From: Gammaproteobacteria bacterium | GTDB taxonomy: Bacteria > Pseudomonadota > Gammaproteobacteria > CAJXQU01 | Direction of reading: 5' to 3' | Length of the DNA: 64,000 nt | Assembly (NCBI GenBank): GCA_965238175.1 | Contig: CBDEGZ010000003.1 | Span: forward strand, 396,357-460,356 | Part shown: piece by piece, positions 1 through 64,000 of the stretch | Position numbering within the stretch: the stretch's first letter is position 1 | Layout: each line of letters opens with the position of its first letter | Translations under genes and position numbers: made by a program | The notes under the pieces: model-generated | Seen by the model: only the letters and a program-made list of their open reading frames with translations | What the model was told of the DNA's origin: nothing | Database searches by the model: none

Positions 1-204
1 CCAATCATCAATCATTGGGAGTCGTTAGCAGATGTTCCTGTTTCAACAGACGAATCTGATGCGATGAGTAAAGATCTAAAAAAGCGTGGCTTTAAATTTG
101 TTGGAACAACAATCTGTTACGCATTTATGCAAGCTGTAGGGATAGTGAATGATCATACAACAGATTGTTTTTGCTATATGCCCATAATCAATGAAACCTC
201 TTGA
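1..204 (+). CDS. tag: DNA-3-methyladenine glycosylase I, C-terminal part (5' end outside window)
   Basis: Frame-1 translation ends ...KDLKKRGFKFVGTTICYAFMQAVGIVNDHTTDCFCY*. This matches the conserved Tag C-terminus (FVGPTxxYAFMQAxGxVNDH). Confidence 0.6.
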   Translation, partial: PIINHWESLADVPVSTDESDAMSKDLKKRGFKFVGTTICYAFMQAVGIVNDHTTDCFCYMPIINETS

Positions 205-218
205 ATTAATATATACGT

Positions 219-240
219 GCCACCTGCATTTCCAGGTGGC
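219..240. terminator. Hairpin between convergent tag and cupin genes
   Basis: GCCACCTG-catttc-CAGGTGGC, an 8-bp perfect stem in a convergent intergenic region. The U-tract is weak. Confidence 0.35.
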
Positions 241-296
241 ATGGGTATAGATCAATTATGGCTTTTTATTATTTTAAAACCTGTCCTAGTTATAGG

Positions 297-647
297 CTAA
301 TAAAACACAGCCAACCAAATTGTTTCGATGTCTGGATTTGTCCAACTGACTCGATGTTTTTGATGCGCTGTGATCAAAATTGAATCACCTTCACCTAGAG
401 TAATCTTCTCATCTTGATCAAAAATTTCCAGCTCGGCTTCGCCTTTTAGCAATAAAACAAATTCATTCTGTTCTTGATCATAATAAAATTCTTTGGGTGA
501 GCATTGTCCACGAGAGACAATTCGCTCGATGCGAACAGTCTTTGAACTTGCAAGAATTTCGGACAGTTCTTTGGGCAAATCTTCTGGGATATCTTTAAAT
601 AGGTTCGTCTTTTTCACGGATAAAACTTTCCAGACTTTCTTGATCAA
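297..647 (-). CDS. Cupin-domain protein
   Basis: 116-aa ORF with a small beta-barrel-like composition and a conserved His/Glu pattern (ITAHQKHRV). It overlaps the next ORF by 53 nt, so its start is uncertain. Confidence 0.5.
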   Translation of the reverse strand: MIKKVWKVLSVKKTNLFKDIPEDLPKELSEILASSKTVRIERIVSRGQCSPKEFYYDQEQNEFVLLLKGEAELEIFDQDEKITLGEGDSILITAHQKHRVSWTNPDIETIWLAVFY

Positions 648-834
648 AAGGCCAATCTAGTTCAGTTCCGGATTGTTTTTTCACAACGGGGATCCTTATC
701 CCGTATTGTTCAACTAACGTTTCTGATCCCGATATATCGATGTGTTCAAGCTCGACATTTTCTATTAAATCAAATAATGCATTTGCTTGTTCACAAAGAT
801 GACAGTCTTGCGTCCCGTAGAGAGCTAGCTTCAT
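595..834 (-). CDS. Glutaredoxin-like thioredoxin-fold protein
   Basis: 79 aa with a CHLC (CxxC) motif near the N-terminus (MKLALYGTQDCHLCEQ). It is stop/start-coupled to the upstream PQQ dehydrogenase gene. Confidence 0.55.
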   Translation of the reverse strand: MKLALYGTQDCHLCEQANALFDLIENVELEHIDISGSETLVEQYGIRIPVVKKQSGTELDWPFDQESLESFIREKDEPI

Positions 835-2570
835 TATTCGATGTTTGTAGTTTCAGTTTTTTGATCCATCACCTTTTCATCTTGTGAATTTTTCTCTGTC
901 ATCTTTTGCTTTTCGATTGTTTCCGCTTCTTCTGGTGTTATAACGTCTGGAAAGGCAAAAAAGTGCAGGCCTTTAGTTGAAGTAAACAGTACGAATTGCT
1001 TGTCTTTAAACATGAACGTCACCGGCGCACCATCAATGTTAACTTGGGTTTCGTGCGACCAAAGTTCTTCACCCGTTTTTGCATTAAGCGCATGGACAAC
1101 ACCGGTTGGCTCTGGATAAAAAAGCACATTGCCTGCGGTGGTTAATACTCCTCCTGTCCAAATCCAAGATTTTTCTTTTTTCTCCCAAACGATTTTTCCC
1201 GTTTCTGGCGAAATCGCAGAGACAATTCCATAGCCATTTTCATCTTCTTTTTCGATAACTTCACCACCAAGCCACTCAACACCACCTTCTCGATCGGCAG
1301 GGTTTAAGGTGAAATCCATCGGCAAATGTAGTGCAAGTAGATAAAAAAGATCGGTCTTAGGCGACCATGAAGGTGCTGCCCAATTTGCACCACCACGCGC
1401 TCCAGGAGCTATGTTTATACCTTCAGTCGTAGGACTAGCGAACAGATTTTTTTGTGGAACAAAGTTTTCTGATCGGGTTATAACTTTCCCGGTTTTTCGA
1501 TCTAGGGTGTATAACCAGCCTGACTTCGATGCATGACTCACAGCGGCCAATTTTTGATCACCGACTTTCACATCATGTAATATCAGTGGGCTGGCAACGT
1601 CATAATCCCAACGATCATGTGGTGTGACTTGATAGTACCATTTCAAGTCACCGGTATTGATATCCAGTGCGACAATGGAATTTGTATATAAATTATCACC
1701 CGGACGAACACTGTCATCTAAGTTAGGTGAAGGATTACCGACACCGACATATAAAAGTTTTAATTCGGCATCATAGGCTGGTGTCGTCCAAACAGAGCCT
1801 CCACCGGTTTTCCAAGCATCTGGGTATTGATCTTTATTAGCTTTTTCTTTTTCGATATCTCGATGAAGATCATCACCTCGCTCAGTTTTTTCTACCCAAT
1901 TTCCAAACCAGCCACCGTCTTCAGGAGAGGGGACAGTCCAAAATCGCCAACATTTCTCACCCGTGTCAATATCATAAGCATCTACAAAACCACGAATTCC
2001 ATACTCACCACCAGCACTACCAACAATGACTTTATTACCAACAACTTGTGGTGCCATTGTATAAGAATAGCCATCTTCTGAATCGATATCAGATGCCTGT
2101 GTTGTCCAAAGTTCTTTACCAGTTTGACTATCCAAAGCAATGATAGTGGCATTTAATGCTGATAGAAAAACTTTATCACCTTGAACTGCAAGCCCGCGAT
2201 TAAGTGTTCCACAACATAATGCTGTTTTTTGCCAATCTATTTCGTACTCATAGCTCCAAAGCGTTTTACCTGTATTCATATCAAGCGCAACAGCCTGATT
2301 ATTTGGCACCGTAAAATAGATAACACCATCGAGCACTACGGGCGTTGTTTGTTGTCGAGCCCCTTTTGTACTGGCAGGGAAAAAACCAACGGCTTTTAGA
2401 TCCGCAACATTTTCTGTCGTGATCTGATCAAGCATTGAGTGTCTTTGGTTAGTATGGTCATATCCTGACATTGGCCAATCATTTTTGCTGGGCTCAGCTG
2501 CTGTAACAATGACACTAGACAGAATTATACTTGCAAGAAAACTAGATTGTATGAGTGCTTGTTTAATCAT
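834..2570 (-). CDS. xoxF: PQQ-dependent methanol/ethanol dehydrogenase family, XoxF/PedH-like (lanthanide-type)
   Basis: 578 aa with an N-terminal signal peptide. It has the adjacent Cys-Cys pair (ALCCGT) typical of quinoprotein alcohol dehydrogenases and the WDYD motif (HDRWDYDVASP). The extra Asp is characteristic of lanthanide-dependent XoxF/PedH rather than MxaF (WDYA). Confidence 0.8.
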   Translation of the reverse strand: MIKQALIQSSFLASIILSSVIVTAAEPSKNDWPMSGYDHTNQRHSMLDQITTENVADLKAVGFFPASTKGARQQTTPVVLDGVIYFTVPNNQAVALDMNTGKTLWSYEYEIDWQKTALCCGTLNRGLAVQGDKVFLSALNATIIALDSQTGKELWTTQASDIDSEDGYSYTMAPQVVGNKVIVGSAGGEYGIRGFVDAYDIDTGEKCWRFWTVPSPEDGGWFGNWVEKTERGDDLHRDIEKEKANKDQYPDAWKTGGGSVWTTPAYDAELKLLYVGVGNPSPNLDDSVRPGDNLYTNSIVALDINTGDLKWYYQVTPHDRWDYDVASPLILHDVKVGDQKLAAVSHASKSGWLYTLDRKTGKVITRSENFVPQKNLFASPTTEGINIAPGARGGANWAAPSWSPKTDLFYLLALHLPMDFTLNPADREGGVEWLGGEVIEKEDENGYGIVSAISPETGKIVWEKKEKSWIWTGGVLTTAGNVLFYPEPTGVVHALNAKTGEELWSHETQVNIDGAPVTFMFKDKQFVLFTSTKGLHFFAFPDVITPEEAETIEKQKMTEKNSQDEKVMDQKTETTNIE

Positions 2571-2636
2571 TACTTACCTTGAGATTGCTGGTTTATGGGA
2601 TAATGCTTCGTTAAAACTATCAGCAGATTATTATAC

Positions 2637-3647
2637 GTGAAAACCGCCCCCAAAAATTGTCTTATAGTCGGCCCTTCCTGGGTTGGCGATATGGTTATGG
2701 CTCAGAGCCTATTTATGATCTTAAAAAAACATAACCCAAACTTAAACATTGATGTCCTCGCACCAAATTGGAGCGAACCTCTTTTAGATAGAATGCCTGA
2801 GGTGCGTGATTCAATTACGATGCCGGTTGGGCACGGAAAATTACAATTGGGCCTTCGCTATAAGATCGGAAAACAGCTACAAAATAATAACTATGACTGG
2901 GCAATCCTTTTACCCAATTCATTAAAATCTGCACTGATCCCATTTTGGGCAAACATACCAAAACGAACGGGGTTTAAAGGCGAAATGCGTTACGGGTTGC
3001 TGAATGATCTTCGTCATCTCGATAAAGCCAAATTGACGATGACCGTGCAACGATTTGTTTCTCTAGCCTTTTCTGATCAAACACACGTTCCTGAAGAATA
3101 TCCACGTCCAAGTTTAAAACTCGATCAAAAAATCGTTAAAGATTCCTTAGAAAAATTTGATCTTAAAACAGAAAAACCTGTTCTCGCTTTATGCCCCGGT
3201 GCGGAATACGGTCCAGCCAAACGCTGGCCCATTGAATACTTTGCAGAAGTTGCTCAAATCAAGTATCAGGAAGGGTGGCAAGTTTGGATATTTGGATCAG
3301 AAAAAGATCAAAAAGTCTCAGAATCGATCTCTGATCAATCGGGAGTGGTATGTATAAACCTTGCTGGCAAAACTACACTTGCGGAAGCGATAGATCTTCT
3401 CTCACAAGCAAGCTATGTTATTACAAATGACTCAGGTCTAATGCATGTTGCCGCGGCACTTGATCGACCGTTGACTGTACTTTATGGCTCTTCCGATCCA
3501 AACTTTACACCGCCTCTGAACGAACAAGCAAAGATAATTTCATTGGGACTCGAATGTAGTCCATGCTTTCAACGAGAATGTCCATTCGAACATTTAAACT
3601 GTTTGCGGGAAATAAGGCCTGAAAAAGTAATTTCTTCGTTCAAATAA
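2637..3647 (+). CDS. waaF: ADP-heptose--LPS heptosyltransferase II
   Basis: The N-terminus CLIVGPSWVGDMVMAQSLF...DVLAPNWSEPLLDRMPEV is near-identical in pattern to enterobacterial and Pseudomonas WaaF. It is a GT9-family protein. Confidence 0.85.
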   Translation: MKTAPKNCLIVGPSWVGDMVMAQSLFMILKKHNPNLNIDVLAPNWSEPLLDRMPEVRDSITMPVGHGKLQLGLRYKIGKQLQNNNYDWAILLPNSLKSALIPFWANIPKRTGFKGEMRYGLLNDLRHLDKAKLTMTVQRFVSLAFSDQTHVPEEYPRPSLKLDQKIVKDSLEKFDLKTEKPVLALCPGAEYGPAKRWPIEYFAEVAQIKYQEGWQVWIFGSEKDQKVSESISDQSGVVCINLAGKTTLAEAIDLLSQASYVITNDSGLMHVAAALDRPLTVLYGSSDPNFTPPLNEQAKIISLGLECSPCFQRECPFEHLNCLREIRPEKVISSFK

Positions 3648-3813
3648 TCGGATCATAAAAACACTAAGTTTCAGGTAGGTAACCTTCATTTCTAGCTTTA
3701 TTTCCCTTTGGTTGAGACATTTCTTATTAACAGAGATTATTTTACAACATTTTGATAATCTAGATGTTATTTATTAATTCTTCAAATTTCATTAAAAATA
3801 CAATATCTCAGCC

Positions 3814-4806
3814 ATGCGAATATTGATCGTTAAAACTTCCTCTTTAGGTGATGTGGTGCATATGCTGCCAGCAATCACCGATGCTGATCGAGTATTTCCA
3901 GATCTCGTTGTAGATTGGATCGTTGAAAAATCTTTTCAAAGTGTTCCAGAATGGAATTCAGCTATTAATAAAATCATTCCCGTGACAATTCGGCGCTGGC
4001 GTAAAAAAGTGTTTTCTTATAGTACTCAATCAGAAATCACCTCGGTAAAGAAAAACATTCAATCGATGAAATATGATGCAGTCATCGATGCTCAGGGACT
4101 GATCAAAAGTTCAATAATCACTCGTTTATGTCGGGGTAGGCGATACGGATATAACTTTCGTAGCGCACGCGAACCTCTCGCTAGTTTGGCTTACGATGAA
4201 CGTTTTTTAGTTTCGAAAGAACTACATGCAATTGAAAGAAACCGACAACTTACTGCACTTTCACTTGGTTATTCATACCATGACTTACCTTTAAGTTATG
4301 GCTTAGAAAATATGATCAGCGAAATTTTTTCCCAATCAAAACATAGCGAGGAGCTTTTCCCAGATAGATATGTTGTTGGCCTGCACGGCACAAGCCGTCC
4401 AGATAAAGAATGGCCAGAAGAAAATTGGGTCCAGCTTTCACAAAAATTAGCTGATCAAAAAATCACTTTACTATTACCCTGGGGTAATCATCGCGAATAT
4501 GAACGTGCAGAAAGGATTGCTGAGAAAGGCAACACCGTCGTTCTACCAAAACTTGATCTAGATAGTCTTGCTGAAATTATTTGCAGATCAAAAGCAGTCG
4601 TTGGAATGGATACTGGATTGATGCATATTGCAGCCGCTCTAGGGAAACCAGGTGTGGCTATTTATCCTGCGACGAAGCCTGAATTAACCGGTGTAATTTC
4701 GGGAGCTGTTCATCAGCCTATTATTAATCTTGAAGGCTTAGTGTCGGCAGACATGGTTATGGAACGTTTAAAATTTTCTAATTGGGCAACAAATAGAAAG
4801 TTATAA
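3814..4806 (+). CDS. waaC: ADP-heptose--LPS heptosyltransferase I
   Basis: MRILIVKTSSLGDVVHMLPAITDA...DWIVEKSFQSVPEWNSAINKIIPVTIRRWRK matches the WaaC N-terminal consensus. Gene order waaF-waaC matches Pseudomonas. Confidence 0.85.
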   Translation: MRILIVKTSSLGDVVHMLPAITDADRVFPDLVVDWIVEKSFQSVPEWNSAINKIIPVTIRRWRKKVFSYSTQSEITSVKKNIQSMKYDAVIDAQGLIKSSIITRLCRGRRYGYNFRSAREPLASLAYDERFLVSKELHAIERNRQLTALSLGYSYHDLPLSYGLENMISEIFSQSKHSEELFPDRYVVGLHGTSRPDKEWPEENWVQLSQKLADQKITLLLPWGNHREYERAERIAEKGNTVVLPKLDLDSLAEIICRSKAVVGMDTGLMHIAAALGKPGVAIYPATKPELTGVISGAVHQPIINLEGLVSADMVMERLKFSNWATNRKL

Positions 4807-5068
4807 ATACACTCGCTATTTTCATGTCCTTTTAAATAACTTGAACTAAAAGTAAGATGCTAATAACACGGCTATGAAGCTATAAATTCCTGTTCAAACT
4901 TCCAGTATTACTGGCCTATAAACCACCACTAAAATACGTTGTTCCGTTAAAGGTCCCAGACCGCGCTACATGGACCATCAAAACCACCATACCAAATCAT
5001 CATGTACCCGAGTGGCTGACCGACGAACCCTACAAGAAATGCTAATAACTTTTTCGCACGCTGCATAT

Positions 5069-5284
5069 CTATAGGTCTAAAACATACTCCGTCCCACAAT
5101 ACGGGCACTTCGCTTTACCCGTTTCTTCAATAGGTAAAAACACGCGAGGATGCGAGTTCCATAAAGAAGACTCGGGCATCGGACAATGAAGCGGCAAATC
5201 AGATCTAGCCACTTCTGTTGGCTCATTTTCCAGGGTTTTATTTTGATCTTCAGCAGAATTAGTCATTAGATATATGAAAGCCAT
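5069..5284 (-). CDS. Small zinc-finger protein (CPYCG motif)
   Basis: 71 aa with C-x25-CPYCGTEY, possibly a Zn ribbon. It lies immediately downstream of ilvE on the same strand. The start may be Met7. Confidence 0.45.
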   Translation of the reverse strand: MAFIYLMTNSAEDQNKTLENEPTEVARSDLPLHCPMPESSLWNSHPRVFLPIEETGKAKCPYCGTEYVLDL

Positions 5285-6207
5285 TGTGGATATTCTGATC
5301 GTCGGCCATGGACTTGATCAAAATACATAGTTTGCAGTTTTTCGGTAATCAGGCCACGCGAACCCTCTCCAATCACTCGGCCATCCAATTCCTGGATAGG
5401 CGTAACCTCAGCAGCCGTTCCACAGAAAAAAGCTTCTTCCGCCACATAGACCTCGTCACGCGTGATTCTTTTTTCTTTTACTTCAACACCAATATCCATG
5501 GCAAAGGTCATCAGCGTATCTCGAGTAATACCTTCCAGTGCTGACGTCAGATCTGGCGTATAAATGACACCGTTTCTAACGATAAAAATATTCTCACCAC
5601 TACCTTCGGCAACGTATCCTTCATTATCCAGCAACAGTGCTTCGTCATAACCGCACTCTAATGCTTCTTGTAAGGCCAACATTGAATTCATGTAATTGCC
5701 GTTCGCCTTCGCCTTACACATTGTGATATTAACATGATGCCGCGTGTATGAAGAAGTCCGTACACGGATGCCTTTTTCCAACGCTTCTTGTCCCATATAA
5801 GCACCCCATTCCCATGCCGCAACCATCACATGAGTACTGAGATTATCCGCACGCAAACCCATACCTTCCGAGCCATAAAAACACATAGGACGGAGATAGG
5901 CGGAATCAAGATTGTTTTCTTTCACAACTGAAAGACAAGCATTGTTTATTGTTTCTTTGTCGTAAGGCATATCCATTCTTAAAATATGCGCGGATCGAAA
6001 TAATCGATCGGTATGTTCTTGCAGGCGAAAAATCGCCGTGCCCTTTTCCGCATGGTATGCACGCACACCTTCAAAAACACCTAAGCCATAATGTAAAGTA
6101 TGTGTAAGTACGTGGGTTGTTGCTTCACGCCAGGGAACCATCTCACCGTCTAACCAAATCACGCCATCTCGATCTGACATTGTCATTGCTTTTTGTTTAT
6201 TACTCAT
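5266..6207 (-). CDS. ilvE: Branched-chain amino acid aminotransferase
   Basis: 313 aa with a class IV aminotransferase pattern (GLGVFEGVRAY...EAFFCGTAAEVTPI). Confidence 0.9.
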   Translation of the reverse strand: MSNKQKAMTMSDRDGVIWLDGEMVPWREATTHVLTHTLHYGLGVFEGVRAYHAEKGTAIFRLQEHTDRLFRSAHILRMDMPYDKETINNACLSVVKENNLDSAYLRPMCFYGSEGMGLRADNLSTHVMVAAWEWGAYMGQEALEKGIRVRTSSYTRHHVNITMCKAKANGNYMNSMLALQEALECGYDEALLLDNEGYVAEGSGENIFIVRNGVIYTPDLTSALEGITRDTLMTFAMDIGVEVKEKRITRDEVYVAEEAFFCGTAAEVTPIQELDGRVIGEGSRGLITEKLQTMYFDQVHGRRSEYPQWLSYI

Positions 6208-6210
6208 CTA

Positions 6211-9093
6211 TCAATCTTCTTCTATTAGTTTGTTCCAAATTTTTGTTACGCCTTCTCGATATGCTTTATATTCAGTTTCAGAGACAAGCGCCGGTTTTTC
6301 TTGCAGGGCTAGTTGATGACTGTCTGCGCGATAACTAAAATAAGCGTCGCGCAATAATTCCGTTTCTTCAGTTTTTAGTAATTTCAAATCAGACAGAGTC
6401 TCAAGCAATCTTAAATTGTCTGTGTAAGTTTTTAATTCCTTATGATCCGTCGCCCAACACAACACACTATATTGTACTATAAATTCAATATCGGCCATCC
6501 CTCCGATACCCTGTTTTAAATCAAACATCCCTTTAACCTTTTTTGCCAGATTTTCGCGCATCTTTTCGCGCATCTCTCGAACGTCTTTTTTCAGTTCTTT
6601 TTGATTCCTTTTTCGCGATAAAATCGAACTGCGCACATTATTAAATGCATCCCGGATCACATGACCACCTGAAATTGATCTGGCGCGAACTAATGCCTGA
6701 TGTTCCCAAGTCCATGCTTTCTCTTGTTGATATTCTGCAAAGGCCTCCATACTCGTTACTAAAAATCCAGACATTCCACTGGGTCGCAGACGCGTATCAA
6801 TTTCATAGGTTCTTCCTGCCTGCGTTACTGCAGTCAAAATATGGATCAATCGTTGGCCTAGCCGATTGAAAAAGACATTATTATCGACCTGTTTTTTACC
6901 ATCAGTAAATTGAGCTTCTCCATGACTATCATGAACAAAAACAACATCAAGATCAGATCCATATCCCAATTCAAGCCCTCCTAATTTCCCATAGGCAATG
7001 ATCGCGAAATTCGCCGAAACATTTTTTCCCTTGCTTGTAAAACAAGGCTTACCATAACGTGCGACCATTTCTCCCCAGGCAAGATCTGCTGCAGCAGAAA
7101 GTACTACCTCAGCAATACAAGATAAGTAATTACTTACTTCAGCTAAGGGTGATTTTCCTGTTATATCAGCAGCAGCAATACGCAGTACTTGTGAATGTCT
7201 GAAATGTCTCAAAATATCCATTTGTCTTTCTAAATCATCTTGATGCACATTGAACAATTGATCATTGATAAATGTTACAAGTTCAATTTGTTCAGGTGAT
7301 GAGTATAAGCTTTCACGGTCAATTAACTCATCCAATAAAATAGGTTGATTGGAAATGTAATCTGCAATCCAGGGGCTTACCGCACATAGTTTTATCAATC
7401 TCCCTAACGCATCGGGATGCTCCTTTAGTAAAGATAAATAAACACTACGTTTAACCACCGAGTCAATTAAGTTGAGTACTCGTTGTAGCGCGACAGTTTG
7501 ATCATTATTTGCGACATTAGAGATCCCTTCCAAAACGAGTGGCATAAGCCGATCGAGGCGTTCTCGTGCATCATTGCTTAATTGTGCAAGAGCGTATACT
7601 TCCCGTGTTTGATCAATCATCTGCAGAATTTCTAACGGCTGATCAAAACCCAATTTTACCAATGCTTGTTCTGCATCTTCCTGATCAATTTCATTCATCC
7701 AAACGGCGGTTAAATCTGTTGATACTTTATCTTTTTCTTCGTCTTCACCGGTTTTGAGCAATGAAGCGAATCGAGTTGAAACACGACCACGATGTTTATC
7801 AAGCTCTAGTAAAAACCCCTCCCAATTCTCAAAACCCATTCCAAAAGCAACTCTTGCTCGATCAAGTTCTGATGTAGGCAATGCTTGTGTTTGTTGATCC
7901 GCAATTTCTTGAATGCGATGTTCAGTATTACGTAAAAAGACATAGGCTTCTCGCAGATCTTTTTGTTCTTTTTTATTTAAAATTTCCAGATTTTCTAATA
8001 CCGACAGAACTTCAAGAATTTTTCTGGCTTGTAACTCAGGTTCACGTCCCCCTCGTAGCAACTGAAAAGTTTGTCCGATAAATTCCACCTCCCGGATCCC
8101 TCCTGGGCCTAGCTTCACATCGCTTGTCATCCCTTTACGTAATACTTCACGATCGATCATTTCTTTCATTTTACGAATTGCATCATAAGCACCGTAATCT
8201 AGATAACGTCGAAACACGAAAGGTTGTAGCATCTTCATCAATCCAGCACCGGCGCCTTTATCGCCGGCAGCAATGTTGGCTTTGATCATCGCGTAGCGCT
8301 CCCAGTCACGTGCATGGGAGACATAATATTCTTCCATCGCGTCAAAATTTAAAGCCAACGCACCACTTTCCCCAAATGGCCGGAGGCGCATATCCATGCG
8401 AAAAACAAAACCATCTTCGGTCATCTCATTAAAGACCTTGATCAATTGTTTGCCGAGACGAATAAAAAATTCCTGATTGTCTAAGGATTTTTTCAAGCCC
8501 ATTTTTTGAGCATTTGTTTCACCGGCTTCTGGGAAAGCAAAAATTAGATCAATATCAGATGAAAAATTAAGCTCATGCGCGCCCAATTTTCCCATCGAGA
8601 CAATGACCATTTTTTGTAACTCGCCATCTTCGTTTGCTGGTTGTCCAAAACGTTCGGCTAACCATTGATGCAATAAGGATAATGTTTGATCGAGCATTTC
8701 TTCAGCCAATAAAGACAAATCACTGGTTGTTTCTTCGAGATCTACAAACCCCGCAATATCGCGCCATGCTATGCGCACCATCTCGCGATTACGGAATTGA
8801 CGCATCACACACATCAGATCCTCTTCTTCTTCAATGCCGTTTATTTTTTTTTTAAACAGTTTTGTGTAATCTTTGCGTGTACGTTTTTTTTCCAGATCAG
8901 AGTTGATAATAAGTTGCTTAAATTCTTGTGGATAGCGCAGACAATAATTTGCCACAAATTGACTGCATGACAGAACTTTTTTTGCTACAGGATTATTGAT
9001 CAAGTCTGCCAGATCAGAGTCTAGCTCAGATAATAAACATTTGATCTGTTGGTCTAGTATTACAGGAAGTGTCTCAGAGGATTTTTTAGCCAT
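6211..9093 (-). CDS. glnE: Bifunctional glutamine synthetase adenylyltransferase/adenylyl-removing enzyme
   Basis: 960 aa with two nucleotidyltransferase domains carrying the GxGxxxRxE...DLD motif (GKLGAHELNFSSDIDLIF; GKLGGLELGYGSDLDVVF). Confidence 0.9.
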   Translation of the reverse strand: MAKKSSETLPVILDQQIKCLLSELDSDLADLINNPVAKKVLSCSQFVANYCLRYPQEFKQLIINSDLEKKRTRKDYTKLFKKKINGIEEEEDLMCVMRQFRNREMVRIAWRDIAGFVDLEETTSDLSLLAEEMLDQTLSLLHQWLAERFGQPANEDGELQKMVIVSMGKLGAHELNFSSDIDLIFAFPEAGETNAQKMGLKKSLDNQEFFIRLGKQLIKVFNEMTEDGFVFRMDMRLRPFGESGALALNFDAMEEYYVSHARDWERYAMIKANIAAGDKGAGAGLMKMLQPFVFRRYLDYGAYDAIRKMKEMIDREVLRKGMTSDVKLGPGGIREVEFIGQTFQLLRGGREPELQARKILEVLSVLENLEILNKKEQKDLREAYVFLRNTEHRIQEIADQQTQALPTSELDRARVAFGMGFENWEGFLLELDKHRGRVSTRFASLLKTGEDEEKDKVSTDLTAVWMNEIDQEDAEQALVKLGFDQPLEILQMIDQTREVYALAQLSNDARERLDRLMPLVLEGISNVANNDQTVALQRVLNLIDSVVKRSVYLSLLKEHPDALGRLIKLCAVSPWIADYISNQPILLDELIDRESLYSSPEQIELVTFINDQLFNVHQDDLERQMDILRHFRHSQVLRIAAADITGKSPLAEVSNYLSCIAEVVLSAAADLAWGEMVARYGKPCFTSKGKNVSANFAIIAYGKLGGLELGYGSDLDVVFVHDSHGEAQFTDGKKQVDNNVFFNRLGQRLIHILTAVTQAGRTYEIDTRLRPSGMSGFLVTSMEAFAEYQQEKAWTWEHQALVRARSISGGHVIRDAFNNVRSSILSRKRNQKELKKDVREMREKMRENLAKKVKGMFDLKQGIGGMADIEFIVQYSVLCWATDHKELKTYTDNLRLLETLSDLKLLKTEETELLRDAYFSYRADSHQLALQEKPALVSETEYKAYREGVTKIWNKLIEED

Positions 9094-9160
9094 CCCTCAT
9101 TCTAAACCGTCGAAGAATAAAGGCAAAAGTTCAAGCTACAGGAAAACACTTTACTTATTG

Positions 9161-9982
9161 TTATCTCGGGTTATAAAAACCAAAACAAGCTCGGAAGAGC
9201 ACGACTAATAGTGAAAAATTATCCCGCATGCCGTTTATTTTGGTCGGAATTTCTCCCTGAGGATATTGCCTGTTTGTAGGTAGCTCTATGCATAAAAACC
9301 CAAGCTTTGGTGCTCTATATGACAAGTAAGCCAATAGTTCGTAGGTCATAAAAATATCTCGGAAGGGCGCTATTCTTTCATCAAGTAATAATTTACGACT
9401 GTATGCACGAAAACCTTGTGTGGTATCTGTCCAGCGAAATCTGGAAAATAAACTCAACATTGGTGCATGGATATAGCGAATAGCGAAATCACGTGATTTA
9501 GGCGTATTCTTTTGCGCTCCTCCTTCGATATAACGAGATGCTTGTATGAAATCAACTCCCTTTTTTAAAGTGTTAATAAAATCAGAAATAGGATCAGGAT
9601 CATCTTTATCATTTCCATCAATGGTTATGATCCCTTCATATCCTTGCTCTAGTGCAAATGCATAGCCACAACGAAGTTGGGCGCTCAACTTACCTGGCCC
9701 TGTTTTTTGCAATAAACCTTTGACGCCTTTACTTGTAAGCAGAGTAGGTTCCAGCGAACCATCGGTAGACCCCCCATCGATGATGATGATATCTGCAAAC
9801 TGTTCTATTTTTAACACCGACATCTTATCAATAAGAGAAATAATCCTATTACCTTCGTTAATAACTGGGATAACGACACAATAGTCCTGTTTGCGCTGCT
9901 CCCAAAAAAGCACTTCGTATGCCGGAACTTTCCAATTCGTGTGATCTTTAGATATTGATCCTTTATTTGTCGTCAAGTTCAT
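9161..9982 (-). CDS. Family-2 glycosyltransferase (DPM1/GtrB-like, soluble type)
   Basis: 273 aa with VVIPVINEG...IIIDGGSTDGS (DxD-type GT-A motifs). It is the last gene of the operon. Confidence 0.7.
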   Translation of the reverse strand: MNLTTNKGSISKDHTNWKVPAYEVLFWEQRKQDYCVVIPVINEGNRIISLIDKMSVLKIEQFADIIIIDGGSTDGSLEPTLLTSKGVKGLLQKTGPGKLSAQLRCGYAFALEQGYEGIITIDGNDKDDPDPISDFINTLKKGVDFIQASRYIEGGAQKNTPKSRDFAIRYIHAPMLSLFSRFRWTDTTQGFRAYSRKLLLDERIAPFRDIFMTYELLAYLSYRAPKLGFLCIELPTNRQYPQGEIPTKINGMRDNFSLLVVLFRACFGFYNPR

Positions 9983-9988
9983 CTGAAA

Positions 9989-10345
9989 TCACCCCACATG
10001 CGATGCTATCAAAGTAACACCGAGGATCACCAGAATAATCCCTAACGCGATAGTCCAGTGAAAGGGCTCACGTAATACCAACGCTGAAAACAGTGCGATC
10101 ACGGTTATCGTTCCGGAGGTTAATAGTGGGTGTGCTACGTTCAAAGGAAAACGAGATAGTGATGCGGCATATAACAAGAATGCACCTCCGTAGAGAACTA
10201 ACCCTAGCCAGAAAGGCCAGTTTCGAAGTGCGGCCATAGGATCAGCTAAGGAAGGAAAAGTATGGGGTGGCATCATCGCGTACTTAACCATAATACTGGC
10301 CGAAGCATTTGCAGCAATACCTAAAATAAGAATGATCCACTTCAC
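9989..10345 (-). CDS. SMR/EamA-like 4-TM small membrane protein (ArnE/ArnF- or GtrA-like flippase subunit)
   Basis: 118 aa with four predicted TM helices. The N-terminus MKWIILILGIAANASASIMVKYAM resembles ArnE/ArnF. Confidence 0.55.
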   Translation of the reverse strand: MKWIILILGIAANASASIMVKYAMMPPHTFPSLADPMAALRNWPFWLGLVLYGGAFLLYAASLSRFPLNVAHPLLTSGTITVIALFSALVLREPFHWTIALGIILVILGVTLIASHVG

Positions 10346-11178
10346 GATTTTAAACCTGTATTAGTATTTCTATATGACATGATCGCTACTTTGATAGCAC
10401 GTTCAATTGCGACAATATGAGACTCATTTTTTGTTGCTAACATCTCGATGCTGATAATATGGTTCGGTAAAGATTTCAGTAAGAATTCTGCATTTGTAGC
10501 ATGATCACAACCACCATCACCTAGAGGCAATAGATCTGGTTCGCTGGCATGTATATGCCCAATCAGAGAAGAATAGTCTTTCAGTATATCCTCGGCGTTT
10601 TCACCATTGATGGTAAGTGCTCCAGTATCGTACTGCATTTTGATCGAGGGGTGATCAATTTGACGAACCATATAAGCCGTTTCTGCGCCGGTTGTCATAA
10701 AGTTTGCACCGTAACACTCAGGGTTGGGTTCTAGACAAAGGATAACTCCATATGAAAGTGCAATATCACCGAGCTTACGGAAGAAATTACTAGCCATTTC
10801 ATTAGCTTCATTCTCACCTAACGATCCTTTATCTCTATTTTTAGGGGAACCAAAAACCAGTCGAGTGGCATTAAGTCCAGCACCGATCCGACATATTGAT
10901 TCTAGATGCTGCAACATTGCTTTCTGGCTTTTATCAGCCCCAAATACATTTAATCCTGATGTACCGAAAAGTAATGCCTGCATACCGGTAATTTCGATGC
11001 CCCGATCATCCCACCACTGGCGAACTTGGGCTATCTCTTGATCAGTTGCATGTGTCGGATCAGAAAAATATTTCCCCGGAGCAATATCGATCGCATCAAT
11101 ATTGTATTGATGAAGTAACTTTACGATAGAGGCATCTTCCGTCGTATCCCAGGCAATATTCGATATCGCCAACCTCAT
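10342..11178 (-). CDS. Sugar-phosphate isomerase/epimerase (xylose-isomerase-like TIM barrel)
   Basis: 278 aa with MRLAISNIAWDT... and conserved His/Glu/Asp positions typical of the AP-endonuclease-2/XI TIM-barrel family. It overlaps its neighbours by 4 nt on each side. Confidence 0.6.
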   Translation of the reverse strand: MRLAISNIAWDTTEDASIVKLLHQYNIDAIDIAPGKYFSDPTHATDQEIAQVRQWWDDRGIEITGMQALLFGTSGLNVFGADKSQKAMLQHLESICRIGAGLNATRLVFGSPKNRDKGSLGENEANEMASNFFRKLGDIALSYGVILCLEPNPECYGANFMTTGAETAYMVRQIDHPSIKMQYDTGALTINGENAEDILKDYSSLIGHIHASEPDLLPLGDGGCDHATNAEFLLKSLPNHIISIEMLATKNESHIVAIERAIKVAIMSYRNTNTGLKS

Positions 11179-11969
11179 TTTATTTCGCCCATTTTCGATT
11201 TAGCCGTAACAGGTTCAGATTGTGCGTAAGCACGAATAGCCTGAATAGTGTCAGATCTGGAATATTGATAGTGACCTGAAACCCCGAAAAGATTTGCATA
11301 TTGTGTGCGGAAATCATACACGGCTGGACTTCTGGACAAAACATGATCGAATGACTTACCAAACCCCGACATTGATGCATCTCTTACACTAATTGGCTCC
11401 GCTGTCAGGTGGATAAGCTTTAGCCCAGCGACAAGGCAGGTTTTGATGTCAAACCATAAATTAACCATAGGATAAAACTGGAAAACGCCACGACTATCAA
11501 TGGCATCAAGATTGTTATTATTCAAAAAATCATAGATAACATTTTTGAGCAAACCCGGACCGACAAGACCAGGTAGACGAACAATCAAACATTCAGGGAA
11601 GTGACTTTCAACAAACTTTTCCAACCTTCTCCTGTTCAGACCATAAGCTTGCAGGCCATCTTCATTTACCACAACAGTTTCATCTACTTCTAATACATCT
11701 TTATACACATCCACCGTGCTGATCAAAATAAACGTTTTACACCGGACAGTTTTCAGACGGGCGATTAAGCTTTCAATATTTTCAGAATCTTCTTTAGGAT
11801 TTTTATTCGCAATCCATTTTTTTGCAGACGCACCCGCACAAACAATAGTGTCGAATGTTTGCCCTTCAATCTCACGAATATTCGTTGAGCGATAGAGTGA
11901 TGTAAACGTTGTTTGTTTTAGTAGTGTGCTACCGACAAACCCGGTGTGCCCAATTAATGCTTTTTTCAC
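11175..11969 (-). CDS. NAD(P)-dependent epimerase/dehydratase (short SDR)
   Basis: 264 aa with an N-terminal Rossmann GHTGFVGSTLL motif. It is stop/start-overlapped with the TIM-barrel gene. Confidence 0.6.
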   Translation of the reverse strand: MKKALIGHTGFVGSTLLKQTTFTSLYRSTNIREIEGQTFDTIVCAGASAKKWIANKNPKEDSENIESLIARLKTVRCKTFILISTVDVYKDVLEVDETVVVNEDGLQAYGLNRRRLEKFVESHFPECLIVRLPGLVGPGLLKNVIYDFLNNNNLDAIDSRGVFQFYPMVNLWFDIKTCLVAGLKLIHLTAEPISVRDASMSGFGKSFDHVLSRSPAVYDFRTQYANLFGVSGHYQYSRSDTIQAIRAYAQSEPVTAKSKMGEIK

Positions 11970-12011
11970 AAAACTTCCTCAATCACACTACAATTGAAAG
12001 TGTTTTTAATC

Positions 12012-13136
12012 TTATACAAAGCTTTCAGCATCGAGTCTCTCAAATACATCATAAATATTATCAATTTTACCACCGAGGATAGAATAACAGTTTGGTAGTT
12101 CCGGATGTTTTTCATACAAAATTGGCCTACCATCATCCACCTCATTTTTCACCAAAACAGTTTTGATCTCAAACAACGACTCGACATAGTTTGCTTCTGA
12201 AATAGCCAAAAGATATCTTGCAGTATCACGTAACATACGATCTACTCGGCTTAAGCGCTCGTAATGGTTCATTTTTGTATAAGGATTATTATCAGACTCA
12301 TCACTCCAATCTAGATGCGGTGTATACCGTACATGTGAGAGCGTGTGTAACCCGCGTGAAGGAAATGGCATCATTGAAAAAAATGGTCCATCCATTACAG
12401 TAATTCCTAAACCTTCAAGGGAAGGGGGCATCTTTAAAAGCGCCATCTCTGTGATCTCATGTTTAAGCTGTGTAGCAGTCCCAGGATAATCTCCCGACAA
12501 CTGGTTTAACCCACTGTATGTACAATTAAAAACATAATCGCCAAATATAGATTCTTCTTTCTTGTGTTTAGTTTCAACGACGACATTGAGTCCTTTAGAT
12601 CCTTTTAAAATATTGGTTACTCGGGTGTCAAAACAAACTTTTACGCCATACTTTTTCAGTTCTTTTTGCACACTCTCAGCAAGCTTTTTCGAATCGAAAA
12701 CATATTCTTTAACTAAATAAGCACTTTCGATCAGACGCGGTTCAAATAATGAAAAAACATTTGAGCCAGCAGTCTCTATTTCCGCACCAATTTCATCACA
12801 AAACCGCTCAAATTGAGTAGCGGTAACCTTGGAATTCTTACGTGCAATAGCGTATATATTCTCGAAATCTTGTCTGATTACCTCAGGCCAATCTTGTATA
12901 AATCGCGAAAGATTTATTCTACTTCGACTCGCTGTCGTTAAACTGCGTGGATAGTGATAGCCATTATGTACCCGAGCCTGATTATTATACGAAGCTCGCG
13001 TCATCAAAGCAGATTCCTGCTCAACTACCAGTATATTTTTAAGCCCCCGATACTTGGCAAGATAAATAGCAATAAGCGAACCGTAAACCCCTCCCCCAAT
13101 AATCACCGCTTGCTGGGTTAAATCATGATCAAGCAT
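12012..13136 (-). CDS. FAD-dependent oxidoreductase (DAO/GR2-like)
   Basis: 374 aa with an N-terminal dinucleotide-binding motif VIIGGGVYGSLIAIYLAK. Confidence 0.65.
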   Translation of the reverse strand: MLDHDLTQQAVIIGGGVYGSLIAIYLAKYRGLKNILVVEQESALMTRASYNNQARVHNGYHYPRSLTTASRSRINLSRFIQDWPEVIRQDFENIYAIARKNSKVTATQFERFCDEIGAEIETAGSNVFSLFEPRLIESAYLVKEYVFDSKKLAESVQKELKKYGVKVCFDTRVTNILKGSKGLNVVVETKHKKEESIFGDYVFNCTYSGLNQLSGDYPGTATQLKHEITEMALLKMPPSLEGLGITVMDGPFFSMMPFPSRGLHTLSHVRYTPHLDWSDESDNNPYTKMNHYERLSRVDRMLRDTARYLLAISEANYVESLFEIKTVLVKNEVDDGRPILYEKHPELPNCYSILGGKIDNIYDVFERLDAESFV

Positions 13137-14161
13137 TAGGGCTCAGGTTTTACGTAACTTTCGGTATTCCCAGAATTGTTTAACACCCCTTCTTCGATAT
13201 TCAGTTTCTCATGACGGGTAATAAGAGCACTGGAGAACTCCTGTGCAACATGATATTTGGGACCTTCGTTGGTAAGGCTTGCCATATGAAGAATATATTC
13301 ACCGAGAATAAGGAGTACAATAGATATCAGGAAAAACATCCCTGATTGCTGAAGAGATAAACTAACCCATCCCGCTGCCACATCATCTTTTAGCAAAGCA
13401 ATAGCGAGAATATAGACTGAATAAATCAAGTTTGCCGCTGCTCCAAATAAAGACAGCGTTGTGACAAGACGCATTGGCGTATGAGTCGTTGAAACTAATA
13501 AACGGATCCCCTGATCAAGACTCGTTCTTAAATGTTTTTTCCTGGCAAACGTAGGAACACTGCTGTATTTCAGATTAACGCGTGAAAACCCACCTGTTGC
13601 AGGGAGGTGTCGATATGTTATTGCTGGCTGTGGATGTTGCAAAATGAAGTTGACAACGTTCTTACTCAGCACTCGATAGGGTGGAGCTTCTTCAGCTAAA
13701 CGAATATCGTTAAACCATTTATAAAGCCGATTGAAAATAGAATTTGCATATCGATAAGAACGACTCGAAGCAACTTTTTGATCATTACTTGCAAAAACTA
13801 CATCGATACCATTTGTCGCCTTCTCCAGCATTACTGGTAGAAACTCAAGACCCTCCGTAAAGGGATCTATTGCAACAACAAAATCTCCCAGTGAGTTTTC
13901 AAGCCCTAATGAAGACGCAGTATCTTTATCGACCTCTTTGGTCAATGCATAGACTTGCAGATTAGGAAGACCATTTTCACCTGCCAGACTTTTCAGAATT
14001 GAAATACTATCGTCTTCAGATGCGTTATCAACAATAATCAATTCATAATCGCTAACCAGATCAGCAAGAAAACCGGTTGTCTCTTTAAGTAAGTTTTCGA
14101 CAAGTTCAGATTGATTTCTTAATACAACAATGACTGAAAGAAACACTGGGAAAAAGGGCAC
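13136..14161 (-). CDS. Family-2 glycosyltransferase with C-terminal TM helices (polyprenyl-phosphate sugar synthase-like, ArnC/DPM1 type)
   Basis: 341 aa with GT-A motifs (IIVDNASEDDS) followed by two C-terminal TM segments (LSLFGAAANLIYSVYILAI...MFFLISIVLLILGEYIL). This architecture is typical of lipid-carrier glycosyltransferases. Confidence 0.7.
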   Translation of the reverse strand: MPFFPVFLSVIVVLRNQSELVENLLKETTGFLADLVSDYELIIVDNASEDDSISILKSLAGENGLPNLQVYALTKEVDKDTASSLGLENSLGDFVVAIDPFTEGLEFLPVMLEKATNGIDVVFASNDQKVASSRSYRYANSIFNRLYKWFNDIRLAEEAPPYRVLSKNVVNFILQHPQPAITYRHLPATGGFSRVNLKYSSVPTFARKKHLRTSLDQGIRLLVSTTHTPMRLVTTLSLFGAAANLIYSVYILAIALLKDDVAAGWVSLSLQQSGMFFLISIVLLILGEYILHMASLTNEGPKYHVAQEFSSALITRHEKLNIEEGVLNNSGNTESYVKPEP

Positions 14162-14315
14162 TTAAATACTCTCACGTCTCGCACCAAATACTGAGGTACA
14201 AGCAGAAGTTATGAATGAAGAGTTAGTATAATTTGAACACCCAAATAAGTCACCTGTAAACTGTTTAGACTCTGTGTTTTAGAACTTTTTGTCTAAAACT
14301 TATAAAACCATCCAA

Positions 14316-14352
14316 AATAAAAAGCCCCGCTGTCAGAAACAAACGGGGCCTT
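14316..14352 (-). terminator. Rho-independent terminator of groESL
   Basis: On the minus strand: GGCCCCG-loop-CGGGGC followed by TTTTTATTTT. Confidence 0.6.
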
Positions 14353-14414
14353 CAGGTTCTAAAGAATATCCTTAATTAAAAGATATTTCTTCAAACAAAC
14401 AACATAAATGTAGA

Positions 14415-16082
<1,668 letters not shown>

Positions 16083-16104
16083 TTAAATTCGATTTTAGTT
16101 CTGA

Positions 16105-16392
16105 TTATTCGATAACGCCCATGATGTCATCTTCGCGCATGACAACCACTTCTTCACCATCAATTTTAATCTCAGTTCCAGAATATTTACCAAATAGAAC
16201 TGTATCGCCTACTTTCACATCAAGCGCTTGTATATTGCCTTGATCGTTAGCTTTACCAGAACCAGCAGCGATTACTTCGCCACGCATTGGTTTTTCAGTT
16301 GCAGAATCAGGGAGAACAATCCCGCCTGCACTTGTAGTTTCTTCTTCCATACGGCGTACAACAACGCGGTCATGTAATGGACGGATTTTCAT
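16105..16392 (-). CDS. groES: Co-chaperonin GroES
   Basis: 95 aa matching the GroES consensus [14 protein letters not shown]... Confidence 0.97.
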
Positions 16393-16480
16393 CTTTTAAG
16401 GTCTCCTAAAAACAGATAAAAGTTAAACAAACAGATTAAATTAGTAGCACTCTATCGAGGTGGTTGCTAATTATAGGTTT

Positions 16481-16510
16481 GCATATGGGGCTGTCAAGAT
16501 AAACTTCAAG
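16481..16510 (-). promoter_or_regulatory. Sigma-32 heat-shock promoter of groESL
   Basis: Minus strand reads CTTGAA-N14-CCCCATAT, matching the sigma-32 consensus CTTGAA / CCCCATnT. It lies about 90 nt upstream of the groES start. Confidence 0.6.
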
Positions 16511-16542
16511 TACAATTGGTCAATTAAAATAGAATTCCTTCA

Positions 16543-17022
16543 AAACCAGAGCTTTCAGGTGGATAAAATAAGATCACTTAGCCGTACCTTCATCAAAAGA
16601 AGTGAAAAACTTGCGCCTATCAATCTGCCACTTTCGCCACGCGAAAAAAGAGCCAAAGCAAAGAAAGCCTTGAAACGTCTGAGAACCATCGGCCACATCC
16701 TGCTCCGTGAACTCAGACACAAGCTCCCCAGTCACTGCCTTTCGAGTGCCATCAAAAAACCTTTTATGCTATGAGCGAGTACTGGCACAACAGCCCAAAG
16801 ATAAAAACAAAACCTACTCACTACATGACAACCATACTTTACCTGACGTATTCATGCATATCGAAACGTCACGGGCAAAGCCGTCCACAACCGTTTGCGT
16901 TCGAGACTATCGCAGCCATCATTGGCTATCTGAAATCAGATTTTCGGATATCAAGAAACTTCCTCAAAGGTATATCAGGCAATGAAATTAATCTGCTAAT
17001 GACAGCACTGTCTGGAACTTGA
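16543..17022 (+). pseudogene. IS5-family transposase remnant (frameshifted, no intact ORF)
   Basis: Three overlapping frame fragments are present. The last ends ...DFRISRNFLKGISGNEINLLMTALS, resembling the IS5/IS903-type C-terminus (…[27 protein letters not shown]). No intact DDE ORF and no clear inverted repeats were found. Confidence 0.4.
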
Positions 17023-17174
17023 AGAAATGGCTAGTCGCCATTTATCTGGCCTTATTTTTGTGGCTTAAAAGGTATGCTATACAGAATCAAAATCAACCCA
17101 GCATCAATGCAACGTTAAATCGAGGTTGCTCAGAGCCAAAGGCTTCTCTGGCAAATATCCATATCGTAAGTTGA

Positions 17175-17327
17175 AACTTTTTCAGAGGCGACTACTTTAG
17201 TGAATTTAATGCATTTTATGATGAGCGTGCACAAGCCTTACCGGATACGCTCCCTGAAATGTTCGAAAACCGCGCATGGAAAGAGGTTGTCGATAAGGCT
17301 GGCGGCGTTAGCATTCAGTACATATAA
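17175..17327 (+). pseudogene. Orphan C-terminal gene fragment (unknown protein)
   Basis: 50-codon stop-to-stop stretch NFFRGDYFSEFNAFYDERAQALPDTLPEMFENRAWKEVVDKAGGVSIQYI* with coding-like composition. It has no start codon or upstream reading frame. Confidence 0.25.
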
Positions 17328-17876
17328 CCAAGAAAGGAAAACAATAAATGTCATTAGAATATATCAATGTTTGTTTTAGAACAGCCGGACTTTAGATTGT
17401 GTTTCAATATTTTTACATATTGAAATTGAACCCGTTTTTTCAATCGGTGAAAAGCTTAATAAAATTAACGAAGAAGCCTATATGAGTGTCAAAGTCCAAA
17501 AACTGGACGCCCTTAGTAAATCGTAAAATTGAGAGTGTAGAAGTGATCTGGCATTGGGTGAGGCCGGTATATTCGAGAAGAAAACGTACTACCCTCAAAA
17601 CGTCTTACTAAAGTTTTCGGGTGAGGCCTCAGTCGTAATATCTACAATGGAAATAACTGATACTTCTCATTGGGGTATGGCTGACAATATTGTGGTATTT
17701 TTCAATGAACAAGTGGCTAGCAAATATAAGGCTTTAAATGCATAACAAAGCTGTCATAGGGACATTTTTTGCTTTGCTGTGTTGGGGGGTGGCTACGCCA
17801 CTTTACCTCAAAACCCCACTACACAAAAATGCCCTATACTGCAGCGTTATGTGATTACGAAAGTGAGTTCCAAGTA

Positions 17877-18317
17877 ATGAAAGGTGTAATATTCGTTGGT
17901 CTGCAAGCCAGTGGTAAGTCCTATTTTTATCTCAGGAAGCTTTATAAAACTCACCTACGCCTTAATATGGATATGCTAAAAACACGGCATAGGGAAAATA
18001 TTCTATTTAATGCATGCTTGGAATCGAAACAACCTGTTGTAATTGATAATACTAACTCTACGAAAAATGAGCGTGAAAAATACATTAGCGGTTTTAAGAA
18101 TCACCGTTTTGAGGTTATAGGGTTTTACTTTGCTTCCAGCTTGTCTGAATGCTTAGAAAGGAATGCATCCAGAAAGGGTAAAGAGAGAATACCAGACGTA
18201 GGTCTGAAAGGAACATACAGTAAGCTGGAATTGCCTACTTATTCTGAAGGTTTTGACAAGTTGTATTATGTATCCATGAAAAATGATGAATTTCTCATAG
18301 AGGAGTGGCAAAGATGA
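17877..18317 (+). CDS. Polynucleotide 5'-hydroxyl kinase (T4 Pnk kinase-domain-like P-loop protein)
   Basis: It has a Walker A motif GLQASGKS. VVIDNTN...ERNASRKGKERIPDVGLKGTY parallels T4 Pnk VIISDTNLN...[20 protein letters not shown]. The listed six-frame ORF begins at 17769, but the P-loop position favours Met at 17877. It overlaps the downstream TLP gene by 13 nt. Confidence 0.7.
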   Translation: MKGVIFVGLQASGKSYFYLRKLYKTHLRLNMDMLKTRHRENILFNACLESKQPVVIDNTNSTKNEREKYISGFKNHRFEVIGFYFASSLSECLERNASRKGKERIPDVGLKGTYSKLELPTYSEGFDKLYYVSMKNDEFLIEEWQR

Positions 18318-19078
18318 AGTTCAAGGAATTAGATAAGAAATTACGAGTTTTTGAAACCGCACATGATCATTGTGTTTTACCTGGCGTGTACATTGTAGCT
18401 AGAATTGACGGAAGATGTTTTACAACTTTAACCAAAGATAAACATCCGTTTGAAGCCCCCTATGACCCTAAGTTCAGAGATATGATGATTGAAACTGTGA
18501 AACATTTAATGCAATGTGGTTTCAAAGTTCTTTATGGATATACTCAAAGCGATGAAATATCACTGCTCTTAGATTTAAATGAGAATACATTCGAAAGAAA
18601 GGAACGAAAGATCAATTCAGTGCTAGCGGGAGAGGCAAGTGCGAAGTTTAGTTTGCTTCTTGGCGATATCGGAGCTTTTGATTGCCGTATTTGTCAACTT
18701 CCGAATAGGCAACTTGTAATCGACTACTTTCGCTGGAGAAACGAAGATGCCCATAGAAACGCCTTAAATTCCCACTGTTATTGGAGCCTTAGGAAGGAGG
18801 GTGTATCTCCAAAAGAGTCAGCTGCTACCTTTACAAAAATGTCTGTGGCGCAGAAAAATGAGTTCCTTTTTCAAAAAGGCACTAATTTTAATGATTTGCC
18901 AAGTTGGCAAAAAAGAGGACTGGGGGTGTATTGGGAGTCTTACGAAAAAGACGGCCTTAACCCAAGTACGAGGGAAAAGGTTAAAACTAATCGTAATCTT
19001 CTTAAGACCAATCTAGATCTCCCTATGAAAGAAAAATATAGCGATTTTATTCGTAACTTCGTGTCTGAACTCGTATAA
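18305..19078 (+). CDS. Thg1-like protein (TLP), tRNA 3'-5' nucleotidyltransferase
   Basis: MAKMKFKELDKK...YIVARIDGRCF...YGYTQSDEISLLL aligns with human and yeast Thg1 (MAKSKFEYV...VVVRLDGRNF...AYGQSDEYSFVF). The metal-binding Asp of RIDG and the SDE carboxylates are present. Confidence 0.85.
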   Translation: MAKMKFKELDKKLRVFETAHDHCVLPGVYIVARIDGRCFTTLTKDKHPFEAPYDPKFRDMMIETVKHLMQCGFKVLYGYTQSDEISLLLDLNENTFERKERKINSVLAGEASAKFSLLLGDIGAFDCRICQLPNRQLVIDYFRWRNEDAHRNALNSHCYWSLRKEGVSPKESAATFTKMSVAQKNEFLFQKGTNFNDLPSWQKRGLGVYWESYEKDGLNPSTREKVKTNRNLLKTNLDLPMKEKYSDFIRNFVSELV

Positions 19079-19231
19079 CAAACGGCTCTACACAAACACC
19101 CAAACCTACGAGGTTTTTGTGGATTTAGCTATGCTACACTTTACCATAAAACCTCTCCGGCTTCGGTGCTGGTAAGCCGAGCGCTAGGCTAAAAATTACT
19201 CATCTATATACATTTAATAAAGAGGATATAA

Positions 19232-20008
19232 GTGAAAACGTTCTTAAAAATACTTGCCGGTATAGGTGCTATAGTGGTAATTGTTATTGTTGCCGTATTA
19301 TTCATGACTTCTGGCATGTCTGACACGGCAGACAAGTTCTTTGAGTCTGTGAAATCTGATAATTATGATGAGGCGTACTCATTATTATCAGAAGACTTTA
19401 AGAACAATACAAGCAAGAGTCAACTTAAAGAATACCTAACTAAAAATGCGCTAACCCATTTTAAAAAAGCAAGTTGGGAAAGTCGATCTACTAATGGAGG
19501 ACGTGGTGAGTTAACAGGCTCTATTATAACTGAATCAGGTGGTGGTGTACCAGTTTCTCTTAGTTTCATTAAAGGCGAAAACGATTGGAAAATATACTCA
19601 ATTAGAAAGCCCACCTCTGGCATACAAGAAGAAACTGAAACTGCACAAATCCCATCCGAAAAAGACCAAGTCAAGCTAGTTAATGAATCTATGCATCTAT
19701 TTGCTGTTTCTGTAAAAGAAAAAAACATGTCTAAGATGTTTGATCATGTTTCAAACCTTTGGCAAAAGCAAATCAGCGTTATCGAATTTGATGAAATATT
19801 CGGCTCATTTTATCAATTTGGTGATGCACTAATGATACTGGATCAACACTCACCACAATTTTCAGAAAAAGGCTCAATCAATGAAGAAGGGGTTTTATTG
19901 CTAAAAGGTTTATACCCCACCAAACCAAGTCAATTATATTTTGAACAAAAATACATCTATGAGGGTTTAGGTTGGAAGTTAATAGGACTCAATGTCAATA
20001 TTAAATAG
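19232..20008 (+). CDS. Membrane-anchored hypothetical protein (N-terminal TM, two tandem NTF2-like/DUF4878-like repeats)
   Basis: 258 aa. An N-terminal TM helix (ILAGIGAIVVIVIVAVLFM) is followed by two similar segments of about 100 aa. An RBS (aaagaggat) precedes the start. Confidence 0.5.
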   Translation: MKTFLKILAGIGAIVVIVIVAVLFMTSGMSDTADKFFESVKSDNYDEAYSLLSEDFKNNTSKSQLKEYLTKNALTHFKKASWESRSTNGGRGELTGSIITESGGGVPVSLSFIKGENDWKIYSIRKPTSGIQEETETAQIPSEKDQVKLVNESMHLFAVSVKEKNMSKMFDHVSNLWQKQISVIEFDEIFGSFYQFGDALMILDQHSPQFSEKGSINEEGVLLLKGLYPTKPSQLYFEQKYIYEGLGWKLIGLNVNIK

Positions 20009-20126
20009 AAAGACTAACAAAAACATTAAGTCGTTTTCTGCACTCACTGGGGTGTTCCGCTCGCATCTCGCTACGCCCCCTTTATGTTGGCGTTACATTA
20101 ATGTTACATTGAATTTAGGTGAAAGA

Positions 20127-20900
20127 ATGAGCAAATACATGCTAGTTATTTTTGCGCTTACGTTTTCCTGCTTTGCTTTTTCTCAAGGTGAGCAAAGCTC
20201 TGCTAAATATGTGACATATGGAGAGCTAATTAACTCTTTAGAAGAAATCGCAAAAAATAGCTTTGAAGATTCTGAAGTTCTTAGACGTGAATTTGTTAAA
20301 TTACAAAAGTCTCATGATGTGTCAAGTAGTGAGAATATTTATCGTAAATTCGTGCGAGTGCGAATGGCTTTCGAGGCCACAAGAGATTCAGGATTATGGC
20401 AATTACGCTGGGCTGTAACGAACAAAGAACCAAATTCCAGTTCAATTTGGAGTCAATGGAATCATCTTTCAAATCCGAAGTATATTGAAGAAAATGATGC
20501 GGAGCCCACTGCTGTGGCGGAATGTGATGAGCTTTCGGCGTTATTTGCCTTCATTTCCAGAGGGTTAGGTGTGAAGAACGTCGGCCTCTTCTGGCCAACT
20601 TGGAACCATACTGTGGCCGTGTGGACGACGGAAAACAAGAACGGTAATCTTGTGCGTATTGTTATCCCTACATCTCAAATATTCATTAGCGAAAATGCAA
20701 CATTGGGCACTAAAGAGTTTGATCCTTATAAACAGAAAAATATTTATGAATATAGCCGTAAGGATATACAGAAAGATCATAAGATCTCAGCGGGGTTGGC
20801 GGAAATGATGATCCGGCAGGTTAAAGAATACGGCGCTAAGCCATCCTCTTATTTGCAAGACCGTAGAAATCGGCTATCTCAACTGTTTGGTGGATCATAA
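20127..20900 (+). CDS. Secreted hypothetical protein, possibly transglutaminase-like (papain-fold) family
   Basis: A signal peptide MSKYMLVIFALTFSCFAFSQ is preceded by an RBS (aggtgaaaga). The Cys context ECDELSALFAFISRGLG and a downstream His (WNHTVAVW) resemble TGc-superfamily catalytic motifs; this is recalled from memory rather than aligned. The listed six-frame ORF starts at 19992. Confidence 0.45.
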   Translation: MSKYMLVIFALTFSCFAFSQGEQSSAKYVTYGELINSLEEIAKNSFEDSEVLRREFVKLQKSHDVSSSENIYRKFVRVRMAFEATRDSGLWQLRWAVTNKEPNSSSIWSQWNHLSNPKYIEENDAEPTAVAECDELSALFAFISRGLGVKNVGLFWPTWNHTVAVWTTENKNGNLVRIVIPTSQIFISENATLGTKEFDPYKQKNIYEYSRKDIQKDHKISAGLAEMMIRQVKEYGAKPSSYLQDRRNRLSQLFGGS

Positions 20901-21574
20901 ACTTTAAGTCAGCAGGACGCCGCTCGCGGTGCCTCTTGTCGTCACCCATGCAATAAGCGATATAGCATTTCAAATAAAACTTTCACACAAGCCTAGTGAA
21001 AAAGATATTCTGGAAAATTTAGTGTCTGTTGGAAAGAAATTTTATTCAAACATTCAGTTTATGGAAAGTAGGCTTAAATAACTTAGGTATAAACAAGAAC
21101 AATTAAGAAGGACAAACCTCCGTAGCTTGCCCTCATTGCAGGCATTATGTGTATTGAGGATAATTAGTGACTTTAGAAAATCTAAATGATAACGAAATTA
21201 GTATTGTTGGCGAGTACCTAGATAATGCTGCAAATGGGCCATTTTTCCCAACTGGGAGTTTGAAACATTGTTTGGAGTTAGTAGAAAAGAAATCAAAAAT
21301 GTCGCAAATAACTTCCCCAATGTTGTGACAGTCCAGAAGAAAAAAATAATGATAGTTCGCTCATTATTAACAACACACTTGTTAGTTTAGTTGGTTACCC
21401 GCATCAATTCGATGGCAAATTGAAATGATTTAAAACTTTTAAAGGCCTTGGCTTCTTTGGCAATTCTGACCAGAATCAATAGTTCATCCAACAGCTCTCG
21501 TAAAACGAAAAGATGAGGTCATTTATCTCTTGCAGCATTGGCCTTCATAATCTGGGAAACTACTTCGCGACTTT

Positions 21575-22606
<1,032 letters not shown>

Positions 22607-22664
22607 TTATTGCCCCAATCGTACAATCATTAAGTGTCGTCGAAAGCGTGCTATTATACGAAGC

Positions 22665-23972
22665 ATGGTGCAATCCTCCAATGATATTATCCCTTTCCCA
22701 TCAAAACCACGTATTTATAAACGATCAGAGCACAATATTTCACGCGACGCCATCTCGGAACAAGCATTAAAAGTACTCTATCGACTCCAACAAGCAGGTT
22801 ACCAGGCGCATCTTGTTGGAGGTGGTGTACGTGATATTTTACTCGGCGTGGCTCCCAAAGATTTTGATATCGCGACCGATGCCAAGCCCGAACAGGTTCG
22901 TGAACTATTTCGAAATTGCAGATTAATCGGTCGTCGTTTTCGGCTTGCACACGTCCATTTTGGTCGTGAGATTATCGAAGTTGCAACGTTTCGGGCCAAT
23001 CATGAAACAGGCGGTGATCGATTAATCGAAGACGGTATGATCCTGCGTGACAATGTTTATGGTGATATTGATGATGATGTCTGGCGACGCGACTTTACTG
23101 TCAATGCGCTTTACTACAATATCGCCGATTTTTCGATCGTTGATTATGTCGGTGGCGTCGAAGATGTAAAAGCAGGGCTGATTAAATTCATCGGCGATCC
23201 GGAAGAACGTTACCGTGAAGATCCTGTGCGAATGCTACGCGCGATCAGATTCGCGGCTAAACTCGATTTCACAATCGATCGAGCTACAGAAAAGTCGATC
23301 TCGGAACTCACCTATCTGCTCGGCGACATTCCAACCGCGCGCTTATTTGAGGAAGTAAACAAACTCTTCCTCAGCGGTTATGCTCTAAAAACCTTTACGC
23401 AACTCCGTCATTACGGATTATTTGATCAATTATTTCCACAAGTTGAAAAGAGCCTGCAAGAAGAAAAAAATAGCTTTACAGAAAAAATATTGATCCAGGC
23501 GCTAAAAAATACCGATGAACGAATTGCGATCGGCAAACCAATTAACCCTGCTTTTCTATACTCGGTAATGTTGTGGCAACCAATGCAAGAACATCTCAAC
23601 CACTTCCTTAGCAATGGTGCCCACCCCGTAGAAGCTCAGCGCTTGGCCGCGGATACGGTCATCTCAAAACAAATCGCGAAAGTGGCTGTTCCGCGACGAT
23701 TTACTCATATGGTACGTGAGATCTGGGAACTGCAGCACCGCTTACAAAATCGACGTGGTAAGAAACCTTATAACCTACTACACAACAAACGTTTCCGGGC
23801 AGCGTATGACTTTTTGCTACTGCGGTCAGAAGTCGATGAAACCCAAAAAGAACTAGCTGATTGGTGGACTGAGTTTCAGGATGTTGATGAAGATCGTCAG
23901 CGTGAAATGCAAACCGGTTTACCTGCGGATAAATCAAAACGTCGTCGTTCAAGAAAACGCAAAAAGTCTTAA
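22665..23972 (+). CDS. pcnB: Poly(A) polymerase I
   Basis: HLVGGGVRDILLGVAPKDFDIATDA...RFRLAHVHFGREIIEVATFR is the PcnB signature. The start is placed at 22665 (MVQSS...) because the longer frame overlaps hemB. Confidence 0.85.
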   Translation: MVQSSNDIIPFPSKPRIYKRSEHNISRDAISEQALKVLYRLQQAGYQAHLVGGGVRDILLGVAPKDFDIATDAKPEQVRELFRNCRLIGRRFRLAHVHFGREIIEVATFRANHETGGDRLIEDGMILRDNVYGDIDDDVWRRDFTVNALYYNIADFSIVDYVGGVEDVKAGLIKFIGDPEERYREDPVRMLRAIRFAAKLDFTIDRATEKSISELTYLLGDIPTARLFEEVNKLFLSGYALKTFTQLRHYGLFDQLFPQVEKSLQEEKNSFTEKILIQALKNTDERIAIGKPINPAFLYSVMLWQPMQEHLNHFLSNGAHPVEAQRLAADTVISKQIAKVAVPRRFTHMVREIWELQHRLQNRRGKKPYNLLHNKRFRAAYDFLLLRSEVDETQKELADWWTEFQDVDEDRQREMQTGLPADKSKRRRSRKRKKS

Positions 23973-24037
23973 TTTTAAAGCTTTAAATCACCGAAAACGG
24001 CACTGAATCTGTCCGAACATTTCAGTACAATAATCAA

Positions 24038-24535
24038 ATGTCAGAATTCAACGCCTATATTGGTCTCGGAAGTAATCTCGAAGATCCTATCAAACAAGTT
24101 CGTACCGCGCTCCAAGAGTTAGATCAAATTAAATCAAGCAAATTGATCAAACATTCATCGCTTTATAAAAGTGATCCTGTTGGGCCTGCTGGTCAGCCGG
24201 ATTACATTAATGCCGTTGCTGAGATCAAAACGCGACTCAAGCCAATAACTTTATTACAAGCTTTGCAGGCAATAGAACAGGATCATCAACGCGTTCGTTT
24301 AAAACGTTGGGGTCCTCGAACGTTGGATCTTGATCTCTTGATTTATGCGGATCAAAAAATTGATGAGCCGGATTTAATCGTCCCACATATTATGATCGCA
24401 GAACGTTCATTTGTACTTTACCCTCTGGCAGAAATTGCATCTGATATCCAAATTCCAGGGTTAGCATCAATGCCAGAGTTGCTTAAAAACGTGTCCAGAA
24501 AAGGACTTTCTAAATTATCAAACGAGACCTTTTAG
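24038..24535 (+). CDS. folK: 2-amino-4-hydroxy-6-hydroxymethyldihydropteridine pyrophosphokinase
   Basis: 165 aa with AYIGLGSNLEDP...PRTLDLDLL, the HPPK consensus. Confidence 0.85.
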   Translation: MSEFNAYIGLGSNLEDPIKQVRTALQELDQIKSSKLIKHSSLYKSDPVGPAGQPDYINAVAEIKTRLKPITLLQALQAIEQDHQRVRLKRWGPRTLDLDLLIYADQKIDEPDLIVPHIMIAERSFVLYPLAEIASDIQIPGLASMPELLKNVSRKGLSKLSNETF

Positions 24536-24570
24536 TTTGGTTTGTGTAGTTAGTTTAAGAGTAGCAAGGA

Positions 24571-25212
24571 ATGAATAATCCTCTCAAATATATTGTGGTT
24601 GAAGGTTCGATTGGGGTTGGAAAAACAACACTGGCGAAACGCTTAGCAAAGCATTTTGGATCGGATCTTATCCTCGAAGGCGCAGCCGAAAATCCTTTCT
24701 TACCCTCATTTTATGAGAATCCAGCGGGTGCGGCACTCGCCGCTCAGCTTTTCTTCTTATTTCAGCGCATTGAACAGATCAAATCGATGATTCAGGACGA
24801 CATGTTTAATCCAGTGCGCGTTGCTGATTTTATGCTCGAAAAAGATCGCTTGTTTGCGGAACTGACATTGACAGAAGAGGAACTGAAGTTATACGACCAG
24901 GTCTACGCTGAAATGGCTGTTGATGCACCAACCCCCGATCTGGTGATCTATTTGCAAGCACCCATAGAAATTTTGTTAGCGCGGATAAAAAAACGCGGAA
25001 TTGATCATGAACAGGGAATGGATGCAGATTATCTTCAACGATTAAGTGAAGCCTATGTGCGATTTTTCTATCACTACAAAAAAGCGCCTTTGCTGATCAT
25101 AAACACAACCGAGGTAAATTTTGCCGAAGGTGAAGAAGATTTTGCTATGCTACTCTCTCACATCAGAGAATTACCCAGAGGCGTAACCTACTTTAATCAA
25201 ATGACGAATTAA
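24571..25212 (+). CDS. Deoxynucleoside kinase (dNK family)
   Basis: P-loop YIVVEGSIGVGKTTLAKRLA with dNK-family downstream motifs. Confidence 0.75.
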   Translation: MNNPLKYIVVEGSIGVGKTTLAKRLAKHFGSDLILEGAAENPFLPSFYENPAGAALAAQLFFLFQRIEQIKSMIQDDMFNPVRVADFMLEKDRLFAELTLTEEELKLYDQVYAEMAVDAPTPDLVIYLQAPIEILLARIKKRGIDHEQGMDADYLQRLSEAYVRFFYHYKKAPLLIINTTEVNFAEGEEDFAMLLSHIRELPRGVTYFNQMTN

Positions 25213-25214
25213 AC

Positions 25215-26033
25215 ATGAAAAAAGTATCTCCAAAAAAATCCCAAAAAATATCAGTCACCCGACTACGTCAAATGAAAAAAGAGGGCGAAAAAATCGCCAT
25301 TTTAACGTCTTATGACGCGACCTTTTCCGCATTATTAGATGAAGCAGGTGTCGATGTACAACTTGTGGGGGATTCGCTTGGCATGGTCATCCACGGTCAA
25401 GATTCCACCGTCTCCGTGACTATCGAAGATATGATCTACCATTCTTCCATAGTCAGTCAGGCAAACAAGCGTAGTTTGATCATCACTGATATGCCGTTTA
25501 TGAGCTATGCAACACCAGAACAAGCCATGACAAACGCTGCGAGATTAATGAGTGAAGGCGGGGCAGAAGTGATCAAAATGGAAGGTGGTGCATGGTTAGA
25601 AGAGACCATCTCTCTACTTAGTTCACGGGGAATTCCTGTCTGTGCTCATTTAGGTTTATTACCACAATCGGTTCATAAATTAGGTGGTTATCGAGTTCAT
25701 GGTCGTGATAAGACTAGTGCAAAACAGATCCTGAAAGATGCAAAAAATCTGGAAAAAGCCGGCGCTGAAATAATGGTTATTGAGCTTGTGACCAGAAAGC
25801 TTGCTGCAGAGATCTGCGAGGCTGTTTCAATTCCCGTTATTGGAATTGGGGCGGGTTCAGATTGCGACGGCCAAGTGTTGGTTTTACATGACATGCTTGG
25901 AATTGGTGGGCGTTACATGAAAATGTGTAAAAACTTTATGGCCGAAAGTGACAGCATTCAAAACGCGATCAAAAACTATGTGGAAGAAGTCAAAACCGGC
26001 TCTTTCCCTGCTAATGAGCACGGTTTCGACTAA
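25215..26033 (+). CDS. panB: 3-methyl-2-oxobutanoate hydroxymethyltransferase
   Basis: 272 aa with the PanB consensus (ILTSYDATFSALLDEAGVDV...). Its stop overlaps the panC start. Confidence 0.9.
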   Translation: MKKVSPKKSQKISVTRLRQMKKEGEKIAILTSYDATFSALLDEAGVDVQLVGDSLGMVIHGQDSTVSVTIEDMIYHSSIVSQANKRSLIITDMPFMSYATPEQAMTNAARLMSEGGAEVIKMEGGAWLEETISLLSSRGIPVCAHLGLLPQSVHKLGGYRVHGRDKTSAKQILKDAKNLEKAGAEIMVIELVTRKLAAEICEAVSIPVIGIGAGSDCDGQVLVLHDMLGIGGRYMKMCKNFMAESDSIQNAIKNYVEEVKTGSFPANEHGFD

Positions 26034-26890
26034 TGAATACCATTATCCACGTTGCCGAACTAAGAAGTCAGGTGAAAAAATGGCGCATGGCAGGCGAAAG
26101 TATTTGCTTAGTTCCGACGATGGGAAATCTGCATGAAGGTCATCTTGCATTGGTCGACCGGGCTAAACAGTTATCTGATCATGTCATCGCGTCGATTTTT
26201 GTTAATCCGATGCAATTTATTCAGGGCGAAGATTTTGCAACCTATCCACGAACAATGGAGCAGGATAGCCTCGCTTTATTTGAACGGGGTGTGAACACTC
26301 TATTCTCGCCCGAAGTTGATGAAGTTTATCCCGCTGGTTTAGAAAACCACACCGAAGTTTCAGTTCCGGCATTGGATGGTTTTCTCTGCGGCGCTTCAAG
26401 ACCAGGACATTTCAGCGGTGTTGCTACGGTCGTTTCAAAATTATTCAATCTAGTACAACCTGACACGGCCATCTTTGGTCAAAAAGATTATCAGCAACTG
26501 CTAGTGATCAAACACATGGTCAACGATTTATGCATGCCTATCGACATACAATCTTTACCAACCGTCAGAGAAGAAGATGGGCTCGCACTCAGCTCACGTA
26601 ATGGTTATTTAACTGAAAAAGATCGAAAAACAGCGCCAGCGATATATCAACAGCTGACCGAAATAACTGAGCAGATCAAAAATGGAAATATAAACTTTTC
26701 TGATCTGGAAAAAACCGGTAAAGAAAGTTTAAAACAACTGGGTTTTGAACCTGAATATTTAAGTATTCGTCGTCAAGATGATCTCAATATCGCAGATCAA
26801 AAACGCGATCAAAAACTCATTATTCTTGTCGCCGCACGACTAGGCACAACTCGTCTTATCGACAATATATTGGTATCTCGATCATTATGA
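26033..26890 (+). CDS. panC: Pantoate--beta-alanine ligase
   Basis: 285 aa with LVPTMGNLHEGHLALV (HIGH-type motif). Confidence 0.9.
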   Translation: MNTIIHVAELRSQVKKWRMAGESICLVPTMGNLHEGHLALVDRAKQLSDHVIASIFVNPMQFIQGEDFATYPRTMEQDSLALFERGVNTLFSPEVDEVYPAGLENHTEVSVPALDGFLCGASRPGHFSGVATVVSKLFNLVQPDTAIFGQKDYQQLLVIKHMVNDLCMPIDIQSLPTVREEDGLALSSRNGYLTEKDRKTAPAIYQQLTEITEQIKNGNINFSDLEKTGKESLKQLGFEPEYLSIRRQDDLNIADQKRDQKLIILVAARLGTTRLIDNILVSRSL

Positions 26891-27648
26891 CTATTGAAAA
26901 AGAAACCGCGAACAGGGCAAATACAGCAGCCGTTATTATCATCGGAAACGAAATTCTTTCTGGTCGCACACAGGATATTAACCTTTCTTATCTGGGAAAA
27001 CGTTTTGATCAATTAGGTATTAGTTTGGTCGAAGCGCGCATTGTTCGCGATGTTCCGGAAGAAATCATTGATGCGGTTAATCATCTAAGAAACGAGTATG
27101 AGTATGTATTCACTACTGGTGGAATCGGTCCTACACATGACGATATAACTACCGACTGTATCGCTCAAGCTTTTGGCGTTAACATTGAAATTAACCCTGA
27201 AGCAGTAAAATACGTTGCCCATGGTGATAAGCCAGATCAAATTTCGGACGCTCGAATGAAAATGGCAAAAATCCCAGTCGGTGCAACACTGGTGGATAAT
27301 CCTGTCAGCGGTGCACCAGGCTATCGACTTGAAAATGTCTATGTCTTCGCCGGCGTACCCAACATTATGCAAGCAATGTTTGAAGGAATGGCACATGAAC
27401 TTGTTGGTGGCGATCCTGTTTTGACCAAAACCGTCAGCACACACATGCGCGAAAGCCAGATAGCTGAAGGATTAGAAAAACTACAAAATGAATATCCAGA
27501 TATCAATATTGGAAGCTACCCGTTTTATAAAGAGCAACGCTTTGGTGTGAACATTGTCACTCGTGGCACAGATCAAAAGGAACTTGAAACGCTTGATCAA
27601 AAATTACGTGATTTGATTATTAAACTTGGACATCAACCAATCAAATAA
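26887..27648 (+). CDS. CinA-like N-terminal (MoCF-binding) domain protein
   Basis: 253 aa with AVIIIGNEILSGRTQDINLSYLGKRF...TTGGIGPTHDDIT, the competence/damage-inducible CinA N-domain / molybdopterin-binding fold. Confidence 0.65.
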   Translation: MTIEKETANRANTAAVIIIGNEILSGRTQDINLSYLGKRFDQLGISLVEARIVRDVPEEIIDAVNHLRNEYEYVFTTGGIGPTHDDITTDCIAQAFGVNIEINPEAVKYVAHGDKPDQISDARMKMAKIPVGATLVDNPVSGAPGYRLENVYVFAGVPNIMQAMFEGMAHELVGGDPVLTKTVSTHMRESQIAEGLEKLQNEYPDINIGSYPFYKEQRFGVNIVTRGTDQKELETLDQKLRDLIIKLGHQPIK

Positions 27649-27675
27649 TGGTAAAGAAGGCAAAAATGAGCTGGC

Positions 27676-29262
27676 TTATAAATCCTTAAATTTCAGATTA
27701 TATTTATTTAAGTAAACTCTTATTCGCTGTGAATCATTATTAGTTTCCTTTTTTGAACTACTTCGATTAAAAAGTTGCCTACCTGCATCAGCCATACTTT
27801 TGCTTTCTTTGCAGAGACGAATAACATGTGTAAGTTGTGCCTGTTCAAACAAATCTAGATTTTCATAAGCTCCACTTGTGAGCGTATTTTTAAGCAGCTC
27901 ATCATCACTATTGCTTTTAGAATCTTTGTAACCATTCCAATCCATCTGTAATCGCTGTATTTCATGATCAACAATACTCTCCGTAATTCGGCCACCCGTC
28001 GCTAAGGTTGCCATTCGGGTGATACTCGAATTCAGATCACGAAAGTTTGCTTTCCATTCAGCGAAAGAACTTAACGAGAACGCAAGGTATTTTGATTTTG
28101 CCGAGCTGTTAAAACCAATTTTATGATTCATATCCTGTGCATAGCGTTGAAGTTCATATTCTATATTTGGTTCAATATCTTCATAACGTTCTTTGAGTGA
28201 AGGCAGCTGGTAGTTCCACAAGTTGATTCTGGCTAGTAGATCTTCTCTGAATTTACCTTCTTCAACGAGTTGATAGAGATTGCGATTTGTTCCTGCGATG
28301 AGCTGAAAATCGCTGCTGACTTTTTGATCGGAACCAAACGGAGTAAACACTTTTTCTTCAATCGCTCGTAGTAACATGGCTTGTTCGTCTAAACCGAGCT
28401 CACCGATTTCATCCAAAAAAAGTAACCCGTGATTTGCTTCTAATAATAATCCATTTCGATTATTCACAGCTCCTGTATAGGCGCCCTTTATATGCCCAAA
28501 CAGCGTAGACATGGCATTATCACCACGCAATGTTGCGCAATTAACTTCGACTAATTGCCCTTTAAGCTGTGTGCGCTGCTGTTTTAATTCGTATATTTTT
28601 TTGGCTAAATGTGACTTGCCAACACCAGTTGGTCCCATCAATAAAATAGGCGCTTTTGATCGAATAGCAACTTGCTCAATTTCATCAATAAGTTGGTTAT
28701 ATCGTTTATTGCGGGTTTCGATTCCATCTTTAAGATAACTAATGTCTTGTTGGGCATCGCGGTTAAATCGAGAGGCAATTTGATCATAACGAGAAAGATC
28801 CAGATCAATAGTAAATAACTCACCATGCGCACCTTCTTTACTCGGTGCAGTCTGAATCAGTTTACCCGGGAAATAATTCGCTTCAGTCAGCAGATAAATA
28901 CAGATCTGTGCGACGTGCGTTCCTGTCGTGATATGAAAATGGTAGTTGTTATTTTCAGGATCAAAATTGTAAGCATGTGAAAAGTCGTGCAGTTGACTAT
29001 AGACCTGCTCAAAATCCCAGGGATCATCATAGTCTACAAGGTAAATAGAAATCTCAATATCCAGGCAAAGAGTGCTGATGTCTTTTAAAGTGAGGTCTAA
29101 TAATGCCTGATCTTGTTTGTGATAGATCAGGATCAATTCATCAACTGGAAACTCATGGTGCATCAACAATGACATGGTTGGACGCCAGCGTAACCAGCGC
29201 TTACTTCCAAGGCCTACATTATCAAGACGAGAGCCTAAAATCCCAATAACTATATTATTCAT
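27676..29262 (-). CDS. rtcR: Sigma-54-dependent transcriptional regulator RtcR
   Basis: 528 aa, co-linear with E. coli RtcR throughout. Shared segments include GSKRWLRWRPT, HITTGTHVAQICIYLL, GPTGVGKSHLA, EVNCATLRGDNAMSTLFGHIKGAYTGA, FREDLLARINLW and TRMATLATGGRIT. Confidence 0.9.
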   Translation of the reverse strand: MNNIVIGILGSRLDNVGLGSKRWLRWRPTMSLLMHHEFPVDELILIYHKQDQALLDLTLKDISTLCLDIEISIYLVDYDDPWDFEQVYSQLHDFSHAYNFDPENNNYHFHITTGTHVAQICIYLLTEANYFPGKLIQTAPSKEGAHGELFTIDLDLSRYDQIASRFNRDAQQDISYLKDGIETRNKRYNQLIDEIEQVAIRSKAPILLMGPTGVGKSHLAKKIYELKQQRTQLKGQLVEVNCATLRGDNAMSTLFGHIKGAYTGAVNNRNGLLLEANHGLLFLDEIGELGLDEQAMLLRAIEEKVFTPFGSDQKVSSDFQLIAGTNRNLYQLVEEGKFREDLLARINLWNYQLPSLKERYEDIEPNIEYELQRYAQDMNHKIGFNSSAKSKYLAFSLSSFAEWKANFRDLNSSITRMATLATGGRITESIVDHEIQRLQMDWNGYKDSKSNSDDELLKNTLTSGAYENLDLFEQAQLTHVIRLCKESKSMADAGRQLFNRSSSKKETNNDSQRIRVYLNKYNLKFKDL

Positions 29263-29401
29263 AAATATATAATTATATATTTATAGATAGATTTCAAGAA
29301 TATTATCTATCATCATATTTCTACTAAAACACATCATAAAAAAAATATTAATTTATATATTTCAATAACTTAAATATAAATTTCCAAGCTTGCAAAAAAG
29401 C

Positions 29402-29417
29402 TGGCAGGCCCATTGCA
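29402..29417 (+). promoter_or_regulatory. Sigma-54 (-24/-12) promoter for rtcB
   Basis: TGGCAG-gccca-TTGCA matches TGGCAC-N5-TTGCW. It lies about 70 nt upstream of the rtcB start, in the AT-rich rtcR/rtcB divergent region. Confidence 0.65.
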
Positions 29418-29484
29418 ATAATCTCTATCGAAAACAATTGAAACGAATACTAAATTACTAAACAAGAATAGAAGGAAGATCAAA

Positions 29485-30738
29485 ATGGACCAGCAAAACA
29501 ACATTAAAAACTCAAGCAACTATGACGTGTTATACGCAAATATTTCGAGAGTACCGGTTAAGTCATGGACCAAAGGTGTGCCGTTTGATCAGAATTCAAA
29601 GGATCAATTATTGAGCCTTTCGCAAATGCCTTTTATCCATAAATGGATTGCGGCAATGCCTGATGTTCATGTTGGGAAAGGGGCCACGATAGGAAGCGTC
29701 ATCCCAACATTTGGTGCGGTTATTCCTGCTGCCGTCGGTGTGGATTTAGGTTGCGGAATGATGGCAGCAAAAACGACTCTGACGGCCAATGACCTGCCTG
29801 ACGATTTAGCTGATATGCGTAGCGCAATTGAAAGTTTGGTTCCACATGGTCGCTCTGCTCGACGTCGTGGTGGTCGTGATAAAGGTAGCTGGGGAAATAT
29901 ACCAGATGATGTGGCTGAAGCATGGTCGCCACTAGCTGATGGATTTGATCGCCTGGTTGAAAAGCATCCGTTTTTGAAGAATACCAATAACGTCGCGCAT
30001 TTAGGAACATTGGGAACAGGTAATCACTTTGTAGAGATCTGCCTGGACGAAAATGAGGATGTCTGGGTGATGTTACATAGCGGATCTCGTGGTGTGGGTA
30101 ATGCGATTGGAAGACATTTTATCGAAAAAGCACAACGAGATATGGAACGCTGGTTTATTCATTTGCCTGATCGAGATCTGGCTTATATACCAGAGGGCAG
30201 CGAGCAGTTTGGTCACTATATTTCTGCAGTGTCATGGGCACAAGATTTTGCCCGCATTAATCGTGAAATAATGATGCAGCGAACATTGCAAGCCATGACT
30301 GATGTTTTACCAATAGCATTTACGGCTGATGTAGAAGCGGTGAATTGTCACCATAACTACATCCGTAAAGAGAACCACTACGACGAAAACGTGTGGGTCA
30401 CTCGAAAAGGTGCGGTGAGTGCTCGCAAAGGCGAAATGGGCATTATCCCAGGAAGTATGGGTGCGAAATCATTCATCGTTCGAGGGCTTGGAAATGAAGA
30501 AAGCTTTTGTAGTTGTAGCCATGGAGCAGGACGTGTGATGTCACGTACTCAAGCAAAAAAAGTAGTTTCATTAGCAGAACACGTTCAAGCCACGAAAGGT
30601 GTGGAATGCCGTAAAGATGCGAGTGTAATTGATGAAACTCCAGCAGCGTATAAACCGATTGAACAAGTCATGGAAGCACAAAATGATCTTGTGGAAATAG
30701 TACATACCTTAAAGCAGGTCGTGTGCGTAAAAGGATAA
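29485..30738 (+). CDS. rtcB: RNA-splicing ligase RtcB (3'-phosphate/5'-hydroxyl RNA ligase)
   Basis: 417 aa, near-colinear with E. coli RtcB. Shared segments include MPDVHVGKGATIGSVIPT, GTLGTGNHFVEICLDE, HSGSRGVGNAIG, NCHHNY and SFCSCSHGAGRVMSRT. Confidence 0.92.
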   Translation: MDQQNNIKNSSNYDVLYANISRVPVKSWTKGVPFDQNSKDQLLSLSQMPFIHKWIAAMPDVHVGKGATIGSVIPTFGAVIPAAVGVDLGCGMMAAKTTLTANDLPDDLADMRSAIESLVPHGRSARRRGGRDKGSWGNIPDDVAEAWSPLADGFDRLVEKHPFLKNTNNVAHLGTLGTGNHFVEICLDENEDVWVMLHSGSRGVGNAIGRHFIEKAQRDMERWFIHLPDRDLAYIPEGSEQFGHYISAVSWAQDFARINREIMMQRTLQAMTDVLPIAFTADVEAVNCHHNYIRKENHYDENVWVTRKGAVSARKGEMGIIPGSMGAKSFIVRGLGNEESFCSCSHGAGRVMSRTQAKKVVSLAEHVQATKGVECRKDASVIDETPAAYKPIEQVMEAQNDLVEIVHTLKQVVCVKG

Positions 30739-30753
30739 GCGCGGAAAGCAGAT

Positions 30754-30778
30754 GCTGGAATGGGCCAGCACCTTTTAG
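30754..30778 (+). terminator. Putative terminator after rtcB
   Basis: GCTGG-aatggg-CCAGC followed by ACCTTTT. The U-tract is short. Confidence 0.35.
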
Positions 30779-30930
30779 GAAAGAAGAATTCTGTATATTT
30801 CTGTTAAAAAAGTAGTTAGGAAAATACAACAAAGAATCTCAATCTTTACAAACTTGCGGAGCTGGTTTTAACCAGCCTGACACCAGGTTCTTTGAGCCAA
30901 TGTGTATCGGTTTGTGCGGGTTAGATAACT

Positions 30931-30996
30931 ATCGTTATAGCTAAATGGTAAAGCGCTGGAAACAGTCATGTGATGGTTCGACTCCATCTAACGATG
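30931..30996 (+). ncRNA. Truncated tRNA-like element (66 nt): intact acceptor, D-like and T arms, no normal anticodon arm
   Basis: The 7-bp acceptor (ATCGTTA/TAACGAT) is perfect and is followed by U8A9. D-like GCT-AAATGGTAA-AGC. T-arm GATGG-TTCGACT-CCATC. Only 16 nt separate the D arm from the T stem, where about 22 are expected. No CCA is present. Confidence 0.5.
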
Positions 30997-30998
30997 CT

Positions 30999-31072
30999 AT
31001 CACTATAGCTCATATGGTTAGAGCAGTTGACTCAAAATCAATTTGTAGCCGGTTCGAATCCGGCTAGTGAAC
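30999..31072 (+). tRNA. Non-canonical tRNA-like gene (74 nt), Met/Ile-family-like body with anticodon loop CTCAAAA (CAA) and an A1·A72 mismatch
   Basis: D-arm AGCTCATATGGTTAGAGCA resembles E. coli elongator tRNA-Met (AGCTCAGTTGGTTAGAGCA). The anticodon arm GTTGA-CTCAAAA-TCAAT gives anticodon CAA with a 5-nt variable loop, so it is not a class-II tRNA-Leu. T-arm GCCGG-TTCGAAT-CCGGC. The acceptor ATCACTA/TAGTGAA has a terminal A·A mismatch. It starts 2 nt after the preceding tRNA-like element and encodes no CCA. Confidence 0.5.
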
Positions 31073-31159
31073 CGCCGAAAGGCACCAACTTACACATTAA
31101 AGTGTATTGAAATAATGTCTGAAAGGACAATGTAAAACGCTCCAGACAGCAGATCATTT

Positions 31160-31234
31160 ATGAAAAATATTCTAGTTGTTGAAGATTTCACCTTCTTCGG
31201 AAGAGGCAGTTCAGAGATAACAAGAGTGGCCTGA
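31160..31234 (+). pseudogene. Truncated response-regulator receiver-domain stub
   Basis: The 24-codon ORF MKNILVVEDFTFFGRGSSEITRVA* has a typical receiver-domain N-terminus (MKxILVVED) that terminates after about 20 aa. Confidence 0.3.
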
Positions 31235-31418
31235 ATAGGTCTGAATAGACTTGAAGCGTCAACATGCAAACGACCTTTGTGGTGGGTTTGTAACTTGCGA
31301 ATTTATGAGACTTTTCAATAGAGATAATTCTGTTGTCATCGCCATAATCATCCCAGGATACATAAACCAACGAGCTAGTTTGTATGTGGAGCGTTTACAT
31401 TTTTTAAGGAGAATTAGT

Positions 31419-32582
31419 ATGTTTTTTATGAAAAAAATTATCGTTCCTGAAACGCATCATGCTTTGTTATTCAAAGACGAGCCGTTCAGTAATGTACTTA
31501 TGCCAGGTGTTTATAATTTGCTCGACTTAAGAAATCGAATTAGATTTTCTCTAGTTGATATTTCTAACACCTTAGAAAATGGTGTAAATGATCAGGCGAT
31601 GAAAGTTTTAAAACTACATCCTGAAAAAATGAACGCACACGTACAAATCTGGGAAACCGGAGAACATGAAGTAGGACTTGCTTATCAAGACAATATCTTG
31701 AAAGAAATTAAAGCACCTGCCGAACGTGGCGCTTATTGGACAGGTTTTGGTGAAGTAACGATCAAAAAAATCGATATTTCTGAAATCTTCAAGCTGGATA
31801 AAACACTCGCAAGAATGGTGTTAGCCGCTAAAGACTCCTTGCTTAAAAACTCAGCAATTAGCGCAGTGACTACGGCTACTATTCCAGAACGTCATTTTGG
31901 TTTTTTGGAAGTTGGTGGTGAACAGCACTCTAAGTTAGACGCAGGTATCCATGTTTGGTGGAAATTCAATCGTAACCTAAAGGTTAAACAGATTGATTTA
32001 AGGCTACAAAACATGGAAGTTAATGGACAAGAAATTTTGACCAAAGACCGTGTTGGTTTGCGTGTTAATTTATCTGCTACCTGGCAAGTCAGTGATGCAA
32101 AACGTGTGTCTGCAGAATTAGCAGATCATACTGATTATTTGTACCGTGAATTGCAGTTAGCATTGCGTACGATTGTTTCCACTCAAACATTGGATGAGTT
32201 GCTTGTCGATAAAAATAAACTGAATCAAAAAATTCAAGAGATTGTTGTCAGTAAAGCCTCTCAATACGGCATTGAGTTAAAAACGGTTGGTGCAAGAGAT
32301 ATTGTTTTACCCGGTGAAATGAAAACGATTTTGAGCCAAGTTGTTGAAGCCGAAAAAATGGCTGAAGCAAATTTGATCAAACGTAGAGAAGAAACCCAGG
32401 CGACAAGATCATTGCACAACACTGCAAAAGTGATGGAAGGAAACCCAACCCTTTTACGTTTGAAAGAACTGGAAGTGCTAGAAAAAATCACATCACAGAT
32501 CAGTACGCTAAATGTTTATGGTGGCTTGGATGGCGTTATGAACGACATGGTTCGTATCCCATCGACAGCTGCTAAGACATGA
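31419..32582 (+). CDS. SPFH/band-7 (stomatin/flotillin-like) domain protein
   Basis: The start is placed at 31419 (MFFMKK...), where a strong RBS AAGGAGAA lies 6 nt upstream. An SPFH-like core is followed by a coiled-coil-rich tail (…LSQVVEAEKMAEANLIKRREETQATR…). The listed six-frame ORF begins at 31251. Confidence 0.65.
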   Translation: MFFMKKIIVPETHHALLFKDEPFSNVLMPGVYNLLDLRNRIRFSLVDISNTLENGVNDQAMKVLKLHPEKMNAHVQIWETGEHEVGLAYQDNILKEIKAPAERGAYWTGFGEVTIKKIDISEIFKLDKTLARMVLAAKDSLLKNSAISAVTTATIPERHFGFLEVGGEQHSKLDAGIHVWWKFNRNLKVKQIDLRLQNMEVNGQEILTKDRVGLRVNLSATWQVSDAKRVSAELADHTDYLYRELQLALRTIVSTQTLDELLVDKNKLNQKIQEIVVSKASQYGIELKTVGARDIVLPGEMKTILSQVVEAEKMAEANLIKRREETQATRSLHNTAKVMEGNPTLLRLKELEVLEKITSQISTLNVYGGLDGVMNDMVRIPSTAAKT

Positions 32583-32672
32583 TGTTTTTTTAGAATGGAG
32601 TTAAGCACAAAACTTAGCTCCATTTCTCAACTCTCTTTTAATCAAATCTATAGAAACCAAAATTAAGAAGGT

Positions 32673-33104
32673 TTGAGTATGAAAAGTAGCAAACAAAGAA
32701 GATTGGAAATTAAAGAAAAAAGGAGAAAAAAAGCTGCAAAGTTAAAAATTAGTACTTTTGAGGTTTGTGATCCTCTTCCTAAAGGGGCTGTCTTATCAAG
32801 CTCAATGGAACTCCGCCATAATAATATTTATTGTGTTTTACCACTTTTTTATGTCGATAAAGCTTATAGTTGTCAGGACTGTGGTTCAAAAGAATTATGG
32901 ACAGCTAAACAACAAAAATGGTGGTACGAAATTGCAAAAGGTAATATTTATTCTAGCGCAGTAAAATGTTTGAAATGCCGAAAAAAAATAAAACCAGAAA
33001 AAGAGACTCAAAAAAACACATGGAAAAAATGGCACTTAAAGAACCCCATCCAAATGAGGCTTTTTTTAAGAAACGTTAATTATTTCAGGAAAAAATCAAG
33101 ATAA
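32673..33104 (+). CDS. Lysine-rich zinc-ribbon protein
   Basis: 143 aa with a basic N-terminal segment, CQDCGSKE...KCLKCRKK (two CxxC pairs) and a Lys-rich C-terminus. Confidence 0.4.
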   Translation: MSMKSSKQRRLEIKEKRRKKAAKLKISTFEVCDPLPKGAVLSSSMELRHNNIYCVLPLFYVDKAYSCQDCGSKELWTAKQQKWWYEIAKGNIYSSAVKCLKCRKKIKPEKETQKNTWKKWHLKNPIQMRLFLRNVNYFRKKSR

Positions 33105-33178
33105 TATCGGTTGAAAATTACCAGAAGAATATACCGAAACGACTATATCATGAAAATTAGTTGTAGAAGTTTAGACCC

Positions 33179-34376
33179 AATCTGACACATCACTAAATCA
33201 AGCGGAGCGTAGCGACGCTTGATTTAGTGAGAGTTACCCGCTTTGATGTAACTGCAACGTAAACATCAAAACACAAAGAGGTAACTCTCATGATTCATAC
33301 TAATGACAAAGTTATAAAACATAAAGTTGGTCTACTCAATCTCGCTGAAGAACTCGGCAATGTCTCAAAAGCCTGCAAGATGATGGGTTTGTCCAGAGAT
33401 ACATTTTATCGCTACAAAGAAGCGGCTGATGAAGGCGGTGTAGAAGCCTTGTTTGATCGTAATCGGCGTACCCCAAATCTTAAAAACAGAATCGACCCGG
33501 CTATTGAAACCGTTGTGCTCGAGTATGCACTGGAAGAGCCCGCACATGGTCAAACGCGCACCAGTAACGAGCTGCGCAAACGGGGAACATTTGTCTCACC
33601 CAGTGGCGTTCGTTGTATCTGGCTTCGTCATGGTCTTGCTTGCTTTAAAGATCGCCTGAAGGCATTGTCTGATAAGGTAGCTGGTGAAGGCTTGATCCTC
33701 ACTGAGTCTCAAGTCGCGGCGATGGAACGCAAAAAAGACGACGATGAGGCTTGTGGCGAGATAGAAACGGCACACCCTGGTTATCTTGGCTCGCAAGATA
33801 CTTACTATGTCGGTACTTTCAAAGGCATTGGTCGGGTTTATCAACAAACGTTTGTTGATACTTACAGCAAGGTCGCTCACGCGAAACTGTACCCGACTAA
33901 AACACCGATTACGGCAGCTGACATGCTCAATGACCGCGTCCTCCCATTCTACGAACAACAACGTTTGCCTATGTTGCGCATTTTGACAGATAGAGGGACG
34001 GAGTATTGTGGGCGAGCTGACCAGCATGATTATCAGCTTTATATGGCGTTGAACAATATCGAACACACCAAAACCAAGGTCAAATCACCTCAGACGAATG
34101 GTATTTGTGAGCGATTCCATAAGACGATCCTCAATGAGTTTTATCAAGTCGCTTTGCGTAAGAAAATTTACCAATCGATTGATGAACTGCAACTCGACCT
34201 TGACGAATGGTTGCTCAAATACAATACTCAACGAACTCACCAAGGCAAAATGTGCTGCGGGAGGACGCCGATGGAAACACTCATCGACGGACAAGCTATC
34301 TGGAAGGAAAAGTTTGTGAATTAAACTTAACCTGACAGTCGGTTACTGATAATTGGGTAACTGTCAGATCAAATCT
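33179..34376 (+). mobile_element. IS481-family insertion sequence
   Basis: It contains a 344-aa transposase bounded by imperfect inverted termini that share ATCTGACA (left 33179-33186) and TGTCAGAT (right, about 34369-34376). A hairpin CACTAAATCAAGCG/CGCTTGATTTAGTG lies inside the left end. Confidence 0.55.
33290..34324 (+). CDS. IS481-family DDE transposase (integrase core domain)
   Basis: It has an N-terminal HTH (LSRDTFYRYKEA) and an rve-type integrase core (DTYYVGTFKGIGRVYQQTFVDTYSKVAHAKLY...TDRGTEY...KSPQTNGICERFHKT). Confidence 0.85.
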   Translation: MIHTNDKVIKHKVGLLNLAEELGNVSKACKMMGLSRDTFYRYKEAADEGGVEALFDRNRRTPNLKNRIDPAIETVVLEYALEEPAHGQTRTSNELRKRGTFVSPSGVRCIWLRHGLACFKDRLKALSDKVAGEGLILTESQVAAMERKKDDDEACGEIETAHPGYLGSQDTYYVGTFKGIGRVYQQTFVDTYSKVAHAKLYPTKTPITAADMLNDRVLPFYEQQRLPMLRILTDRGTEYCGRADQHDYQLYMALNNIEHTKTKVKSPQTNGICERFHKTILNEFYQVALRKKIYQSIDELQLDLDEWLLKYNTQRTHQGKMCCGRTPMETLIDGQAIWKEKFVN

Positions 34377-34672
34377 GAATTTCTACAAATTAGTACCATC
34401 AGTACCCACACTCTGTGTATATACCTTGTGAGCTTGGTGCAACACCCGAAGCAACCAACGTTGGAGCCAATATCTGCTTCTTGCTCTATGAGCTCGCAAG
34501 GCCTGTCTTCTAAACCAGCAAACTTTTTTACCTGTACAAACGTTTCTTCAGCGATTTCCTCAACAGAATTTATTGCAGCAGGAAAAAACGCTTTGGTGGG
34601 CAATACTAAAACTATTTCTTTGAAAAAAGCATCACCACCAAAATGTTTCAACTTGAAACTGAAAATCCTCAT
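34364..34672 (-). pseudogene. Possibly truncated ORF upstream of gloA, abutting the IS481 end
   Basis: The 102-aa ORF has its 3' end exactly at the IS right terminus, and its C-terminal 30 aa look non-native (…RVWVLMVLICRNSDLI). Confidence 0.3.
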
Positions 34673-34758
34673 CCGACAAGATTCGCTTCGATTTAAAAAT
34701 ACCTAACATAAATCCGAATATCTATTCGTGGCACAACTCTTAAATTGCAAGTTTTGAA

Positions 34759-35139
34759 TTAATCACCAAGCAATTCAACCATATAACCATCCGGATCTTT
34801 TACAAAAGCAATAACCGTTGTTCCACCCTTCATTGGTCCCGCTTCACGAACAACCTCACCGCCTCGTGCTTTGATTTCTTCTGCGGTTTTATAAACATCA
34901 TCCACACCTATTGCGATATGGCCATAAGCATTTCCTAAATCATAACTTTCTGTTCCCCAATTATGGGTCAATTCTAATACTGTCGACTCCGATTCATCAC
35001 CATAACCAACAAATGCGAGCGTAAACTCACCTTCGGGGTAATCATTTTTACGTAATAATTTCATACCCAGAACACCCGTATAAAACTCCAAAGAGCGATT
35101 TAAACTGCCCACTCTTAACATCGTATGTAGCATTCTCAT
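34759..35139 (-). CDS. gloA: Lactoylglutathione lyase (glyoxalase I)
   Basis: 126 aa with [29 protein letters not shown]... Confidence 0.85.
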
Positions 35140-35203
35140 CAGCGCGATCCTGTTTTTTATTTTTAGCCTCTTTTCTAGAGGCTGTTGTGTTGATCTTTTT
35201 TGA

Positions 35204-36220
35204 TCAAATATTTTTCTTTACTTTTTTTACGGTATAAATAAAAATCGTCATGCTTAATAATAACAGCGCAGCCACGCCATTATGCGCAACAGCAACATGT
35301 AGTGGTAACCCCATCGCGATATTTGCGATACCTAAGGTCACTTGTAATAACAGGAAAAAACCCATTAATAACGCCGCTTTTTGGATTGAACTGTGCTCAT
35401 TTCTCATTGCTAGCAGAAACAAAATCGATAGCGTGAAAAAAGTGGCTATGGCACCTATTCGATGCATCATATGAATTGCAGTTCGTGCATCGGTTTTTAA
35501 AACACCGAATTCATAATCGATTCCTAAACCTCTCCAAAGCGTAAAACCTTCCTTAAAATCCATTGCTGGCCACCAGTAGTTTTGGCATGTTGGAAAATCT
35601 GGACAAATCAAAGCTGCGTAATTACTGCTTGTCCAACCGCCTAAAAAAATTTGTATAAAAAGAACAATAAATCCAAATATAGCTAAGGGTAAAAGTACAC
35701 CTGTTTTACTTTCCGGTGTTGTAATTATTTTTCTCTCACGTGTTGCTATAACCACCCACGTCAGCAAAACCATTGTCGTCATCCCGCCAAGCAGATGTCC
35801 GGTAACAACTAATGGTTTCAATAGCAGGGTTACTGTCCACATTCCAAGTAGCCCCTGAAAAATGACAAGACCAACTAACACAATTGGAATAATAACCGGC
35901 TGATCAGGATCTCGCCGATTACGCCAGGCTAAAAAAGCCATGATCAAAATCAAAAAACCCAATGTGCTAGCCAAATATCGATGGATCATTTCTTTCCAAG
36001 CTTTTTCTGGCTCTAACTCTCTATGTAACTCATTACTTTCTTCATCTCTAAAACTATCATCTATGTGTTCGCTGGTTTCCGGTACCAGCAGATTTCCATA
36101 ACAACCTGGCCAATCCGGGCAACCAAGACCGGCATCAGACAATCGGACATAAGCGCCCAACACTATGACACAAAGCACGAGTATTAAAGTAAGCCGAGCA
36201 AGCGAGTTAAACGTTTTCAT
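35204..36220 (-). CDS. ctaA: Heme A synthase (CtaA/COX15 family)
   Basis: 338 aa, polytopic, with a [12 protein letters not shown] loop-Cys motif and conserved His residues in the TM helices. Confidence 0.7.
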
Positions 36221-36927
36221 AAAATTTGATCTTTGGTTTTTTCTAAAGTATTAGTGATTTTTTCTGGTATGTACTGATCTTGTTTCATTTGTTCAATTAT
36301 TTTTTGATCTATATGGGGAACAAATTGAACCGGAATGCCTAAGTGTTTTTCTAATGTATCCAAAGTTTCTTCTAATTTTTCATAATCTGCATCTATTTGA
36401 TTTGCCACACAAGCAATCAAACCCAGACCTTTTTCTTGTATTGCCTGGGCAGTTAACAAAGCATGATTTATACAGCCAAGCCGTAAACCAACAACCAGAA
36501 TCACCGGAAGCCCAAGTACAACAGCTAGATCAGACATATACCGATCATCACTGATTGGAACTTGCCAACCACCAACTCCTTCCACCAAAACAAAATCAGT
36601 GCTATCCGAGATAACAGAAAATTTTTCAAGAATAGTATCAAGATCAATTTTCTGATCAAGATCTTTAGCAGCAAAATGTGGAGATACAGATGGCTGAAAC
36701 GCATACGGGTTGATCAAACCATAATCTAGCTCAAGATTTGACTGCTGCATGATCAAATCCGCATCTTCATTTCTCAAACCTTGGCTGGTTTTATAACAAC
36801 CACTTGCGATAGGTTTCATACCTACAGTATTCAAACCAGAACTGGACAATAACTTGATCAAACTCGCCGTGATGATTGTTTTACCAACACCCGTATCCGT
36901 ACCCGTAATAAAATAGCCCTTAGTCAT
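36217..36927 (-). CDS. bioD: Dethiobiotin synthetase
   Basis: The P-loop FITGTDTGVGKT and a position at the end of the bio operon support the call. Confidence 0.85.
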   Translation of the reverse strand: MTKGYFITGTDTGVGKTIITASLIKLLSSSGLNTVGMKPIASGCYKTSQGLRNEDADLIMQQSNLELDYGLINPYAFQPSVSPHFAAKDLDQKIDLDTILEKFSVISDSTDFVLVEGVGGWQVPISDDRYMSDLAVVLGLPVILVVGLRLGCINHALLTAQAIQEKGLGLIACVANQIDADYEKLEETLDTLEKHLGIPVQFVPHIDQKIIEQMKQDQYIPEKITNTLEKTKDQIL

Positions 36928-36937
36928 ATTTCAAACT

Positions 36938-37798
36938 TCAACTTCTTCGAGTAATTTCTGAAATAGGAAAGTGAGCGACAGTACTCCCATCTTGAGGGCG
37001 CATCGATTCGAGCGGAACCCATGCATGTGCATAAACTATCTCATAAGTAAGTGGTAACTTACCTTCAACCCGTTGTCTTTCATAGGCCTCTTCCAACTCG
37101 TTAATCGCCTTACGACCTAACAAACCTTTTGCTCGATCAGACGAAGCATTCGTAGCACCCAGACTTTTAAGATCAAAAAGCAACGATTTCGTATCTGTAT
37201 AAGTTAATGTATAACGATCAACATCTAACACTGGTGCACCAAAACCATTCTTAATCAAAGCGTCACCAATAATATGCATATCTAGAAAATCATGTATATG
37301 AACATCCGCCTCAACCTCTTGCCACGCAGCTCGTAATTCTTTCAAAGTATCTGGGCCCACCGTCGTAAAACTAAGTAAACCACCTGTACGTAAAATTCGA
37401 CGAAACTCCTTAACCACATTATTTATATCATTGCTCCATTGAAGCGCTAGATTAGAAAAGATCAAATCAACAGAATCACTTCTTAATGGAAGGTGATCAA
37501 TATCCGCACAAATCAAATTTGTTCTACTCCTGAAACTGGAGAGCTTTTTTTGATGCTCTCGCAACATACCCTGAGCAATATCGATCGCATAAACACGGCT
37601 TTTTTTATAAAGCTTCTCTAGTTTTAAAGATCCTGTTCCCGTACCAGATCCTAAATCAACAATTCGTCTTGGATCAATTTTCGTAACCGATAATCTCTCA
37701 AGATGTTCAGCAAGCACCGCTTGTTGAACTATAGCTACATCCTCATAGCTGGATGATGCTCGGCTGAAAGATTTTGCAACTTTGTTTTTATCTAACAT
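36938..37798 (-). CDS. bioC: Malonyl-ACP O-methyltransferase
   Basis: A SAM-methyltransferase motif VDLGSGTG within the bioFHCD context. Confidence 0.75.
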   Translation of the reverse strand: MLDKNKVAKSFSRASSSYEDVAIVQQAVLAEHLERLSVTKIDPRRIVDLGSGTGTGSLKLEKLYKKSRVYAIDIAQGMLREHQKKLSSFRSRTNLICADIDHLPLRSDSVDLIFSNLALQWSNDINNVVKEFRRILRTGGLLSFTTVGPDTLKELRAAWQEVEADVHIHDFLDMHIIGDALIKNGFGAPVLDVDRYTLTYTDTKSLLFDLKSLGATNASSDRAKGLLGRKAINELEEAYERQRVEGKLPLTYEIVYAHAWVPLESMRPQDGSTVAHFPISEITRRS

Positions 37799-38553
37799 TT
37801 AGCAATATGCTCATGGATAAGCTCTGCAACTTGATCTGTTTCAGTTACGAAAGGAATATGGCCCGAATTAGATATTATCCTGGTTTTTATTCTTGGGTTT
37901 AATAATTTGATCTGCTTTTCAACAGCAACCGGCACAAGTGTATCTCTTTCTCCAAAGATCATCATCGCTGGTGTCTTTAGATCTTTGAGATTTTCTCTCA
38001 AATCGGTATTTAATAAAATCTGCAACCCTTGTTCTAAAACTACAGGTTCTATTTTTGATTTTGAAAGACTATGTAATTCTCGAATCCACGAACGTGGATT
38101 TTTATTTCCTGATGTCACGAGACGACCAAACTTATCACGCGTCATCGCTGGCTCTTTATTGTAAGCCAAAATAAAACCTTCTAGGACTTTTTGATCCATC
38201 GCCTCTGACCAATTTTCCTTTTTTACAAAACAAGGCGTACTTGCGATCAATATCAAGCTTTTCACACATTCAGGCTCAGTTTTAGCCAACTCCAACGCAA
38301 CCAAACCACCCATAGACCAACCAATAAATACAGCAGGCTCAATAACTTTGTCCCTAATATAACTTGACATTGACGATAGTGAGTACCCACACAATACCTT
38401 TTCACCACCATATCCTGGCAAGTTTATTTTTTGAGTCCGATAGTTCTTTTCAAAAACTTCATTTATTGCTTCAAACACACCTGAATCAAAACCCCAACCA
38501 TGGATCATAACAATAAGAGGGAGGTTCCCCTTATTAGATGGCAAGTACATCAC
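37792..38553 (-). CDS. bioH: Pimeloyl-ACP methyl ester esterase (alpha/beta hydrolase)
   Basis: An alpha/beta-hydrolase nucleophile elbow GWSMGG lies between bioF and bioC, as in Pseudomonas bioBFHCD. Confidence 0.7.
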   Translation of the reverse strand: MMYLPSNKGNLPLIVMIHGWGFDSGVFEAINEVFEKNYRTQKINLPGYGGEKVLCGYSLSSMSSYIRDKVIEPAVFIGWSMGGLVALELAKTEPECVKSLILIASTPCFVKKENWSEAMDQKVLEGFILAYNKEPAMTRDKFGRLVTSGNKNPRSWIRELHSLSKSKIEPVVLEQGLQILLNTDLRENLKDLKTPAMMIFGERDTLVPVAVEKQIKLLNPRIKTRIISNSGHIPFVTETDQVAELIHEHIAKC

Positions 38554-39700
38554 CCAATGCTGAAATCAATGAATCTATATGCTTTTTTTCATGCGCAGCA
38601 GAAAATGTAATGCGTAATCTCGAAGTATTTTCAGGAACGGTTGGAGGTCGAATTGCTGATATTTTTATGCCTTTTTCTAAAAGCAGCTGACTACTCTTTA
38701 ACGCTTGATCACTATCTCCGACAATTATTGGTTGAATAGGCCCATGCGCATTTTCTGATATCGGAATATTTCGCGCAGAGGCCTGCCCTCGAAAATAACC
38801 CACAAGATCAAATAATTTTTCTCGCCTCCAACTTTCCTTTTTTACTAGCTCTAAGGATTTAAGAATTGCTGCAGCCATAGCTGGCGGCATTGCCGTTGAA
38901 TAAATATATGAACGAGCTTTTTGGATCAATGTTTCAATCAACTTTTCTGATCCGGCCACGAAAGCACCCGAAATACCAAATGCTTTTCCAAAAGTGGCTA
39001 CCATTACTGGAACGTGTTCCTCGTTCAAACAAGCTTCATTCAAACGTCCAGCCCCATTTTCACCATAAATCCCAAAACCATGAGCATCATCGACATAACT
39101 ATTAACCGCATGTCTATGACAAATATCTGAGAATTTTTTCAGAGGTGCAAAATCACCATCCATACTAAAAAGACTTTCTGTAACAACCCATGATTGATTT
39201 TGATCTACCTTGCTTAATAATCCTTCTAAATTAGTCATGTCCAAATGATGGTAACGTCGTAATTTTGCAGCAGATAATTTAGCTCCATCTATCAATGAGG
39301 CATGTGCAAACTTATCCATGATCAAATTAGTATTCTTATCAGCTAATGCGCTTAATATACCGACATTTGCTACAAAACCACTAGAAAAAAGCAAAACTTT
39401 ACTGCGCTTTGTAAATTCAGCCAAAGCATCTTCTAATTGTTGGTGGATTTTTGTATGGCCTGTAATTAAGGCAGAAGCGCCACTACCTACACCATAATCT
39501 TTTAACCCCTCATGCGCCGCTGAAATAATTTCTGGATGGTTAGCTAACCCTAAATAATCATTGCTACAAAAATTCAGATACTCCTGGTTATCGATGTGAA
39601 TGAACGCTGTTTGATGGTTTTGTCGCACAGATCGGAGCCGATAGAGGTTTTCCTGACGTTGCGTTTGTAGATAATTTTCTAACTGATCATCAAGCGACAT
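38534..39700 (-). CDS. bioF: 8-amino-7-oxononanoate synthase
   Basis: A PLP-dependent class-II aminotransferase fold with a Lys motif (ATFGKAFGISGAFVAG). Confidence 0.85.
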   Translation of the reverse strand: MSLDDQLENYLQTQRQENLYRLRSVRQNHQTAFIHIDNQEYLNFCSNDYLGLANHPEIISAAHEGLKDYGVGSGASALITGHTKIHQQLEDALAEFTKRSKVLLFSSGFVANVGILSALADKNTNLIMDKFAHASLIDGAKLSAAKLRRYHHLDMTNLEGLLSKVDQNQSWVVTESLFSMDGDFAPLKKFSDICHRHAVNSYVDDAHGFGIYGENGAGRLNEACLNEEHVPVMVATFGKAFGISGAFVAGSEKLIETLIQKARSYIYSTAMPPAMAAAILKSLELVKKESWRREKLFDLVGYFRGQASARNIPISENAHGPIQPIIVGDSDQALKSSQLLLEKGIKISAIRPPTVPENTSRLRITFSAAHEKKHIDSLISALGDVLAI

Positions 39701-40714
39701 TTAGATCGGTTTCATTCCAACTCGACTTAATAAAACCTGATCACGCTTGTGTTGTGGATTATCAGTGGTAAGTAATTTTTCACCATAAAATATGGAATTT
39801 GCTCCAGCCATAAAACATAGAACCTGATGTTCATCATTCATTTCTGTTCTACCTGCTGACAAACGCAACATGGAGGCTGGCATCATTATACGAGCGATAG
39901 CAATAATTTTTACAACTTCAAACGGATCAATATCTTGCTCACCTTCCAATGGAGTACCAACAACTTTTACCAGAACATTTATTGGTACACTTTCCGGATG
40001 TTTGGACATATTAGCTAAAGATAGCAACAAATCGACACGATCTTCTTCACTTTCACCCATACCAACAATACCACCACAACAAACATTAATGTCTGCATCT
40101 CTTACATTTTGTAATGTGTCCAAACGTTCCTGATAGGTACGTGTGCTGATAATATTCTCGTAATAGGATTCCGACGAATCAAGGTTATGGTTGTAATAAT
40201 CAAGCCCAGCTTCTTTCATAGAAACAGCTTGTTCCGAGGTTATCATTCCCAAAGTGACACAGCTTTCTAAACCTAGCGATTTTACTTCTTTGATCATTTC
40301 AGTGATTTTATCCAAATCACGATCTTTCAATTCTCGCCAAGCAGCCCCCATACAAAACCGGCTAGCCCCTTTGTCTTTAGCAGCTTGTGCAGCGACTTTT
40401 ACCTCTTCCAACTCCATTAATTTTTCGGGTTTTAACCCTGTGTTGTATTTAATGCTCTGAGGACAATAGGCACAATCTTCACTACAACCACCGGTTTTAA
40501 TGTTGAGCAAGGTACTAAGTTGCACTTCTGATGCATTGAAAAATGATCGATGAAGTGTTTGCGCTTGATACAAAGTCTCGAATAAAGGTTGAACAAACAA
40601 TTTTTCAACCTCCGTTCGGGTCCAATCATTACGAATTTGATCAGATTGTTTTAAGTCGTGTTGTTCAATATTAGCGATTTTTTTTTCAATGTTTACTGTT
40701 TGCTGAACTGACAT
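39701..40714 (-). CDS. bioB: Biotin synthase
   Basis: A radical-SAM CSEDCAYC motif and the YNHNLDSS signature. Confidence 0.92.
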
Positions 40715-40758
40715 GCTGTACCTTACATTTATATTTTATTATTTAATTCTGCATCTTT

Positions 40759-41544
40759 ATGGATGATATCATGAGATCGCTCCAATCCATCAGACAAGTA
40801 TATAAACAGTCTCTTTCACACCTGAAAAGTAATTATTTGATCGAGGCAAAAACATTTTGTATTTTATGTGGGGAGAAATGTAATAAAATAAAAACTTTTG
40901 AAAGAACACTTCTATGCACTGCCTGTACAAAAGATCTTCCACTCATAGAAAACCCTTGTCATGTTTGTGGTATACCATTGCCTTCTAAAAACAGTACGAC
41001 GACATGTGGAAGGTGTTTAAACACAGCACCTTATTATCAAAAAAGCACTATTCCACTTCAATATGAATTCCCTGTAACCATATTAGTTAAACAGTTGAAA
41101 TATAATGATAAATTATTGTTTTCTGAGCTACTTTCACAATTATTAATCGAAAATATTCAACAAAACTCTAACCCTGTTCCTGAAGTTATTATCCCAGTAC
41201 CGCTACACCCATATCGCTTAATAAAACGTGGTTTTAATCAATCTGAATTAATAGCGAAAAAACTATCTAAAAAGCTAGAGATCCCTGTTGATCTAAAAAG
41301 TTGTAAACGGATTAAAAACACCTTACATCAAACCAACTTTACTATTAAGGAAAGAAAGAAAAACATCCGTAATGCTTTTTCGATCAACGAGTGTTTTTCT
41401 GCAAAACACATAGCGATTGTGGATGATGTTGTAACAACCGGCAGTACGGCCAACGAATTAGCCAGAATGTTTCAGAAATCTGGCACAGAACAAATCGAGA
41501 TCTGGGCTTGCGCTCGCACAGTTCCTGATCAACCAACTATCTGA
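40759..41544 (+). CDS. comF: ComF-family protein (phosphoribosyltransferase domain)
   Basis: An N-terminal Cys-rich Zn-finger and a C-terminal PRTase motif IVDDVVTTGST. It is divergent from bioB, as in Pseudomonas. Confidence 0.7.
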   Translation: MDDIMRSLQSIRQVYKQSLSHLKSNYLIEAKTFCILCGEKCNKIKTFERTLLCTACTKDLPLIENPCHVCGIPLPSKNSTTTCGRCLNTAPYYQKSTIPLQYEFPVTILVKQLKYNDKLLFSELLSQLLIENIQQNSNPVPEVIIPVPLHPYRLIKRGFNQSELIAKKLSKKLEIPVDLKSCKRIKNTLHQTNFTIKERKKNIRNAFSINECFSAKHIAIVDDVVTTGSTANELARMFQKSGTEQIEIWACARTVPDQPTI

Positions 41545-41570
41545 GTATGCATCAAAACCCTAAACATCTA

Positions 41571-43976
<2,406 letters not shown>

Positions 43977-43995
43977 CTAGTGTTTAGTGCGAGCA

Positions 43996-45066
43996 TTATA
44001 GCACTTCTTGAAAGTTCCCATGTTCCACGTGAAACAGTTTAGCTTTTTGTATGAAACCTGCTGGAATTAAGTTTTTTTCTGTAGCAGTAATAAATTGCTG
44101 TGTTTGTATAGAAGATAACATTTCTATCATGCTTTCTTTTCTTTCTGAATCTAATTCAGCTGGCAAATCGTCAACAAGCAGTATCGCTTTTTTAGCGACT
44201 AGCTGTTTGAGTAATAAAATTTTTGTTATTTCTAAAGCTGTTGCGAGAAGTTTAGTTTGTCCTCTAGATAAGACTTGAGCAGCAAACTGTTTATTAGTTT
44301 TTATCAATAGATCAGACCTGTGCGGACCTCTTCTTGTATAACCTGCTACAAAATCTTTTTCTCGACACGTTTCTATCGTTTCTCTAAATTCACCCTCACC
44401 CCAACCATTTTCATACATTAATGTGACTGGAAACTCACAGTATTTAGTCAACTCTCGTTGAAAGGTACTATCAAATTGATCAATAACTTTCTTCCGCTGT
44501 TGATCTATTACTTCTGCGGATTGAATTAATTTCTCATCCCAACCCAATAATTCGTTTATAGACCTTCTTTTTCTTAAAAGAACATTTCGTTGTTTGAGTA
44601 TTTTGTAATAGGTTTGCCAATGTTGATAATAATCTTGTTTCACGTGGAACAATAGCCAATCTATCAACTTTCTTCTTTTTATTGGACCCCCAAGAATTAA
44701 TTGATGGTTTTCAGGTGTTAATAAAACAATCGGCTGGATAGTAGCAAGCTTTGCAGCACTGTTTATCTTTTCACCCGCATATTTTATTAAAGTATTTCTT
44801 TTATCTCTCTCTATCCCTAAGGTTCTAATATTTTCTGCTTGTTTTATTTTTGAGACTATTTGTAGCTTTAATTTGCCATTTTTTATTATGTGCTCTGCTC
44901 TTGAGCTGCGAAACGATCTTGATAAAAAAAGTAGATGTATAGCCTCTAATAGACTGCTTTTGCCGCTAGCATTTTTCCCTGTTATCACATTCAAATAACC
45001 TGACGGCTTTAGTATTGCAATCTCAATATTGCGTAGATCTTTTATCTGTAGTGATTCTATTGTCAC
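43996..45066 (-). CDS. recF: DNA replication and repair protein RecF
   Basis: Walker A GKNASGKSSLLEA within the dnaA-dnaN-recF-gyrB synteny. Confidence 0.9.
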   Translation of the reverse strand: MTIESLQIKDLRNIEIAILKPSGYLNVITGKNASGKSSLLEAIHLLFLSRSFRSSRAEHIIKNGKLKLQIVSKIKQAENIRTLGIERDKRNTLIKYAGEKINSAAKLATIQPIVLLTPENHQLILGGPIKRRKLIDWLLFHVKQDYYQHWQTYYKILKQRNVLLRKRRSINELLGWDEKLIQSAEVIDQQRKKVIDQFDSTFQRELTKYCEFPVTLMYENGWGEGEFRETIETCREKDFVAGYTRRGPHRSDLLIKTNKQFAAQVLSRGQTKLLATALEITKILLLKQLVAKKAILLVDDLPAELDSERKESMIEMLSSIQTQQFITATEKNLIPAGFIQKAKLFHVEHGNFQEVL

Positions 45067-45083
45067 TGTAAGTTGAATAATTC

Positions 45084-46184
45084 TTATAAACGCATAGGCA
45101 TAATTACATAACGACTTTCACTATCTTCAGACGATGTTATCAAACAACTACTATCAGAATCTTTTAACTCAAGGATAACTTGATCAGATTTTATAATATT
45201 AAGTACGTCCAAAAGGTATGAAACATTGAATCCAATCTCCATACTCTCTCCAGAATAAATAACTTCTATTTCTTCTTCTGCTGTTTCTTGTTCCGGATTA
45301 TTTGCTGAGGAGATAATTTTTCCTTCTTCTAAAACCATTCGGATCCCTCTGAATTTTTCATTCGAAAGTATTGATGTTCTTGCCATACCACTACGTAATT
45401 TCTCCCTGTCAGCAAAAACCTTTTTATTACTGCCTTGGGGAATTACACGATCATAATCTGGGAATTTTCCATCAATGAGTTTTGTCGTTAAAGATTGGTT
45501 CTCTGTGATAACGCGTAAGTGACTAGAACTTATTACTATTTCTACGTTTTTGTCATTACCTGCTAACAAACGGTTTATTTCAAGAACCCCTTTTCTTGGC
45601 ACAATAATTTGTAATAACTTGTCAAGCCCTGTTGAAAAGCGAGTTTCTGATAATGCAAGTCTGTGTCCATCTGTCGCTACCGCTCGTATGTTTTCTCCAT
45701 CTAATTCAATTAATAAACCATTTAGATAGTACCTAACATCCTGATGAGCCATTGCAAATTGAGTATTTTCTAATAATTTTTTTATGGTTGTTTCTGGTAA
45801 ATTAAGTGTGCTTTTTTGATCTAAATTTTCAATTGCTGGGAAATGATCAGCAGACATAGTACTTAGTGTGAATTTACTTTTGCCGCTGTGTATTTTTATT
45901 TTTTCTTCTTCAACGATTAATTCTACATTTGATCCATCTGGTAAAGCTTTAATAATATCTAAAAACTTTCTGGCAGGAATTGTTGTTTTACCAATACCTT
46001 CTGAAACATGTGGAATAACAAAACAAGATTCAACTTCCATATCTGTTGCTGTTAGTTTTAACGTTTCCTTCTCAACTTGTAAAAGAACATTTGAAAGGAT
46101 CGGTAAACTTTGTCTTCTTTCTACAACACCTGAAATGGCTAAAAGAGGTTCCAGGAGTTCTTGTTTATTAATTAATATATTCAT
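45084..46184 (-). CDS. dnaN: DNA polymerase III beta sliding clamp
   Basis: 366 aa in the position expected for dnaN. Confidence 0.9.
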   Translation of the reverse strand: MNILINKQELLEPLLAISGVVERRQSLPILSNVLLQVEKETLKLTATDMEVESCFVIPHVSEGIGKTTIPARKFLDIIKALPDGSNVELIVEEEKIKIHSGKSKFTLSTMSADHFPAIENLDQKSTLNLPETTIKKLLENTQFAMAHQDVRYYLNGLLIELDGENIRAVATDGHRLALSETRFSTGLDKLLQIIVPRKGVLEINRLLAGNDKNVEIVISSSHLRVITENQSLTTKLIDGKFPDYDRVIPQGSNKKVFADREKLRSGMARTSILSNEKFRGIRMVLEEGKIISSANNPEQETAEEEIEVIYSGESMEIGFNVSYLLDVLNIIKSDQVILELKDSDSSCLITSSEDSESRYVIMPMRL

Positions 46185-46307
46185 ATTTAAACCTTATTAT
46201 TGTTATAATTAAGGAACTCTAATTCTGTTAGTAACTAATTAAAAACCTTTATTATCAAATAATTAACTTGTTTGTATCTTTTCTTATAAACCTAGTTGAA
46301 AGCTGCA

Positions 46308-46316
46308 TTTATCCTG
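46308..46316. promoter_or_regulatory. DnaA-box-like site (TGTGGATTA = TAATCCACA) in the dnaA-dnaN spacer
   Basis: It has one mismatch to TTATCCACA. A second variant, TTATCAACA, lies about 70 nt downstream in a very AT-rich 219-nt spacer. Confidence 0.35.
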
Positions 46317-46403
46317 TGGATTAAATCTGAATAACTTACTTAGTAAAAGCATACATTTTTACTCCACAAGCTTACCAACAAATTTATCAACAGTCAGGTT
46401 CGT

Positions 46404-47768
46404 TTAAGTTGTTAGTATTCTATACAAGTTTGTATAGTCCTCATTTATTCTTGGTTCTGCTTTACAAAGCTCATCTATTTTTCTACAGGCGTGTAGAACA
46501 GTTGTGTGATCTCGGCCACCAAAAGCATCACCTATTTCAGGAAGGCTATGGTTTGTAAGGCTTTTTGAAAGCGCCATGGCAATTTGCCTGGGTCTGGCGA
46601 TGGATCTATTTCTTCTTTTCGAGTTCATGTCAATTACTCGTAGTTTGAAATATTCAGCAACTATTTTTTTTATGCTCTCAATGGTGACCAGCTTATCCTG
46701 TACAGCTAGTAGATCATTAAGTGCCTCTTTAGCAAAATCGAGCGTCACAGGATGGCCGGTAAATTTTGTATAAGCGATTATCCGTCGTAAGGCGCCTTCC
46801 AAATCTCGCACATTAGATTTGAAACGTTCACCCACCAAAAAAGCCACATCATCGGGTAAATCTATGTTCTCGATAACTGCCTTACTTTTCAGAATTGCAA
46901 CACGTGTTTCGAGCTCTGGCGGATCAATTGCAACAGTTAAACCCCAACCAAAACGGGATTTTAATCTTTCTTCTACACCAGAGACCTCTTTTGGATAACG
47001 ATCACAGGTTAATACGATCTGATGCTCACCTTCTTGTAATGCATTGAAAGTATGGAAAAATTCTTCTTGAGATCGTTCCTTCCCGGCAAAAAACTGTATG
47101 TCGTCTATTAACAAAACGTCCACGGATCGGTAAAAACGTTTAAACTCGTTAATGGTGTTATGTTGAAGCGCCTTAACCATATCAGCGACAAAACGCTCAG
47201 AATGTAGATAGACAACATTTGCGCTTGGGTTTAACTCCAGAATTTTGTTTCCTATTGCATGCATACAATGCGTTTTCCCAAGTCCAACACCACCACAGAT
47301 AAACAAAGGGTTATATGCAGTGCCTGGGTTTTCAACAACTTGTAAAGCCGCGGCCTTAGCTAATTGATTAGATTTACCTTCAACTAAATTTTCAAAGGTA
47401 TAATCTTTTTTAAGGCGGGTTGACGCTTTATATTTACTTTTTGTTGAGCTTACAGAGTTTGTCTGTGTCTTAATGGCATTAATTTTATTAGAATTAACCG
47501 AAGTAATAGGGGCCACTGTGCTCTTGGAGGTACCAATACTTAATTCCAGTGAAAATGTTTCATTATTGGAAAGTTTTGTCAGTATTGTATTGATATTTTT
47601 AATATATTTGTCTTCAACCCAATCAAGAACAAAGCGGTTTGGTGCAAGAAGTTTGATTGAATTGTTTTCCTCAATGGCATGCAGAGGGCGGATCCAAGTG
47701 CTGAACTGATCTTGGGGGATTTCTGTTTCTAGTTTTTCTAGACAGCGGTTCCAAAGTGGGTTACTCAC
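46404..47768 (-). CDS. dnaA: Chromosomal replication initiator protein DnaA
   Basis: AAA+ motifs ([16 protein letters not shown]) and the C-terminal DNA-binding signature. Confidence 0.97.
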
Positions 47769-47839
47769 GAGGACTTATGAAACTCCCTATTAGTTGTTAT
47801 AGTAATTAAACAGTAAATGATATACCCCTTAATAAAAGT

Positions 47840-47848
47840 TATCCACAG
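47840..47848 (+). promoter_or_regulatory. Consensus DnaA box TTATCCACA upstream of dnaA
   Basis: A perfect 9-mer lies 72 nt upstream of the dnaA start in the rpmH-dnaA divergent region. Confidence 0.55.
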
Positions 47849-47992
47849 GTAAGTTGATAGTGTTAGGCTGGATTATGAGAACTTAGATTAGAGGCTGAAT
47901 TTAAGAATACTGAAGATATAATTGACATTAAATTCAGAGAAGAAGTATGATCGCGTCCCTTTTGCTACAGATCTATAGAGAATAGAAATCTC

Positions 47993-48127
47993 ATGAAAAG
48001 AACATTTCAACCAAGTAATCTCAAGAGAAAACGTCGTCACGGTTTTAGAAAAAGAATGAAAACACGTGCAGGCCGTGCCATCCTGAAGGCAAGAAGAGCT
48101 AAAGGTCGTCATAAGTTATCTGCTTGA
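47993..48127 (+). CDS. rpmH: 50S ribosomal protein L34
   Basis: [44 protein letters not shown] (44 aa). It is below the six-frame ORF length cutoff but matches L34 unmistakably. Confidence 0.9.
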
Positions 48128-48163
48128 TTCTAGAACAGTTGTACGAAGTTCAGAGAAAAAAGG

Positions 48164-48493
48164 GTGCGCCAAAGTTACAATCTTAGAGAATCTGCTGATT
48201 ATCAACAGGTTTTTAAAAAAAATGAAAGTTTGCGCGATAAAAACTGGTTAATTTTGTACCGTTCAAATACATTAGAATTTGCGCGATTAGGTTTGGCTGT
48301 TTCAAAAAAGAACGTTAAAAAAGCGACTCAAAGGAATCGTATAAAAAGAATTATCAGAGAAACATTTCGAAAAAAAAAAGCAATGATAGTACCTACGGAT
48401 ATTATAGTTCTTGTGCGTCATGGTATTTCTGAAAAGAGCAACCGGGAGTTGATAAATTCCATAAATAGTCTCTGGTACAAATTGGAGAGCTAA
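48164..48493 (+). CDS. rnpA: RNase P protein component
   Basis: 109 aa, basic, in the position expected after rpmH. Confidence 0.85.
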   Translation: MRQSYNLRESADYQQVFKKNESLRDKNWLILYRSNTLEFARLGLAVSKKNVKKATQRNRIKRIIRETFRKKKAMIVPTDIIVLVRHGISEKSNRELINSINSLWYKLES

Positions 48494-48531
48494 TGAAGTT
48501 CTAGTTAAATGGCTTAAACGGTTCTAGTGAT

Positions 48532-48783
48532 ATGAAGAAACTTCTTGTGATGTTAATACGAGGTTACCAGATTTTAATAAGTCCTTGGCTTGGCCATCGC
48601 TGTCGTTTCTTTCCCTCTTGTTCAAATTATGCAACCGAAGCGATCACTTCTTTTGGTGCTTTAAAAGGTAGTTACCTTTCGGTAAAACGGGTTTGTCGAT
48701 GTCATCCCTTTCACCCAGGTGGTTTTGATCCTGTTCCCCTAAAAGCGGATCAAAATACAAAACATCAATCCTCAGGAATATAA
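48532..48783 (+). CDS. yidD: Membrane protein insertion efficiency factor YidD
   Basis: 83 aa matching the YidD consensus ([27 protein letters not shown]). Confidence 0.85.
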
Positions 48784-48806
48784 ATAATTAAAACAGGAAA
48801 TTTTTA

Positions 48807-50450
48807 ATGGACAATATGAGATTGATGTTGTTTGCAGCACTTGGATTTGTCATGTTGTCCTTGTGGCAAGCATGGCAGCAAGATTATGGTGAGCGGCCTG
48901 AGCCACTAACGTTAGAACAGCAAGAAAATATAGACTCAGCACCAACATCTATACAAACAAACATGGATGATATTCCAGTTGCTGTTATTAGTGATGATCA
49001 ACCTGTACTTGAGAACCTTGTTGAGCCACTAACAAAATCCGGTAAGCGAATTGTAGTAGAAACGGATGTTTTTAAAGCTGTAATAAATACACAAGGTGGC
49101 GATATTCGTGGGACGGCGTTAAAAGAATTTCCGGTGACATCTGATCGGCCAGATATTCCTTTTGTACTTTTTAACGATAACGAAAGTACATTTTATGCCA
49201 GCCAAGGGGGCATCCTTAGTAAACAAGCTGCTGCAAATCATCATAGTGTTTTTACTTCCACTTCTGAAAACTATGTTTTAGCTAACGGGCAAGATTCATT
49301 AGATGTCGTTTTAACCTGGTCTGAGGGTGAAATAGATATTGAGAAAATAATAACCTTTCATCGTGGTGAATATCTGATCGACGTTACCTACCGAGTAAAA
49401 AATAATTCTTCGGAAAACTGGAGTGGTCGTTTTTATGAACAGCTAAATCGTAAACACGCTAATGAGGGTCGTAGAATGTTGCCAACGTTCACGGGTGCTG
49501 CGATTTCCAGCCCCGAAAAACGTTACGAAAAAATGAATTTCGACGATTTAGCAGACGAACCAATTTCAAGAGATGGAACTGAAGGTTGGGTCGCGATGAT
49601 TGAGCATTATTTTGTTAGCGCGTTAATCCCCAAAAGTGTTGATAGCTATCATTACTATAGCAAAGTACTTGATAATGGACGTTATGTAATCGGACTCTAT
49701 GGGCCACAACAAAACATTGCACCAGGTGAAGTAAAAGAAGCAACAGTGAAAGTATATTCTGGTCCGAAAACCCAGAAAGTATTAGAGAAAATTGCACCAG
49801 GACTCGAATTAACGGTTGATTATGGTGTGTTATGGTTTATTGCTAAACCAATTTTCTGGTTATTAGATACCATACACTCTGTCGTTGGAAACTGGGGTTG
49901 GGCGATTATCCTTGTCACAGTTGTGATCAAAGCTATTTTTTATCCTCTCTCAGCGATGGGCTACAAATCGATGGCTAGAATGCGAAAAGTAACCCCACGC
50001 ATGACGGTAATTCGTGAAAGATATAGTAAAGATAAGGCCAGAATGAATCAGGCAATGATGGAGCTCTATAAAGAAGAAAAAATAAATCCACTCGGAGGGT
50101 GCTTTCCAATTTTGATTCAGATCCCGGTATTTCTTGCTTTGTATTGGGTGTTGCTAGAAAGCGTCGAAATGCGACAAGCACCGTTTATGCTTTGGATTCA
50201 GGATCTTTCGATTAAAGATCCGTTTTTTGTTCTACCGCTTATTATGGGTATCAGTATGTTTATTCAACAAAAGTTGAATCCGCCACCACCCGATCCTTTA
50301 CAGGCAAAAGTGATGCAATTTTTACCGGTTGTTTTCACCATATTCTTTGCCTTTTTCCCAGCAGGATTGGTGTTGTATTGGGTAACAAATAATATCCTTT
50401 CAATTGCTCAACAATGGACGATTACCAAGCGTATCGAAGCGGCAGCATAA
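48807..50450 (+). CDS. yidC: Membrane protein insertase YidC
   Basis: 547 aa with a periplasmic domain and a conserved C-terminal 5-TM core. Confidence 0.92.
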   Translation: MDNMRLMLFAALGFVMLSLWQAWQQDYGERPEPLTLEQQENIDSAPTSIQTNMDDIPVAVISDDQPVLENLVEPLTKSGKRIVVETDVFKAVINTQGGDIRGTALKEFPVTSDRPDIPFVLFNDNESTFYASQGGILSKQAAANHHSVFTSTSENYVLANGQDSLDVVLTWSEGEIDIEKIITFHRGEYLIDVTYRVKNNSSENWSGRFYEQLNRKHANEGRRMLPTFTGAAISSPEKRYEKMNFDDLADEPISRDGTEGWVAMIEHYFVSALIPKSVDSYHYYSKVLDNGRYVIGLYGPQQNIAPGEVKEATVKVYSGPKTQKVLEKIAPGLELTVDYGVLWFIAKPIFWLLDTIHSVVGNWGWAIILVTVVIKAIFYPLSAMGYKSMARMRKVTPRMTVIRERYSKDKARMNQAMMELYKEEKINPLGGCFPILIQIPVFLALYWVLLESVEMRQAPFMLWIQDLSIKDPFFVLPLIMGISMFIQQKLNPPPPDPLQAKVMQFLPVVFTIFFAFFPAGLVLYWVTNNILSIAQQWTITKRIEAAA

Positions 50451-50491
50451 GCTGTTGGTGTAAATGTGTTTTGAACAGATAATAATCGGCA

Positions 50492-51829
50492 ATGTCTGAA
50501 CAACAAGACACGATTGCAGCAATTGCAACCCCACCAGGTTCTGGCGGGGTTGGAGTAATCCGGATCTCTGGCCCACAAGTCACAACAATAACCGTTTCCA
50601 TTGTTGGTGATTTACCTCAATCCAGAACAGCAATCTATCGATCTTTTCGATCATCAAACGATCAAATACTTGATCAAGGTCTTGCGTTATTTTTCCCAGG
50701 TCCCGATTCATTTACGGGTGAAGATGTTTTAGAGCTCCATGGACACGGTGGTTCTGTCGTTATGAATCGACTCCTAAAACGAGTTCTTGAATTGGGTGCA
50801 AGGCAAGCAAATCCTGGAGAGTTTTCTGAACGTGCTTTCTTGAATGGAAAGGTAGATTTAATCCAAGCCGAAGCCGTCGCAGATTTGATTAATAGCGCAA
50901 GTGAACAAGCAGCAATCAGCGCAATTCGATCACTTTCGGGTGAATTTTCAAAGTTAGTTACACGACTAAAAGATCAGATCATTTCCATGCGTATGTTAAT
51001 CGAAGCGCATATGGATTTTACTGATGAAGAATTAGATATTCCGGTTGCTACTTTCCAGCAATCTATTCAAGCTGCGATTGATCAAAATCAGAATATTTTA
51101 GATAAAGCGCGGCAAGGTGCGGTACTAAACGAAGGCCTAAGGATTGCGATTATTGGTGAACCTAATGTTGGGAAATCAAGTTTACTAAACAGCTTACTAC
51201 AACAAGATCGTGCCATTGTGACAGATATTCCCGGAACGACGCGTGACACATTGACGGAAAAATTTTTAATAGACGGTGTACCTTTTGTGATTACAGATAC
51301 AGCGGGTTTACGAACCACAAATGATCCTGTCGAATTAGAAGGAATAAACCGAACGAACTTGTCGATGGAAACGGCAGATCTGGTTTTGATCATGTCTGAG
51401 TATCCAAAAATAGCAGAACAAATATCAACAGAGATCAAAAGCAAGATCTATGTAGTAAACAAAATTGATCAAGCGCAAGATGTTAAAGCCAAGATCAAAA
51501 TGGCTGTAGCTCTCTCCCCTGCTGAAATCCAACTTTCAGCAAAAACCGGAGAAGGTTTGGATTTGTTAAAGAAAGAATTATTAAAATTTGCTGGAGTCGA
51601 TACAGGTGCAGAAGGAATTTTCACAGCTAGGCAACGGCACATCGAGGCACTCGAAAACACACGAGAGTTTTTAAATATTGCAGAACCTTGTCTAACAAGT
51701 AGTGAAACTTTTGATCTGGCGGCTGAAAACCTACGCTTAGCATTACATTCCTTAGGTGAAATTACCGGCGAATTTACTACCGAAGATTTACTCGGTGAAA
51801 TTTTTTCAGGTTTTTGTATCGGAAAATAA
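50492..51829 (+). CDS. mnmE: tRNA modification GTPase MnmE
   Basis: G-domain motifs GEPNVGKSSL and DTAG, and a C-terminal CIGK motif. Confidence 0.92.
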   Translation: MSEQQDTIAAIATPPGSGGVGVIRISGPQVTTITVSIVGDLPQSRTAIYRSFRSSNDQILDQGLALFFPGPDSFTGEDVLELHGHGGSVVMNRLLKRVLELGARQANPGEFSERAFLNGKVDLIQAEAVADLINSASEQAAISAIRSLSGEFSKLVTRLKDQIISMRMLIEAHMDFTDEELDIPVATFQQSIQAAIDQNQNILDKARQGAVLNEGLRIAIIGEPNVGKSSLLNSLLQQDRAIVTDIPGTTRDTLTEKFLIDGVPFVITDTAGLRTTNDPVELEGINRTNLSMETADLVLIMSEYPKIAEQISTEIKSKIYVVNKIDQAQDVKAKIKMAVALSPAEIQLSAKTGEGLDLLKKELLKFAGVDTGAEGIFTARQRHIEALENTREFLNIAEPCLTSSETFDLAAENLRLALHSLGEITGEFTTEDLLGEIFSGFCIGK

Positions 51830-51836
51830 ATTGAAA

Positions 51837-52262
51837 ATGGATCAGAAAAACTGTACTTTTTTACGCAGAATGGGCGCGATATTTTACGACAGCCTGTTAC
51901 TATTTTCTGTTCTTTTATTTGCAACGATACCAGCTTTGGTTATAAGCAGTGGTGAAGCAATTGACTCGCAAAATATTTATTTCCAGATTTACTTAATTTT
52001 CGTCGCAGCACTCTATTTTATCCTGCCATGGAAAATTCGTGGGCAAACGCTCGGTATGCAAAGCTGGAAAATAAAACTGGTTTCAGACAATGGTGATCGA
52101 ATAAATTATCAACAAGCGATTAAACGGATCTTGTTTTCATGTTTGTCCTGGGCTCCGGCAGGACTGGGTTTTATCTGGAGTATTTTTGATCAAGAAAACC
52201 TTGCCTGGAATGATCGATTATCGAAAACAAAATTGATTCATATTCTTGAAAAAAATAATTGA
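51837..52262 (+). CDS. RDD-family membrane protein
   Basis: RRMGAIFYDSLLLFSVLLFATIP. The start is placed at Met 51837, just after the mnmE stop. The listed six-frame ORF starts at 51756 inside mnmE. Confidence 0.55.
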   Translation: MDQKNCTFLRRMGAIFYDSLLLFSVLLFATIPALVISSGEAIDSQNIYFQIYLIFVAALYFILPWKIRGQTLGMQSWKIKLVSDNGDRINYQQAIKRILFSCLSWAPAGLGFIWSIFDQENLAWNDRLSKTKLIHILEKNN

Positions 52263-52350
52263 TTTTAAGCTCCAGGCGGTTTCCAGTCAGGTCGAGTATT
52301 TGCGAAAACAGCAGATCACAATACTGACTGTATAATACTTTTAGTTGTTG

Positions 52351-52962
52351 TCATAACATTCCTTCTTTGATTATAAACTCAACAATATCCTGTAATCCTT
52401 GACCTGCTTTTAGGTTAGTAAAAACATACGGCTTATCAACACGCATTCGCTGTGTATCACTATCCATCACATCAAGGGAGGCGCCAACATAAGGCGCAAG
52501 ATCAATTTTATTGATGACTAATAGATCGGATCTCGTAATACCGGGACCACCTTTTCTCGGTATCTTTTCGCCTTCAGCGACATCGATGACATAAATCGTA
52601 ATATCGGCTAATTCTGGGCTGAAAGTGGCAGAAAGGTTATCGCCACCACTTTCGATGAAGATGAGATCTAAATCAGTAAACTGATTACTTAAATCTTCAA
52701 CAGCGGCTAAATTCATCGATGCATCTTCCCGGATCGCTGTATGAGGACAACCACCAGTTTCAACACCCACAATTCGATCTGCTGAAAGTGCTTCACTTTT
52801 TGTTAGGAATTGTGCATCTTCTTTGGTGTAAATATCATTAGTGACGACGGCTAATTGATAATCATCGCGCATGGTTTTGCATAAAGCATCTAGCAAAGCA
52901 GTTTTTCCTGAGCCGACTGGACCGCCGACACCAATGCGTAAAGGGGCTTTTTGTGTATTCAT
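52351..52962 (-). CDS. ureG: Urease accessory GTPase UreG
   Basis: P-loop [11 protein letters not shown] and a CPH metal-binding motif ([11 protein letters not shown]). Confidence 0.92.
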
Positions 52963-52981
52963 AGTGTGCTCTCAAATTTTT

Positions 52982-53662
52982 TTATGATCTAAATAAACGT
53001 GTGTATTGTGTTTCATGTTTTGTGCTTGCATAGGCTAACGCGGGTGACGAGCTGCCGATATTTTCATCAGTTATTTTCAAACCTTGTTCGACCGCCGTGG
53101 CAAGTGGTTGAGCCAGATCACGTAAAATTCGCTGTCCGGCCATTTGGCCTAATGGAATTAGTTTTACCCCAGAAATCACAAGGTTTTCCAGCCAGGACCA
53201 TGCAAATCCCTGTGCGCCAATTGATAAAGGAATTTGCCATCGATTCAGGGCGACAGCAAAACCTGCTGTCTGGGATTTTGATAAAACGGGTTTCCATTCT
53301 AATTCCAGATCTATTTCTAGATCTTCTAATAATCGTACCATTGCTCTACCGCGATTTATTTCCTCAAGTCTAAGCTCACGGGTTTCCCGGTGAGCAAGTA
53401 AGATATCAACCCAATGTGTTAAATCGACAGCATCTGAATTACGGCTTGCCTGTGTCATTCTGACTAACACTGGGATTTCCAGATAATGAACATTCGTGCT
53501 AATCAAGTCTGCTAACCAATCCTGTAATTCAACTTCATTGCACACCCACCCGCACTCAACTGCCCACTCCAAACCTTGAGAATAAGTAAACCCGCCAACG
53601 GGCAACGCGCTACTTGATAACTGCATCAAGTGAATAAGGCTGGTATTTGAAATCGGGTTCAT
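52982..53662 (-). CDS. ureF: Urease accessory protein UreF
   Basis: LMQLSSSALPVGGFTYSQGLEWAVE matches the UreF N-terminal consensus. The start is chosen at MNPIS...; the alternative is 33 nt upstream. Confidence 0.8.
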   Translation of the reverse strand: MNPISNTSLIHLMQLSSSALPVGGFTYSQGLEWAVECGWVCNEVELQDWLADLISTNVHYLEIPVLVRMTQASRNSDAVDLTHWVDILLAHRETRELRLEEINRGRAMVRLLEDLEIDLELEWKPVLSKSQTAGFAVALNRWQIPLSIGAQGFAWSWLENLVISGVKLIPLGQMAGQRILRDLAQPLATAVEQGLKITDENIGSSSPALAYASTKHETQYTRLFRS

Positions 53663-53673
53663 ATAATTACAAA

Positions 53674-53871
53674 TTAAGATCGAACATAGATCCATCTAAT
53701 CAGTACAATCAAAAAAGCTGCAAGAGCAACAGGCCAGACATGTTCAGGATTGGTAAAAACATGTCGTATATTTTCTAGTAAAGTTACACCATGTTGTTGG
53801 TGAGCATGTACTAATACTGGGAAGAAGCTGATAAGTACGAAAAGTATTTTATTCATGAGTTTTCCTTTCAT
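53674..53871 (-). CDS. Small His-containing membrane protein inside the urease operon (HupE/UreJ N-terminal-like fragment?)
   Basis: 65 aa: a signal-peptide-like segment ending VHA, then HQQHG and one TM helix. It loosely resembles the first about 60 aa of HupE/UreJ nickel permeases, which begin signal peptide-HxxxHxG. Confidence 0.3.
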   Translation of the reverse strand: MKGKLMNKILFVLISFFPVLVHAHQQHGVTLLENIRHVFTNPEHVWPVALAAFLIVLIRWIYVRS

Positions 53872-53874
53872 TAT

Positions 53875-54372
53875 TTAATGTTCATGGTGATGTGAACCAC
53901 CAGTACGATAAGCACCAGCTTCGGGTTCGAACGGTGCTTGTACAACAGTCACATCCAGACCCAATCCAGCTAACATCTGATCTAAAACATGATCATGTAG
54001 ATATTGAATACTGTCGGGTTTAATTTGAAGTGCCACATGTCGATTGCCTAAGTGATAGCAAGCTCTTGCTAACAACCAGGTATCTTTGCAATGCACGGAC
54101 GATAATGTTTCCTCCGCAGCGACAACCTTAACGATAGTGCCCTCATCACTTGTTAATAAATCACCATTTTGGAGTATTTGTCCTCGTTCTAAGTACAAAC
54201 CAACTTCTCGTCCATCGTCTAATACAGCTCGCAAACGACACTTGACCCTACTGGACAATGGCAATGTAAGCGTGGCGTGTTCTTTGGTTTTTTCAGTGAG
54301 TTTTTGGATTAAATTAATCATATCAAAACAGGAAATAGCGTTGGGCAAGTGGTAATTCAGCTGCTGGCTCAC
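53875..54372 (-). CDS. ureE: Urease accessory protein UreE
   Basis: The His-rich C-terminus GGSHHHEH is a nickel-binding tail. The gene lies between ureC and ureF. Confidence 0.85.
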
Positions 54373-56023
54373 AGGTTAATAATTCGCCATCTGCAAAGAC
54401 CTGATATGTTTGAGAGTCAACTTCAATTTCAGGTTGGTAGTCATTCAGTACCATATCGGTTTTGGTGATATTTCGACAATTTTTTACCACACCCACCATG
54501 CTCTTTAATCCAAGTTGTCCTGCGAGATCATCTTGTTGCGCCGCCTGTGAAACAAAGGTCATTTTTGTTGCATAGCGGGCGCCACCAAACGTTGCAAACA
54601 TAGGCCGATAATGTACGGGTTGAGGTGTTGGAATAGAGGCATTTGGATCACCCATGGGTGCTGCGGCAATCATACCGCCCTTGATAATCAAATTTGGCTT
54701 TGTTGCAAAAAAGGCAGGATCCCATAACACAAGATCAGCCAACTTACCGACCTCAACGGATCCCACCTCATGAGATATGCCATGTGTTATTGCCGGATTT
54801 ATAGTGTATTTAGCGATATAGCGTTTAGCTCTAAAATTATCAGCTTCGCGATCATTATCTAAAGCGCCGCGTTGCACTTTCATTTTATGGGCGGTTTGCC
54901 ATGTTCGAGTGATCACTTCACCAACGCGGCCCATAGCTTGTGAGTCCGATGCAATCATCGAAAAGGCGCCTAAATCATGCAAAATATCCTCAGCAGCAAT
55001 GGTTTCTCGTCGGATCCGAGACTCTGCAAACGCCACATCTTCAGCAATATTGGGATCAAGGTGATGGCAGACCATCAACATATCTAGATGTTCGTCAACG
55101 GTATTAATAGTGTAAGGCCTGGTTGGGTTAGTCGACGACGGTAAAACAAAAGGCTCACCACAGGCTTTGATAATATCGGGGGCGTGGCCGCCGCCAGCAC
55201 CTTCGGTATGATAGGTGTGAATTGTTCTCCCTTTCATAGCTGCTAAAGTATGCTCAACAAAACCAGATTCGTTTAAGGTGTCAGTATGAATTGCGACTTG
55301 CACATCCATTTTGTCTGCCACAGATAAACAAGTATCGATCGATGCCGGCGTTGTGCCCCAATCTTCATGTAATTTCAGGCCGATGGCACCTGCACGCACC
55401 TGTTCTTCAAGTGGTGCCCGGTTGCTGGCATTACCTTTAGCCAGATAACCAATATTGATCGGTAAATCTTCCGCCGCCTGTAGCATGCGATGCATATTCC
55501 AAATGCCTGGTGTACAAGTTGTGGCATTGGTGCCGGTTGCGGGTCCTGTGCCGCCGCCCAACATTGTTGTCACACCGGACATTAAAGCTTCTTCAATCTG
55601 TTGAGGACAAATAAAATGAATATGTGAATCGATTCCACCAGCCGTTAAAATCTGACCTTCGCCAGCAATAACTTCGGTTCCAGGTCCAACTAAGATAGTC
55701 ACGCCCGGCTGGATATCAGGGTTGCCTGCCTTACCAATACCGACAATACGACCATGCTTAATACCGATATCGGCTTTAATAATACCCCAGTGATCCAGTA
55801 TCAATGCATTTGTGATAACGAGATCAACAACGTCAGCATCATTACCTTGGCATTGTCCCATACCATCCCGAATTACTTTGCCGCCACCAAATTTGACTTC
55901 ATCACCATAGACAGTGTGATCCTTTTCGATTTCTATCCAGAGCTCAGTATCACCCAAACGAACACGGTCACCGGTGGTTGGGCCATACATTTCCATATAG
56001 GCTTGTCTGTTAATGGCCGTCAT
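54323..56023 (-). CDS. ureC: Urease alpha subunit
   Basis: 566 aa with MVCHHLD and the active-site His/Lys carbamate region, the urease alpha consensus. Confidence 0.97.
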
Positions 56024-56337
56024 GATTTATGCTCCAGGGCACCCATAACTTCAGCGTTAAAACCATAAACATGACGTCTACCTACATAAGTGACCAATTC
56101 GACTTCACGTGTCTGGCCAGGTTCGAATCGTACCGCAGTACCTGCTGCTATATTCAGTCTGAAACCGTAAGCCTTTTTACGATCGAATATCAAAGCGGGA
56201 TTGATTTCAAAAAAGTGATAATGAGAGCCAACTTGTATCGGCCGATCACCTGTATTGGCGACATCAACACTGACCGTTTCTCGGCCTGTATTTAGTGTAA
56301 TATCGCCTTCTGCAACAATGACTTCACCTGGAATCAT
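56020..56337 (-). CDS. ureB: Urease beta subunit
   Basis: 105 aa matching the UreB consensus MIPGEV... Confidence 0.92.
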
Positions 56338-56360
56338 GAGTTATTCTCCTGTGTTGAATT

Positions 56361-56663
56361 TCATACAATAGGGTCATGGACAGTGACCAGTTTGGTCCCA
56401 TCTGGAAATGTGGCTTCAACTTGTACATCATGAATCATTTCGGCTACTCCAGGCATGACATCATCACGACCCAATAACGTACGGCCGTAATTCATTAGTT
56501 CTGCCACACTCATGCCATCACGCGCACCTTCTAAAATGGCTGCGCTGATATAAGCGATCGCTTCTGGATGATTGAGTTTTAAACCACGTGCTTTACGGCG
56601 TTCGGCCAATAGTCCAGCGGTAAATAACAATAGTTTGTCTTTTTCTCTTGGAGTTAAATTCAT
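56361..56663 (-). CDS. ureA: Urease gamma subunit
   Basis: 100 aa matching Ure[24 protein letters not shown]. Confidence 0.92.
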
Positions 56664-56678
56664 TGTAATAATCCTGAT

Positions 56679-57521
56679 TTAAGTAGCCCATATTCGTGGA
56701 GGACAAGCTGTTTTTTTCAAAATAGCGGGTCTTAATACTGACCATATCGAAGTAAATAACTTGCGACATTCAGCCGTTGAATGACCCAGGTATCTGATCA
56801 ATAAACAATCTTCTAGCATTGTTGCAGCAACAAGAGGTGAATGATTGTCTGGTAAAGTGTCACGAACAGCGTCTAATAGCTGTTCATCTGTTGGACAGGC
56901 AATAAGGTTTGCCATAACAGGGTTACCGCGTAAGCCAGCTGGAGCAGCTAATCTGTCTGCCATGATCTGTATGCATTCCATCACTACAGGCCGACCCTCT
57001 TTGTACAAAGAAAAATCCAAATCTAAGCGACCGGATGAAAAGTGTTCTTGATTAGTCGGTAAACCAAGGCAATGTGTTTCCCAGCCTAAAAAATGAGTAT
57101 TTGCGGCTAAATCTATCCGTGTATGCATCTGTACTTGTGCGCCCGGGAAATAGATGTTTTCTTGTGGCAACCATTCCAGAATTCCGAGTTCATCGACATG
57201 CAAATTTTGTTGTTGATGAGCAGTGTCACCTTGGCTACGATAAAACTTCGTTGCTCCAGGGGTGGTTAATAATGTGTGAGCTTGTTTTTGAACATCAGCA
57301 TTAATTGTTAGAGTATCTCCGCCGACAACCCCACCGGGGGGATGAAGCAGGTACAAATGACAGACGTCACCTTCTGGATAAAAAGCACGTTGAACACTCA
57401 ATGGCCCACGTTGTTGACGCTGTGACAACACTGTTTTTTGATCCCGACGACAAAACTGTAAATCGAGCTGCGCTTGCCAACCTGTCGATTCTGCGATGTC
57501 GGTGTCCATGACTTGCTTCAT
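56679..57521 (-). CDS. ureD: Urease accessory protein UreD
   Basis: 280 aa at the first position of the ure operon, with UreD-like motifs. Confidence 0.8.
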   Translation of the reverse strand: MKQVMDTDIAESTGWQAQLDLQFCRRDQKTVLSQRQQRGPLSVQRAFYPEGDVCHLYLLHPPGGVVGGDTLTINADVQKQAHTLLTTPGATKFYRSQGDTAHQQQNLHVDELGILEWLPQENIYFPGAQVQMHTRIDLAANTHFLGWETHCLGLPTNQEHFSSGRLDLDFSLYKEGRPVVMECIQIMADRLAAPAGLRGNPVMANLIACPTDEQLLDAVRDTLPDNHSPLVAATMLEDCLLIRYLGHSTAECRKLFTSIWSVLRPAILKKTACPPRIWAT

Positions 57522-58213
57522 ACAGTTAGATATTCCTTAACAAGATCGTCATTGAGATCAGCGATATTACCGCTTGCTACCGCTCTACCACGCTCCATAA
57601 TCACAAAGTGATCAGCGACTTTTCTGGTGATCGGTAATTTTTGTTCAACCAATAAAACAGTTAAACCTATTTCTTTATTGAGGCGATTAATAATGTCTCC
57701 AATTTCTTGTACGATATTGGGTTGGATCCCTTCCGTTGGTTCATCCAGAATCAACATTTTTGGATCGAGTACCAAGGCACGTCCAATTGCTAATTGCTGT
57801 TGTTGTCCACCAGAAAGATCACCACCGCGGCGGCCTAACATTTCCTTTAAAACTGGAAACATTTCGTAGATAAAATCAGGAATCGTTCGACTTTTATCTC
57901 TGCGAGCTGACAAGCCGATTTTGAGGTTTTCTTCTACCGTTAACAAAGGGAATATTTGTCGCCCTTGTGGTACATAACCTATGCCTAGTCCAGCTCGTTG
58001 TTCGGCAGAAAAGGTGGTTAAATCGTGATTTTCAAAGATCATGCTGCCAGATTGAATAGGTAAGACACCCATCACACTTTGTACTAATGTTGTTTTACCA
58101 ACACCATTTCGACCCATAATACAGGTACATTTTCCTTTAGCGATATCGAGTTCCAAATCCCATAAAGTATGGCTTTCACCATAAAACTGATTGAGTTTTT
58201 TGATTTTTAACAC
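57518..58213 (-). CDS. urtE: Urea ABC transporter ATP-binding protein UrtE
   Basis: ABC ATPase with Walker A GRNGVGKTT and the LSGGQQQ signature. It is the last of five transporter genes upstream of ure. Confidence 0.85.
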   Translation of the reverse strand: MLKIKKLNQFYGESHTLWDLELDIAKGKCTCIMGRNGVGKTTLVQSVMGVLPIQSGSMIFENHDLTTFSAEQRAGLGIGYVPQGRQIFPLLTVEENLKIGLSARRDKSRTIPDFIYEMFPVLKEMLGRRGGDLSGGQQQQLAIGRALVLDPKMLILDEPTEGIQPNIVQEIGDIINRLNKEIGLTVLLVEQKLPITRKVADHFVIMERGRAVASGNIADLNDDLVKEYLTV

Positions 58214-58215
58214 TT

Positions 58216-59046
58216 TTAACTCCCTAGATATACTTCAATAACGCGAGGATCATTTTGCACCTCATCCATACTGCCTTCAGCCAATACGGAGCCCTGGTGC
58301 AATACCGTCACTGTTTTAGCAATAGAACGGACAAAATCCATATCATGCTCAACCACCACAACTGAATGCTCACCTGCTAATGAAGTTAATAATTCACCAG
58401 TCTTATCCATTTCCTGGTGTGTCATACCCGCAACAGGCTCATCAACCAATAATAGCCGTGGTCGTTGCATCAGCAACATGCCGATTTCCAGCCATTGCTT
58501 TTGACCATGAGACAGTACGCCTGCACGTTGCATAGCATGTTCTTGTAGGCCAATTTTGACTAAAACAAGGTCGATATCATCACGTTGTTCACCTGTTAAT
58601 CGTGCAAATAAGGTTGTCCAAACACCTTTATTGCCGTGCATTGCTAATGCTAAATTTTCAAACACGGTATGATTTTCAAACACGGTCGGTTTTTGAAATT
58701 TACGTCCGATACCTGCGTTAGCAATGTCCGGTTCGCTCATATTCAATAAATTCATCGTCTGACCGAAATAAACCGTACCAGTGTCAGGCCGTGTTTTGCC
58801 GGTAATAATATCCATCATTGTCGTTTTACCTGCACCATTAGGGCCGATAATGCAGCGCAACTCACCATCATTGATATAAAGGTTAAGGTCGTTTATGGCT
58901 TTAAAACCATCGAAGCTTACGGACACGTCTTCCATATAGAGGATGATGTTTTTCTTAACATCAAGGTTGGGGTTGATTTCGGGCATCAAAAAATCAAAGA
59001 CTTGATCGCGACGCATCAATTTTCGAACATCTTCTAAAGCACTCAT
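58216..59046 (-). CDS. urtD: Urea ABC transporter ATP-binding protein UrtD
   Basis: ABC ATPase with GPNGAGKTT and LSHGQKQ. Confidence 0.85.
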   Translation of the reverse strand: MSALEDVRKLMRRDQVFDFLMPEINPNLDVKKNIILYMEDVSVSFDGFKAINDLNLYINDGELRCIIGPNGAGKTTMMDIITGKTRPDTGTVYFGQTMNLLNMSEPDIANAGIGRKFQKPTVFENHTVFENLALAMHGNKGVWTTLFARLTGEQRDDIDLVLVKIGLQEHAMQRAGVLSHGQKQWLEIGMLLMQRPRLLLVDEPVAGMTHQEMDKTGELLTSLAGEHSVVVVEHDMDFVRSIAKTVTVLHQGSVLAEGSMDEVQNDPRVIEVYLGS

Positions 59047-60131
59047 GCGTGCGCCTCCTTATGGCGATTGAATAAACCGGCCACGCCACGAGGTAAATAC
59101 ATAGTGGCGAAGATAAATAAGCCTCCTAAAGCATAGAGCCAAACTTCCGGTAGTGCTCCTGTAAAGTAGGTCTTAGATAAGTTCACTAAAATAGCGCCAA
59201 CAACGGCACCATAGAGTGTAGAACGACCACCAATGGCAACCCAGATAACAACCTCTATTGAAAATAAGGGTGAAAATTCACCAGGATTAATAATCGCCAC
59301 TTGAGAGACATATAATGCACCGGCGATACCCGCTAAAATTGCCGAAAACGTGAAGATCCATAACTTTACGTTTTCAACGCGGTAGCCAAGAAAACGTAAT
59401 CTATCTTCGCTATCTCTGACAGCAATGGCGACACGCCCTAATTTAGATTGCACGATAGCGCGACAGGCGATATAGCCACCTGCAAGTGCGATGGCAGAAG
59501 CGAGGAATAAACTAATTCGGGTGGTATCACTTTGTAATGAAAACCCAAGAATATCTTTAAAGTCGGTTAGGCCGTTATTACCACCAAACCCCATTTCGTT
59601 ACGGAAAAAGGCCAGCATTAATGCGTAGGTCAATGCCTGTGTGATAATCGATAAATATACACCCGTGACGCGAGAACGAAAGGTCAGCCAACCAAATAAA
59701 AAGGCCATCACACCGGGTACAAAAATAATCATTAAGGCAGCAAACCAGAAATGATCAAACCCGAGCCAGAACCACGGCAATTCTTTCCAATCAAGAAAGA
59801 CCATAAAGTCCGGTAAAATTGGATCACCATAGACACCTCGATCACCAATTTGACGCATCAAATACATGCCCATGGCGTAACCACCCAAGGCAAAAAAAGC
59901 ACCATGGCCCAAGGTTAAAATACCCAAAATGCCCCAGACTAAATCGACGGCTATCGCTAATAAGGCATAGGTTAAATATTTACCGAGCAAGGTGACCGTG
60001 TAAGTGCTTATATGAAACACATTGCCTTCAGGTACAAACAAGTTAAGTAGTGGCACAATCATGCTAACTGTCAACAGCACTATTAAGAAAATTTGACCAC
60101 CACGATCATTTTTTAGAATATTCATCAACAT
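59043..60131 (-). CDS. urtC: Urea ABC transporter permease UrtC
   Basis: A branched-chain-type (LivM-like) permease fold within the urt context. Confidence 0.85.
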   Translation of the reverse strand: MLMNILKNDRGGQIFLIVLLTVSMIVPLLNLFVPEGNVFHISTYTVTLLGKYLTYALLAIAVDLVWGILGILTLGHGAFFALGGYAMGMYLMRQIGDRGVYGDPILPDFMVFLDWKELPWFWLGFDHFWFAALMIIFVPGVMAFLFGWLTFRSRVTGVYLSIITQALTYALMLAFFRNEMGFGGNNGLTDFKDILGFSLQSDTTRISLFLASAIALAGGYIACRAIVQSKLGRVAIAVRDSEDRLRFLGYRVENVKLWIFTFSAILAGIAGALYVSQVAIINPGEFSPLFSIEVVIWVAIGGRSTLYGAVVGAILVNLSKTYFTGALPEVWLYALGGLFIFATMYLPRGVAGLFNRHKEAHA

Positions 60132-60178
60132 AATCTCTCTCCATCACACTTATATTTATTCACAGGTTTAATCTTGTT

Positions 60179-61786
60179 TTAAGCCGAACGGCCCTTTTGT
60201 GGAAACAGCCCTTTCGGTCGTTTCTGAATAAATAAAATAATGAATATTAAAACCAATATTTTTGCTAATACGGCACCAGACCAAGGTTCTAGTAATTTAT
60301 TGGTGACGCCTAAACCTAAGCCCGCGATTAAAGTGCCCCACAAATTACCGACTCCCCCAAACACCACGACCATGAAGGAATCGATGATATAAGCTTGGCC
60401 CAGATTAGGGCCAACATTGGTGAGTTGGCTTAATGCGACGCCCGCGACACCGGCTATCCCTGAACCCAAGCCAAAAGTTATTGCATCAACCCAATTTGCT
60501 TTAACACCCATCGACCGCGCCATAGATCGGTTTTGTGATACTGCGCGAACCTGTAAACCCAGGCGGGTTTTGTTGAGAATGGCAAATAAAGCAGCAAACA
60601 CGATCAGGCTGAAGATGATGATATAAAGTCGGTTCCATGTCAGTGCTAATACGTCATTGATCTGCCAGACACCACTCATCCATGACGGTGCTTCGACGGC
60701 CATATTGAGGGGGCCAAATAGTGATCGAACAAGTTGCTGAAGAACTAAGCTAACCCCAAAAGTGGCCAATAATGTTTCTAGTGGCCGGCCATATAAAAAG
60801 CGAATAATGCCGCGTTCAATTAGAATTCCGACAATACCTGAAACAATAAATGCTAATGGGATAGCAATAAGAACAGAATATTCGATCAGATTAGGTAACC
60901 AGGCTTGCACGAGATAAGTGGTATAAGCACCTAGCATAATAAGTTCGCCGTGAGCCATATTAATAACGCCCATAACGCCGAAAGTGATTGCGAGTCCTAT
61001 CGCGGCTAATACCAAAACCGAGCCAAGGCTTAAGCCAAAGAACAGCGTCTCTATTTTGTTGTAACGTTGCACTCTGATATCGATTTTTTTTAATACGTTT
61101 CGAGCGGCTCTTTTGATTTTGGGATCAACATCACTGGAGATAAGATCAGCTAGTACCTGTTGAACACTGGGGTGGACACTGTCTTTAAGTTGTGAAATTA
61201 GTGCTAATGTGTCGCCCTGGCCGGATTTAAGTTTCAATGTGGCAATGGCAACGTTAAGTAATGTTTTAACGTCGTCATTTTGCTCGATCGCGAGGCGGGT
61301 TTCTAAAGCGGTTATTTGTTCAATATCAATTTGGCTTAATGCTTGTTGTATAGCATGAATGCGGATATTTGCAGCGTCATCATTAAGCTCGATCATCGCC
61401 AGGGTATCACGCAATTTTGTCCGAATTTTGTTATTGATAATAATTTTTTTCCATGCTTTACCCGGTTCACCGGCTATGGTTTCGCCAGTCAACACATTTG
61501 TTATTTTTGCAGCTCCTTTCTTCTTGATAATCGCCACAACTTTATCTGACTTTCTGTAGTACAACTCACTACTCAAGAGTGCGTTGATGACACCCGGTAG
61601 CCGATCATCGCCTGTTGTTGTAATGGTATTGATCGCCTGAGTACGTACTTTTATTTTGGAAGCAGTGAGCTTATTTAAAGCAGATGAGAAATTGGACGGT
61701 ATTGATTCAACAGTCGCGGATAGGGCTGAAATAATTGGTAAGATTGTAAAAATCAGAACCAATAAAAATTTAGTTATGTGCGTCAT
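60179..61786 (-). CDS. urtB: Urea ABC transporter permease UrtB (with long N-terminal periplasmic extension)
   Basis: 535 aa. An N-terminal extension of about 240 aa is followed by a LivH-like permease core. Confidence 0.85.
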   Translation of the reverse strand: MTHITKFLLVLIFTILPIISALSATVESIPSNFSSALNKLTASKIKVRTQAINTITTTGDDRLPGVINALLSSELYYRKSDKVVAIIKKKGAAKITNVLTGETIAGEPGKAWKKIIINNKIRTKLRDTLAMIELNDDAANIRIHAIQQALSQIDIEQITALETRLAIEQNDDVKTLLNVAIATLKLKSGQGDTLALISQLKDSVHPSVQQVLADLISSDVDPKIKRAARNVLKKIDIRVQRYNKIETLFFGLSLGSVLVLAAIGLAITFGVMGVINMAHGELIMLGAYTTYLVQAWLPNLIEYSVLIAIPLAFIVSGIVGILIERGIIRFLYGRPLETLLATFGVSLVLQQLVRSLFGPLNMAVEAPSWMSGVWQINDVLALTWNRLYIIIFSLIVFAALFAILNKTRLGLQVRAVSQNRSMARSMGVKANWVDAITFGLGSGIAGVAGVALSQLTNVGPNLGQAYIIDSFMVVVFGGVGNLWGTLIAGLGLGVTNKLLEPWSGAVLAKILVLIFIILFIQKRPKGLFPQKGRSA

Positions 61787-61915
61787 TGCATTAACTCTTT
61801 AAATTGAAATCGATGTATTCAAAAATAGATCAATAGGAAATTTGTTTATAATTTGGGATTTAATAAGAAAAGTGCGTAACCAGAGGTTACGCACTTTTCT
61901 CTTTAACAGATTTAC

Positions 61916-63223
61916 TTAAAAATTTTGACCAGAACATTTAAATGTTTTGACGTTGTAGTTACCGCAAGCAAGCGGTGCACGCCAATCTGAAATAATGTCT
62001 TTAGATCCTTCTAAGTAGTCGGACCAGGCATCGCCGACAACTAAACCAGATGTTTCCCATACCGTACCAAACTGGCCATCATCTTGAATCTCACCAATAA
62101 GCACCGGTTTTGTTATATGATGGTTTGGCATCATCGCTGAGTAACCACCTGTCAGGTTAGGTACAGAAACACCAATAATCGCCTCCTGCACGGCAGTGGG
62201 ATCTGTTGTGCCTGCTTTTTCGACTGCTTTAACCCACATATTGAAACCTATGTAATGGGCTTCCATCGGGTCATTGGTGACACGATTTTCATCTTTAGTG
62301 TAATTATGCCAGGCAGAAATAAATTCAGAATTACTGTCCGCTTCTACACTCATAAAATAGTTCCAGGCAGCAAGGTGACCGACCAGAGGTTTGGTATCCA
62401 TGCCTGACAACTCTTCCTCACCAACCGAGAAAGCAACAACAGGAATGTCTTCAGCAGAAATACCTTGATTCGCTAATTCTTTATAGAAAGGAACGTTAGC
62501 ATCACCATTGATGGTTGAAATGACCGCTGTTTTTTTGCCTGCAGAACCAAACTTTTTAACATCCGACACAATGGACTGCCAATCAGAATGACCAAACGGT
62601 GTGTAATTGATCATAATATCTTCAGCTGCGATGCCTTTTGATTTCAAATAAGCTTCAAGAATTTTATTGGTTGTGCGAGGGTATACATAGTCTGTCCCTG
62701 CCAACACCCAGCGTTCCACCTCAAGGTCATCCATCAAATAATCAACAGCTGGTATCGCTTGTTGATTTGGTGCAGCACCCGTGTAGAAGACATTTTTAGA
62801 GGATTCTTCACCTTCATATTGCACAGGGTAAAATAGGAGACTGTTAGCTTCTTCAAAGACAGGCAATACTGATTTACGTGATACCGATGTCCAGCAACCA
62901 AAGACCGCTGACACCTTCTTTTTATCGACTAACTCTTTCGCCTTTTCAGCAAATAATGGCCAGTTTGAAGCCGGATCAACGACAACCGCCTCAAGTTGTT
63001 GACCCAACACGCCGCCTTTTTTATTTTGCTCTTCGATCAGCATCAACATTGTATCTTTTAATGTTGTCTCACTGATCGCCATCGTGCCTGATAACGAATG
63101 TAATACACCGACTTTTATTGTGTCATCAGCGGCATAGAGTGAGCCAGACATAGTGCTTATTAGTAGACTGCCTGATACGAGTGACGTGACTAAACTACGT
63201 TTAAAATTTTGTTTATTACTCAT
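61916..63223 (-). CDS. urtA: Urea ABC transporter substrate-binding protein UrtA
   Basis: 435 aa with a signal peptide and a LivJ-like periplasmic binding fold. It is the first gene of urtABCDE. Confidence 0.85.
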   Translation of the reverse strand: MSNKQNFKRSLVTSLVSGSLLISTMSGSLYAADDTIKVGVLHSLSGTMAISETTLKDTMLMLIEEQNKKGGVLGQQLEAVVVDPASNWPLFAEKAKELVDKKKVSAVFGCWTSVSRKSVLPVFEEANSLLFYPVQYEGEESSKNVFYTGAAPNQQAIPAVDYLMDDLEVERWVLAGTDYVYPRTTNKILEAYLKSKGIAAEDIMINYTPFGHSDWQSIVSDVKKFGSAGKKTAVISTINGDANVPFYKELANQGISAEDIPVVAFSVGEEELSGMDTKPLVGHLAAWNYFMSVEADSNSEFISAWHNYTKDENRVTNDPMEAHYIGFNMWVKAVEKAGTTDPTAVQEAIIGVSVPNLTGGYSAMMPNHHITKPVLIGEIQDDGQFGTVWETSGLVVGDAWSDYLEGSKDIISDWRAPLACGNYNVKTFKCSGQNF

Positions 63224-63259
63224 GGTTCATTTCTCCAGAATGTTTAAAGGTTGGGGATA

Positions 63260-64000
63260 TTAGTATTGGTACTGAAGCCCGACTTTGAAGGTATCAAGGT
63301 CTTTACCACCGCTTGATGCTATGTCACCAGTTTGGTACATGACGGAGATCCGTGCGTTGTGGCCGTCGATGATGTAGTTAAAGCCAATATCGAGCTCATC
63401 ACTGTCTGCCCCCGCATCTGGGCTTATATCAGTAAAGCGAACATAAGGCTGAAATTTACCGATACCGACTTCAATTGGGATTAAGTAGAGTGCCGTAGCT
63501 GTCCAGGCATCGCCTTCAAACAGACCAATTCCGCCGGCCTTGCTATCAGTATCAAAATTTTTATATTCCGCTTCGACTGTTACAACACCCTCATTTTCAA
63601 GTACGGTTTCGTACAAAGCATCAATGCTATAACCTTTAAAATCACCCGGATCCACAGCTGTGCCGGTACCATCTTCTTGATATTGCATTGCTAAACCGAC
63701 AGTAAAAATGTCGCTTTCATTACCGTAATAAGTACTACTGGTGTAATACCCTGGGTTCTTTTCAACGTTTAAGAAGTTGTAACTTAAACGAGCACCATAT
63801 AAAAAGTTGTCATCTTCATTCGATATACCTTCCAAACCTTCGAAAACGCCTAGCGCGTAAGTGAATTTGCCCTTGCTTCCCAAAGCACCCCAGACGGTGA
63901 TGCCATCATCACGACCATATACACCCGCACCACCATCATTGTGGGTTACACTTTGATCTGACGGGTAAAAGGGTGTTTTATTGAAGTCGTAAGTATTCGC
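63260..64000 (-). CDS. Outer-membrane beta-barrel porin (5' end outside window), possibly urea/amide-associated
   Basis: The frame is open to the window edge. Alternating amphipathic beta-strands and a C-terminal ...FKVGLQYQY aromatic terminus are present. It lies immediately upstream of urtA. Confidence 0.5.
   Translation of the reverse strand, partial: ANTYDFNKTPFYPSDQSVTHNDGGAGVYGRDDGITVWGALGSKGKFTYALGVFEGLEGISNEDDNFLYGARLSYNFLNVEKNPGYYTSSTYYGNESDIFTVGLAMQYQEDGTGTAVDPGDFKGYSIDALYETVLENEGVVTVEAEYKNFDTDSKAGGIGLFEGDAWTATALYLIPIEVGIGKFQPYVRFTDISPDAGADSDELDIGFNYIIDGHNARISVMYQTGDIASSGGKDLDTFKVGLQYQY

Follow-up and report, generated by a model that had tools for sequence, protein, structure and literature searches.

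Two abutting tRNA-like elements between rtcB and an SPFH/Band-7 gene in a gammaproteobacterium: probable tRNA mimics in an RNA-repair operon

The DNA analysed here is a gammaproteobacterial stretch of 64,000 nucleotides (the window). Two tRNA-like elements, E1 and E2, separated by 2 nt, lie inside a 680-nt non-coding segment of the window that has rtcB on one side and an SPFH/Band-7 gene on the other. The gene order at the locus is rtcR (minus strand), rtcB (plus strand), E1 and E2, the Band-7 gene (plus strand) and the zf_Tbcl gene (plus strand). The presence of rtcR and rtcB directly upstream of the pair is a context absent from the original prediction, which had described the two elements. 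The features of the locus are:

27676..29262, minus strand: rtcR, divergent from the operon, for a sigma-54 enhancer-binding activator whose RtcR domain is of the CARF type (Pfam RtcR, 234 bits, and Sigma54_activat)
29402..29417, plus strand: sigma-54-type promoter-like site, TGGCAG-N5-TTGCA (pattern search; 68 nt upstream of the rtcB ATG)
29485..30738, plus strand: rtcB RNA ligase gene (Pfam RtcB, 427 bits)
30848..30915, plus strand: three-way-junction RNA motif, directly 5′ of the pair (RNAalifold, model R2, MFE z)
30931..30996, plus strand: E1, tRNA-like element with no anticodon arm (Rfam tRNA, model R1, MFE, covariation in 5 orthologues)
30955..30966, plus strand: mini-arm of E1, a 4-bp helix GCUG/CAGU with a GAAA tetraloop in place of the anticodon arm (MFE and centroid fold)
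30999..31072, plus strand: E2, full class-I tRNA-like module with the loop CUCAAAA, giving CAA (Rfam tRNA, ARAGORN, model R1)
31074..31128, plus strand: three small conserved hairpins 3′ of E2, GCC-GAAA-GGC, ACAC-AUUAAA-GUGU and GUCU-GAAA-GGAC (covarying stems in loci of the window's clade)
31135..31396, plus strand: large structured 3′ RNA domain of about 260 nt (RNAalifold, MFE z -3.29)
31419..32582, plus strand: SPFH/Band-7 ("slipin") gene, 387 aa (Pfam Band_7; AGGAG ribosome-binding site)
32673..33104, plus strand: gene for a zf_Tbcl (treble-clef zinc) protein, last of the cassette (Pfam PF13451, 49 bits)
33290-34324: IS481-type DDE transposase, about 2.2 kb downstream of the pair and the only mobile gene near it

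The product of rtcR scores 752.8 bits against the NCBIfam equivalog RNA_repair_RtcR (cut-off 650). The promoter-like site has one mismatch to GG-N10-GC, and since such sites occur in the window at chance level, its position is the sole argument for it. The rtcB stop codon (30738) lies 192 nt before E1, and the end of E2 lies 346 nt before the Band-7 start (31419). No terminator-like site was found between rtcB and the Band-7 gene, so that the spacer can be co-transcribed with rtcB from a putative RtcR-dependent sigma-54 promoter. No RtcA domain was found among the neighbouring ORFs; instead of the rtcA cyclase gene (compare rtcBA in E. coli), rtcB is followed by the Band-7 and zf_Tbcl genes, and the zf_Tbcl gene also follows Band-7 in the related loci L002, L006 and L155. 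The ten ORFs spanning 26887-36927 contain no TROVE/Ro domain. The Band-7 start is set by the AGGAG ribosome-binding site and by homologues of 387 aa. Given this start, the "gene stubs" that had been seen in the downstream flank are structured non-coding RNA upstream of 31419, together with the conserved zf_Tbcl gene, whereas the SPFH gene and the IS481 element named with them are real.

E1 has a perfect 7-bp acceptor stem (ATCGTTA/TAACGAT), U8 and A9, a 3-bp D-stem (GCT/AGC) with the loop GGUAA, and a T-arm of the form GATGG-TTCGACT-CCATC; each feature originally listed for E1 is present at its stated coordinates. The discriminator is G, then CT (tail G-CUA), and no CCA is encoded. Where the anticodon arm and the variable loop should be there are 17 nt. 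The original prediction had counted about 16 nt and no normal anticodon arm; the absence of the arm stands, but the region is structured, as it forms the mini-arm. Refolding did not yield the standard 5-bp anticodon stem that might have been overlooked: the MFE and centroid folds both contain the 4-bp tetraloop helix, and the MFE fold is a cloverleaf with this mini-arm. Its 4-bp stem and 4-nt loop compare with the 5-bp stem and 7-nt loop of a canonical tRNA. The mini-arm recurs in orthologues as CCCC-GCAA-GGGG, CCCA-GCAA-UGGG, ACUC-GAAA-GGGU and GCCC-CAAA-GGGU; across five orthologues, three of its four pairs have changed on both sides and 100% of the alignment cells are paired. E1 scores 48.4 bits with the Rfam tRNA model (E 2.7e-07 for the whole window) and 46.1 bits with a family-specific model, R1.

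E2 is a full cloverleaf. It has the D-arm GCUC/GAGC, the anticodon stem-loop GUUGA-CUCAAAA-UCAAU with CAA at 31033-31035, a variable loop of 5 nt (UUGUA) without the class-II long arm of bacterial tRNA-Leu, and the T-arm GCCGG-UUCGAAU-CCGGC. Its anticodon arm has a 5-bp stem, a 7-nt loop, U33 and a purine at position 37 (A37). The first acceptor pair is an A1·A72 mismatch (A30999·A31071), the discriminator is C and the tail is C-CGC, so E2, like E1, encodes no CCA. These features, including the spacing from E1, likewise agree with the first description. E2 scores 57.9 bits with the Rfam tRNA model (E 6.9e-10 for the whole window) and 79.4 bits with R1; both elements thus pass the Rfam gathering score of 29. 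ARAGORN, which had also been suggested as a check, calls E2 as tRNA-Leu(caa) and leaves E1 uncalled. Bacterial LeuRS uses A73 and MetRS needs CAU; therefore, neither enzyme should charge E2, which has C73 and CAA. E2 is about 83% identical to the tRNA-Met of T4-like phages over 59 nt. This likeness is generic, and no Band-7 homologue was found in the phage collection; a phage origin of the pair was considered and rejected.

The pair is flanked by further RNA structure. The three-way junction consists of P1 (ACAAACU/GGUUUGU), the joining segment GCGG, the P2 hairpin, CUGAC, the P3 hairpin and GUAUC. RNAalifold found compensatory changes in 19 of its 25 pairs, with 91.5% of cells paired compared to 67% in shuffles and an MFE z of -3.17. 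Model R2, which describes this motif, has a single match per locus in 84 of 88 sources, and in the window matches 30837-30924 with 61.3 bits. A ribozyme identity was considered for the junction because hammerhead, twister and pistol ribozymes make RtcB-type ends; their conserved cores are absent by eye and there is no Rfam match, and these candidates were rejected. The three hairpins 3′ of E2 have equivalents in other clades (UACCC..GGUA and GCCC-GNRA-GGGC). The 3′ domain is closed by a helix of AAACGCUCC (31135-31143) with GGAGCGUUU (31388-31396), and its end lies 10 nt short of the ribosome-binding site of Band-7. In 17 loci of the window's clade RNAalifold found 52 pairs, 39 of them compensatory, and the same architecture recurs in 25 loci further removed, where 32 of 41 pairs are compensatory. 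Because the 3′ domain abuts the ribosome-binding site, it could be a cis-regulatory leader rather than part of a trans-acting RNA. A search of 30730-31430 against Rfam at a permissive threshold returned the two tRNA matches, a sub-threshold match to YrlA and noise, and left the three-way junction and the 3′ domain unmatched.

Over 100 related loci, spread across many lineages of Gammaproteobacteria, have one or two tRNA-like elements upstream of a Band-7 gene. In nearly all loci, the one or two abutting elements, found by ARAGORN or R1, lie 250-570 nt upstream of the Band-7 gene. Among 80 genome loci with a Band-7 homologue, rtcB lies upstream on the same strand in 50 and rtcR is present in 47; in 24 there is no rtcB within the fetched locus, and the RNA elements are still upstream of Band-7. 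In the family alignment of the tRNA body, 95.9% of cells are in a standard pair compared to 68% in shuffles, and 20 of the 21 pairs show compensatory (double) changes. Genomic context, conservation and covariation of the elements are established.

The anticodon end has behaved very differently from the tRNA body. ARAGORN gave 41 different anticodons or aberrant loop calls for 146 unique elements, including many A34 anticodons, UUA (stop) and loops with "anticodons" of 2 or 4 nt, and anticodon-like loops of 3-9 nt occur among related elements. A canonical 7-nt loop is present in 49 of 57 E2-type elements. These 49 carry 15 different triplets, the commonest being CAU, with an entropy of 1.99 bits at position 34; U33 is found in only 36 of them and a pyrimidine occupies position 37 in 12. 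Where the window has CAA, close relatives have CAU, GUU, AUU, an 8-nt loop or a 17-nt loop.

Some relatives depart from the tRNA form altogether. In L003, L152 and L161, E1 is circularly permuted: the 3′ half (T arm and 3′ acceptor strand) precedes the 5′ half (5′ acceptor strand and D arm), the acceptor end is closed by a loop of 4-6 nt, and the open ends sit in the mini-arm, continuous with the flanking RNA. E1 of the window has its halves in the ordinary order. Elbow-only modules, which have no acceptor stems, occur in L002 and L155. Together, the permuted and elbow-only relatives imply that a free, chargeable 3′ end is not required. Many full-length E1 copies of other clades do encode N73-CCA, as in real gammaproteobacterial tRNAs, and in many loci this CCA stops exactly at the start of E2, as in dimeric tRNA precursors. 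As the window's E1 has no CCA and some relatives are permuted, one processing mechanism may not fit all.

An AlphaFold model of the Band-7 protein, with a pLDDT of 76, shows beta-rich domains at the N terminus besides an SPFH domain and a long helix. At least 3475 homologues were found at E<=1e-5 among 8000 candidates scored; the nearest relatives are in Thiotrichaceae, Cocleimonas and Methylococcaceae MAGs, and identities across the related loci are 41-80%. In E. coli there is a distant slipin-nucleotidyltransferase cassette, which has no full R1 or R2 matches and no RNA annotation and sheds no direct light on the window locus. Foldseek matched the model to the cages of stomatin, HflK/C and prohibitin and to the major vault protein (MVP). 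The alignment with MVP covers most of the length (about 445 aligned columns), with modest TM-scores of 0.41-0.42 on the query. The protein is therefore predicted, from its model, to fold like the cage-forming SPFH proteins.

What selection keeps is the tRNA body, i.e., the stems, the acceptor/T-arm stack and the elbow formed by the D-loop GG and the T-loop. At the anticodon end, E2 apparently varies without constraint, and E1 has a tetraloop-capped stub instead. As judged from sequence comparison, E1 and E2 are not decoding tRNAs; as most E2-type elements keep a 7-nt loop and CAU is the commonest triplet, an interaction that depends on the anticodon loop, or decoding in some species, may occur. 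The original suggestion that they are tRNA mimics rather than housekeeping tRNAs is supported.

Most likely, E1 and E2 are tRNA mimics that work with RtcB and a cage-forming SPFH protein in a response to tRNA damage, and we put the probability of this explanation as a whole at about 0.8. Damage to tRNAs, e.g., by anticodon nucleases, would lead RtcR to switch the operon on. Together with RtcB and the oligomeric SPFH protein, the tRNA-shaped RNAs would then serve as a cofactor, decoy or scaffold that resembles tRNA, a role analogous to that of the YrlA Y RNA with Ro60 in the rsr-yrlBA-rtcBA operon of Salmonella. The acting RNA could be E1 and E2 alone, or one multi-domain RNA that includes the three-way junction and the 3′ domain. 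Where acceptor ends are free, RNase P may, with trimming at the 3′ end, cut E1 and E2 out of the transcript.

The elements could also be punctuation, that is, RNase P and RNase Z signals that separate the rtcB and Band-7 mRNAs, the flanks being a translation leader for Band-7 and no trans-acting RNA being made. The elements' place within an operon that lacks a terminator between the two genes fits this, as do the closeness of the 3′ domain to the ribosome-binding site, its closing helix, in which GGAG/GGAGG is paired with a CCUCC-like sequence, and the resemblance of many loci to dimeric tRNA precursors. However, a minimal RNase P substrate would suffice for punctuation, which leaves the two modules, the conserved three-way junction and the elbow-only modules unexplained; the closed acceptor end of the permuted E1 would not permit an RNase P cut; and the elements remain in the 24 loci without rtcB. 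Punctuation is thus improbable. Genuine decoding is very unlikely. On that view the repair operon would bring along two tRNAs: E2 would be a nuclease-resistant or back-up reader of UUG, with a Met-type body whose anticodon has mutated to CAA, and E1 would be an armless tRNA of bizarre form. The intact cloverleaf of E2, its 7-nt loop, U33 and A37 are what a decoding tRNA would have, there are tRNA arrays under joint regulation with rtcB whose tRNAs come into use during stress (PMC8421152), and in some related loci Band-7 lies within arrays of 6-24 normal-looking tRNAs. Against this, the anticodon changes even among the closest relatives, A34, stop triplets and loops other than 7 nt are common, U33 and the purine at position 37 are often lost, E2 combines the lack of a long variable arm with C73, the 1·72 mismatch and no CCA, and E1 has no anticodon whatever.

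It had also been suggested that the pair might be decayed tRNA genes at a tRNA-type integration hotspot, which would make the SPFH gene and IS481 cargo or debris. The nearby transposase and the non-canonical features are compatible with such pseudogenes, but decay is contradicted by the compensatory covariation in all stems, the mini-arm included, and by a synteny with Band-7 that is fixed throughout the related loci. Nor does the hotspot survive: the elements occupy the same position between rtcB and Band-7 in relatives irrespective of IS elements, no second copy of the 3′ end of E1 or E2 with <=3 mismatches was found in the 64 kb (no att-like repeat), no integrase is adjacent to the pair, and Band-7 identities of 41-80% contradict recent copies of one mobile element. 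We consider this explanation extremely improbable. The comparison with Y-RNA modules holds as an analogy, Y RNAs being likewise found in RtcR/RtcB operons: YrlA has a tRNA-like domain and is encoded in RtcR-controlled rtcB operons (PMC7790460; 10.1101/312249). Actual membership of the YrlA/Y-RNA family, with the RNAs tethering a Ro60 (Rsr) protein, has hardly any probability. The YrlA model (RF02553) does span E1-E2 weakly (22.6 bits, E 0.028), but this is far below its gathering score of 69, the neighbouring ORFs surveyed lack TROVE/Ro, and the partner gene is Band-7.

Within the preferred reading of tRNA mimics acting with RtcB and the SPFH protein, it is possible, if on balance doubtful, that the whole 680-nt spacer is one modular non-coding RNA, comprising the three-way junction, two tRNA-shaped domains, the hairpins and the 3′ domain, in a vault-like ribonucleoprotein with a cytoplasmic MVP-like SPFH cage. 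Such a particle would gather damaged tRNAs for RtcB, or use its anticodon-like loop, which evolves fast, as bait for anticodon nucleases. If so, the permuted and elbow-only variants would mean that the selected unit is the elbow/acceptor shape in a larger RNA, not an excised tRNA, and the three-way junction and the 3′ domain would be new RNA families.

The closest known counterpart is the b7a-tRNA, a non-coding RNA resembling tRNA that is encoded with RtcB beside a Band-7 protein; bioRxiv 10.1101/312249 describes it as a prediction of Burroughs and Aravind (NAR, 2016) that is not experimentally validated. It shares with the present pair a place beside a Band-7/SPFH gene and RtcB, a strong resemblance to tRNA and a proposed role as a cofactor of RNA repair. 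From the description in that source, E1 and E2 are assigned to the b7a-tRNA class: the pair is next to Band-7, its neighbourhood is centred on RtcB, and both elements score well as tRNA. Rfam 15 has no family for the tandem E1-E2, the mini-arm, the permuted or elbow-only variants, the variable loop, the three-way junction or the 3′ domain. The b7a-tRNA has so far been a purely computational prediction, and bacterial RtcB is without a clear mechanism for finding its substrates. The locus and its relatives give the class a concrete anatomy, in which the acceptor/T-arm stack and the elbow are selected and the anticodon is not, the mimic tolerates circular permutation, and two more covarying RNA domains accompany the tRNA-like pair. 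With the RNAs and an SPFH partner defined, the question of what tRNA-like RNAs do in RNA-repair operons can be put to experiment. For annotation, such elements should not be named tRNA-Leu, tRNA-Met etc., as ARAGORN gives dozens of spurious identities.

YrlA is likewise a mimic of the acceptor/T-arm stack and elbow without decoding, in an RtcR/sigma-54-controlled operon with rtcB and an RNA-binding "scaffold" protein as partner. The partner there is Ro60, whereas here it is SPFH/Band-7, and here there are two modules and other domains; no Ro-binding stem was found at the window locus. Translational stress in Anabaena derepresses a slipin gene together with rtcB and a tRNA-array operon (PMC10272220; PMC8421152), and the tRNAs of such arrays have been proposed as sponges for tRNA-cleaving toxins (PMC8421152). 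The stress tRNA arrays (L-arrays such as the Anabaena trn operon) resemble the window in the expression of extra tRNA-shaped RNAs with RtcB and in having a slipin in the same regulon, and some of the related Band-7 loci lie within arrays of this kind. However, their members are mostly canonical and chargeable with many anticodons, whereas the window holds just two mimics, both non-canonical and from a single sequence family (D arm UAGCUCA..GGUAGAGC). In Cyanidioschyzon merolae and other algae, a normal tRNA arises when the permuted precursor is closed into a circle and then opened again. The E1 of L003, L152 and L161, with its 3′ half before its 5′ half, is similar in arrangement, but its acceptor end is closed by a loop. 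Vaults (MVP and vault RNA, with the TROVE protein TEP1) are eukaryotic, their RNA is not tRNA-shaped, and the bacterial protein here is a putative cage former and RNA binder; the likeness lies in a cage-building protein with an SPFH-type "shoulder" and a cap helix that is accompanied by small structured non-coding RNAs. The locus is also relevant to the proposal that Ro/Y-RNA and vault-type ribonucleoproteins have a bacterial ancestry.

The two abutting tRNA-like elements of the window are real. Their family of RNAs is conserved and selected for structure; it is tied to the gene for a Band-7 (SPFH) protein and, usually, to rtcB and rtcR, and its members are not constrained as decoders. In the window, E1 (the element without a normal anticodon arm) and E2 (the full class-I element) have the following neighbours:

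27676–29262 (−): rtcR (NCBIfam equivalog; 752.8 bits, cut-off 650)
29485–30738 (+): rtcB, upstream of E1 and E2
30848–30915: three-way junction of about 70 nt, directly 5′ of the first element
30931–30996 (+): E1
30999–31072 (+): E2, a complete class-I cloverleaf starting 2 nt past E1
31074–31128: small tetraloop hairpins 3′ of E2
31135–31396: large structured domain of about 260 nt, between E2 and the Band-7 ribosome-binding site
31419 (start; 31419–32582): SPFH/Band-7 gene, downstream of E1 and E2
32673–33104: zf_Tbcl gene, downstream of Band-7
33290–34324: IS481-type transposase gene, after the repair cassette

Band-7 homologues (387 amino acids) align from M57 of the window's long open reading frame and an AGGAG ribosome-binding site precedes position 31419, which is thus the start of the gene; therefore, 30739–31418, i.e., 680 nt, is non-coding. 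The spacer between rtcB and Band-7 as a whole has a folding z of −3.56, and no terminator-like site was found in it. A TGGCAG-N5-TTGCA site lies 68 nt 5′ of rtcB, a match which alone is no better than chance. Elsewhere in the window, there is a perfect 15-nt inverted repeat (TCACTAAATCAAGCG / CGCTTGATTTAGTGA, 11-nt spacer, 33190–33230) just 5′ of the IS481-family transposase gene, and an Rfam match at 55588–55873 (+) to the Helicobacter 5′ ureB sRNA (95.4 bits, gathering score 40), which presumably reflects conserved urease gene sequence and no real sRNA.

Reading of the sequence from 30700 to 31300 bore out the architecture given for both elements in the original prediction. E1 has a perfect 7-bp acceptor stem (ATCGTTA/TAACGAT) followed by U8 and A9, a 3-bp D stem (GCT/AGC) enclosing the loop AAATGGTAA, a T arm with a 5-bp stem and the loop TTCGACT, and the discriminator G. 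E2 has the anticodon loop CUCAAAA (CAA at 31033–31035), a variable loop of 5 nt, the T loop UUCGAAU, A opposite A at position 1:72 and the discriminator C. CCA is absent 3′ of both. The Rfam tRNA model (gathering score 29) gives 57.9 bits for E2 and 48.4 bits for E1, and ARAGORN called E2 alone, as tRNA-Leu(caa). That E1 could not form a normal anticodon arm was correct, as only 17 nt separate its D and T arms and the anticodon stem columns of the Rfam alignment are deleted or mispaired; nevertheless, this stretch is structured, with a mini-arm, GCUG-GAAA-CAGU, at 30955–30966, and both the minimum free energy (MFE) and centroid folds of E1 alone are a four-helix cloverleaf that includes it.

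The family was compared across 80 genome loci from a scan with the Band-7 alignment (41–80% protein identity; Thiotrichaceae, Methylococcales, Cellvibrionaceae, Kangiellaceae and others), together with 67 metagenome loci and 14 from exact look-ups. Of the genome loci, 50/80 have rtcB upstream in the same orientation and 47/80 have rtcR. Nearly every locus has one or two abutting tRNA-like genes (ARAGORN; gap 0–2 nt), situated 250–570 nt upstream of Band-7. All elements have in common the D arm UAGCUCA..GGUAGAGC and the T loop GGUUCGANUCC. In the family model R1, built from 93 elements, 95.9% of cells are standard-paired (68% in shuffles) and 20 of 21 pairs have double changes; these values are for the best 150 matches, some of which are canonical tRNAs of flanking arrays. 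The 122 unique elements upstream of Band-7 show 3–6 pair types each in the acceptor, anticodon and T stems, and only 52% of them have a canonical pair at 1:72 (A·A in 31, C·A in 12). The A1·A72 “mismatch” of E2 is the norm of the family.

The anticodon is a different matter. The ARAGORN calls for 146 unique sequences comprise 41 different anticodons or aberrant loops: CAU is the most frequent, A34 is found in many (AAA, AUU, AGA, ACA and others), the stop anticodon UUA occurs, and some loops yield “anticodons” of 2 or 4 nt. Where both copies are full length, two types can be distinguished. Upstream copies carry G1-C72 and encode N73-CCA, whose final A doubles as base 1 of the downstream copy; their “anticodon” loops are short and aberrant, 28/35 having a length other than 7 nt. 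The downstream, E2-type copy has A, C or U1 facing A72, is without CCA, ends in a 3′ tail, A/C-C, that leads into a hairpin, and usually has a 7-nt loop (49/57). In this loop, the entropy of position 34 is 1.99 bits, the triplet takes 15 different forms, only 36/49 have U33 and 12/49 have a pyrimidine at position 37. The triplet is unconstrained. Even the window's closest relatives differ: CUCAUAA in L001, L002, L006 and L007, CUAUUAA in L004, CUGUUAA in L083, CCGUUAA in L159, and loops of 8 nt in L005 and 17 nt in L003. Thus, the CAA of the window is one more variant of a non-decoding loop, and E2 is not a class-I tRNA-Leu.

Throughout the sub-clade of the window (window, L001/L154, L006, L083, L160), E1 keeps one architecture, and the mini-arm is GCUG-GAAA-CAGU (window), CCCC-GCAA-GGGG, CCCA-GCAA-UGGG, ACUC-GAAA-GGGU or GCCC-CAAA-GGGU: all cells of the five sequences are paired (100%), with 3/4 mini-arm pairs altered on both sides. 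E1 is no decayed gene but a conserved variant. In other close relatives (L159, L004, L005, L007 and L156–L158), the D arm is swapped for a 6–7-bp hairpin followed by GGAAA, the mini hairpin is kept or lost, and most have an N-CCA end. Three loci (L003:4482–4556, L152:2497–2572, L161:975–1053) have a circularly permuted E1, in which the T arm and 3′ acceptor strand come first, then a loop of 4–6 nt that closes the acceptor end, then the 5′ acceptor strand and D arm, the mini-arm being formed by the two ends; its MFE fold is the expected four-way junction and, once re-permuted, it is colinear with the window's E1. In L002 and L155, there remains an “elbow” module alone, GG(U/G)AA with a tetraloop hairpin and the T arm; in loci of the Kangiellaceae type, this module also follows the single full element on its 3′ side. 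From these variants it follows that what is conserved is the tRNA body and elbow, not the anticodon, and that some members lack a free acceptor end.

The elements are flanked by two further RNA domains. The 5′ three-way junction has conserved strands (GCGG / CUGAC / GUAUC) and compensatory changes at 19/25 pairs (RNAalifold, 49 loci). Its model, R2, has one match in 84/88 sources (30837–30924 in the window), in the orientation of the tRNA-like elements and immediately 5′ of them, with only one weak second match, in L031, elsewhere in 872 kb; its cells are 91.5% paired (67% in shuffles), with double changes at 21/25 pairs. The 3′ domain has a long-range closing helix, AAACGCUCC/GGAGCGUUU, and 52 pairs, 39 of them compensatory, in 17 window-clade loci; 25 Methylobacter/Thiothrix-type loci give 41 pairs, 32 compensatory, with an equivalent CCUCC/GGAGG closing helix. 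The folding z of the window copies is −3.17 (junction) and −3.29 (3′ domain), and neither has a match in Rfam 15, even at E ≤ 5. The junction is a candidate new RNA family. The 3′ domain may be either trans-acting or a cis-acting leader.

The AlphaFold model of the Band-7 protein (pLDDT 76) comprises β-rich N-terminal domains (1–125), an SPFH domain and a helix of about 60 residues. Foldseek matched it to the cage- or ring-forming SPFH proteins stomatin, HflK/C, prohibitin, flotillin and erlin (E 1e-15 to 1e-9), and the longest alignments of all were with major vault protein (about 445 columns, TM 0.41–0.42 on the query), covering the N-terminal β domains, SPFH shoulder and cap helix. The model suggests a cage-forming SPFH protein, and one that is soluble, because no helix at its N terminus points to a membrane anchor. 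The genes downstream of Band-7 differ by locus (zf_Tbcl, the RNA-ligase-associated nucleotidyltransferase RlaP, DUF5677, CHAT): where the window has zf_Tbcl, the window-clade loci L152 (4313–5116), L153, L160 and L161 have RlaP (PF10127), an enzyme shown in a 2025 preprint (PMC12776372) to extend RNA 3′ ends by one or two nucleotides. Among complete E. coli genomes, 1629/5426 match at least 80% of a query that covers the slipin gene and the spacer 3′ of yjbD, and therefore carry the slipin gene there. In the E. coli records inspected (L162:3690–4003, STEC639; L163, WAT), a nucleotidyltransferase gene follows slipin, and in WAT a zeta-toxin-family gene adjoins the cassette. Upstream there is a sigma-54-like TGGCACGCTTCTCGCA, together with a single isolated hairpin resembling a T arm, UGGGUUCGAUUCCCA; these two loci have no annotated RNA and no full match to R1 or R2.

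How, then, should the elements be understood? The original prediction offered tRNA mimics or decayed tRNA genes, with a flank consistent with an integration hotspot. Pseudogenes and a hotspot are rejected by the features tested: the stems covary, including the mini-arm, and no repeat of either 3′ end occurs in the window. Membership in YrlA, the Y RNA of the Salmonella rtc operon, is likewise rejected, the score with the Rfam YrlA model being far below its gathering score. Genuine decoding tRNAs are unlikely given the free variation of the triplet, and it is improbable that the elements are purely processing signals or a cis-regulatory leader. In every feature testable, they fit the description of b7a-tRNA, a tRNA-resembling ncRNA predicted next to RtcB and a Band-7 protein (preprint 10.1101/312249, Wolin laboratory). 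This was a prediction by Burroughs and Aravind (2016), without experimental validation at the time of the preprint, which is the only one of the papers searched where b7a-tRNA is named, or where RtcB, Band-7 and a tRNA-like RNA appear jointly. Thus, E1 and E2 are an instance of a class that was predicted computationally and has rarely been noticed. The covarying mini-arm, circular permutation, elbow-only modules, hypervariable loop and two extra RNA domains have no description in Rfam or in the accessible literature, and these comparative results recommend the locus as a starting point for experiments.

Salmonella RtcR responds to tRNA fragments with cyclic phosphate ends (PMC7790460). In the b7a-tRNA loci, tRNA damage would induce an RtcR-controlled transcript that yields the tRNA-like RNAs, either as excised small RNAs, favoured because many E1 copies encode CCA, or as domains of one multi-domain RNA, favoured because a permuted E1 exists. 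In distant loci (L059, L063, L065, L072; also L055, L062, L077, L047), Band-7 and its tRNA-like element lie inside arrays of 6–24 apparently canonical tRNA genes, sometimes with rtcB among them, a layout that recalls the L-array tRNA operons induced by stress in cyanobacteria. For such arrays co-regulated with rtcB in Anabaena, a “sponge for tRNA-cleaving toxins” has been proposed (PMC8421152), and an Anabaena slipin gene belongs to the same regulon as rtcB and the tRNA array (PMC10272220). The elements probably act as tRNA mimics with RtcB and the SPFH oligomer, as cofactor, decoy or scaffold, a role that would parallel that of YrlA with Ro60.
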